A stretch of DNA of 32,000 bases from Psychrobacter sp. DM4. Lineage in GTDB: Bacteria > Pseudomonadota > Gammaproteobacteria > Pseudomonadales > Moraxellaceae. The stretch is taken from assembly GCF_051307035.1 (NCBI RefSeq), contig NZ_CP195536.1, positions 270,001 through 302,000 of the forward strand, given 5' to 3'. The position numbers were made by a program, and so were the translations under genes. The notes below the pieces were generated by a model. The model was not told the origin of the DNA. It saw only the letters and a program-made list of their open reading frames with translations, and searched no databases. The stretch's first letter is position 1. The number at the start of each line of letters is the position of its first letter. Shown here piece by piece: positions 1 to 32,000 of the stretch.

Positions 1-1
1 C

Positions 2-406
2 GATGGCTACTTTGCGCGTAAGCTCAATGTTATGTCCGCTTTTGGGCGTTTTTTGGATCCCGTCGCTGATAAGCTCATGGTTGCGGCAGCACTTATAATA
101 TTGGTGCAATGGCATCCCAACATTATCATGGCGATAGCCGCTATTGTCATTATCTCGCGTGAGATTGCGGTATCGGCATTGCGTGAGTGGATGGCGGAGC
201 TAGGTAACAGCACCAGCGTTGCCGTCTCTTATGTCGGCAAACTAAAAACGACATTCCAAATGGTCGCGATTACGGTATTGCTGCTGAACTGGGAGTCACT
301 TGAAACCATCGGTTATGTACTGATGATGGCAGCCGTGGTACTGACCTTGTGGTCGATGATGATTTACCTCAAAGCCGCTTGGCCTTATTTGAAGCAGAGC
401 GGGTAA
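2..406 (+). CDS. pgsA: CDP-diacylglycerol--glycerol-3-phosphate 3-phosphatidyltransferase, 5'-truncated by the window edge
   Basis: The frame is open from nt 2 and reads DGYFARKLNVMSAFGRFLDPVADK, the CDP-alcohol phosphatidyltransferase motif D-G-x2-A-R...G-x3-D-x3-D. Downstream, SALREWMAELG..SVAVS..GKLKTT.QM closely resembles E. coli PgsA as I recall it. Confidence 0.9.
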   Translation, partial: DGYFARKLNVMSAFGRFLDPVADKLMVAAALIILVQWHPNIIMAIAAIVIISREIAVSALREWMAELGNSTSVAVSYVGKLKTTFQMVAITVLLLNWESLETIGYVLMMAAVVLTLWSMMIYLKAAWPYLKQSG

Positions 407-438
407 GATTCAAAAAGATATCTAAAGTTACCATCAAT

Positions 439-471
439 AAAAAGCCAGTCGCATATTGCCACTGGCTTTTT
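439..471. terminator. Bidirectional rho-independent terminator between the convergent pgsA and GSP26-like genes
   Basis: Hairpin gccagtcgca / tgccactggc at 444-466 with one C.C mismatch and a tat loop. It is preceded by an A-run (439-443) and followed by a T-run (467-471). Confidence 0.6.
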
Positions 472-497
472 ATTGATGGTATTTAGCTCTCAAAGTA

Positions 498-992
498 CTA
501 TAGTTCTATTGAGAAATTTTCACCTAAGCTTTTTTCAATAGCCGTATCTGTTACTGCTGCGGCTGCCATTTTAGCAGCGCTAGCGATAGCATTACCATTG
601 GCCCAATATTCAGCGCCATGCGGGACGACTTTGATTAGCTGAACCTCTGAATCATCAATGCCCTTTTTGAAGTAGGCGTTGTACATGACTGACCACAGCT
701 CCTCAAGCTTTTCTCTATCTTCGACCAGTTCTGCCTTACCTGTAATAGACAGGTAGTTTTTGTCGTCCTGACTAACATAAGCCAAATTCACCTGTGGATT
801 TTTTTCGATGTTAGCAATCGTCTCAGACGGCTTATGGCCGATGAACCAAATTTCTTTGGCACCAATGCTTGTCTCAGTCGTATTCATCGGGCAAGAATGC
901 AGATGATCCTCATGAGTACGCGTGGTCATCATCGTATATTTAATGTCATTTACCATGACCTGAATTTTATCCATCTGCTCTTGTTTACTCAT
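498..992 (-). CDS. General stress protein 26-like / pyridoxamine 5'-phosphate oxidase-fold family protein (copy 1)
   Basis: 164-aa ORF. The pattern MMTT...CPM...EIWFIG....NPQV.L.Y.....NYLS..G.AELV.D..KLEELW...Y...F.KG.DD..V.LIKV.P..AEYW matches my memory of the GSP26/PNPOx-like family. It is a paralog of 1240..1734. Confidence 0.7.
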   Translation of the reverse strand: MSKQEQMDKIQVMVNDIKYTMMTTRTHEDHLHSCPMNTTETSIGAKEIWFIGHKPSETIANIEKNPQVNLAYVSQDDKNYLSITGKAELVEDREKLEELWSVMYNAYFKKGIDDSEVQLIKVVPHGAEYWANGNAIASAAKMAAAAVTDTAIEKSLGENFSIEL

Positions 993-1181
993 AATAGAAT
1001 TCCTTTTAATTTATATGATTATTTATTGATATAGCGATATCTTTTAGAAGATATCTCCCGATATTGAAACAGCTACTAACCATGAATATAGCGAAATAGG
1101 CGAATACAACGCTACAGCTAGTGTGTAATACGCTATGAAGATTTGTAAACTCTATATCTCATATGGAATATTTTAAACATA

Positions 1182-1215
1182 AAAAAACGTCAATAAGAGC
1201 TCTCTTATTGACGTT
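1182..1215 (-). terminator. Rho-independent terminator downstream of GSP26-like copy 2
   Basis: Perfect 13-bp inverted repeat acgtcaataagag / ctcttattgacgt (1188-1200 / 1203-1215). On the minus-strand transcript the hairpin is followed by a 7-nt U-run (complement of A 1182-1188). Confidence 0.75.
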
Positions 1216-1239
1216 TAAAATGAATTTAGAACTCTTTAT

Positions 1240-1734
1240 TTATAACGAGATATTAAATTGCTCACCCATATCTTCAGCAGTTTTACCATCTTGTAAGGCA
1301 GCAGATACCATCTTAAACATATTCACAGTAGAGCTACCGCTTATCCAGCACTCAACGCCATGCGGTACAACTTTGATCAATTGCACGTTTTCATCTTCTT
1401 TACCGTGTTCAAACCACGCATTATAAACAGGTGACCAAAGCTCTTCTAGCTTAGCTTTGTCCGTTGGCAATTCAGCGTTGGCGCTAACTGAGACATAGTT
1501 TTTTTCGTCTTGAGTAGCATAGGATAATCCAATTTTTGGATTGTCTTGGATGTCTTTGACTACATCTGAGGACTTATCCCCAATGAACCAGATCTCTTTG
1601 CCACCGATACTGCTTTCGCTAGTGGTCATCGGCCAAGCATGGACATCGCCCTTGCTGTTTATAGTACTCATCATGGCAAACTTAACGTCTTTAATAACAT
1701 CTTGTACTTTATCGATATTCTCTTGCTTACTCAT
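1240..1734 (-). CDS. General stress protein 26-like / PNPOx-fold family protein (copy 2)
   Basis: 164-aa ORF, the same length as copy 1 and roughly half identical by eye (MSKQE..DK.Q....D.K..MM.T...........PM.T.E.SIG.KEIWFIG.K.S........NP...L.Y..QD.KNY.S......L.....KLEELWS..YNA.F..G..D..VQLIKVVPHG.E.W). Confidence 0.7.
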   Translation of the reverse strand: MSKQENIDKVQDVIKDVKFAMMSTINSKGDVHAWPMTTSESSIGGKEIWFIGDKSSDVVKDIQDNPKIGLSYATQDEKNYVSVSANAELPTDKAKLEELWSPVYNAWFEHGKEDENVQLIKVVPHGVECWISGSSTVNMFKMVSAALQDGKTAEDMGEQFNISL

Positions 1735-1923
1735 AAAACATCCTTTTTATATTGTTTATTTTAGTGTTAGTTTTATCTTTTCATTTAACTGCCTGTAGCA
1801 TAACGATAATGGTGGCTAAAGTTATATAGGCTGCCAGTAATACGATGTGAGCGTTTGTAAGCTATATAACGGTTAGGTAAAAATATGACAAGCTTGATGA
1901 TTATCAAATTATACGGCTTTTAC

Positions 1924-1952
1924 CTGATTATTACGGGTCTTCTTGTTATAAT
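1924..1952 (+). promoter_or_regulatory. Candidate sigma-70 promoter for purL with an extended -10
   Basis: tgtTATAAT at 1944-1952 (TGn extended -10). The -35 is weak (ctgatt, 1924-1929) at 17-nt spacing. It lies about 67 nt upstream of the purL ATG. Prediction from sequence only. Confidence 0.3.
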
Positions 1953-2018
1953 GCGCAGACCCTCTACTTTGTATAGCAGCGCGTCTGCTATGGCCTATAT
2001 TTTAGGAAACCTGCCTTT

Positions 2019-5000
2019 ATGATGACTATCGCCGGACAGCCATTCTTGACCGACTTTCAAACCCAGCAACTCATCACCCAATTTGCACAAAAGACTGAGC
2101 TACATGTTACTCAAATAAATACGCAACAAGTATACGTGCTATCGCGTGATCTAAACGCTGATGAGCGTAAAAAAGCGCTAGATCTACTGGGTGCAAAAAA
2201 CGAGACGTCCCTCGCTACTACTAAAGATAAGCAAATTCAAGTCATCGTTGGTCCACGTTTTGGCACGATTTCGCCATGGGCGAGTAAAGCGACCGATATC
2301 TTTAATAATTGTGAGCTTGAGATTCACCGCGTTGAGCGCGTTATCGTTTATACATTAACAATTGAGGGTGAAGCAGGCGAAAAACTACCAGTAGACGCTG
2401 AGCAATTATTGTTTGATCGCATGACGCAAAGCTTGGTTTATGATTTGAGTGAAGTGAGCAAGCTATTTGATGACGAACCGCCAGCATCGCTCAATCATAT
2501 CGATGTGATCGGACAAGGTCAGTCGGCGCTAGAATCTGCCAATACGACATTTGGTTTTGCGTTATCAAGTGAAGACATTGATTATCTGATGAATGCGTAT
2601 GTCAATGAGCTTAAGCGCAATCCAACTGACGTTGAGCTGATGATGTTTGCACAGGCGAACTCAGAGCATTGCCGTCATAAGATATTTAATGCCCAATGGA
2701 CAGTCGATGGCGCAGTACAGCCGAAATCACTGTTCCAAATGATTAAGAATACTTATCAGTCGAATCCACAAGGTATCTTGTCGGCTTATAAAGACAACGC
2801 CGCAGTGATGGCTGGGGCAGAAGGGATGCGTTTTTACCCGATTCCTACCGATCCTCAAGATCCTAATTCAGCGCATCCGTATGGCTTCCATCAAGAAGCT
2901 ATCGATATCTTAATGAAGGTCGAAACCCATAACCATCCAACCGCGATTGCTCCTTATGCGGGTGCAGCGACAGGTGCTGGTGGTGAAATTCGTGATGAAG
3001 GCGCGACTGGTCGTGGCGGTAAGCCAAAAGCTGGCTTGACGGGCTTTCACGTATCACACTTGCATATCCCAGAGCTCGCTGAGAAATGGGAGCAGTCAGG
3101 TCAGCTAAGTACTCAGGCTTATGGCACGCCCGATCGTATGGCAACGAGCCTTGAGATTATGACACAAGCACCACTCGGTTCAGCTAACTTCTCTAACGAG
3201 TTTGGGCGTCCAAACTTATGCGGTTATTTCCGTAGTTTCCAATTGGATACCTCAGCGGCAAAAGACGGCAGCGAGATGCGCGGCTATCATAAGCCCATCA
3301 TGCTGGCAGGGGGGTACGGCAATATCAAACGCAATCTCATTGAAAAAAATCCCATTCGCCAGGGTGATTTACTGATCGTCCTTGGTGGCCCTGCGATGCA
3401 AATCGGTCTTGGCGGCGGTGCGGCGTCTTCAGTCGATAGCGGCTCACTTGATGAAGGCTTAGATTTTGCCTCAGTTCAGCGTGACAATGCTGAGATGGAG
3501 CGTCGTTGCCAAGAAGTCCTCGATCGCTGCTGGGCCTTAGCTGGTAATGAAGAGTCGGGTAGTGATGTCGATGCGAGCAATAATGGCAAAGACGGCAACC
3601 CTATCGTGTCATTACATGATGTGGGCGCTGGTGGTATCTCTAATGCAATGCCTGAACTGGTCAATGACCACGAAATGGGCGCGATACTCAACCTGCGTAA
3701 AATTCCGTCGTTAGAAGCTGGCATGTCGCCAATGGCCATCTGGTCAAACGAAGCACAAGAGCGTTATGTCCTCGCGATTCGTCCAGAAAGCGAAGCCCAA
3801 TTCGACGCAATCTGTGCGCGTGAGCGCTGCCCGTATGCCATCTTGGGTACAGCTACGGATGTGCGTCAATTGGTGGTTAACGATTCGCTGCTAGATGAGC
3901 AACCTGTCGATATGCCGATGCAAGTATTGCTCGGTGGCACGCCAAAGATGAAGCGTAGCTTTGAGCGTACCGAGAGCACGTCACCAGCATTAGAGCTTGG
4001 TGATGTGAATTTAGCTGAGTCTATTACTGATGTGCTGCGTCACCCAACCGTCGCTAGTAAGTCATTTTTGATTAGCATTGGTGATCGCTCTATCACGGGC
4101 ATGGTCGTGCGTGATCAGTATGTGGGTCGCTATCAAGTGCCCGTGGCAGATTGCGCGGTGACAGCGTCAGGATTGATCGCGCTTGATGGTCAGGTGATGA
4201 GCGGCGAGGCCATGAGTATCGGTGAGCGTACACCAGTGGCGCTTATCAGTCCAAAAGCTTCTGCGCGTTTAGCAGTGGGTGAAGCAATTACCAACATCGC
4301 TGGCGCGCGTATTGCTCAGTTGTCTGATATCACGATGTCAGCGAACTGGATGGCAGCATGCGGTGATGATGCAGAAGATGCGGCACTATTCGATGCGGTA
4401 CATGCCGTCGGTGAAGAGCTGTGCCCAGCACTCGGTATCGCTATCCCAGTCGGTAAAGACTCGCTATCGATGCGTGCTAACTGGACAGACAGCAGTGAAG
4501 AAGGTGATACGGATAAATCAGTCGTGTCACCAATGAGCTTGGTAATTACCGCGTTTGCTCCTGTGGTTGATGTGGCAAAAACGCTAACGCCTGAGCTAAT
4601 CAATGGCGATAGCGCGTTCTACCGTATTGATTTGTCTAAAGGTAAATTGCGTTTAGGCGGCTCAATCCTTGCGCAAACGCTTAGCCAATTGAGTAACGAT
4701 TGCCCAGATCTAGCACAGCCAAGCGACTTGATCGACTTCTTTAACTTTATCCAAGCGGGTAACGCGCAAGGCGTCATCAGCGCTTATCACGATATCGGTG
4801 ATGGTGGTCTGCTTGCAACTATCGCAGAGATGCAGTTCACTAGCCGTCAGGGTATCAAGCTTTCATTAAATGACGATAACTTACTCGGTCAGCTGTTCAG
4901 TGAGGAGCTGGGTGCAGTTATCCAAGTATTGCCAGAAAACGTCGCTGCTCTAATGCAATTGGCAGAAGAGTTTAACGTTGCTGATATGCTGAGTCTCGTT

Positions 5001-6044
5001 GGTCAAAGCTCTGAAGAAGACAGCTTACTTATCCAAACGCCTTTGCACATGGGTGATGATACCTTACGCTTTAGCCGTACTGAGTTACAGCAAGCGTGGA
5101 CGCAGGTTAGCTATCAGATCGCGCGCCGCCGTGATAATCCAGCGTGCGTACAGCAAGAGTATGACCTAATCAGTGATGACAGTCACAAAGGCCTAATCGC
5201 TGCGCCAAACTTTGATCTCAATCAAAAGGTTGAAGCACCTTATGTAAGCAGCCGTGCTGATGCTAATAACAGCCAACCAAGAGTCGCCATCCTCCGCGAG
5301 CAAGGCGTCAACGGTCAGACAGAAATGGCAGCAGGCTTTACCCAAGCGGGTTTTGAAGCGGTCGATGTACACATGAGCGATCTACTGAGTGGTCGTATCA
5401 ATCTACGTGACTTCGACGGTCTGGTCGCGTGTGGTGGCTTTAGTTATGGTGATGTATTGGGCGCAGGCTCTGGCTGGGCGAACTCTATCCTGTTCCATGA
5501 CGAGTTACGCATGCAGTTTGTGCGCTTCTTTGCCCGTCCTGATACCTTCTCACTAGGCGTCTGTAATGGCTGTCAGATGATGGCTCAGTTAAAAGACCTC
5601 ATCCCAGGTGCAGATAATTTCCCACGCTTCATCGCCAACCAATCGGCTCGTTTTGAGGCGCGTACGGTCAATGTCAAAGTCGAGCGTACCAAGTCCATCC
5701 TATTCAAAGGCATGCAAGATAGTATCTTACCGATTGCTGTCGCCCATGGGGAAGGCTACGCCACGCTTAACGAGACCGAAATCGATGGCATGTCCAAACA
5801 CGGTCAGCTAGCGATGCGTTATGTCGATAGCCAAGGTCATCCTACTGAGACTTATCCGCTCAATCCAAACGGCTCGCTCGGCGGTGTCACGGGTCTGTGT
5901 AGTACTGATGGTCGCGTCACTATCATGATGCCGCATCCTGAGCGTAACTTAAAAGCCTATAACCACAGCTGGAAACCAGAAGCGTGGGATGAGGACGGTG
6001 CGTGGATGCGTATGTTCCGTAATGCGCGGGCTTGGTTGCGTTAA
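2019..6044 (+). CDS. purL: Phosphoribosylformylglycinamidine synthase (large single-chain FGAM synthase)
   Basis: 1341-aa ORF with an AGGAA RBS 10 nt upstream. It has FGAM synthetase-type blocks and a C-terminal glutaminase domain with the nucleophile motif GVCNGCQMM and MPHPER. Confidence 0.97.
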   Translation: MMTIAGQPFLTDFQTQQLITQFAQKTELHVTQINTQQVYVLSRDLNADERKKALDLLGAKNETSLATTKDKQIQVIVGPRFGTISPWASKATDIFNNCELEIHRVERVIVYTLTIEGEAGEKLPVDAEQLLFDRMTQSLVYDLSEVSKLFDDEPPASLNHIDVIGQGQSALESANTTFGFALSSEDIDYLMNAYVNELKRNPTDVELMMFAQANSEHCRHKIFNAQWTVDGAVQPKSLFQMIKNTYQSNPQGILSAYKDNAAVMAGAEGMRFYPIPTDPQDPNSAHPYGFHQEAIDILMKVETHNHPTAIAPYAGAATGAGGEIRDEGATGRGGKPKAGLTGFHVSHLHIPELAEKWEQSGQLSTQAYGTPDRMATSLEIMTQAPLGSANFSNEFGRPNLCGYFRSFQLDTSAAKDGSEMRGYHKPIMLAGGYGNIKRNLIEKNPIRQGDLLIVLGGPAMQIGLGGGAASSVDSGSLDEGLDFASVQRDNAEMERRCQEVLDRCWALAGNEESGSDVDASNNGKDGNPIVSLHDVGAGGISNAMPELVNDHEMGAILNLRKIPSLEAGMSPMAIWSNEAQERYVLAIRPESEAQFDAICARERCPYAILGTATDVRQLVVNDSLLDEQPVDMPMQVLLGGTPKMKRSFERTESTSPALELGDVNLAESITDVLRHPTVASKSFLISIGDRSITGMVVRDQYVGRYQVPVADCAVTASGLIALDGQVMSGEAMSIGERTPVALISPKASARLAVGEAITNIAGARIAQLSDITMSANWMAACGDDAEDAALFDAVHAVGEELCPALGIAIPVGKDSLSMRANWTDSSEEGDTDKSVVSPMSLVITAFAPVVDVAKTLTPELINGDSAFYRIDLSKGKLRLGGSILAQTLSQLSNDCPDLAQPSDLIDFFNFIQAGNAQGVISAYHDIGDGGLLATIAEMQFTSRQGIKLSLNDDNLLGQLFSEELGAVIQVLPENVAALMQLAEEFNVADMLSLVGQSSEEDSLLIQTPLHMGDDTLRFSRTELQQAWTQVSYQIARRRDNPACVQQEYDLISDDSHKGLIAAPNFDLNQKVEAPYVSSRADANNSQPRVAILREQGVNGQTEMAAGFTQAGFEAVDVHMSDLLSGRINLRDFDGLVACGGFSYGDVLGAGSGWANSILFHDELRMQFVRFFARPDTFSLGVCNGCQMMAQLKDLIPGADNFPRFIANQSARFEARTVNVKVERTKSILFKGMQDSILPIAVAHGEGYATLNETEIDGMSKHGQLAMRYVDSQGHPTETYPLNPNGSLGGVTGLCSTDGRVTIMMPHPERNLKAYNHSWKPEAWDEDGAWMRMFRNARAWLR

Positions 6045-6177
6045 GATATAAGGTAATTTGTTCTAAGGTATAGTTTTAGATAGCTGTTTTTTAAAATAAG
6101 AAGGTGGGCTTAGGCTCACCTTTTTTGTGTTTGGGATTTGGGTTTTTGAGAAATAGGGGAGCTAATCCCGCCTTTCG
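5967..6177 (+). repeat. Direct repeat copy 1: purL 3' end (last 26 codons), terminator and about 50 nt beyond
   Basis: The first 59 nt are identical to 7023-7081. The rest of the coding part differs only by three synonymous third-position changes and the stop codon. The non-coding tail is homologous with indels, ending near cccgccttt (6168-6177). Confidence 0.9.
6099..6127 (+). terminator. Rho-independent terminator of purL
   Basis: Stem ggtgggc / ggctcacc (one G.U pair) with loop ttag, followed by tttttt (6121-6126). Confidence 0.7.
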
Positions 6178-6184
6178 CTTGTAT

Positions 6185-6282
6185 CTGCCAGTCTGGGCGA
6201 GGCGCTGGCTACGGTTTGGGTCGTCGCTTGCTCCGCGTCGACACCCCAAAACCTACCCATCGCAACTCGCCCAAACCAGCAG
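6185..6282. repeat. GC-rich imperfect palindrome (two arms of about 42 nt, 12-nt centre) of unknown function
   Basis: By hand alignment, 6185-6226 pairs with 6239-6282. About 32 of 42 opposed positions are Watson-Crick, with a 2-nt bulge at 6260-6261. Five of the ten mismatches are C.A, which would be G.U on a minus-strand fold. It is much more GC-rich than the surrounding intergenic DNA. Confidence 0.6.
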
Positions 6283-6360
6283 GATACCGCTACAGTCGGT
6301 GCTAAACCGCGCCTCAAGACTACTGTTTATAGTTGGTTTGAAATTTGCTAAAAAATACTA

Positions 6361-6390
6361 TTGGAAATATACGTCAATGACGTATATACT
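6361..6390 (+). promoter_or_regulatory. Candidate higBA promoter with a palindromic operator in the spacer
   Basis: -35 TTGGAA (6361-6366), 18-nt spacer, -10 TATACT (6385-6390). A perfect palindrome atatacgtca-a-tgacgtatat (6367-6387) fills the spacer. AAGGA RBS at 6405-6409. Confidence 0.5.
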
Positions 6391-6416
6391 TGAGAAATAA
6401 CGATAAAGGATTATAG

Positions 6417-6749
6417 ATGCTACATTTTATAGAAACCCCGTTATTTACCAAACAAGTGCTTAAATTGTTGGATGATGATAACTATAAAGAGCTGCAAGCG
6501 GATTTGATAAATAATCCAGACCAAGGGGCTTTAATTCAAGGTACAGGTGGTGTCAGAAAAACTAGATGGGCGCTGAATCAAGGTAAAAGTGGTGGCGTAC
6601 GTATCATCTATTATTTTGTTGATAGTCACGGCATATTTTTTATGTTGCTTGCCTATCCAAAAAATAAAAAGGTCAGTTTATCGAGTCAAGAAAAATCTAG
6701 CTTGTATAAACTAACTCAACAAATCAAAGAGGTATATAATCATGAGTAA
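6417..6749 (+). CDS. higB: Type II toxin, RelE/ParE superfamily, HigB-2-like
   Basis: 110 aa. The block GTGGVRKTRWALNQGKSGGVRIIYYF...FFMLLAYPKN matches my memory of Vibrio HigB-2 (GTGGLRKIR....GKRGGSRIIYYF...FYLLTIYGKN). The toxin-first order and 8-nt overlap (ATGAGTAA) with the next gene are typical of higBA. Confidence 0.85.
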   Translation: MLHFIETPLFTKQVLKLLDDDNYKELQADLINNPDQGALIQGTGGVRKTRWALNQGKSGGVRIIYYFVDSHGIFFMLLAYPKNKKVSLSSQEKSSLYKLTQQIKEVYNHE

Positions 6750-7023
6750 TGAATTTTATGATGATCTATCAACGTCATTGAATCAAGCATTAGCAATTGC
6801 CAAAGGGGACGCCCAACCTAGCCGACAGTTTAGTCATGAAATGCCCGATATTAAATTAATTCGTACTAAGACAGGGTTATCGCAACAGCAGTTTGCCGAT
6901 AAGCTAAATATCAGCTCTCGTACTTTACAGAACTGGGAACAAGGGACTAGAAATCCAACAGGGGCGACGATTACGCTTATGCGCTTGTTGGATAAGCAGC
7001 CTGATTTGATTGGTTTGGCTTAA
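6742..7023 (+). CDS. higA: Type II antitoxin, XRE-family HTH, HigA-2-like
   Basis: 93 aa. The C-terminal HTH block [39 protein letters not shown] resembles HigA-2/XRE antitoxins (..TLENWEQGR..P...A..L.RL). It is translationally coupled to higB. Its stop codon TAA (7021-7023) abuts the start of repeat copy 2. Confidence 0.85.
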
Positions 7024-7100
7024 GCTGGAAACCAGAAGCGTGGGATGAGGACGGTGCGTGGATGCGTATGTTCCGTAATGCTCGTGCTTGGTTGCGATAG
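7023..7100 (+). pseudogene. Displaced orphan 3' fragment of purL (last 25 codons plus stop)
   Basis: It translates to [25 protein letters not shown], identical in protein to the purL C-terminus. There is no upstream purL body. It differs from 5967-6044 only by gcg>gct, cgg>cgt, cgt>cga and taa>tag. Confidence 0.9.
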
Positions 7101-7130
7101 ACTGGTTTGATTTGGTTGTTTTAGATAATA

Positions 7131-7160
7131 AAAAAGGTGGGCTTCGGCTCACCTTTTTTG
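7131..7160 (+). terminator. Second copy of the purL-type terminator
   Basis: aaaaaaggtgggc-ttcg-gctcacc followed by tttttt. It has a UUCG-type tetraloop. Confidence 0.65.
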
Positions 7161-7402
7161 TGTTTGGAATTTGCTTTTATTTGGGAGCATTTCCCGCCTT
7201 TTTATTTCAAGCGTGAACTTTGTCCATTACGACAGAAAAAATTTTTCTTAACAATTAACGTGTTTTCCATTACAGAAGAAACATTCGCATAATGAGAAGT
7301 AATTGCTGACTTTATGCGTTTAGTATATTATAAATAATCAAGGCAACTACTTATTACCCTATAGAATTGCTGGATTAGCAAGTTCTAGCTTGTATAAGGA
7401 CT

Positions 7403-7618
7403 ATGGCAATGAACATTGTAAACAAAGCACTTAATATATTTGCAAACCCGAAAGGTTGTAAAAAAGATATGAATGAGCGTCTTATCGTTGACGAATATGG
7501 TAACTTACGTGTGAACTATGAGAACAAGAGTGTGCAAGAGGGAATGACAAAGCAGATCCAAGCATTGAAAAGAATGGAAGCCAGAAAATTATCTGAAACC
7601 GAGGGTGAAGCTGGTTAG
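7403..7618 (+). CDS. Hypothetical small soluble protein (71 aa), first gene of an AT-rich two-gene cassette
   Basis: An AAGGA RBS lies just upstream (a second in-frame ATG at 7409 has better spacing). A possible promoter is TTGCTG (7303-7308), 17 nt, TATTAT (7326-7331). The protein is hydrophilic and I recognise no family. Its stop is 6 nt before the next ORF. Confidence 0.45.
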   Translation: MAMNIVNKALNIFANPKGCKKDMNERLIVDEYGNLRVNYENKSVQEGMTKQIQALKRMEARKLSETEGEAG

Positions 7619-7624
7619 TGTACT

Positions 7625-8401
7625 ATGGGCCTATTAGCAGTAGTATATATTTTAATTTTAGGATATATGGAGGCGTCGTCTAAGCCTACTAAAAAAAACG
7701 TACTTAGACGCAGTGCTGGGTGGGAAGCATATGTTTATTTAGCTTCTAATGGCGTAAGCGTTATTATAGGTGGGATGTGCATCTATTTTTTCGGTTACCT
7801 AGTCTCGTGGATAATAAATTGGATTATAGAAACTATTTCATTATGTGTTTTTCACTCTGCTTTCAGCACTCTAGCATGGTCAAACGAAAAGATATTTAGT
7901 ATCAAACTTTTTAATGAACATCCTATTTATTTTCATGCATTGATAGTCGCTTTTTTTGCATGGATCGTTTGTGAGGGACAAAAGGGGCCCAATAATTCAG
8001 AAGATGATTATAAATCACTTATGGGCCTAGATGGTGTTCTAAATATAGTTATCCACGCTATGCAGAAAGACTCTTTTGTCAAGGTTTCTCTAAAATCTCG
8101 AAAGGTATACATTGGTTTTGTAGTAAGCGAACAATTTAATAATGTTGATTTAGAAAATATAATGATTATTCCATTTTTAAGTGGATATAGAGATAAAGAT
8201 TTACTTACATTGATCACTAATTGCAATTACATGCCTATGTACGAAAAAAACAAATTTTTAGATGATAATGATAAAGTAAACTCTGAAAAAATTGATGACT
8301 TGAAGATGCTTATTAGAGTTGATGAGATTGAAACTATATCCCTTTTTGATCCTCTCTACTATGAAGATTTTGAAACCTATGATGCCTCTAGACTAGTATA
8401 G
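7625..8401 (+). CDS. Hypothetical polytopic membrane protein (258 aa) with a cytoplasmic C-terminal domain
   Basis: Three or four hydrophobic segments: GLLAVVYILILGY, VSVIIGGMCIYFFGYLVSWIINWII, ISLCVFHSAFSTLAW and IYFHALIVAFFAWIV. They are followed by a soluble region of about 140 aa containing an Sm-like strand pattern (FVKVSLKSRKVYIGFVV...DLENIMIIP) and a terminal MLIRVDEIETISLFD. The sequence is very AT-rich (23 G+C in the 100 nt 8101-8200 by hand count). Confidence 0.6.
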   Translation: MGLLAVVYILILGYMEASSKPTKKNVLRRSAGWEAYVYLASNGVSVIIGGMCIYFFGYLVSWIINWIIETISLCVFHSAFSTLAWSNEKIFSIKLFNEHPIYFHALIVAFFAWIVCEGQKGPNNSEDDYKSLMGLDGVLNIVIHAMQKDSFVKVSLKSRKVYIGFVVSEQFNNVDLENIMIIPFLSGYRDKDLLTLITNCNYMPMYEKNKFLDDNDKVNSEKIDDLKMLIRVDEIETISLFDPLYYEDFETYDASRLV

Positions 8402-8474
8402 TTGACGCTTACTTCTGACTCAACGCAGGTCAATAAAAGAATTTACGTTGTTTTATTTCAGTATTTTCTTCCAA

Positions 8475-8666
8475 TTATTCATCCTCCAAACCCTTCTTCG
8501 CCTCAGCCATCAACTCCTTTACCCGAGCACTCTCCCTAAGCACACAAGCCTCATATTCAGACAGCGATTCACCTTCTTGTTGTTGCTGATTTTCCTGCTC
8601 TTCTTTAGCTTTGGCTTCTAGATACTCTTCAAGTTTTTGTTGTTCATCTTGCTGTGAATGACTCAT
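8475..8666 (-). CDS. Hypothetical small acidic coiled-coil-like protein (63 aa)
   Basis: Strong RBS (TAAGGAG, 6 nt before the ATG). The composition is E/Q/K-rich and I recognise no family. It sits directly downstream of the GATase pseudogene on the same strand. Confidence 0.45.
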   Translation of the reverse strand: MSHSQQDEQQKLEEYLEAKAKEEQENQQQQEGESLSEYEACVLRESARVKELMAEAKKGLEDE

Positions 8667-8682
8667 GACTGACTCCTTATAC

Positions 8683-9354
<672 letters not shown>

Positions 9355-9393
9355 AATAGATACCTTGTGCATAAAAACAGTCAAGGAAATCGC

Positions 9394-10164
9394 TTAACCA
9401 CAAATCTTCAAATACTGACGCACCACATTATCAATCCCTTGCTCAAGCGACTCGATGGTGAAGGCGTGACCAATTGACACTTCCGCGACGTCACCAAGAC
9501 TGAGTAAATCGTCTAAATTGTCCAAGTTCAAATCATGACCCGCATTGACGCGTATACCGTTTTCACTGGCGAGGTTGATGCAATCGCTAAAGCGTTGTTT
9601 GACCTCATCGAAATTACCCTTGCCATCGTTGTTGGCACTGTCATCACTACTGTCATCACTACTATCATAGGTGCGCGCCCATTCCTCGGTATACATCTCG
9701 ATCGTTTGCACATCGCTATCGATAACGGCTTGAATCTGCTCGATATCAGGATCGATAAATACTGCGCAGCGCGTACCAAAGGCTTGTAGCTCATGACTGA
9801 GTTCTGACAACATATCTTTATGCTTGATAATGTCGAAACCATGATCTGAGGTCAGTTGATCTTCGCTGTCTGGCACGAGGGTACATTGATGCGGTTTGAC
9901 CTCACGAATTAGCGATAAAAATTGCTCATTCGGATTGCCTTCGATATTGAATTCGATGTTTTTATAATCTTTTAGAAACTCACTGATATCATAGACATCT
10001 TGGTATCTGATATGACGCTCATCAGGTCTTGGATGCACAGTAAAACCTTTGACCCCTAGATCAATCAGCTTTTTCACAAAGTACAGCAGATTGGGATAAT
10101 CGGTGCCGCGAGAGTTTCTGATTAATGCCAGTTTATTCAAATTCACGCTAAATAGGGTGCTCAT
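9394..10164 (-). CDS. pdxJ: Pyridoxine 5'-phosphate synthase
   Basis: 256 aa. Motifs LALIRNSRG, HPRPDERHI and VNAGHDLN are present. It contains an acidic low-complexity insert, DSSDDSSDDSANNDGKGN. Confidence 0.95.
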   Translation of the reverse strand: MSTLFSVNLNKLALIRNSRGTDYPNLLYFVKKLIDLGVKGFTVHPRPDERHIRYQDVYDISEFLKDYKNIEFNIEGNPNEQFLSLIREVKPHQCTLVPDSEDQLTSDHGFDIIKHKDMLSELSHELQAFGTRCAVFIDPDIEQIQAVIDSDVQTIEMYTEEWARTYDSSDDSSDDSANNDGKGNFDEVKQRFSDCINLASENGIRVNAGHDLNLDNLDDLLSLGDVAEVSIGHAFTIESLEQGIDNVVRQYLKICG

Positions 10165-10227
10165 AGCATTTCCTTTTTCATTATTGTTATGGATAGATTA
10201 TTGATGGTTAAGGGCTAATGCCTAATT

Positions 10228-11115
10228 TTAGTAGAAGTCATCACGACCAGCATACTTCTTATTCAAGGCTTTTAAAATAGCATAGGTCTCTATATCCATC
10301 TTGCCCGTTGGTTGCTGTGGTCGAAAGTGTAACTGAAAGGCATAGATGACATCGCGACTGGCTTTGTCCCATTCATCGCTATCGTTGATCTGATACCCAT
10401 AGTCGCGAAAGGCTTGCTTGATCTCAAGTATCGTTGGCGTTGTAAACTCAACTTCTTTAGTAAAGTAGCGTTTATCGCCTTCGTCATACCACGCGCCAAT
10501 GCCATACTCTTTATACAGACGTTGCCAAGGAAACTTCGCACCAGGATCAATCTTTCGTGAAGGGGCTAGGTCAGAGTGACCAATGATATTCTTTGGTGAG
10601 ATATCATAGCGTTTGGCGATGTCTTGCACGAGTTGCGCAACTTTTTTGATCTGCAATTCATCAAATAGGGCGTAGTGCTCATACGGATGATAGTCTAACT
10701 CGTCATCTTTCAGCGCACTTAGATACTGAGGTTGAATACCTATATTGACGATCTCAATGCCGATAGACGTATCGTTTAGTATCGTCCGTCCTGCAAAGCT
10801 GCCATCACCTGCATGCCAAGCGCGCTGATTTTCAGGAACTAAGCTATAGATTTTGTCATCGTCATTATCCATGATCAGATAGTGTGAGCTAACCTTGCCT
10901 TTGGTCAATAGCTGGATTGAACGCTCGTTATCGCTGACGGTATAGTGCAATACGATGGACTTGATACGTTGGCTTTTACCTGTTGCTTGATAGGTCTCGC
11001 TATCGATTGTGAAAGACTCAGGGTTGGCTATTTGGGACTTGAAAGTGGTGACACAGCCTATTAAAGGTAGCGTTAATAGAGAAGCTAGTGCTAAAGCGGT
11101 AATGTTTTTTGCCAT
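10228..11115 (-). CDS. N-acetylmuramoyl-L-alanine amidase lipoprotein (amidase_2 / AmiD-like) with a C-terminal peptidoglycan-binding-like repeat
   Basis: Signal peptide with lipobox LPLIGC. Amidase_2 blocks are HYTVS...SSHYLI....RAWHAG.S......NDTSIGIEIVN and IIGHSDLAP.RK.DPG..FPW. The C-terminal block ILEIKQAFRDYGY...WD..SRDVIYAFQLHF looks like a PG-binding domain. Confidence 0.85.
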   Translation of the reverse strand: MAKNITALALASLLTLPLIGCVTTFKSQIANPESFTIDSETYQATGKSQRIKSIVLHYTVSDNERSIQLLTKGKVSSHYLIMDNDDDKIYSLVPENQRAWHAGDGSFAGRTILNDTSIGIEIVNIGIQPQYLSALKDDELDYHPYEHYALFDELQIKKVAQLVQDIAKRYDISPKNIIGHSDLAPSRKIDPGAKFPWQRLYKEYGIGAWYDEGDKRYFTKEVEFTTPTILEIKQAFRDYGYQINDSDEWDKASRDVIYAFQLHFRPQQPTGKMDIETYAILKALNKKYAGRDDFY

Positions 11116-11208
11116 GGATTGCTCTGTGTGGGAAGTGATAAAAACAATGATGATTTATTACTGCAGATATTATATCAATGAGTAGTTACTCAATTAATTT
11201 TGATTATA

Positions 11209-12396
11209 CTATTTTATAAAGTACCACCCGTGAACTAGCTTTAATGAGTCTCTAATAACATGATTCAACAATCTGTCCTCTTTATAAAGTTTGATATAAA
11301 AGTTTTTGTCAACACTATGTCTACGTCTTGAGGAAGCTAATTTTTCACTAATATATATACTTATTTCTGATTCACAGTAACGGCAATGGTTTAATAGAAA
11401 GTCGTTTTTTTCTGATAGGAATATCTCGCCATGACCAAGTTTAGCCTGCCATTGATAACTATTTAATTGCTCTATAATACTTTGATACTCAAAGTTAGCG
11501 AGCTTTGATAGAGGTAAACTATTTAACAAGCAAGACGAAGAGTCATGCACGTTCGGCAAATAAAAATCTATACCTTGAATCAAATTAGTTAATTTCCTAC
11601 ACTTTGGACATTTGGTAGAGCCAATATTAGGATAGGCAAATATAGGTAATTTTCTACTTGGAAACCACTGGATATCACCAGCTAGTAAGTGTTTGATAAA
11701 ATCTGTTAGCTCAAAAGTCAGTACATCATCATTGTTAGAATTTGAACCTTTAAGCGCTTGCCAAAGTATAGTTCTAGGACTCAACAACATTGATAAAGGC
11801 TTGATACCTGAAACTATAAACTCTTTTGTCACTCTATCGTGCAGAGGAGCCGAGTTCATCAGCTGTAAATCAAAAAGAGGTAACCATCTCTTCTGTTGAA
11901 ACTCTAAAATTTTTAGTTTTCTTTTTCCAACATTTTGAAGCCATACTGCTCTTATAGGTAAAGATTTAAATAGCCTAGAATGATACTTTGCATGTCTTTC
12001 TCTAGTTCTACTAAATGTTTGGGATGACCACTGTATTTCTACAGGGATGGCAGCTTTATCGTTGTAAATTATTAAATCAGAAATCCAGACATTCGGTTTC
12101 TTATCATCTGATCGCCTTTCAAATTCAACTTGCCATCCAACTTCTAAGGCTGCTCGGGCACATAAGTACTTAGCATACATATGCTCGCTAGACTCGTCGG
12201 TAACAGGACAATCACCACGTTTCTTATGAGCAAAAAACTGAGTGCCGTAATGACTGGTTTTAGGTAATGCTTGAGATTCACAGCAAGACATAGAGATATC
12301 CATCTGCTTATAATTCTTCTTCAAATCATGCCATTCATCTGTAGAAAAAGAGAAACTAAAGATTTCTTGGCTATCTTTCATACATGAAAACGGCAT
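11209..12396 (-). CDS. CoiA-like (PD-(D/E)xK nuclease-type) protein with a Cys-rich C-terminal extension; orphan AT-rich gene
   Basis: 395 aa. The N-terminal half follows the CoiA-family pattern as I recall it: CC....FFAHKKRGDC....ESSEH..AK........GW.VEFE......ISDLII.....AIPVEIQWS.......RERHAKY........AVWL. The C-terminal half has two CxxC pairs (CPKCRK, CRYCES). G+C is about 33% by hand count of 11581-11700, against about 57% in a purL sample. Confidence 0.6.
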   Translation of the reverse strand: MPFSCMKDSQEIFSFSFSTDEWHDLKKNYKQMDISMSCCESQALPKTSHYGTQFFAHKKRGDCPVTDESSEHMYAKYLCARAALEVGWQVEFERRSDDKKPNVWISDLIIYNDKAAIPVEIQWSSQTFSRTRERHAKYHSRLFKSLPIRAVWLQNVGKRKLKILEFQQKRWLPLFDLQLMNSAPLHDRVTKEFIVSGIKPLSMLLSPRTILWQALKGSNSNNDDVLTFELTDFIKHLLAGDIQWFPSRKLPIFAYPNIGSTKCPKCRKLTNLIQGIDFYLPNVHDSSSCLLNSLPLSKLANFEYQSIIEQLNSYQWQAKLGHGEIFLSEKNDFLLNHCRYCESEISIYISEKLASSRRRHSVDKNFYIKLYKEDRLLNHVIRDSLKLVHGWYFIK

Positions 12397-12452
12397 TTAG
12401 TCTATATATCCTTATCCCTAACAATATGATTAGCCTAATAAGTTGAACCTTC

Positions 12453-13217
12453 CTAACCCTTTCGAACCTTCTTCCGCAGCACCACCTTCCAACTCTCCTC
12501 CAAACACTCAATCGCGAGCCACGGCTCAATATCCTCAGCAGCATACTTCTCTTTTGAATTCGACAGTTGCCACAGTGTCTCAAGCGTCGCAAACGGGTAG
12601 GGACGTTCTATTAGATAAACGGGCAAATCCACATCAATTATGCCATCACGTACAACTTGGAAGTACCAACCCGCGATACCTTGTTTACTGACCCAAGCTG
12701 CGATGTTTGGCACTTTAGTAAATTGACCGATTTGGTCATTAATTTTATAGCAGGGACGGCGCGGTTGTACGACACGTAACTGCACACTATCAGCGCCATT
12801 AACGTACTCATCACCGTACTGAAATACGTCACCAATACAAACCGTAGACTCGTCCATATCGGGCAAATCGTTAACAGACTCGGTAATCAAGTTTTCGCCT
12901 AGCGTACCAATGCGTACTTTTAGATTAAACTCTGCATTGATAAGTCCGTAAGTAGCGATTGGCATCTGATGTACTGCTTTTAATGGACCACCATGATGCT
13001 TACGATCCGCTTGCTCATCCGTGCTCAGACCCATAAAGTTAACGGCGACTGGCGCTTTGATAGGGGCTTTATCAATGGCACTCATCGCCTCGCGCGCGAA
13101 TGGCATGGCTTTGCCTGCGCGCACACAGGTTAGGGTGGCAATGTGTAGCGGCAGAGGGTGATTAAAGCCTGTTCCGATTTGACTTTGTAGTAAACTTTCA
13201 GCTGATTCTATGCTCAT
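12453..13217 (-). CDS. MOSC domain-containing protein (YiiM-like)
   Basis: It has GENL and the conserved-Cys block VVQPRRPCYKIN, plus a C-terminal helical domain. I place the start at the ATG at 13217 (MSIESAE..) because AGGA lies 7 nt upstream. The ORF track extends to 13241. Confidence 0.8.
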   Translation of the reverse strand: MSIESAESLLQSQIGTGFNHPLPLHIATLTCVRAGKAMPFAREAMSAIDKAPIKAPVAVNFMGLSTDEQADRKHHGGPLKAVHQMPIATYGLINAEFNLKVRIGTLGENLITESVNDLPDMDESTVCIGDVFQYGDEYVNGADSVQLRVVQPRRPCYKINDQIGQFTKVPNIAAWVSKQGIAGWYFQVVRDGIIDVDLPVYLIERPYPFATLETLWQLSNSKEKYAAEDIEPWLAIECLEESWKVVLRKKVRKG

Positions 13218-13328
13218 TATGTGTCCTAAATGGCAAACCAATATGATTTAGTGGTAGCGTTATCTTAGCGCAATCATAGTGCGCTTTCAGCATATTTATA
13301 TTCAGGTGAACGCGTTATAGCCGCGCAT

Positions 13329-13358
13329 AAAAAAGACCAGATACGTTATCCGGTCTTT
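13329..13358 (-). terminator. Rho-independent terminator downstream of rsfS
   Basis: The minus-strand RNA reads aaagaccgg-(loop)-ctggtcttt followed by a U-run (complement of A 13329-13334). One pair is G.U on the minus strand. Confidence 0.6.
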
Positions 13359-13384
13359 CAGTAGTGCTCAAAGCTATAACGATT

Positions 13385-13786
13385 TTAGCTACGGCGACCC
13401 GCTTTCTTTTCACGCGGAATAGCAACTAATTCTGCCAAGCTCTCAGACGATGACCACAGACCTTCAAGATCATAAAACTCGCGAGCCTGCGGCATCATCA
13501 TATGCACGACGACCGCGCCCAAATCGATCAAGGTCCAGTCAGAATCGTGGCCGCCTTCACGGCCAAGCGGCATAAAGCCCGCTTTTTTGGCTTCAGCGCC
13601 AAGGCTGTCAGCAAGCGCGCGCACGTGACGTTTTGAGGTGCCATCAGCAATCACCATACGTTCCATAACATCGGTTAAGTCCTCGACATTAAGTACAGTA
13701 ATGTTCTTGGCTTTCATATCTTCTAAAGCGGTGGTAACGAGGTCTAAACATTCTTTTAAACGCTCATCAGTCATGGTGTTAGTCAT
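13385..13786 (-). CDS. rsfS: Ribosome silencing factor RsfS (iojap family)
   Basis: 133 aa. The motifs ALEDMKAKNITVLNV...TDVMERMVIADGTSKRHVRALAD and WTLIDLGAVVVHMM....REFYDLEGLW are typical of RsfS. The nadD-rsfS adjacency is a conserved arrangement. Confidence 0.9.
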   Translation of the reverse strand: MTNTMTDERLKECLDLVTTALEDMKAKNITVLNVEDLTDVMERMVIADGTSKRHVRALADSLGAEAKKAGFMPLGREGGHDSDWTLIDLGAVVVHMMMPQAREFYDLEGLWSSSESLAELVAIPREKKAGRRS

Positions 13787-13921
13787 AAATAGTGGTCTCT
13801 TAAATCATTACTACAATAGGTAAAAATAAATAGGGTCATGAACTACAGGCAGTTAGATAAAAAGCGCGGTGTTCATTAAAGGGTAAAAAGCAACAAAAGG
13901 TATAACGCAATTTTAACGGAA

Positions 13922-14740
13922 TTAAGCCCTAGAATATAGCTGATGGGTCATTATATAGTGATAAACCGCAGGATTTAGCCATTTATCGAGTAGATTGGGG
14001 GAAATAGAACCTATGATATCATTTATTGGCGTGACAGAGGTGACTGACATCTGCGACTTAACCGAAGGGTCGCGCTTAGGTGCAGCTAGCAACTGGCGTA
14101 TTTGCGTACTCGATACTGATGCTATAGCTCGCCGGTCTATATAAATGTGACCTTGGTCATTGGTTTTCAAGGGTTTAAGTATATTTATAACAGAATCAGT
14201 CGTCTGCGCTTGTAGTTCTATAGGCAGTCGCTTCACAGCATCTGGCTGGCTTATTACTTTGACATCTACAGGTTCTGTGCTGATATCCACACGGTCAAAT
14301 ATCCATAAGTTGACATAATCAGTCAGCTCTAAACCATCCCTCCATCGATCCAAACTACTCGCGCTGTCCATACCCATGATAAATATCAAGCTATCGTTGG
14401 GATAGTGAGCATGTAATGTACGCACGCTATCGATAGTATAGACGGGCGGCGTTTGCCATAGTTCTAGCTCATCGATGTGTAGCGGTGTATCTTGTACCGC
14501 GAGCTTTAGCATAGCCAATCGATGTTTAGGGTTTGTGCTATGGGTCTTAAAAGGTGAGCGTGCATTAGGGAGTAACGATAGATGCAGCTTGCGATTTTGT
14601 TCGCTTGCAAAGGGTAATAAGCGCTCATAAACCGTCATCGCCATCTGTACATGACCAAGATGGACAGGATCAAATGAACCGCCAAGATAGACGCGAATAG
14701 CAGGTTTGATAGCATGAGAGGAGAAGGGACTTTGAGTCAT
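13922..14740 (-). CDS. nadD: Nicotinate-nucleotide adenylyltransferase
   Basis: It has GGSFDPVHLGH (the nucleotidyltransferase (H/T)xGH motif) and SSTQIR near the C-terminal third. At 272 aa it is longer than the roughly 213 aa typical of the family. Confidence 0.85.
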   Translation of the reverse strand: MTQSPFSSHAIKPAIRVYLGGSFDPVHLGHVQMAMTVYERLLPFASEQNRKLHLSLLPNARSPFKTHSTNPKHRLAMLKLAVQDTPLHIDELELWQTPPVYTIDSVRTLHAHYPNDSLIFIMGMDSASSLDRWRDGLELTDYVNLWIFDRVDISTEPVDVKVISQPDAVKRLPIELQAQTTDSVINILKPLKTNDQGHIYIDRRAIASVSSTQIRQLLAAPKRDPSVKSQMSVTSVTPINDIIGSISPNLLDKWLNPAVYHYIMTHQLYSRA

Positions 14741-14785
14741 GTCATCATTATAACGTCAATAGCGCTAAGAGCTAAATTTGTAGCT

Positions 14786-14826
14786 AAAAAAACCGCTCAC
14801 CATAACTTTATGATGAGCGTTTTTTA
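14786..14826. terminator. Hairpin terminator downstream of pta (bidirectional architecture)
   Basis: aaaaaaa-ccgctcacc...gatgagcg-tttttt. The single C.A mismatch becomes G.U on the minus-strand (pta) transcript. Confidence 0.6.
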
Positions 14827-14848
14827 TAATTAACGAGTAAACCCTAAC

Positions 14849-16993
14849 TTAAATCAAATCACTATGAGCTTGGATAGCCGTCAAAGCGATGGTATAGACA
14901 ATGTCATCAACCAGCGCACCACGTGATAAATCATTAACCGGCTTGTTCAAACCTTGTAGCATTGGACCCACACTGATGACATTAGCACTGCGCTGTACCG
15001 CTTTGTAAGTGGTGTTACCCGTATTGAGATCGGGGAAGATAAAGACATTGGCTTGACCGGCGACTTTTGAATCAGGCGCTTTTTGTTTGCCGACGCTCAT
15101 AACCGAGGCGGCGTCATACTGTAGCGGACCATCTACGGCTAGATCTGGCGCACGCTCACGGACGATTTGCGTGGCACGCGTAACTTTTTCGACGTCAACG
15201 CCAGTACCTGATGAACCCGTAGAGTAGCTGATCATTGCCACTTTGGGATCGATACCAAAGGCGGCAGCAGACTGCGCTGATTGAATCGCAATTTCAGCCA
15301 GCTCCTCTGCGGTTGGGTCAGGATTAATAGCACAATCGCCATAGACGACGACTTGCTCTGGCAATAGCATAAAGAATACCGATGACACTAACGAATACTG
15401 CGGTGCAGTCTTAATCAGCTGAAACGCTGGGCGTACGGTATTGGCAGTGGTATGGATAGCGCCGGAGACTAAGCCATCCACTTCGTCTAACTGTAGCATA
15501 ATCGTGCCTAGATAGACGGTATCTTGCAGATATTCAGCCGCAATATCAGTCGTGGTTTTGCCCTTACGGCGCTCAACGATAGCAGCGACATATTTATCCA
15601 TGTCTAGCGAAGCAGGATCCAAAATCTCAAGCCCTTCAGGCAAGGTCAAGTTGCGATTTTTGGCAACTAATTCAACATCACTACGCGTTGCTAATAGCAC
15701 ACAATTGGCGATACCGCGGCTTTGACAGATACAAGCGGCTTCAACGGTACGCGGCTCAGAACCTTCTGGCAGTACGATACGTTTTTTGGCTTGCTGCGCC
15801 TGCTTGACCACTTGATGACGGAAGGCGGCAGGAGATAGTCGCGGCTTATGATCACCGCTAAATTGCTCTTTTATCCAAGCCAAATCTAAGTGCGCGGCGA
15901 CATAACGCGTGACATCGGTGGCGCGCTCAGTATCATCACTTGGAATCTCAGCACTCATGTGCAAGAGTTTTTGTACCGTCTCAAAGCTATCAGTTTCAAC
16001 GCTCATTACAGGGATGCCCGTCTTTAGCGCTGAGACCCACAATGCGGCGACGGTCTCGTTCGGTGTGACCCCGCCCGTGAGCACTAGACCTGCTAAGGGT
16101 ACGCCATTGATGCAGGCCAGCCCTGCGGCAAGGAGCAAATCATCACGGTCGCCTGGGACGACGATCAGTGTACCGCGCTTGAAGATCTCATCAACGCGGG
16201 CAATAGAGCGCGCGGTTAGGCTGATGTTATTGATGCGGCGGGTTTTGGCGTCGCCAACATTGAGCCAAGTAGCATCAAGCTCGGCGGCGATATCCCAAGT
16301 ACGCGGTACGGACAACGTATCGCTAAAAGGTACCACTCCAATCAAGCGAAACTGCTCACTATCGAAATGCGGCGATAAGCGCTGTACTTCTTGAATGTAG
16401 CTTTGATCAAGCTCAAACACCGCTTCGCCTGGCGCCACAGGTTGGTTGTCATAGGTGTTCGGCACATCAACGCGCATCAAAATACAGCCAAGGGTGCGCG
16501 CGCTTGCGATACCGCCGAACTCACGTGCATGGACGTCGAGCTTGTCAGCCAAATGCGCAGGATTGTTGATATCAGCGTCGCTGACAAAGATAATTTTGGC
16601 GTCCAAAGCATGAGCAATAGCGCGGTTGACTTGGGAGGCATAAGAGGCCTCTGTCGTTGAGACTAGACCTTCACAGATGACGACATCTTGATCATCACCG
16701 ATACTATGAAAGCTGCCAATCACCTCTTCCATGAGCTCATCGATATTGCCATCACCGATCATGCGTAAAGCGCGCTGACGCCCAATAGATTTGGGCGCTT
16801 TGAGACCAAAGGCGTGCATAGCAAGTGCACTTGAGCTATCTAAGCTCTTTTGTTTATCTAGAGTATCATCTTGCAAAAACGGCTTCATAAAGCCCGCTTT
16901 AATACCGTTATAATCGAGCGCCCGAATCAGACCTAGCGCCGCTGACGTCACACCGATACCTCGGCTGATAGGAACTAATAAAATAGTTTGCAT
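14849..16993 (-). CDS. pta: Phosphate acetyltransferase (long form with N-terminal regulatory domains)
   Basis: 714 aa. The C-terminal PTA domain is recognisable (VLPEGSEPRTV.A........VLL, SGAIHTTANT, YGDCAINPDP). It lies immediately downstream of ackA. Confidence 0.95.
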   Translation of the reverse strand: MQTILLVPISRGIGVTSAALGLIRALDYNGIKAGFMKPFLQDDTLDKQKSLDSSSALAMHAFGLKAPKSIGRQRALRMIGDGNIDELMEEVIGSFHSIGDDQDVVICEGLVSTTEASYASQVNRAIAHALDAKIIFVSDADINNPAHLADKLDVHAREFGGIASARTLGCILMRVDVPNTYDNQPVAPGEAVFELDQSYIQEVQRLSPHFDSEQFRLIGVVPFSDTLSVPRTWDIAAELDATWLNVGDAKTRRINNISLTARSIARVDEIFKRGTLIVVPGDRDDLLLAAGLACINGVPLAGLVLTGGVTPNETVAALWVSALKTGIPVMSVETDSFETVQKLLHMSAEIPSDDTERATDVTRYVAAHLDLAWIKEQFSGDHKPRLSPAAFRHQVVKQAQQAKKRIVLPEGSEPRTVEAACICQSRGIANCVLLATRSDVELVAKNRNLTLPEGLEILDPASLDMDKYVAAIVERRKGKTTTDIAAEYLQDTVYLGTIMLQLDEVDGLVSGAIHTTANTVRPAFQLIKTAPQYSLVSSVFFMLLPEQVVVYGDCAINPDPTAEELAEIAIQSAQSAAAFGIDPKVAMISYSTGSSGTGVDVEKVTRATQIVRERAPDLAVDGPLQYDAASVMSVGKQKAPDSKVAGQANVFIFPDLNTGNTTYKAVQRSANVISVGPMLQGLNKPVNDLSRGALVDDIVYTIALTAIQAHSDLI

Positions 16994-17048
16994 AGCGTCT
17001 CCTACTTTTTATTGTATTTTTAATAAATGAATGTGCCGATACATACGT

Positions 17049-18284
17049 CTAATTCAAACCCAAAGTCTGACGTGTCTCGGTTGCGATACGCAGCTCTTCA
17101 TCGGTTGGGATAACCCACAGCTCAATACTGCTCTCTTCGCTATGAAAACTATTCTCCGCTCCGCCAACCAAGGTTTTGTTTTTATCAGCGTCAAACGAGA
17201 TACCAAAGTGACGCATAACATTTAGGATACGGGCACGAGTCGATGCTGAGTTCTCACCGATACCGCCGGTAAAGATAATGCCTGTAAATTCAGGCAACGC
17301 ACAGCTTAGAGCTGCCAAGTATTTACCCGCGCGATAGGCAAACATCTCAATGGCAAGCTCGGCATCTTTGTGCCCTTCATTAGCGGCTTCTTCAACCGTA
17401 CGCATGTCGTTAGATAAACCTGAGATACCCAGCAGACCACTGTCGCCATTAAGCATCTTATCGATATCCTCAAGGCTCATATCGAGCTGGCGTTTAAGAT
17501 GAATGTGCAGACTTGGATCGACGTCACCACTACGTGTACCCATCATCAGACCCTCAAGCGGGGTCAGACCCATACTCGTATCCAAGCTCTTGCCATCATA
17601 AACGGCAGCCGCTGAACAACCATTACCCAAATGCGCAGTTAACCAGCCATGAGGACCGTCCGCTTTGGTAATCTGACTAGCGCGCTCTGAGACATAAGCG
17701 TGCGAAGTACCATGAAAGCCATAACGACGAATCTTATGATCCTCGTAAAGTGCTTTTGGAATCGGATAGCGATAGGCAACCGCTGGCATGGTTTGGTGAA
17801 AGGCGGTGTCAAAGACGACCACTTGCGGGATATTAGGATAAATGGCTTGTACCGCCTCAATCCCTAGGGCGTTGGCGGGATTGTGTAGCGGAGCTAGTGA
17901 CTTGAGGCGCTTGACCTCAGATAACACATGATCGGTCACTTGCACCGCTTCTGAGTATTCACGGCCACCATGGACGCCGCGATGACCGACGGCGACAAAA
18001 TGATATTGCTCAAGTAGCTCAAGGATTTTTTGTAGTGCAAGCTTATGACGACCACCTGGAATGCTAATCTCTAATTTTTCACCGCTCAATGAGGTATGCT
18101 TGATGCGGGCGGTATCGAGTCCTAAGTTTTCGGCGAGACCTGTAATACGCGTTGACGCATCTTCACTGATAAGAGCGTACTTGATGGATGATGAGCCACA
18201 GTTTAAGACTAAAGTAGGATTGGTTAATTGTGAGGTGTCAGATTGTTGCTCATTGCGGGTTTGGGTGGTTGCGCTATCGCTCAT
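17049..18284 (-). CDS. ackA: Acetate kinase
   Basis: 411 aa. Motifs VLNCGSSSIKY, GHRGVHGG, RRYGFHGTSH and FTGGIGENS are present. Confidence 0.95.
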   Translation of the reverse strand: MSDSATTQTRNEQQSDTSQLTNPTLVLNCGSSSIKYALISEDASTRITGLAENLGLDTARIKHTSLSGEKLEISIPGGRHKLALQKILELLEQYHFVAVGHRGVHGGREYSEAVQVTDHVLSEVKRLKSLAPLHNPANALGIEAVQAIYPNIPQVVVFDTAFHQTMPAVAYRYPIPKALYEDHKIRRYGFHGTSHAYVSERASQITKADGPHGWLTAHLGNGCSAAAVYDGKSLDTSMGLTPLEGLMMGTRSGDVDPSLHIHLKRQLDMSLEDIDKMLNGDSGLLGISGLSNDMRTVEEAANEGHKDAELAIEMFAYRAGKYLAALSCALPEFTGIIFTGGIGENSASTRARILNVMRHFGISFDADKNKTLVGGAENSFHSEESSIELWVIPTDEELRIATETRQTLGLN

Positions 18285-18696
18285 GCTCTATCCTTAGATG
18301 ATCGTCAGTAGGGGTATCGGGCAGCTAAATATTCGCCGCAGTGGGGTTTTATTTGCTTATAATTTATCAAACAGCGTACTAGCTACTCGATTAAACTAAA
18401 TAGGCCTTGTTAATAATGTAACATATTTTGGACTCTATACCACGACAACTATAAGGTTTAGGGGTAATGAGTAGCAAGGTGTCAATACAGATGTTCACTG
18501 AATATAAAGAGTAGTAAGCGGTGCATAAAAACAGGCCGTTAAAATATTAGTTGTAAGTAAATTTATCAAACAGTCATTAGCAATATCAGACACTCGTATC
18601 GAATAATGCTATTATTGCAGCGTTCGATGACGGTATATACTATTGCAAAAACTTGCCGTACTCTTTTATATTTTTTAGCAGACTTGCCTCAAGGTT

Positions 18697-19023
18697 ATGA
18701 CCCTTATGTCTATATTCTCTCGCTTATCCTATATAAGATCAGCTCGCCGTCTATCTAGTAGCACTCATCATATAACGTGCTTGTTGATAGTTGCTAGCAC
18801 AAGCCTAATTGGCATGACAGGCTGCGGGCAAAAAGGCGCTTTGTATTTGGTCGATAATAGCGATCAGACCACAATTGAGACCTCATCTGCTGTACTAAAT
18901 AGCGGTAGCCAGCCGCAAGACACTGCTTTTGATAATCTAGATAATAGCGACTATGACAAAACTCGTTATATTGAGCAAAAGCAAATACTGCCTGATGTCA
19001 GTGACGATCCCAACGACTACTAA
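18697..19023 (+). CDS. lptM: LptM/YifL-like small lipoprotein
   Basis: The lipobox and signature LIGMTGCGQKGALYL resemble the E. coli YifL/LptM signature TGCGLKGPLY. It sits upstream of lysA-dapF, as yifL sits upstream of dapF in E. coli. The exact start is uncertain. Confidence 0.6.
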   Translation: MTLMSIFSRLSYIRSARRLSSSTHHITCLLIVASTSLIGMTGCGQKGALYLVDNSDQTTIETSSAVLNSGSQPQDTAFDNLDNSDYDKTRYIEQKQILPDVSDDPNDY

Positions 19024-19092
19024 CTTTAAAAACACGCCCTAACAACAACACGCGCCACTATTAAAAACACGCCCTACCTTTGAGATTCAGCT

Positions 19093-20457
19093 ATGAGTAA
19101 TTCGACCTTGCAAGCCTGCGCCCCTAATTCTGTTACCACTCAAACCGAGCAAGGTTTGTATATTGATCCTGTTGCTTTGAGCGATCGTTTGCCTACGTTG
19201 CATTATCAAGACCGAGCGCTCCATATGGAGCAGGTGAGTATCAGTGATGTGGTCGATCACTACGGCACGCCGTGTTACGTCTACTCAAAACAGGCGATAT
19301 TGAACGTCTATCATGAGTATAGTAAGAACTTCGCTAGCCTCGATCATCAGATTTGCTACGCAGTAAAAGCCAACTCCAACCTTGCGGTATTAGGAATACT
19401 GGCGCAAGCAGGCGCAGGGTTTGATATTGTCTCGCGCGGTGAGCTAATGCGTGTATTAGCGGCAGGCGGGAGACCGGATCGCGTCGTGTACTCAGGCGTG
19501 GGCAAAACGCGCTCTGATATCGAATTTGCACTAAATCAGAATATCAGCTGCTTCAATGTAGAATCAGTAAGCGAGCTGACGCTGATTAACGACGTCGCTC
19601 AGCAGTTGGGCAAACATGCCCCCGTATCGCTACGCGTCAATCCAGACGTTGATGCTAATACTCACCCTTATATCTCAACAGGTCTCAAAGATAATAAGTT
19701 TGGGGTTGCTCATGACAAGGCAGTCGCGGTCTATGAGCAAGCCGCTGCAATGTCGCACATCGATATCACAGGTATCGACTGTCACATCGGCTCACAGTTG
19801 ACTGAGGTTGATCCTTTCGTTGCCGCATTAGATAAGCTGATTGAGCTAATTGGCGCGTTACGTGATAAGGGTATTGAGCTGCGACACATCGACTTGGGCG
19901 GCGGTTTGGGCGTGCGTTATATCGATGAGACGCCCATCTCTATTGCTGACTTTGCTCAAGCTTTGTTGCCTAAACTTAAAACGCTTGGATTAAAGGTGTT
20001 CTTTGAGCCGGGTCGGAGCATGGTGGCCAATGCAGGTGTGCTGCTTACACGCGTTGATGTACTCAAGCCAACTGAACACAAAAACTTCGCTATCGTTGAT
20101 GCAGCGATGAATGATTTGATTCGCCCTGCGCTCTATCAAGCTGAGATGGCTGTCATTCCTAAGACCTTGCCAAGTCAAGATACTGATACTGGCACTGATG
20201 CCAAGCCTTGGGATATCGTAGGTGCTATTTGCGAGACGGGCGACTTTTTGGCAAAGGATCGTATGCTGACGCTAGCAGTAGGCGATACCTTGGTGATCAC
20301 TGGCGCGGGTGCCTACGGCTTTACCATGAGTAGTAATTACAATTCGCGGGCGCGAGCCTGCGAGGTCATGGTTGCAGGTCACCAGCATCAACTCATACGT
20401 AAGCGCGAAACGCTTGAGGACTTATACCGTGATGAGATACTCTGGCAGGATAAGTAG
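19093..20457 (+). CDS. lysA: Diaminopimelate decarboxylase
   Basis: 454 aa. It has the PLP-lysine block YAVKANSN, then HIGSQ, GGGLGV and ICETGDF. Confidence 0.95.
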   Translation: MSNSTLQACAPNSVTTQTEQGLYIDPVALSDRLPTLHYQDRALHMEQVSISDVVDHYGTPCYVYSKQAILNVYHEYSKNFASLDHQICYAVKANSNLAVLGILAQAGAGFDIVSRGELMRVLAAGGRPDRVVYSGVGKTRSDIEFALNQNISCFNVESVSELTLINDVAQQLGKHAPVSLRVNPDVDANTHPYISTGLKDNKFGVAHDKAVAVYEQAAAMSHIDITGIDCHIGSQLTEVDPFVAALDKLIELIGALRDKGIELRHIDLGGGLGVRYIDETPISIADFAQALLPKLKTLGLKVFFEPGRSMVANAGVLLTRVDVLKPTEHKNFAIVDAAMNDLIRPALYQAEMAVIPKTLPSQDTDTGTDAKPWDIVGAICETGDFLAKDRMLTLAVGDTLVITGAGAYGFTMSSNYNSRARACEVMVAGHQHQLIRKRETLEDLYRDEILWQDK

Positions 20458-20498
20458 CTAATGACTACAAAAGCGTAAGCGAGCACTGGTTGAGATGA

Positions 20499-20530
20499 GA
20501 CCCATTGTCATAATGACAGTGGGTTTTTTA
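20499..20530 (+). terminator. Rho-independent terminator after lysA
   Basis: acccattgtcat / atgacagtgggt (one G.U pair) followed by tttttt. Confidence 0.65.
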
Positions 20531-20642
20531 TGGTCAGCGTTTTATTACCGTAAGCAAGCATTAGCACACGCTGATAGTTATCATTGTGTAAGGTAGCATG
20601 CTAATATAACTGACATATAATAATAGAGTAGGACACAGGGAT

Positions 20643-21530
20643 ATGCTAATAGAATTTACAAAGATGCATGGGCTGGGCAATGATTTTATGGTCATCGATT
20701 TGGTGACGCAGCGCTTGGACTTGACCAAAGATTTGGTACAGTTGTTGGGCGATCGCCACCTAGGAATAGGCTTTGATCAGTTGCTAGTCGTTGAGCCGCC
20801 GATGCGCCCTGACGTGGATTTTAGCTATCGCATTTTTAATACCGATGGCACAGAGGTTGAGCAATGCGGCAATGGCGCGCGCTGTTTTGCACGTTTCGTA
20901 CAAGCGCGCAAACTGTCCTTTAAGCAGCGCCTGCGCGTTGAGACCGCAAGCGGTATTATCGCTTTGACCACAGATCGTTACGGCTGGGTTGAGGTCGATA
21001 TGGGTAAGCCCAAATTCGAGCCAGACGAGATTCCCTTTACCCCCAAAGCGACAACCAAGATTCAAAATGCCTATCATTTAAGTGTCGAGGGTACGCCCGT
21101 TCAGCTTTATGTCGCGAATATGGGCAATCCGCATGCGGTGATAAAGGTAGATGACGTCCTCGATGCGGATGTCGAAACCTTGGGTAAGGCTTTAGAGTCG
21201 CATCCAGCCTTTCCAGAGCGAGTCAATGTCGGCTTTATGCAAGTCATGAATCAGCGTCATATTCGTCTGAGAGTCTATGAGCGCGGTGTCGGCGAGACAC
21301 AAGCGTGCGGCACAGGGGCTTGCGCAGCGGTAGCGATAGGGGTACGTGAGGGCTGGCTTGATGAAGGGGAGGATGTGCGCGCTCAGTTGTATGGCGGTAG
21401 TATGATTATCAAATGGCAACCAGGCTATTCTGTGATGATGACCGGTCCGACAGCCTTTGTATACGAAGGGGTGTTTAGCCCAGATGGCCTTATGGCGCAA
21501 GCGGGCATCACGCCCAATCCTGACAGCTAA
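20643..21530 (+). CDS. dapF: Diaminopimelate epimerase
   Basis: 295 aa. It begins MHGLGNDF and carries both catalytic Cys motifs, CGNGARC and ACGTGACA. Confidence 0.95.
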
Positions 21531-21543
21531 CGGTTAATAAGCG

Positions 21544-22557
21544 ATGTCTATTGTCAATAAAGAGCCAAATCATCCTTGGATATCTACAGATGTAGCGGAC
21601 GCATTGGAGCTAGATGGCGAGCTACAAGAGCTGTTCATACCTGTTAATCGCTGGCTGGGTATACTCAAGGTACGCAATCACTCAGAGCATACTTTGAGGG
21701 CTTATTTCGCTGGGGTCAATCAGTTGGCGCTGTTTTTGCGGGGTAAAGGCTTGACATGGACGCGCTGTGATAAGCGTCAATTGGCTCAGCATATCTCTCA
21801 GCGTCTCGATGAGGACAATCTGGCGCTTGCTAGTGTACAGCAAGAGCTGTCAGCAATTCGGCATTTTTATGGCTGGCTTATCGAACAGGAGCTTGCGCGT
21901 ATCAATCCAACGACGGGTTATCAGCTCAAACGTAGTCCACGTCCATTGCCGTCCATCGCTGATATCGATATGCTGACGCAACTGCTGGATCAGCCTGCGC
22001 CTGATACGCCAGAGCAGGCGCGACTATGGCTACGCGACAAGGCGATGTTTGAGTTACTCTACAGTAGTGGTCTGCGCGTAGGTGAGTTAGTCGCGCTCGA
22101 TGTAACGGATATAGATCTATCTGATTTGCGGGTACGAGTGACAGGTAAAGGCAATAAGACCCGCCTCGTACCGATAGGGATGAAAGCGCGCGACGCCATC
22201 AAGCGCTACTTACCGCATCGTAATCTATGGGTAGAGCAAGTCGATAGCGCTTTGTTTATTAGCGAGAAGCTTGGGACTAGGCTCTCAACGCGCGCCGTCC
22301 AGCAGCGTCTAAAAGTTACTGCCAAGCGCGCAGGCATTGCGCAAAATATGTATCCGCATCTATTGCGCCATTGCTTTGCCTCGCACATGCTCTCAGGGAG
22401 TGGCGATCTGCGCGCTGTGCAAGAGATGCTTGGGCATAGTGATATCAGCACCACGCAAATCTATACCCATGTTGATTTTGCCAAGCTCACTCAAGTCTAT
22501 GATCGCGCTCATCCACGCGCGACGCATACAAGAAATGACAATGAGCCACCTTTGTAA
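21544..22557 (+). CDS. xerC: Tyrosine recombinase XerC
   Basis: The catalytic pattern is present: GLRVGEL (R), HLLRHCFASH (HxxR) and TTQIYTHV (Y). The dapF-xerC synteny also fits. Confidence 0.9.
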   Translation: MSIVNKEPNHPWISTDVADALELDGELQELFIPVNRWLGILKVRNHSEHTLRAYFAGVNQLALFLRGKGLTWTRCDKRQLAQHISQRLDEDNLALASVQQELSAIRHFYGWLIEQELARINPTTGYQLKRSPRPLPSIADIDMLTQLLDQPAPDTPEQARLWLRDKAMFELLYSSGLRVGELVALDVTDIDLSDLRVRVTGKGNKTRLVPIGMKARDAIKRYLPHRNLWVEQVDSALFISEKLGTRLSTRAVQQRLKVTAKRAGIAQNMYPHLLRHCFASHMLSGSGDLRAVQEMLGHSDISTTQIYTHVDFAKLTQVYDRAHPRATHTRNDNEPPL

Positions 22558-22605
22558 CAGTATGACAGTGCTTTTTAATAGCACTTCTACTATCACTCTT
22601 AAAAG

Positions 22606-23544
22606 TTACGCCAAACGGTGACATTGAAAGATCGGCATTTTTTGTCTAGCATTATCTTGTGTTGATTTGCTCAAAGTACCAAATACTAGTGCGTAGTTTT
22701 TGTTATCGGTGTCGTGAGCGTTATCAGAGTCATCAAATGTACTGTGATCGTAGCTGCTTAGCACCTTGCCATTATAGTCTGTGATGGCACTATGCCCCCA
22801 TGTCTGACGACTATTACCATTTTTGCCGAAGTGCTCACCGCCTTGCGCGGCGCCTATTATCATACACTGGCTATCGAGTGCGCGCGCTTGCAACAATAGC
22901 GACCAGTGCGCTTGTCCTGTCATATAAGTGAAGGCAGAAGGGGCGCTCAATATATCAGCGCCAGCTTGACGCAAACGCTGCGCTAATGCTGGAAACCGTA
23001 AGTCAAAGCACACCATCATGCCTAATTGATAGATGCTATCTTTGATAGTAATCGGGGCGACCACCGTCTGTGTACCCGGCTCAAAGGTTGCCGCTTCATT
23101 GTAGCTACCCTGCTTGTCAGCGACCGTCGCAGTAAACAGATGAATTTTATCATAGCGCGCAATTTGTGTCCCATCCGGCGCAAACAGCTGACTCACTTGA
23201 CGCATGCGACCATCGGGGACGATCCTGCCATCAGGACGATAAAAACAAGGTTGCGTACCTGCCAATAGATAGATATTCTGTTCACGGGCGTAATCCGCTA
23301 GCGTCATTGATATCTCATCGAAGCGCTTAGCGGTGGCAGATTGTGCACCCATGCTACAGCAATTCTCTGGTAGGACGACTAGGCTTGCTCCTTGCTCGCT
23401 GGCATCAGTGATAGCGGATTTTATAGCAGCAAGATTGACCTCAATGTCTTGTTGACTATTAAGCTGTACTGCGGCAACCGTAATTGGCTCTTGGTCGGTA
23501 TAGCTAGTATCATTCATAATGGACTCAGTGATGTTAAAAAACAT
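22606..23544 (-). CDS. Carbon-nitrogen hydrolase family protein (nitrilase superfamily)
   Basis: The E-K-C triad context is present: VVLPEN (Glu), YDKIHLF (Lys) and MMVCFDLRFP (Cys). Confidence 0.85.
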   Translation of the reverse strand: MFFNITESIMNDTSYTDQEPITVAAVQLNSQQDIEVNLAAIKSAITDASEQGASLVVLPENCCSMGAQSATAKRFDEISMTLADYAREQNIYLLAGTQPCFYRPDGRIVPDGRMRQVSQLFAPDGTQIARYDKIHLFTATVADKQGSYNEAATFEPGTQTVVAPITIKDSIYQLGMMVCFDLRFPALAQRLRQAGADILSAPSAFTYMTGQAHWSLLLQARALDSQCMIIGAAQGGEHFGKNGNSRQTWGHSAITDYNGKVLSSYDHSTFDDSDNAHDTDNKNYALVFGTLSKSTQDNARQKMPIFQCHRLA

Positions 23545-23769
23545 CTATTCATTCGTTTTTTGGTTTTATTGAAGGTTTAACAGACAGTATCGATAATATC
23601 AAAACTAGAGCTATGTATAGATATTAATAACCAGCTGTTTTGAGCTTACGGATAAATTATCATAGCAAAATTATGATAAAAAATGCTATCGTCATGAACT
23701 CATAGCGCTAAGTTTATAGTTGCCACAACTACCAACAACCTAATTATACTGGAGAGTAATAACCCTTTC

Positions 23770-25407
23770 ATGAGTATGTCGTTCGGACTTGCAACCAGCC
23801 TTGGCACCTCGCAAAAGCTCACACCGCAAATGCAGCAGGCCATCAAACTGCTTCAACTCTCAAGTCTTGAGTTGGCACAAGAGGTGCAGATCAAGCTTGA
23901 TAGTAATCCTTTGCTTGAACGTATTGAAGAGGAAGAAGAGGAGTTTGAGCGTCTTGATGATATGACAGACGGTGAGCTGAGCGAGTCCTTGTCACTTGAG
24001 ACATGGAATCAGACTTCCCTTACATCAGATAAGGATGAGTCTAAAGACTCTAATGCTGATGACTTTGGACAAAGTAACGATAGCTTTGATGATAACGACG
24101 ACAGCTTTGCTAGTGATAATTATGATAGTGGCAATTACGCCTCTGGCGCGTCCAGTGGGTCGAGCACAAGCCAAGCTGACTTTGATGAGATGGATCGTTA
24201 TCAAGGCAGCACACACGCCACTATTCAAGATCATGTACGCTGGCAGCTCAACTTCAAACGCCTATCTAGTACTGATGCTTTGATTGCGCAGTATTTAATT
24301 GATTCTATGGACGACATGGGCTTTGTGCGCCTTGATATCGATGACCTGCTCCAAAGCTTTGAGACCATGGCAAGTTTTTATCAATGGGATGAGCATGTTG
24401 AGTACGACGAGATACTAGCGGTTCTACGTATTATTCAATCTTGCGATCCGCTTGGCGTTGGGGCTTGTAATCTAAGTGAATGCCTAGCGATACAGCTGTC
24501 TAAACTGGATAAGAACACAGAGTATTTACAAGATGCACAGGCTTTGTTGACTGCCAGTGAGTATTTGGTCAGCAATAATATTAAAGCTCTGATTGAGCTA
24601 ACGGGCCTACCTGCGACGCGTATCACCCCAGCACTTGAGCTATTACGCACCTTGAACCCAGCACCAGGATTGTCCTTTCAAAGTGATCAGCCAGACTACA
24701 CCCGTGCCCCTGATAGCTATGACATTCCTGATGTTTTAGTCACTCCAGTACGGCAAAAAAGCACTCAGTCAAATCATACATCAAACCAAAACCCATCAAG
24801 TCATGAGCAGTCACTACTAGATGAGGACTGGCAGGTTCGTCTTAACCCCGAAACCCTACCCAAGCTGCGTGTCAATCGCGAATACGCAAGCTTGGTTAAG
24901 CGCGGTGATGATAGCCCTGATAATCAATATCTGCGAGAGAACTTGACTGATGCCAGATTGTTTATCCGCAGTATCGAGGAGCGCAATCAAAACCTACTCA
25001 AAGTAGCGACCAGTATCATACGCCGTCAGCAAGGGTTTTTGCGTCAAGGCGCGACGGCAATGCAACCGTTAATCTTAAAAGATATTGCAGAAGAGGTTGA
25101 ATTGCATGAATCTACGGTCTCACGCTTAACCACCAGCAAGAGTATTTTGACGCCCCAAGGGTTATTCTCACTCAAGCATTTTTTCTCATCGCATGTCAGT
25201 AGTAGCGAGGGCGATATCTCCTCGACCGCTATTAGTGCCATGATAAAGCAGCTAATTATGGATGAAAATCTTAAGAAGCCTCTATCTGATAGTCGTATAC
25301 AAACACAATTATCAGAGCAAGGCATTGAGATTGCTAGACGAACCGTAGCCAAGTACCGCGAGGCTATGAACATTGGATCCTCAACCCAACGTAAGCAAAA
25401 GTACTAG
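23770..25407 (+). CDS. rpoN: RNA polymerase sigma-54 factor
   Basis: 545 aa. It has the N-terminal Q/L-rich region I, a long acidic region II, an HTH, and the RpoN box ARRTVAKYR. Confidence 0.95.
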   Translation: MSMSFGLATSLGTSQKLTPQMQQAIKLLQLSSLELAQEVQIKLDSNPLLERIEEEEEEFERLDDMTDGELSESLSLETWNQTSLTSDKDESKDSNADDFGQSNDSFDDNDDSFASDNYDSGNYASGASSGSSTSQADFDEMDRYQGSTHATIQDHVRWQLNFKRLSSTDALIAQYLIDSMDDMGFVRLDIDDLLQSFETMASFYQWDEHVEYDEILAVLRIIQSCDPLGVGACNLSECLAIQLSKLDKNTEYLQDAQALLTASEYLVSNNIKALIELTGLPATRITPALELLRTLNPAPGLSFQSDQPDYTRAPDSYDIPDVLVTPVRQKSTQSNHTSNQNPSSHEQSLLDEDWQVRLNPETLPKLRVNREYASLVKRGDDSPDNQYLRENLTDARLFIRSIEERNQNLLKVATSIIRRQQGFLRQGATAMQPLILKDIAEEVELHESTVSRLTTSKSILTPQGLFSLKHFFSSHVSSSEGDISSTAISAMIKQLIMDENLKKPLSDSRIQTQLSEQGIEIARRTVAKYREAMNIGSSTQRKQKY

Positions 25408-25748
25408 CTTACATTTACTCTTTTTTGTTATGAATATTCTAAAACTAGAATATAAAATAAAATTTTTTGATTATATAGATTTATATAAGTGAAGACTTAT
25501 TTTATTACATTCTGTTACAGTTTTTTGTCTTGCTACTCATCGCCTTTCATGACAAATTAGAGAGGCATCAATACTGTATTTAGCCAAATATAACCGATCA
25601 GAATGGGGAATAAAAATAGGACACTCCATGTATCAAATGATCAGTTATTACACTAATAGGTTTTGTCATTATTGATGAGGCACAGGTGATAAGCATAGGG
25701 ATGCGATATCACCTCTTGAATAAGAATGATAACCATAAGGACAACAAT

Positions 25749-26129
25749 ATGAATGTATCTATCAGTGGTCACCATATCAGTGTAACCGAAGCTATGGACA
25801 CCTCCGTACGCGAAAAGCTTGCCAAAATAGAGCGTCATTTTGATCAAATACAAAGTATCAAAGTGATCTTGTCACTGGATAATAGCGGCGCTAGTGACGG
25901 CGGCAAAAAGAGCCATAAAGCTGAAGCTATTTTGCGGGTTTCAGGGCAGGAGATGTTTGTTCAAGCTCTTGAAGATGATATGTACAAAGCCATTAATGAG
26001 ATGGCAGACAAACTCGATAGGCAAGTCCGTAAATATAAAACCCGCCAAGAGCGTAAAAAGACACAAGGCGCTGGGCGTGAAGGACGTTTTGAGGAAATTG
26101 GAAACGATGAAGCGTCTCTTATGAGCTAG
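25749..26129 (+). CDS. hpf: Ribosome hibernation promoting factor (short HPF/YhbH type)
   Basis: MNVSISGHHISVTEAM...KL.KIERHF resembles E. coli HPF (MQLNITGNNVEITEAL..). An AAGGA RBS lies before the ATG at 25749. The upstream part of ORF 25686 is probably not translated. The position after rpoN is conserved. Confidence 0.9.
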   Translation: MNVSISGHHISVTEAMDTSVREKLAKIERHFDQIQSIKVILSLDNSGASDGGKKSHKAEAILRVSGQEMFVQALEDDMYKAINEMADKLDRQVRKYKTRQERKKTQGAGREGRFEEIGNDEASLMS

Positions 26130-26165
26130 GTGTCTGATAAGCAGTTGTTAGCTAGATTTCTATAT

Positions 26166-26206
26166 AAAAAAGACCTCAATACGTGATACGTTTGAGGTCT
26201 TTTGAA
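26166..26206 (+). terminator. Rho-independent terminator after hpf
   Basis: aagacctcaa / ttgaggtctt perfect 10-bp stem (26170-26179 / 26192-26201), with an A-run before and ttt after. Confidence 0.7.
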
Positions 26207-26286
26207 ATAATAGAATAACATTTGAGAGTTGTGTTTTAGTATTATTCGTTTGCAATTCAATACCGATGAAAATTAAAAGCTTATAG

Positions 26287-26484
26287 CTATAGCTCATCTT
26301 GTTGAACAACTTCAATGCTCATACCATCGATCACTTTAGTTTTTGTTAGATCAGAGTTTGCTATTAGTTTATCATTGACCTCAACCGCATAACGACCTTG
26401 ACTCAGTCCTAACTCATTGATGACCAGTTGTACCGTTTGATGGGTTGTTTGCATCGTTTTGCCATTAACGTGAATTGTACTCAT
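26287..26484 (-). CDS. ThiS/MoaD-like beta-grasp protein lacking the C-terminal Gly-Gly
   Basis: 65 aa. The pattern I.VNGK....T...LI.ELGL...R.AVEVN..LI........V.DG..IEVVQ follows ThiS, but the protein ends ..VVQQDEL. No GG is encoded in any frame near the stop. Confidence 0.6.
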   Translation of the reverse strand: MSTIHVNGKTMQTTHQTVQLVINELGLSQGRYAVEVNDKLIANSDLTKTKVIDGMSIEVVQQDEL

Positions 26485-26514
26485 AACATCTATCTCTTTT
26501 ATTAAAATAATTGA

Positions 26515-26880
26515 CTAATTTGCTACGCCACGAAACGTAGTAACAGTAAGCCAAACCCATCCTACTATCATCAGTAACCCGCCGATAGGGGTAATCGCCC
26601 CAAACCAGCGCGGCGCACCTAAAGTCATCGCATATAAACTACCAGCAAAGATAACTACGCCAACTTGTAGCAGCCAAGCTGTCGTTTGAGTGGCATAATT
26701 CAAACGAATAAGTAGCCCAACGATCAGCAGCCCTAAAGCATGTGCAAGCAAGTAGAGCGTAGCCGTATGCCACCAGCCTAATTGTTGCTCATCAGCGATC
26801 CCTTTGAGACCATGAGCACCAAAAGCGCCAAGTCCCACGGCAATTGCCATATTAAGCGCGCCAATACCTATCCAATTCAT
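26515..26880 (-). CDS. DUF423 (YgdD-like) inner-membrane protein
   Basis: 121 aa with four hydrophobic helices. The signature LGAFGAHGLKG is near the N-terminus. Confidence 0.85.
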   Translation of the reverse strand: MNWIGIGALNMAIAVGLGAFGAHGLKGIADEQQLGWWHTATLYLLAHALGLLIVGLLIRLNYATQTTAWLLQVGVVIFAGSLYAMTLGAPRWFGAITPIGGLLMIVGWVWLTVTTFRGVAN

Positions 26881-26917
26881 TATTATTTGACCTTAATATA
26901 TCATTAATGTTGAATAA

Positions 26918-28036
26918 TTATTGAATATCATCTGGCAGTATAACGCTCTCGATAGTCATCGCATCACGAATCTTGTCCATGGCGTTCTTTTCGATTTGAC
27001 GAACACGCTCAGCAGATATCGAATAGACGGCCGCTAGCTCATGCAAGGTTGACTTTTGCTCTGTGAGCCAGCGCTGCTCAACGATATCGCGCGAACGATC
27101 ATCTAAAGTATCCATAGCAGCCAGTAGTGCTGAAGAATTATTCTCTTCCCAATCCGCTTCCTCTAACTGCTCGGCAGGATCGATACCATCCTCTAAGAAC
27201 AGCTGCGGGGCATAACGACCATCATCATCGCTAGACTGAGCTTCAAACGAGGCATCATAAGAGGTCAGACGTGACTCCATCTCGAGCACTTGCTTGCGCG
27301 TGACATTTAAATCATTGGCGATAGCATCCGCTTCTTCTAGTGTCAGCTGGTTATTGGTCTTTTTAAGGCTACGCAGATTAAAGAATAATTTACGATGCGC
27401 TTTGGTAGTCGCTACTTTGACGATACGCCAATTACGAATGACGAACTCATGAATTTCAGCTTTGATCCAATGTACGGCAAAGGAGACGAGACGCACGCCT
27501 TTGTTTGGATCAAAACGTTTGACCGCTTTCATCAGTCCCAAATTACCTTCTTGAATCAAATCTGCTTGCGGTAAGCCGTAACCTGAATAGCTACGCGCGA
27601 TATGAATAACAAAACGCAGATGTGACATGACTAGCAGACGCGCCGCTTCGACATCGCCTTCGTCATGATAACGATGGGCAAGCTCCTGCTCTTGGGTCGG
27701 CGTCAAGATAGGAATTTGATGTACCGTATTGATATACGCGCCCAAGTTCACCCCAGGAGCTGATAGATGCGTTGGCATCGCAGGAACCAAGTCGCGAGTA
27801 CTCGTATCCCCTAATTTACTCGCGTCATAAGGCGGTCTTTGTGCTGCAGCCTTGAGTGCTGCGGTGCGAGCCTCGTTTTTGGCAGGCGTCAAAGTCTTGC
27901 CTGAAGCGGTTTTTATGTTCGACGTTTCGTCATTTGACACTATATCTTTTGACACTGTGCTATCAGATGCGCTTTTGTCTTGCACCTTGTCCTTTTTTGA
28001 ACGGTTATTATTGTCTATTGCTGATTTGGTAGCCAT
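26918..28036 (-). CDS. rpoH: RNA polymerase sigma-32 (heat-shock sigma factor), ORF with an 86-codon N-terminal extension
   Basis: From LSAPGVNLGAYI onward it is collinear with E. coli RpoH, including GYGLPQADLIQEGNLGLMKAVKRFDP and the RpoH box KAHRKLFFNLR. An alternative start at 27778 would give 286 aa, the usual size. Confidence 0.9.
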   Translation of the reverse strand: MATKSAIDNNNRSKKDKVQDKSASDSTVSKDIVSNDETSNIKTASGKTLTPAKNEARTAALKAAAQRPPYDASKLGDTSTRDLVPAMPTHLSAPGVNLGAYINTVHQIPILTPTQEQELAHRYHDEGDVEAARLLVMSHLRFVIHIARSYSGYGLPQADLIQEGNLGLMKAVKRFDPNKGVRLVSFAVHWIKAEIHEFVIRNWRIVKVATTKAHRKLFFNLRSLKKTNNQLTLEEADAIANDLNVTRKQVLEMESRLTSYDASFEAQSSDDDGRYAPQLFLEDGIDPAEQLEEADWEENNSSALLAAMDTLDDRSRDIVEQRWLTEQKSTLHELAAVYSISAERVRQIEKNAMDKIRDAMTIESVILPDDIQ

Positions 28037-28108
28037 ATTCTTGACCTTTAGTATTCTTAACTAAGTAAGCAAAGTTGTATTTGTATTAATTGTAAAGGAT
28101 AGCAGCGC

Positions 28109-28579
28109 TTAGTTACTATCAGTTTTGGTAATGATGAAGTGATATATTGTATCGAATGATGTTGCTAAATTGCTATCTGCCTCACGCTTATCTGAGAGGG
28201 ACGTGACCGTATTGATCGATAACGACAGCGCGCTTGCGGCATTTGTCATCTGGCTTTGCTCGCAAAAAGCCATAATGTCGGCTTGTGAATTAGGATCTGT
28301 AGCCACGACGTATAGAGAGTCATCATTTGCAAGCTGACGAAGTGCTACTTTGGTTTTGAGTAGGGGCATAGGACAGGCAAGTCCTTGCCCATCGACGAAC
28401 GCTTTTATTGATATGATAGAGGTAGCCAAAGATCGTGTCTTCTCACTAGAGTGCGACTGAGCAATATCTCTATCTAGCAGCCCTAGTAGGGGTTGCGCCA
28501 GTCGCTGCTCTGTAGCAGATAGTGCTGAGATATCATAGGTCGTGTCTGGCTTGTGAGTAGAAACGTGTTCGATGGACAT
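28109..28579 (-). CDS. TusA/SirA-like sulfurtransferase-domain protein with extra N-terminal and internal segments
   Basis: GLACPMPLLKTKVALRQL carries the CPxP active-site motif of the TusA family. I chose the start at 28579 (MSIEHV..) because AAGGGG lies about 9 nt upstream. The ORF track extends to 28651. Confidence 0.65.
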   Translation of the reverse strand: MSIEHVSTHKPDTTYDISALSATEQRLAQPLLGLLDRDIAQSHSSEKTRSLATSIISIKAFVDGQGLACPMPLLKTKVALRQLANDDSLYVVATDPNSQADIMAFCEQSQMTNAASALSLSINTVTSLSDKREADSNLATSFDTIYHFIITKTDSN

Positions 28580-28808
28580 AGAGAATGACCCCTTCATGCG
28601 GTAGCGTATCATTGTAGCAAATAGCAGCGTGTTGGTTGTAGTTGAATACACTCAACAGTATGTTTGACTCACTGAAATGATGAGCGACTGTTGCTAAAAA
28701 GTGACACCTGCTTGGATATTGGTAGTTATCTCTAGGCTAAAATTGACCTTGTATAAACAAGCTCGTATAGTCAAAGCTGACATCTTAGTCATCTGATAGG
28801 ATACGCCT

Positions 28809-30464
28809 TTGTACTACTCAAATCTGAAGCGTGCTAATACAAGAGCAGCCAACCGTTTACTTATAAATAGTGACGCAAACCAAAAGCCAAAAGAGGCAGG
28901 CAAGATTGTTCTCAAGCCTTTGCTATCAGTAGCGCTTATCTGTGTAGTGTCCACAATGCCATGGGTCGAGGCTACATCGGCAGCTACCTTGTTTACTGGT
29001 AATTCCTGGCAAACTTCAGAGTCAGAGACCCTAGAGCTGCCAAACTTACGTGGCTCAGGACTGAGCTTTGATGAGCAATATCAAAATAAAATGCTCGGTG
29101 CATGGTCGCTACAGAATATCAATGGCCGAGTCAAAATGGAGCATGACCCTTGGATTCAAGAGACCATTAAAGATATGACATGGCGCATTAATGCCCAAGC
29201 GCGCCAGCAAGCGCCGCTTGGGCTTGTGCTCATCGATAATTCAAGCATTAATGCCTTTGCAGCGCCAGGTGGCGTCATCGGTATCAATACAGGTACGATA
29301 CTCGCCGCAGGCAGTATGGATGAGCTGGCAAGCGTTATCGCTCACGAGGTGGCGCACATCAGTCAGCGTCATTACGAGAGCGGCGCTGACGCGCGCAAAA
29401 AGGCACTACTATTACAAATAGGCGGCATGCTAGCTGCAATCGCGGCTTCCGCTGTCGATGGCAATGCAGCCGCTGCGGTAATGGCGGGTAGTCAGACTGC
29501 GTCCATGAATAGTAGTATGGCGTTTAGTCGTAGCAATGAGCGTGAGGCAGATCGCGTCGGCATGCAAATCATGACGCAAGCGGGCTATGATCCAAGGGCG
29601 ATGCCAAGCTTCTTTGCCACCATGAATCAAAGAAGTCAGCTCAACCAGACTGCCAATCAGTTCATGCCAAGTTTTGTACGCTCGCATCCTTTGAGTAACG
29701 AGCGCTTAAGCGAAGCACAAACACGGGCCCAGCGCTATTCTTCATTGACCTTGTCCCAGCAGCAGCGTCATCAAGCGCTATTTGATTTATTGCATTGGCG
29801 CGTACAGGTCACAGGTAAGCATGTGTCTGAGATTACCCTAAAGACTGCAGCTAATAACAGCCTAGGTGCTAAAGTGGCGCTACTGTACTGGTATGGCGAT
29901 CAGCAGCGTTATTCTGAAGCTGAAGATATGATGACCAAATTGCAATCGCTACCGATTGCGCAGCGCCAAATGCTAGAGCCTTTATTGTCTATTACTTACA
30001 GTCAAATACTCAGTGATCAAAGCAAGTGGCAGCAGGCAGTAGAGGTATTACAAAGTCAGCAGCGCCTGTATCCTGAGCGCCGTGACCTACGTCTGTATCT
30101 AGCCGAAGCTCTGACCAATAGCAATCAGCCTACCCAAGCCCAAGTCCTACTAAAACCACTAACGCAGCAGGAGCCAAGCGATCGTTACGCGTGGCAAAGT
30201 ATGCAACTGGCAAATGAAAAATTAGCCAAAACGACAGAGATAACGGCGCTAGCAAATATCGCTACTATCAATGCGCTGCGTTACCGTAGTCAAAACCAGT
30301 TGTGGAGCGGTCGCTACGACAGTGCTCTGACATCGCTTAATCAGGCCAAGCAGTTGAGTGAGCAACTACAAAACACCGCGCAAGCTAATAGTGCTCCGCC
30401 TTTGCTCGCTAACATTAGAGCTGAGATCAAAAACGTCAAAACTGCCAAAAGCTTTGAGCCTTAA
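28809..30464 (+). CDS. M48-family zinc metalloprotease with a C-terminal TPR-like region (BepA/YfgC-like)
   Basis: HEVAHISQRH (HExxH) plus the downstream NEREADRVG. The signal peptide is LLSVALICVVSTMPWVEA. The only start that keeps the signal peptide is the TTG at 28809, directly after an in-frame stop, so the start is uncertain. Confidence 0.8.
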   Translation: MYYSNLKRANTRAANRLLINSDANQKPKEAGKIVLKPLLSVALICVVSTMPWVEATSAATLFTGNSWQTSESETLELPNLRGSGLSFDEQYQNKMLGAWSLQNINGRVKMEHDPWIQETIKDMTWRINAQARQQAPLGLVLIDNSSINAFAAPGGVIGINTGTILAAGSMDELASVIAHEVAHISQRHYESGADARKKALLLQIGGMLAAIAASAVDGNAAAAVMAGSQTASMNSSMAFSRSNEREADRVGMQIMTQAGYDPRAMPSFFATMNQRSQLNQTANQFMPSFVRSHPLSNERLSEAQTRAQRYSSLTLSQQQRHQALFDLLHWRVQVTGKHVSEITLKTAANNSLGAKVALLYWYGDQQRYSEAEDMMTKLQSLPIAQRQMLEPLLSITYSQILSDQSKWQQAVEVLQSQQRLYPERRDLRLYLAEALTNSNQPTQAQVLLKPLTQQEPSDRYAWQSMQLANEKLAKTTEITALANIATINALRYRSQNQLWSGRYDSALTSLNQAKQLSEQLQNTAQANSAPPLLANIRAEIKNVKTAKSFEP

Positions 30465-30546
30465 GCAGTTTATATGAAAGGGTTTATGCTAAGTCGTTTA
30501 AGTCAAATGGCTTGCATGAAGCGGTTGTTTTAGGCGTATGGCAGTA

Positions 30547-30996
30547 TTAGCCTTGTAGAGCGTCTTTGACTAATTTTGAGATGATTGCTGGATCAGCGCG
30601 ACCTGCGGTTTTGCTTTTGAGCGCGCCCATGACACTACCCATATCACGCATTGAGGTCGCACCTTGTGCTGTAATCTCAGCGTTAACCAAAGCGGCAAGC
30701 TCGCTATCGTCCATTTGTTTTGGCATAAAACCATTGATAATATCAATCTCGAACTGCTCTTTGGTCGCTAGATCTTCACGATTATTTTCAGTAAAAATAG
30801 TGAGCGACTCATGACGCTGTTTAAGCTGCTTTTGCAAGACGTCTAAAACGTCAGCATCATCAAGCTGCGTTTGACGGTCAATCTCGATCTGTTTGATGAC
30901 GGCTTGTACATTACGCAGCACTTTTACACGCTCAAGCTCGCGGGCTTTCATCGAAACTTTGATACTGTCAGATAACGTTTGTTTAAGATCGCTCAT
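30547..30996 (-). CDS. GatB/YqeY domain-containing protein
   Basis: 149 aa. The motifs L...MKA......LR...A.IKQ.EID and GALK....GRAD...IS.LVK are typical of YqeY. It lies downstream of rpsU. Confidence 0.85.
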   Translation of the reverse strand: MSDLKQTLSDSIKVSMKARELERVKVLRNVQAVIKQIEIDRQTQLDDADVLDVLQKQLKQRHESLTIFTENNREDLATKEQFEIDIINGFMPKQMDDSELAALVNAEITAQGATSMRDMGSVMGALKSKTAGRADPAIISKLVKDALQG

Positions 30997-31090
30997 CGTT
31001 GTTGTTCCTTGTGGTTTAATGCAAGTATTGATAGCTAAAAGCTAATGGGTAAACGCCGGGTACAAAACACAATGCTAAAAAGTGTAGCAT

Positions 31091-31128
31091 AAAAAACGCT
31101 GCTGATATCAATCGATAGCAGCAGCGTT
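31091..31128 (-). terminator. Rho-independent terminator/attenuator between rpsU and yqeY
   Basis: aacgctgctg / cagcagcgtt 10-bp stem (31095-31104 / 31119-31128). On the minus-strand RNA it is followed by a U-run (complement of A 31091-31096). Confidence 0.65.
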
Positions 31129-31176
31129 GGTATAGCACTTGTAGTACTCACATTTAAGCTATTGGCTCAATAGTAA

Positions 31177-31392
31177 TTAGTACATACGAGTAGTACGGAT
31201 CGTTTCGCGTTGCAATTTTTTCTTATAACGCTTAACAGCAGCGGCTTTTTTGCGCTTGCGCTCTTGCGTTGGTTTTTCATAAAATTCGCGTTTGCGTACG
31301 TCTGATAGAACGCCAGCTTTTTCACAAGCACGCTTAAAACGGCGGATAGCGATATCTACGGGTTCGTTTTCTTTAACCTTAACAGCAGGCAT
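31177..31392 (-). CDS. rpsU: 30S ribosomal protein S21
   Basis: [49 protein letters not shown] is nearly collinear with E. coli S21. Confidence 0.97.
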
Positions 31393-31522
31393 TGAGACTC
31401 CTTATCGGGATGAGATATAAAGGCATTAGTTTGGCTGTGTATTAGTATTTAGCCGTAATATCTCAAGATTACAGGCATCAGCTCAAACTAGGATAGCTTA
31501 TGCAAACAGCATAAGGGCGGTA

Positions 31523-31551
31523 ATTATACTCAAAAAATAAGATAAAGTCAA
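31523..31551 (-). promoter_or_regulatory. Candidate sigma-70 promoter of rpsU
   Basis: On the minus strand: -35 TTGACT (31551-31546), 17-nt spacer, -10 TATAAT (31528-31523). A 7-bp hairpin cttatgc/gcataag (31498-31516) would lie in the leader. Confidence 0.5.
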
Positions 31552-31727
31552 AATATTTACACGGTTTTATACCGATAATAAGGCTAAGTTGAGACTAGAG
31601 CGTCCCTTAAAATGTAATGGTCGCGCACAAAAAGTCCATACGGTTTATACGTATTAAAAGCAGTTTATGTTATGATAATTTTATATTACCACAACTTATT
31701 CAGATTGATTTTTACAAGGATTTTGGG

Positions 31728-32000
31728 ATGAAGAAGACAGTACTAAACGCATCACTATGGACAGCATTGCTCATCGGCTCAGGTATAGCTCTTAGCGCTT
31801 GCGGCGGCAGCGTAGAAGGTTCTCATGATGTTTTGGCTGTTGAACGCGTTAACGATGCGGCAAATCTAGCTCGTGCAAATGCTCCTGAAGCCGAGGATTT
31901 TGAATTTCCAGCAACGACGCCGATGGTTGTTGCTGAGACGGCTACTACAGATGAGATGGCAATGGCAACAGATATGCCCGTAGAAGCTGGCGCGCCTGCA
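31728..32000 (+). CDS. Putative lipoprotein, 3'-truncated by the window edge
   Basis: I translated this by hand, as it is not in the ORF track. It reads MKKTVLNASLWTALLIGSGIALSACGGS.. with lipobox LSAC, and the frame stays open to nt 32000. Confidence 0.55.
   Translation, partial: MKKTVLNASLWTALLIGSGIALSACGGSVEGSHDVLAVERVNDAANLARANAPEAEDFEFPATTPMVVAETATTDEMAMATDMPVEAGAPA

Follow-up and report, generated by a model that had tools for sequence, protein, structure and literature searches.

The HigB-2/HigA-2 module of Vibrio cholerae is an integron cassette with an attC site. The Moraxellaceae include Acinetobacter, a classic model. Homology-facilitated illegitimate recombination in naturally transformable bacteria combines one homologous anchor with one illegitimate joint (PMC3240628). 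In Neisseria, minimal mobile elements are cassettes situated between conserved genes, with transformation and homologous recombination as their route of exchange (PMC3082526, PMC1538595). The function of the structured element Flavo-1 is not known, and its matches occur in both orientations (PMC9723704). In this study, we describe a HigB-2/HigA-2-type operon of Psychrobacter sp. DM4, located in a variable region that extends from purL to a 63-aa gene and pdxJ. The operon is flanked by a direct repeat of the purL 3' end, which we read as a recombination scar and not as the att site of a self-mobile higBA unit, with a probability of roughly 0.55.

The window, i.e. the whole 32,000-nt stretch that was analysed, contains the last 78 nt of purL and the adjoining terminator (5967-6177) a second time at 7023-7201. 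These copies, hereafter c1 and c2, flank the toxin-antitoxin (TA) pair; features lie on the plus strand unless stated otherwise, and -n gives the distance in nt from the purL stop codon. Copy c1 comprises purL from -78 to the stop, a 53-nt spacer, terminator 1 and a cccgcc foot. A repeat search of the window returned 77 nt with 96% identity (5967-6043 versus 7023-7099) and, together with a position-by-position comparison, confirmed the preliminary description of a duplicated 78-nt gene end with an identical 59-nt start: none of the first 59 nt of the coding parts differ, as against four of the last 19 (Fisher p = 0.003). All four differences affect third positions and, exactly as described before, amount to three synonymous changes (GCG/GCT, CGG/CGT, CGT/CGA) and one exchange of stop codons (TAA/TAG). 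Homology runs past the stops into non-coding DNA, up to 6176 and 7202, in a gapped alignment of 88 matches, 13 mismatches and 32 gap columns (87% identity over aligned bases, 66% over all columns). Both copies contain the terminator hairpin GGTGGGCTT(A/C)GGCTCACC with a T-run, and a cccgccttt block. Synonymous-only differences and indels in the spacers bear out the earlier view that the copies are different alleles and not a fresh in-situ copy. The second copy is a mosaic. Its head (7023-7081), 59 nt identical to c1 with lineage-specific GCG/GAG codons (the 'PEAW' variant), is the resident allele; 3-10 of its 59 positions are different in other Psychrobacter purL alleles. Tail and spacer (7082-7126) belong to an allele other than c1 (4/19 differences plus indels) and resemble the second copy of the metagenomic contig L144, and a 1.3-kb module follows.

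The purL gene itself (2019-6044) is an open reading frame for an FGAM synthase of 1341 aa with five purL Pfam domains; its final 78 nt make up the coding portion of c1. The C-terminus of PurL is 96% identical to those of Psychrobacter cibarius W1 and Psychrobacter sp. Ps2. When genome contigs were scanned with this C-terminus, distant purL genes dominated and only two Psychrobacter genomes were among the matches; the protein search returned fragments only, with no close relative of the window lineage. Terminator 1 (6098-6132; 12-pair stem, loop TTAG, T-run) was found by a terminator scan and by direct reading. The 1.3-kb module (7127-8450) consists of the terminator 2 hairpin (about 7131-7158), a foot-only hairpin (7182-7196), a 69-aa gene (7409-7618) and a 258-aa gene (7625-8401), the product of which matches phrog_3630 (E = 3.5e-48). 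At present, terminator 1 is predicted to end purL and terminator 2 the higBA operon. Sliding identity and whole-region BLAST show 7151-8450 at 100% identity across many contigs that share no more than 80-90% purL identity with the window, and exact look-ups of the encoded proteins also support this.

Within the TA unit, higB (6417-6749) encodes a HigB-2-type RelE-fold toxin of 110 aa, matching PF06296 (30.2 bits, cutoff 27), the PDB HigB-2 chains 5JA8/5JA9 (E = 2e-19) and phrog_5869. The higA gene (6742-7023) overlaps higB by 8 nt and encodes a HigA-2-type HTH antitoxin of 93 aa (HTH_3; NCBIfam NadS family, 66.5 bits, cutoff 60; PDB HigA-2 5JAA, E = 1.7e-9). Gene order is reversed, the HTH antitoxin lying downstream of the toxin with its start overlapping the higB stop. 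Toxin fold and antitoxin placement identify a predicted type II pair of the HigB-2/HigA-2 type at the sequence level. The left edge of the unit (6329-6416) comprises 23 nt beginning with TTGGTTTGAAATTTGCT, an A-run and a promoter-like site (TTGGAA-18-TATACT, 6361-6390) overlapping the operator-like inverted repeat TATACGTCAATGACGTATA (6370-6388), through which HigA would be expected to repress the promoter. Among cassettes in differing contexts, shared homology starts about 35 nt ahead of this repeat, and the unit terminates at its own stop codon in all contexts seen. The final A of the higA TAA doubles as the first base of the repeat (7023). At its own ends the cassette also has short candidate direct repeats (GCTTAA..., TTGGTTTG). 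Exact-sequence look-ups of HigA, HigB and PurL of the window returned no record, and the cassette DNA had no match among plasmids. An inovirus remnant was considered, as a Moraxella homologue lies at the end of a filamentous prophage, and was rejected; the Psychrobacter cassettes carry no phage genes.

Upstream of higBA lies a GC-rich, Flavo-1-like structured palindrome (6160-6307, minus strand) with a 74-nt apical insertion. It scores 34.3 bits (E = 8e-6) against Rfam Flavo-1 (RF01705), below the gathering score of 42, and has a folding z of -2.5. Seven orthologous palindromes share 45 predicted pairs, four with compensatory changes between two apical variants. The repeat ends in the cccgccttt block, which is at the same time the foot of the palindrome, so that the two features overlap. 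In other lineages the palindrome is found after the second purL copy or on contigs without purL duplication, which suggests a resident element downstream of the purL terminator rather than cassette cargo. The 845 bp between the repeats had been taken for one incoming unit; this does not hold, the palindrome being resident and occurring elsewhere apart from the purL duplication. An integron attC was rejected as well, since RYYYAAC/GTTRRRY cores were missing on reading 6160-6330 and the cassette ends, as was the idea that the palindrome or the small GC hairpin belongs to a family of REP repeats, because the copies found in the sequence searched were all orthologues at the purL locus.

The comparison set consisted of about 40 mostly short metagenomic contigs. 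Related Psychrobacter contigs display empty sites and at least four occupied layouts, all downstream of purL; the empty sites and the polymorphic cassette anticipated by the preliminary description thus exist. In the empty sites (L002, L004), purL and one terminator are followed by the same 69-aa and 258-aa genes, L002 reading purL-terminator-module without higBA. L111 reads purL-terminator-palindrome-higBA, and the second purL copy is absent from this contig. Within the window's own lineage, neither a genome with an empty site nor one lacking the duplication was encountered. The variable region is bounded by purL and 63-aa/GATase/pdxJ and holds alternative gene sets in between, as in a hotspot of the minimal-mobile-element type.

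The nearest relatives of the cassette, L144 and L145, match window 6154-7022 at 96.7% identity and share its left junction and purL head. Their second copy comprises 186 nt of purL, and a 31-nt filler (12 nt plus a palindrome-foot fragment) follows higA. Apart from one clean 139-bp gap, the window aligns with L144. That the higA stop directly adjoins the repeat is therefore probably secondary, L144 and L145 having filler and a 186-nt copy and the window being equal to L144 minus 139 bp. The -186 boundary is common to L112, L144, L146 and L147. The filler of the layout termed Form B aligns with purL -186 to -125 in semi-global alignment (z = 3.7-4.1), an earlier local alignment with purL having remained below significance. 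The right joint lies at -186 in L112, L144, L146 and Form B and at -78 in the window, and left junctions occupy five positions. From L112, L144 and L146, the ancestral repeat unit probably started near 5859 (purL -186). Three independent duplications (-78, about -50 and -186) were discarded as an explanation because L144 and the semi-global alignment link the three joints.

In Psychrobacter sp. FBL11, a -186 remnant lies 6 kb from purL, beyond helicase, tdh and kbl genes, and higBA is located outside the repeats, which argues against the proposed tie between the duplication and higBA. The FBL11 c2 is decayed (two in-frame TGG-to-TAG changes) and carries the GAAGCG of the window c2 head. With 30 extra nt in the FBL11 joint, TCCGCT is a candidate microhomology at -186. 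Sharing of alleles between c1 and c2 is likewise seen in the tails of L122 and of L114-L119, and in both L112 and L144 all 12 codons that differ between c1 and c2 are synonymous.

As the preliminary description had noted, an integrase is missing. None is found beside the window locus, where the neighbours are housekeeping genes, nor in the related loci examined, and the domain survey gives only a xerC-like gene (21544-22557), the sole tyrosine recombinase of the window, 14.5 kb away and after dapF as is usual for xerC. Repeats at a gene 3' end and empty sites, as in an integrase-borne island, are present; the integrase of such an island is not. A dif-like site (Acinetobacter-type pattern) had no match at three or fewer mismatches in the whole window, and a dif/Xer (IMEX) site was rejected on these grounds. 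Neither attC-like cores (RYYYAAC/GTTRRRY) nor IntI were found at the locus.

In our best reading, the purL 3' end carries an old scar of the island type that was later remodelled by homologous exchange, conversion between the copies and a short deletion; the proposed order of events is a parsimony argument over the contigs described. First, an old insertion would have duplicated about 186 nt of purL with the terminator and the foot of the resident palindrome, as the shared junctions suggest, so that a cargo slot was followed by a pseudo-3' end (c2). This older -186 junction may go back to a Campbell-type or one-sided illegitimate event. The cargo then turned over, with helicase-tdh-kbl in FBL11 and higBA in other lineages, higBA being found after the palindrome as well. 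A homologous crossover inside higBA, linking its two positions, would next have joined purL-terminator-palindrome-higBA to higBA-filler-foot-c2(-186)-terminator 2, giving the L144 type; a modest shift of best matches near 6800 is consistent with it, and L009 demonstrates crossovers in higA. Loss of the 139 bp seen in the alignment, from just after the higA stop to -79 of the second purL copy, would have yielded the window type. This deletion has at most 1 nt of microhomology and on its left side begins exactly at the stop codon, a position that would require selection for an intact antitoxin and some luck. The identical 1.3-kb module was probably brought in by homologous exchange anchored on the conserved terminator, and c2 may stay similar to a live allele because c1 and c2 convert each other or because incoming alleles replace them. 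Identical module and mosaic alleles are indirect evidence that the hotspot may spread by transformation and homologous recombination. The direct repeats of about 200 bp would permit RecA-dependent loss or gain of the cassette.

The preliminary description had favoured an integration model in which the incoming copy completes purL and the native end is displaced, which cannot be read from the locus. In its most explicit form, a circle of purL from -78 to the stop, terminator, palindrome and higBA entered an empty purL site of this lineage by a single Campbell-type homologous crossover, the higA-stop/AGCTGG junction being the joint of circle closure. Both parental haplotypes exist (L111 and L002), c1 and c2 differ as alleles do, and the identical 59-nt head could be the crossover zone. 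We nevertheless judge this circle unlikely, since L144 and L145, of nearly the same haplotype, account for the -78 joint by a deletion, with no need for a further illegitimate event, c2 is like the L144 c2 and unlike an empty-site allele in its tail and spacer, the recipient purL must already switch allele within its last 19 nt, and the palindrome is resident and not cargo. More doubtful still is a scenario in which the stretch between purL -78 and the higA stop was duplicated in tandem in situ, after which foreign DNA replaced the distal copy by homologous recombination, its left crossover lying within c2. That the c2 head equals c1 with divergence from position 60 would be expected if incoming DNA could pair only from -78 on, and the downstream module is clearly imported; however, an unstable duplication would have to be fixed by a second event, the 100% identity of the module begins at the terminator and not at position 60, and the likeness of the c2 tail and spacer to the L144 c2 and the -186 form of L144 and L145 are left unexplained.

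We give very little credence to a further reading, in which the purL terminator and the Flavo-1-like palindrome are the attachment site, or landing pad, of a recombinase that acts in trans, is directed by hairpins (Xer-like, or a single-strand transposase of the IS200/RAYT type), repeatedly loads compact cassettes (higBA, the 69-aa/258-aa module, the 132-aa gene, helicase-tdh-kbl) and leaves partial purL-end duplications. Cargos do sit directly after the terminator T-run or beside hairpins (Form B higBA; the L012 132-aa gene, after GTGTTT; the L113 cargo, after a small GC hairpin), higBA always ends at its stop codon, the palindrome covaries, and by eye a putative RAYT-like gene fragment adjoins higBA in L096. 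Five different left-junction positions, non-purL sites without target duplication, the lack of a dif-like site in the window, hairpins that form no repeated families in the sequence searched and a housekeeping-type xerC as the window's only recombinase speak against it; if true, it would be a new integrase-less route for TA units spanning only promoter to stop codon. An assembly artefact, named by the preliminary description as a refuting case and suggested only by the general risk that repeats pose to assemblers, is hardly credible, because the independent metagenome contig L009 (other sample, other assembler), a recombinant inside higA, has the identical higA-stop/AGCTGG junction and the identical c2, and because the copies differ in sequence and are each contiguous with unique flanks.

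Returning to the hotspot scar, the locus illustrates how a neat gene-end duplication around a small cassette can mislead, as it marks old history here and not the footprint of the present cassette. It provides a natural example of a chromosomal TA pair without mobility genes changing its neighbours, through crossover within the pair, terminator-anchored exchange and short deletions with one end at the antitoxin stop codon. With its empty, -186, -78 and decayed forms, it also offers a system in which to ask whether the survival of recombinants is biased by addiction modules. Current views are not overturned by the locus.

As in V. cholerae HigB-2/HigA-2 (5JA8, 5JA9, 5JAA), a PF06296 RelE-fold toxin gene lies upstream of an HTH antitoxin gene, and the genes overlap and have their own promoter and inverted-repeat operator; the predicted window unit differs in having neither attC nor IntI and in spanning promoter to stop codon only. 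The palindrome matches Flavo-1 on the minus strand in the outer helices and in the UUUAGC..CCGA..AGCGG and AGCG.AA.GCGGGA stretches, but in addition to its score below gathering and its apical insertion, it is present in a single copy in the window and its host is a gammaproteobacterium, Flavo-1 being found in Bacteroidota. With tyrosine-integrase islands at gene or tRNA 3' ends the locus shares a direct repeat of the target 3' end, an intact gene on one side and a displaced pseudo-end on the other, relatives with empty sites, and an older -186 junction common to several lineages. It departs from them in the lack of an integrase in any version examined, in varying cargo and left junctions, and in a long repeat (up to about 320 nt) that includes the terminator and whose copies exchange sequence. 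A single novel joint beside homologous exchange, as at foot/-186, is what homology-facilitated illegitimate recombination would give, although microhomology at the joints is weak at best and this process is a candidate here. Partial duplication of a flanking gene falls outside the definition of the Neisseria minimal mobile elements, and competence of this Psychrobacter is assumed; in common with these elements, the locus has alternative gene sets within the same flanks, identical segments in diverged backgrounds and a cassette free of mobility genes.

The last 78 nt of purL (2019-6044, plus strand; five purL Pfam domains) are found again at 7023-7100, beyond the toxin-antitoxin genes higBA. 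The identical head ascribed to this repeat in the preliminary description was borne out, the two copies differing at 0/59 positions in the first 59 nt and at 4/19 in the last 19 (Fisher p = 0.003). Codon comparison likewise upheld that the four differences (GCG/GCT, CGG/CGT, CGT/CGA and TAA/TAG) occupy third-codon positions and are synonymous or stop-for-stop. Homology extends past the purL stop, to 6177 in the first copy and 7201 in the second, through a spacer (53 versus 30 nt from stop to terminator), the hairpin of the terminator and the block cccgccttt; of the columns in this non-coding alignment, 88 are matches, 13 mismatches and 32 gaps. The interval that separates the copies contains a GC-rich hairpin with imperfect pairing, a promoter-like site that overlaps with the inverted repeat TATACGTCAATGACGTATA, and a pair of genes that overlap each other. 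The repeat starts on the final base of the higA stop codon. L009, an independent metagenome contig (L-numbers denote related contigs and loci compared with the window), has the identical higA/repeat junction and the second copy, so the duplication is not a misassembly, a possibility raised beforehand. The toxin is of the PF06296 RelE type and the antitoxin matches Pfam HTH_3; with V. cholerae HigB-2 (E = 2e-19) and HigA-2 (E = 1.7e-9) as nearest solved structures, the pair is, judged by these matches, an ordinary HigB-2/HigA-2 homologue.

Searches for exact matches to the 258-aa and 69-aa proteins encoded downstream supplied related loci, and others came from scanning metagenomes with HigB and from looking up relatives of HigA and HigB. 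At its C-terminus PurL shares 96% identity with Psychrobacter cibarius W1 and Psychrobacter sp. Ps2. Among the loci collected the region downstream of purL shows many layouts, with five distinct left junctions for higBA. Empty sites, proposed earlier as a check, do exist in relatives: in L002 and L004 purL is followed by a single terminator and then the 69-aa and 258-aa genes. In L110/L111 and L113 higBA is present and the contig has no second copy of purL. In Form A (the window and L009) the second copy measures 78 nt and abuts the higA stop. Form B (L001, L003, L006, L007, L091-L094, L012, L114-L119, L121-L124) has higBA ~78-85% identical to the window and a filler of 62 nt, then ~50 nt of degenerate purL end. 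In Form C (L112, L144, L145) the second copy is 186 nt long and comes after 12 nt and a degraded form of the foot, the cccgcc block at the base of the hairpin. A 132-aa gene without NCBIfam match is inserted in L012 (11693-12091) after terminator 2, directly 3' of GTGTTT; its insertion point is the left-junction position of Form B higBA.

The hairpin, a palindrome at 6160-6307, had been counted as part of an inserted cassette, which did not hold up: it is placed after the second copy in Form B loci, and it precedes higBA in L111, whose contig has no second purL copy. Present once in the window, it has orthologues at seven distinct loci and always lies downstream of a purL-type terminator. Its outer helices are kept, and two apical variants stay paired via four compensatory pairs. 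The palindrome is a resident element of the locus, not cargo. On the minus strand it resembles Rfam Flavo-1 but carries 74 extra nt at the apex, and its 34.3 bits fall short of the family's gathering score (42). No function is known for Flavo-1, whose matches in Flavobacterium occur in either orientation (PMC9723704); the host here is a gammaproteobacterium. The repeat does reach cccgccttt, as described, but this block is not a repeat end of its own: it is the palindrome foot, the only part of the palindrome that the second copy retains.

The Form C locus L144 (HigA 99%; 96.7% identity to window 6154-7022) and the window have the left junction and the unusual 'PEAW' purL head in common. In L144 the higA stop is followed by TGGCTTAACAGC, a decayed foot (GCGCTATTTTCTACTTTTCGC) and the purL piece from -186, counted upstream from the purL stop. 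A global alignment renders the window as L144 with a single clean 139-bp gap, running from just past the stop codon to -79 of the purL piece. By this comparison the -78 junction in the window looks secondary. That the higA stop abuts the repeat exactly is a correct observation, but probably not an original boundary, given the -186 copy and filler in L144. The deletion may end exactly at the stop codon because a longer leftward deletion would destroy the antitoxin.

The -186 joint is shared more widely. The second copies of L112 and L144 begin at the same TCAATCC, and this boundary recurs, with homologous sequence upstream of it, in Psychrobacter sp. FBL11 (L146) and in L147. Aligned semi-globally to purL -186 to -125, the Form B filler gave z = 3.7-4.1, with 0-5/500 shuffles as good; an earlier local alignment test had found no significant similarity between filler and purL. 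In FBL11 the remnant has decayed ('SWKPEA*IDNGA*', with two TGG codons turned into TAG) and lies 6 kb from purL, with a SNF2/DEAD helicase, tdh and kbl between (L146 1205-7011). There higBA is outside the repeats, on the far side of the remnant with its terminator and of a variant palindrome, so that higBA is found at two positions relative to the duplication. The FBL11 layout implies that the duplication predates, and is independent of, higBA between the copies. In L111, tdh-kbl stand across higBA and a 62-aa flank marker, on the other side than in FBL11, which indicates rearrangement of the block.

The second copy in the window is itself composite. Its head (7023-7081) is the resident allele, the other Psychrobacter purL alleles compared differing at 3-10/59 positions, and its tail and spacer (7082-7126) are another allele, closest to the L144 second copy. 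From ~7127-7151 to 8450 the sequence is 100% identical to L001, L002, L005, L009 and L092-L095. This 1.3-kb module (7127-8450) consists of terminator 2, a foot hairpin, a 69-aa gene and the gene of a 258-aa phrog_3630 protein, and yielded no Pfam, NCBIfam or PADLOC match. Since it is identical although purL of the contigs carrying it is 80-90% identical to the window (only ~80-82% in L001 and L002), it seems to have spread among Psychrobacter lineages very recently. On its left side, the conserved terminator is the point of exchange. IS transposases, DDE_Tnp_1 (L091 10482-11240) and Transposase_mut (L095 890-2089), disrupt or substitute its 258-aa gene.

Further signs of exchange are found between copies and lineages. 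L009 passes from Form-B-type higB to window type inside higA at ~6880, and from there matches the window at 100% to a point past 9000. Codons differing between copies are synonymous in 12/12 cases in L112 and in 12/12 in L144, so second copies resemble live alleles rather than drifting pseudogenes. In L122 a functional purL ends in a tail of second-copy type, the second copies of L114-L116, L119 and L124 have tails that match the first copy exactly, and the GAAGCG codon of the window purL recurs in the decayed remnant of FBL11. Conversion between copies, together with allelic replacement by incoming DNA, fits these patterns, and exchange at the locus appears rampant.

We therefore favour, with a probability of roughly 0.55 for the whole, the following reconstruction. 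At the 3' end of purL, an old insertion of island type would have left the -186 pseudo-end, either by a Campbell-type event or by one illegitimate joint combined with a homologous anchor, and cargo would have been replaced over time. A crossover within higBA, between its two positions, would have given the L144 type and a 139-bp deletion the window type; the module would then have been imported by terminator-anchored exchange, with conversion holding the two copies partly alike. The preliminary description had instead read the synonymous repeat at a locus without integrase as Campbell-type or site-specific integration of a circle carrying its own purL 3' end. Given L144 and FBL11, direct Campbell integration of a higBA circle is less parsimonious than the stepwise reconstruction, and we consider it unlikely.

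The lack of an integrase was confirmed: ~7 kb on each side hold housekeeping genes (PNPOx-like, pdxJ, amidase, MOSC, rsfS), and the sole tyrosine recombinase in the window (21544-22557) follows dapF as xerC does. With no integrase, no attC cores at the locus and no dif-like site in the window, the locus does not qualify as an integrase-borne island, an integron cassette or a Xer-dependent element, respectively.

Where higBA occupies non-purL sites (L096, L097, L098, Moraxella L104-L109), no flanking gene-end duplication was found. In L104 (1-6700, Moraxella nonliquefaciens-type) a 61%-identical higBA homologue ends a filamentous-prophage gene set (Rep_trans, Coat_B, Zot), after which a 50-nt repeat containing a hairpin occurs twice, the copies 194 nt apart; L105-L109 retain mere phage remnants. 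In L096 higBA lies between a rluB-like gene and scpB, upstream of a putative C-terminal fragment of a REP-associated tyrosine transposase (6640-6830; WQRRFW...HSDYI..., read by eye only). Candidate short imperfect direct repeats from the cassette's own ends are GCTTAATTAGATCCAGAAAAAACA versus GCTTAATTGATCAAAAACA and TTGGTTTG...GCTAA versus TTGGTTTGGCTTAA (L001 8668-8692 and 9350-9369; window 6329-6351 and 7008-7023); the first pair may instead be old island sequence common to FBL11. A 395-aa ORF (11209-12396, minus strand; no Pfam or PHROG match) between the amidase and MOSC genes marks a second variable slot, holding hicAB and an 82-aa gene in L091 and empty in L001. Upstream of purL the window has two PNPOx-like paralogues in tandem (498-992 and 1240-1734, minus strand), each 164 aa long; L002 likewise has two, L001 and L091 one.

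The locus is a real feature and an instructive mosaic of already known kinds. In its behaviour it resembles the hotspots of minimal mobile elements in transformable Neisseria (PMC3082526), and homology-facilitated illegitimate recombination (PMC3240628) yields joints of the same kind as the old -186 joint.

Follow-up and report, generated by a model that had tools for sequence, protein, structure and literature searches.

Two coupled genes lie on the + strand downstream of purL in the window, the whole 32,000-nucleotide stretch of DNA that was analyzed. A small gene (7409-7618, 69 aa) is followed, after a gap of 6 nt, by a large gene (7625-8401, 258 aa). The preliminary description of this DNA had reported two ORFs, of 71 and 258 aa, with a 6-nt gap between them, and both are present (7403-7618 and 7625-8401, +), the only revision being to the length of the first. 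While translation from an alternative ATG at 7403 would yield 71 aa, a product of 69 aa starting at 7409 is most likely because P. namhaensis has ATA at 7403, the homologues are 69 aa long, and the identical RefSeq protein, WP_201600676.1, is also 69 aa. For the large protein, the identical entry is WP_435979752.1, annotated as hypothetical in Psychrobacter sp. DM4. Both ORFs share a frame here, with TAG and 6 nt between them, but readthrough of the stop codon from the small into the large gene was dropped as an explanation because spacing and frame differ at other loci. A convergent ORF for an acidic 63-aa protein (8475-8666) was also rejected as a third member of the cassette, being a host gene that sits downstream of purL in most comparable loci lacking the pair and that has paralogues. 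No intrinsic terminator was found after the operon (z -0.58), and an Rfam scan of 5900-9500 returned no family at threshold.

The drop in G+C that had been counted by hand, from 57 in purL 3001-3100 to 23 in 8101-8200, is exact. The large gene has a GC content of 32.3% (GC3 27%), whereas the window as a whole is at 44.7% and purL at 49.8%, and the 1-kb intervals at 7501 and 11001 tie for the lowest GC across the 32 kb. To the left of the cassette lies a junction on the + strand (7023-7178) made up of two direct repeats. The displaced purL fragment described earlier is real, with 7023-7099 repeating the 3' end of purL (5967-6043) at 96%, and a duplicate of the terminator hairpin comes next, with 7131-7178 repeating 6098-6145 at 90%. 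In two other loci (L005 and L006), the purL end, terminator, and cassette run colinear with this junction, and we read 7023-7178 as the ancestral purL end, preceding the cassette before the toxin-antitoxin (TA) element inserted.

The neighboring TA module had been offered as an argument for a defense function, and this argument is not supported. In related Psychrobacter, the cassette follows purL directly with no TA in between, and none of the 20 comparable purL loci has this TA, indicating that the TA is a later, separate insertion and, therefore, that its adjacency to the cassette is incidental. The islet after purL varies among Psychrobacter strains, the pair being present in 1 of the 20 comparable Psychrobacter-type purL loci. 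In the best explanation, the cassette is a phage-derived, optional cargo ("moron") operon that forms an islet of ∼1.2 kb in a variable spot downstream of purL in some Psychrobacter strains.

An upstream leader on the + strand (7264-7408, ∼140 nt), conserved between islets, carries a candidate promoter and ribosome-binding site. It is near-identical in L005 and L006 and is kept in the P. namhaensis locus (L009) despite a different left flank, where the gene for an ACT-domain protein is found. Read by eye, the candidate promoter consists of TTGCTG (7303-7308), a 17-nt spacer, and TATTAT (7326-7331), with the ribosome-binding site AAGGA at 7395-7399. The suggestion that the genes have a promoter of their own is no more than plausible; a consensus promoter scan returned only a weak site, at 7264-7293.

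Predicted architecture of the two proteins

The large gene (7625-8401, +) is predicted to encode an inner-membrane protein that has three helices and, on the cytoplasmic side, an Sm-like domain (AlphaFold2 model, pLDDT 82). The proposed layout of N-terminal transmembrane (TM) segments and a soluble domain of ∼140 residues holds, and family-averaged hydropathy resolves three segments, all on the + strand. TM1 spans residues 1-17 (7625-7675); TM2 is one long helix at residues 44-72 (7754-7840), seen in the model as a helix at 33-76; and TM3, placed by hydropathy and charge at residues 100-116 (7922-7972), corresponds to a model helix at 100-118. TM1 is followed by a conserved cytoplasmic loop (residues 18-36) with the motif RSxGWExY, Lys/Arg-rich by K/R counts, and W33, Y36, and G43 are invariant in the family. 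Based on the positive-inside rule applied to the charge distribution, the N-terminus is predicted to face out and the C-terminus in. Family conservation concentrates in the cytoplasmic loop and the Sm-like domain, with invariant residues confined to cytoplasmic parts, and the TM helices are conserved only in hydrophobicity.

Residues 137-250 (8033-8374, +) are predicted, from the model and a Foldseek search, to adopt an Sm/LSm-like fold in a cytoplasmic beta domain. This fold consists of a helix at the N-terminus and a five-stranded, strongly bent beta-sheet. An Sm-like C-terminal domain had been suspected from the strand pattern, and the best 50 Foldseek matches in the PDB agree, being all Sm/LSm proteins, nearly all at a probability of 1.0 and most with a target TM-score of 0.55-0.71. 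Matches in BFVD include phage proteins annotated "Sm-like domain." While the predicted fold resembles that of Sm, LSm, and Hfq proteins, the insertion between strands in the large protein is a difference. The domain contains two invariant motifs, LKSRKxYxG and IPxxSGYRD, and its invariant residues are S158, K160, Y162, G164, P183, S186, G187, Y188, and R189. Membership of the Sm proteins at the sequence level drew no clear support from an hhalign comparison with five Sm proteins, which was not significant (probability 2.5%, pairwise E 0.019). In this non-significant alignment, the N-terminal helix and VKVSLKSRKVYIG were aligned to VIVRLKGGREFRG, in the register expected for the Sm1 motif. A sequence search of the PDB with the family profile found nothing.

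By profile comparison, the large protein belongs to PHROG 3630 (phrog_3630, E 3.5e-48), which it matches over its full length, with residues 1-255 on profile positions 1-254 of 274. PHROG 3630 and phrog_23864 are phage families that carry no functional annotation, and the PHROG 3630 record includes neither the small partner nor the Sm-like fold. An exhaustive profile search with the large protein family returned 2713 clusters (50% identity) at E<=1e-3. The hunch that the protein might be DUF6338-like proved partly right. DUF6338 (PF19865) is an uncharacterised membrane family with the same layout of N-terminal TM helices and a C-terminal soluble domain, and 14 of 42 remote family members match PF19865 (best E 5.4e-5), but neither the window protein nor its closer relatives match it at E<=1. 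The large protein is, on these profile matches, a distant relative of DUF6338 and not a member by the model, and as DUF6338 has no assigned function, the relationship adds no mechanism. No Pfam (E<=1), NCBIfam, or PADLOC match was found for the large protein.

The small protein is predicted to be soluble, with a disordered N-terminus, a beta-hairpin (residues 25-35) whose Gly is invariant among homologues, and a long helix (residues 40-66). The pLDDT of its AlphaFold2 model is 75 overall and 81-93 over residues 21-60. The protein weakly matches phrog_9843 (E 1.7e-4) and matches nothing in Pfam, NCBIfam, or PADLOC. When 38 homologues were scanned against Pfam, no family was returned, a fold search gave only noise (E>2), and neither revealed a recognisable DNA-binding or sensor domain.

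Pairing of the two genes and carriage by temperate phages

The pairing with a homologous small ORF, 0-35 nt upstream of the large gene, holds in 38 of 39 full-length loci and across ∼25% identity. Outside the window, the gap between the genes ranges from -1 to 35 nt, with overlaps in phage copies, and an analogous small ORF lies upstream of many of the remote DUF6338-like relatives in other phyla. Divergence of the small gene tracks that of the large gene (Mantel r 0.82), with none of 2000 permutations giving a correlation as high. As compared to the P. namhaensis copy, dN/dS is 0.14 for the small gene and 0.12 for the large gene, indicating that both are real genes under purifying selection. 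At the level of these gene comparisons, the results show one coupled, co-inherited unit. No small-large fusion was found among 237 fetched proteins, and the idea of a Rosetta-stone fusion was dropped for that reason. Decayed copies were also seen. Three E. coli prophages retain the small gene only, and the large gene is frameshifted in one locus (L013) and interrupted in another (L040), with the small gene spared in both. This asymmetry, with 3/3 kinds of variant falling in the large gene, is not significant (p ∼0.5) because the large gene offers a 3.6-fold larger target.

The pair was found at 72 loci among 185,579 species representatives, and temperate phages carry it as optional cargo at no fewer than six positions. 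It occupies the P2-like hotspot between replication gene A and the portal gene in E. coli, Klebsiella, Salmonella, and Pantoea, and in 51 of 80 IMG/VR loci. In these phages, the distance from gene A to the pair is usually ∼0.8-1.3 kb and reaches 3.9 kb, with variable cargo to the right of the pair, and the pair is the only sizeable cargo in 11 of the 51 loci. An Aeromonas Mu-like prophage carries the pair between Mor and a GH108 endolysin, immediately upstream of the endolysin. Other copies lie in a head module, between Mu_F and an S49 protease, in a tail module, between baseplate and tail fibre genes, between the integrase and attP of Cronobacter phage phiES15, and downstream of the repressor gene of Pseudoalteromonas phage C5a, in the same orientation. 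The gene neighborhoods show a unit that temperate phages carry at cargo positions or at positions that would be expressed in lysogeny. Stand-alone chromosomal copies with no phage nearby also exist, many bacterial copies sit among transporters and metabolic genes, and in several species of Pantoea/Erwinia the pair appears to be chromosomally fixed between housekeeping genes. The earlier view of a foreign, variable module composed of a small and a membrane protein is borne out by its carriage as phage cargo and by its patchy distribution.

Candidate roles at the inner membrane

A defense function had been inferred in the preliminary description, and the support for it is circumstantial, coming from the P2-like anti-phage hotspot and the bSEFIR, TIR, and ATPase genes that neighbor the pair there. 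Experiments have validated this gene-A to portal hotspot as a reservoir of anti-phage systems (PMC9122126), and the P2-like cargo downstream of the pair matches PtuA/AriA/GajA-type ATPases, AbiLi, NsnB, ThsB-like TIR, and bSEFIR. Known defense genes are often neighbors in P2-like phages; enrichment of defense genes is not evident among the four nearest neighbors at 37 bacterial loci, which are mostly housekeeping genes. PADLOC 2.0.0 models gave no match to either window protein at E<=1 and none at E<=0.1 to homologues from E. coli, Klebsiella, Salmonella, Aeromonas, and Psychrobacter prophages. The pair is also distinct from the "HP + 4TMs" system that Rousset et al. tested (PMC9122126), the sequences being unrelated. 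A search of the available literature on DUF6338, PF19865, phrog_3630, and Sm-like/LSm proteins combined with anti-phage found no functional study, and a search by terms of the main text of the DefensePredictor paper yielded nothing resembling the pair. As its position after gene A is fairly fixed in P2-like phages, the pair could also be a semi-conserved phage gene rather than swappable defense cargo.

Because it is a conserved unit found as optional cargo in temperate phages, and in many cases at a known anti-phage hotspot, the pair appears to be a good candidate for a new phage-exclusion or defense system. Its most likely role, as suggested by sequence and context, is that of a two-component, prophage-type conflict module that works at the inner membrane by Rex-like abortive infection or entry exclusion. 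That it protects the lysogen or host against other phages somehow, whether by aborting infection or by excluding entry, we consider probable. A membrane-acting abortive module, roughly as proposed here, is a tentative reading with almost even prospects.

This reading draws on an analogy with lambda RexA/RexB. RexAB is expressed in the lysogen, where its membrane component is thought to depolarise the cell, and rexAB accompanies cI in lambda. The pair is likewise a two-gene prophage cargo that combines a soluble with a polytopic inner-membrane component, and its placement in phage C5a, downstream of the repressor and in the same orientation, is much like that of rexAB with cI. However, there is no sequence similarity, PADLOC, which includes Rex models, gave no match, and the sizes are reversed, with a soluble partner here of 69 aa and a membrane protein that has its own large cytoplasmic domain. 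In the proposed scheme, the large protein would oligomerise via its Sm-like domain into a ring, as do Sm, Hfq, and the MscS beta-domain, which would gather 18-21 helices in the membrane. The small hairpin-helix protein would bind the cytoplasmic ring and either keep it inactive or serve as a sensor, and the basic/aromatic surface formed by KSRK and SGYRD might be a binding site for a nucleic acid or nucleotide. Infection by another phage would then release or trigger the membrane protein, which would depolarise or permeabilise the membrane and abort the infection, as in lambda RexAB. Even if the pair is a membrane-acting abortive module, this exact Rex-like gating scheme would be a doubtful account of it. 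A TM protein encoded by a short operon in a phage or satellite hotspot is shared with Kiwa KwaAB, Hydrolase+TM, and RT-nitrilase+TM of the P4/P2 hotspots, in which the TM protein is the presumed suicide effector (PMC9122126), but the pair has no homology to these systems, and its partner is tiny and lacks an enzymatic or sensor domain.

Superinfection exclusion at entry, in which the inner-membrane protein, ring, and partner would block DNA injection or channel formation with no killing, is unlikely but would fit the phage-cargo and lysogeny-module positions equally. Entry-exclusion proteins include T4 Imm, P22 SieA, and HK97 gp15, and the gene for HK97 gp15 has a tail-module position similar to that of the copy found between baseplate and tail fibre genes. 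Conservation of the helices only in hydrophobicity also suits an anchor over a specific pore. On the other hand, known proteins of this kind are usually single, small, and membrane-bound, without a soluble partner, no homology to known Sie proteins appears in Pfam, PHROGs, or PADLOC annotations, and neither the conserved basic/aromatic cytoplasmic surface nor a cytoplasmic partner would obviously be needed.

The topology of the large protein brings to mind a role outside conflict, in lysogenic conversion or host physiology, for instance as an MscS-like channel for ions or osmolytes, or as a factor in envelope stress that has a small regulatory subunit. MscS has its N-terminus out, three TM helices, and a cytoplasmic Sm-like beta domain, a layout that parallels the one predicted here, and the many bacterial copies among transporters and metabolic genes are in keeping with such a role. 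The likeness is in topology only, however, as no match to MS_channel (PF00924) or to a transporter family was found for the window protein and 42 remote relatives; helices that would line a pore are not conserved in sequence, and the very patchy distribution and repeated carriage by phages also make this role decidedly unlikely.

Adjacent, co-directional, coupled genes are common to the pair and type II TA systems, which raises an addiction module that stabilises the prophage or islet, with the large protein as toxin, the small protein as its neutraliser, and no anti-phage role. As in operons of type II TA systems, the small gene comes first and is tightly coupled to the large gene or overlaps it, the unit persists as an isolated two-gene islet, and decay variants drop the large gene and retain the small one, although not significantly so. 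We nevertheless regard this as improbable, since neither protein resembles a TA family in Pfam, NCBIfam, or PADLOC, with no toxin or antitoxin homology, the small protein has no DNA-binding fold, and apparent fixation across several Pantoea/Erwinia species suggests a host benefit over purely selfish maintenance; the boundary with abortive-infection systems is in any case blurred. A holin- or antiholin-like part in the carrier phage's own lysis or lysis timing is very improbable, and a holin/lysis-cassette identity is disfavored, because an endolysin is the neighbor in the one Mu-like context only, the P2 hotspot, head, tail, int-attP, and repressor-side positions adjoin no annotated lysis gene, and stand-alone chromosomal copies have no phage nearby.

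The prophage-type conflict module at the inner membrane also admits a wider version, which is possible but speculative. In this version, the pair founds an undescribed, widespread two-gene anti-phage system of temperate phages that reaches into the DUF6338 superfamily and several phyla, with a membrane-anchored Sm-like ring as its effector. A ring that binds RNA, ssDNA, or a nucleotide would gate or drive permeabilisation under the control of a hairpin-helix partner of 60-80 residues. If true, the Sm fold would for the first time be linked to membrane-level immunity, and DUF6338 would gain a function. Material for tests consists of the native Psychrobacter islet, the prophage homologues of E. 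coli, Klebsiella, and Salmonella, and the natural variants that retain the small gene only. In a 2026 survey, 19% of P2 elements had a hotspot with no recognisable defense gene (PMC13586616). If the pair protects lysogens, it would explain part of these hotspots and would be a compact (∼1 kb), widely distributed addition to the phage-borne defense repertoire, giving PHROG 3630 and the DUF6338 superfamily their first function and introducing an immune effector or sensor built on an Sm-like domain that is tethered to the membrane.

The gene pair and its products

The cassette consists of a small ORF (7403/7409-7618, plus strand) that ends 6 nt before a large ORF (7625-8401, plus strand) encoding a 258-residue membrane protein. 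For the small gene, a start at 7409 with a 69-aa product is the more probable reading: the P. namhaensis copy has ATA in place of the earlier ATG, and a length of 69 aa is shared by the homologues and the RefSeq entry. The small and large proteins are identical to WP_201600676.1 and WP_435979752.1 (Psychrobacter sp. DM4), respectively, each annotated 'hypothetical protein', and neither was matched by Pfam, NCBIfam or PADLOC. The G+C counts with which the preliminary description had set this tract apart from purL (23 and 57 per 100 nt) proved exact on recount; the large gene has a GC content of 32.3% (GC3 27%) versus 44.7% for the whole window, whose most AT-rich 1-kb windows, 7501 and 11001, are tied.

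Over its full length, the large protein matches PHROG 3630, a phage protein family of unassigned function (E 3.5e-48). A word-indexed search found 53 relatives, and an exhaustive profile search reached 2713 clusters (50% identity) at E ≤ 1e-3, 1571 of them at E ≤ 1e-10. DUF6338, which the preliminary description had suggested, was matched by 14 of 42 remote family members (best E 5.4e-5); the suggestion is therefore right as a distant relationship, while the DUF6338 model does not place the window protein itself in that family. Family-averaged hydropathy revealed three hydrophobic segments (residues 1-17, 44-72 and 100-116), the first directly followed by a conserved Lys/Arg-rich loop, and together these give a predicted N-out, C-in topology that would place the C-terminal domain in the cytoplasm. 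The AlphaFold2 model (pLDDT 82) contains a beta-rich domain at residues 137-250, for which the top 50 Foldseek matches in the PDB were Sm/LSm proteins only, and the matches from a viral library were phage proteins, of which some bear the name 'Sm-like domain'. A comparison of profiles against five Sm sequences gave no significant score, although the expected helix and first strands do align. Invariant residues, including W33, Y36, G43, S158, K160, Y162, G164, P183, S186, G187, Y188 and R189, are confined to the cytoplasmic parts, and hydrophobicity alone is conserved in the membrane helices.

The small protein is predicted to be disordered at its N-terminus, to form a beta-hairpin over residues 25-35 and to continue as a long helix over residues 40-66, and neither a fold search nor a family scan of its homologues yielded a match. 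Searched alone, it has only five close relatives. In 38 of 39 full-length loci from different species, however, a co-oriented small ORF precedes the large gene, either ending 0-35 nt short of it or sharing 1 nt with its start; when these small proteins are aligned, the hairpin glycine is invariant and the shared pattern is D..G.h.hN..N..V....h...L. Distances between the small proteins closely track those between the large proteins (Mantel r 0.82, with 0 of 2000 permutations as high), and both genes are under purifying selection (dN/dS 0.12-0.14). Because of this pairing, correlated divergence and selection, the two genes form one functional unit. Many of the remote, DUF6338-like relatives, from groups such as Bacteroidota, Bdellovibrionota and Alphaproteobacteria, likewise have an analogous small ORF upstream, and no small-large fusion was found among 237 proteins retrieved. 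In the window the two ORFs share a reading frame (7409-8401), with TAG plus two codons between them; programmed readthrough nevertheless seems unlikely, since frame and spacing vary at other loci (gaps of -1 to 35 nt). Nine enteric small-partner homologues of 56-74 residues (P0203, P0208, P0216-P0218, P0220, P0222, P0224 and P0226) carry the NCBI name 'multidrug ABC transporter ATPase', which is impossible at that length and looks like a propagated mis-annotation.

Three decay variants were encountered. The large gene is lost and the small gene kept in P2-like prophages of three complete E. coli genomes, with ogr directly after the small gene (in O22:H8 strain 154, locus L089, at 4001-4219; the other two are alike). 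In Psychrobacter sp. 5A.1 (L013, 10001-10736), a frameshift disrupts the large gene somewhere between residues 47 and 63, and in a Xenorhabdus copy (L040) that gene is interrupted after ~90 codons. Sparing of the small gene in all three fits a costly or toxic large protein, but, as the large gene offers a 3.6-fold bigger target, the bias does not reach significance.

Carriage by temperate phages

Temperate phages carry the pair as cargo at many sites. Its site in 51 of the 80 IMG/VR loci fetched, from 167 viral contigs found, is the P2-like hotspot, the interval from replication gene A to the portal gene, which it also occupies in an E. coli prophage, Klebsiella phage ST15-OXA48phi14.1, Salmonella phages SEN4 and SEN5, and Pantoea, Erwinia and Dryocola genomes. 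The P2 hotspot has been experimentally shown to hold anti-phage systems (PMC9122126). Elsewhere, the pair lies in a Mu-like prophage between Mor and endolysin, close to a TIR gene, in the head module of Psychrobacter-type prophages (46-48% identity) between Mu_F and the S49 protease, between baseplate and tail-fibre genes in a tail module, between the integrase and attP in Cronobacter phage phiES15, and 3' of the repressor gene, co-oriented with it, in Pseudoalteromonas phage C5a.

Within the P2-like hotspot, the pair typically follows gene A by 0.8-1.3 kb (up to 3.9 kb in a few), and most loci carry variable co-oriented cargo 3' of it; 11 of the 51 have no other sizeable cargo. The downstream cargo matches many PADLOC families, among them PtuA/AriA/GajA-type ATPases, AbiLi, NsnB, ThsB-like TIR and bSEFIR, the last at E 7e-103. 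The left-hand place of the pair is fairly fixed in most of these hotspots (IMG/VR loci L099-L169), and to its right the genes change from phage to phage, as single proteins of 232-784 aa or small operons. The pair may mark a boundary of the swapping region.

Bacterial copies and the purL-downstream interval

A survey of 185,579 species representatives yielded only 72 loci, scattered over Psychrobacter, Pasteurellaceae, Neisseria, Snodgrassella, Advenella, Pantoea, Erwinia, Photorhabdus, Xenorhabdus, Proteus, Hafnia, Vibrio and Shewanella, in addition to remote phyla. Their immediate neighbours are a mixture of phage genes (integrases, gene-A nickases, portals, terminase) and ordinary housekeeping genes, with few defence genes.

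In the window, purL (2019-6044) is followed by a RelE-type toxin gene (6417-6749; PF06296, E 6e-7), a NadS/HTH antitoxin gene (6742-7023; NF041265, E 2e-18) and then the cassette. The pair directly follows purL without any toxin-antitoxin (TA) module in L005 and L006, the closest relatives, and follows purL plus an ACT-domain gene in five other Psychrobacter loci (L009-L012 and L173). A 41-nt pattern collected 23 purL 3' ends from metagenomes; among the 20 with at least 1.9 kb of downstream sequence, the pair occurs in one and the TA module in none, and other loci have different cargo in this interval. The purL-downstream interval is therefore a variable spot and the pair strain-variable, and the TA module is a later, independent insertion that brought or created a duplication of the purL end. 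Its adjacency to the cassette, which the preliminary description had counted towards a defence role, is thus incidental.

The TA module (enclosed interval 6146-7022) lies between direct copies (5967-6145 and 7023-7178) of the final 77 nt of purL (7023-7099, 96% identical to 5967-6043) and of its 48-nt terminator hairpin (7131-7178, 90% identical to 6098-6145); relatives have a single purL-end copy and no TA module. Alternative 'purL-downstream' cassettes thus seem to have accreted in tandem, which makes the purL 3' end a possible site of recombination or integration. Neither the 5.5-10.5 kb region of the window nor the related purL loci showed an integrase. In L005 (11060-11779) and L006 (5411-6058), a transposase gene, which from reading its sequence we take to be of IS256/Mutator type, lies directly 3' of the cassette, at the point equivalent to window position ~8440.

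Several other elements lie near the cassette. A GC-rich element of ~185 nt (6146-6330) is matched on its minus strand, at 6160-6307, by the Rfam model of Flavo-1 RNA below threshold (34.3 bits versus a gathering threshold of 42, E 9.7e-5), recurs at 89% identity in Psychrobacter sp. 5A.1 (L013, 14514-14655) and also follows the purL terminator in L176, a Psychrobacter-like metagenomic contig; possible identities are a repeat of Psychrobacter and a structured RNA. An acidic 63-aa ORF (8475-8666, minus strand) without a family match converges on the cassette, lies downstream of purL in most related loci lacking the cassette and has two paralogues in P. namhaensis (~59% identity); it is a real gene, as indels between copies are multiples of 3. 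L176 has a 131-aa minus-strand ORF ~330-760 nt downstream of the purL pattern, with no Pfam match, which is another cargo of the variable purL-to-acidic-ORF interval. Beyond the acidic ORF, a class-I glutamine amidotransferase gene (8682-9390, minus strand), apparently broken into several short ORFs, one of which (58 aa) aligns with positions 58-101 of the 190 in PF00117 (E 1.6e-7), is probably a pseudogene and adjoins an intact pdxJ (9394-10164).

Predicted action of the pair

The coupling and co-inheritance of the pair, a membrane anchor whose cytoplasmic Sm-like surface is conserved, the cargo and lysogeny positions in temperate phages, the presence in a validated defence hotspot, the patchy distribution and the stand-alone islets all point to autonomous action in the lysogen or host, at the inner membrane. 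The best-supported reading is a conflict module. We propose a Rex-like scheme for it, in which assembly of an Sm-type ring would cluster the membrane helices, the small protein would bind to that ring to serve as its lid or its sensor, and infection would trigger membrane permeabilisation. The main rival is entry exclusion, which would be non-lethal; pure addiction, a physiological channel and a role in lysis are less likely.

By sequence, the unit belongs to PHROG 3630 and is remotely related to DUF6338, two families of unassigned function, and the literature library searched yielded no paper on this family. The working model of a conflict module would make the unit resemble RexAB and other two-gene systems with transmembrane effectors, but it shares no sequence with them or with the PADLOC 2.0 models. 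A previously tested 'HP + 4TMs' candidate from P4 was compared and is unrelated to the pair. We would place the unit, with a predicted function, among phage-borne, membrane-acting two-gene modules, and the pair is worth an experimental test.
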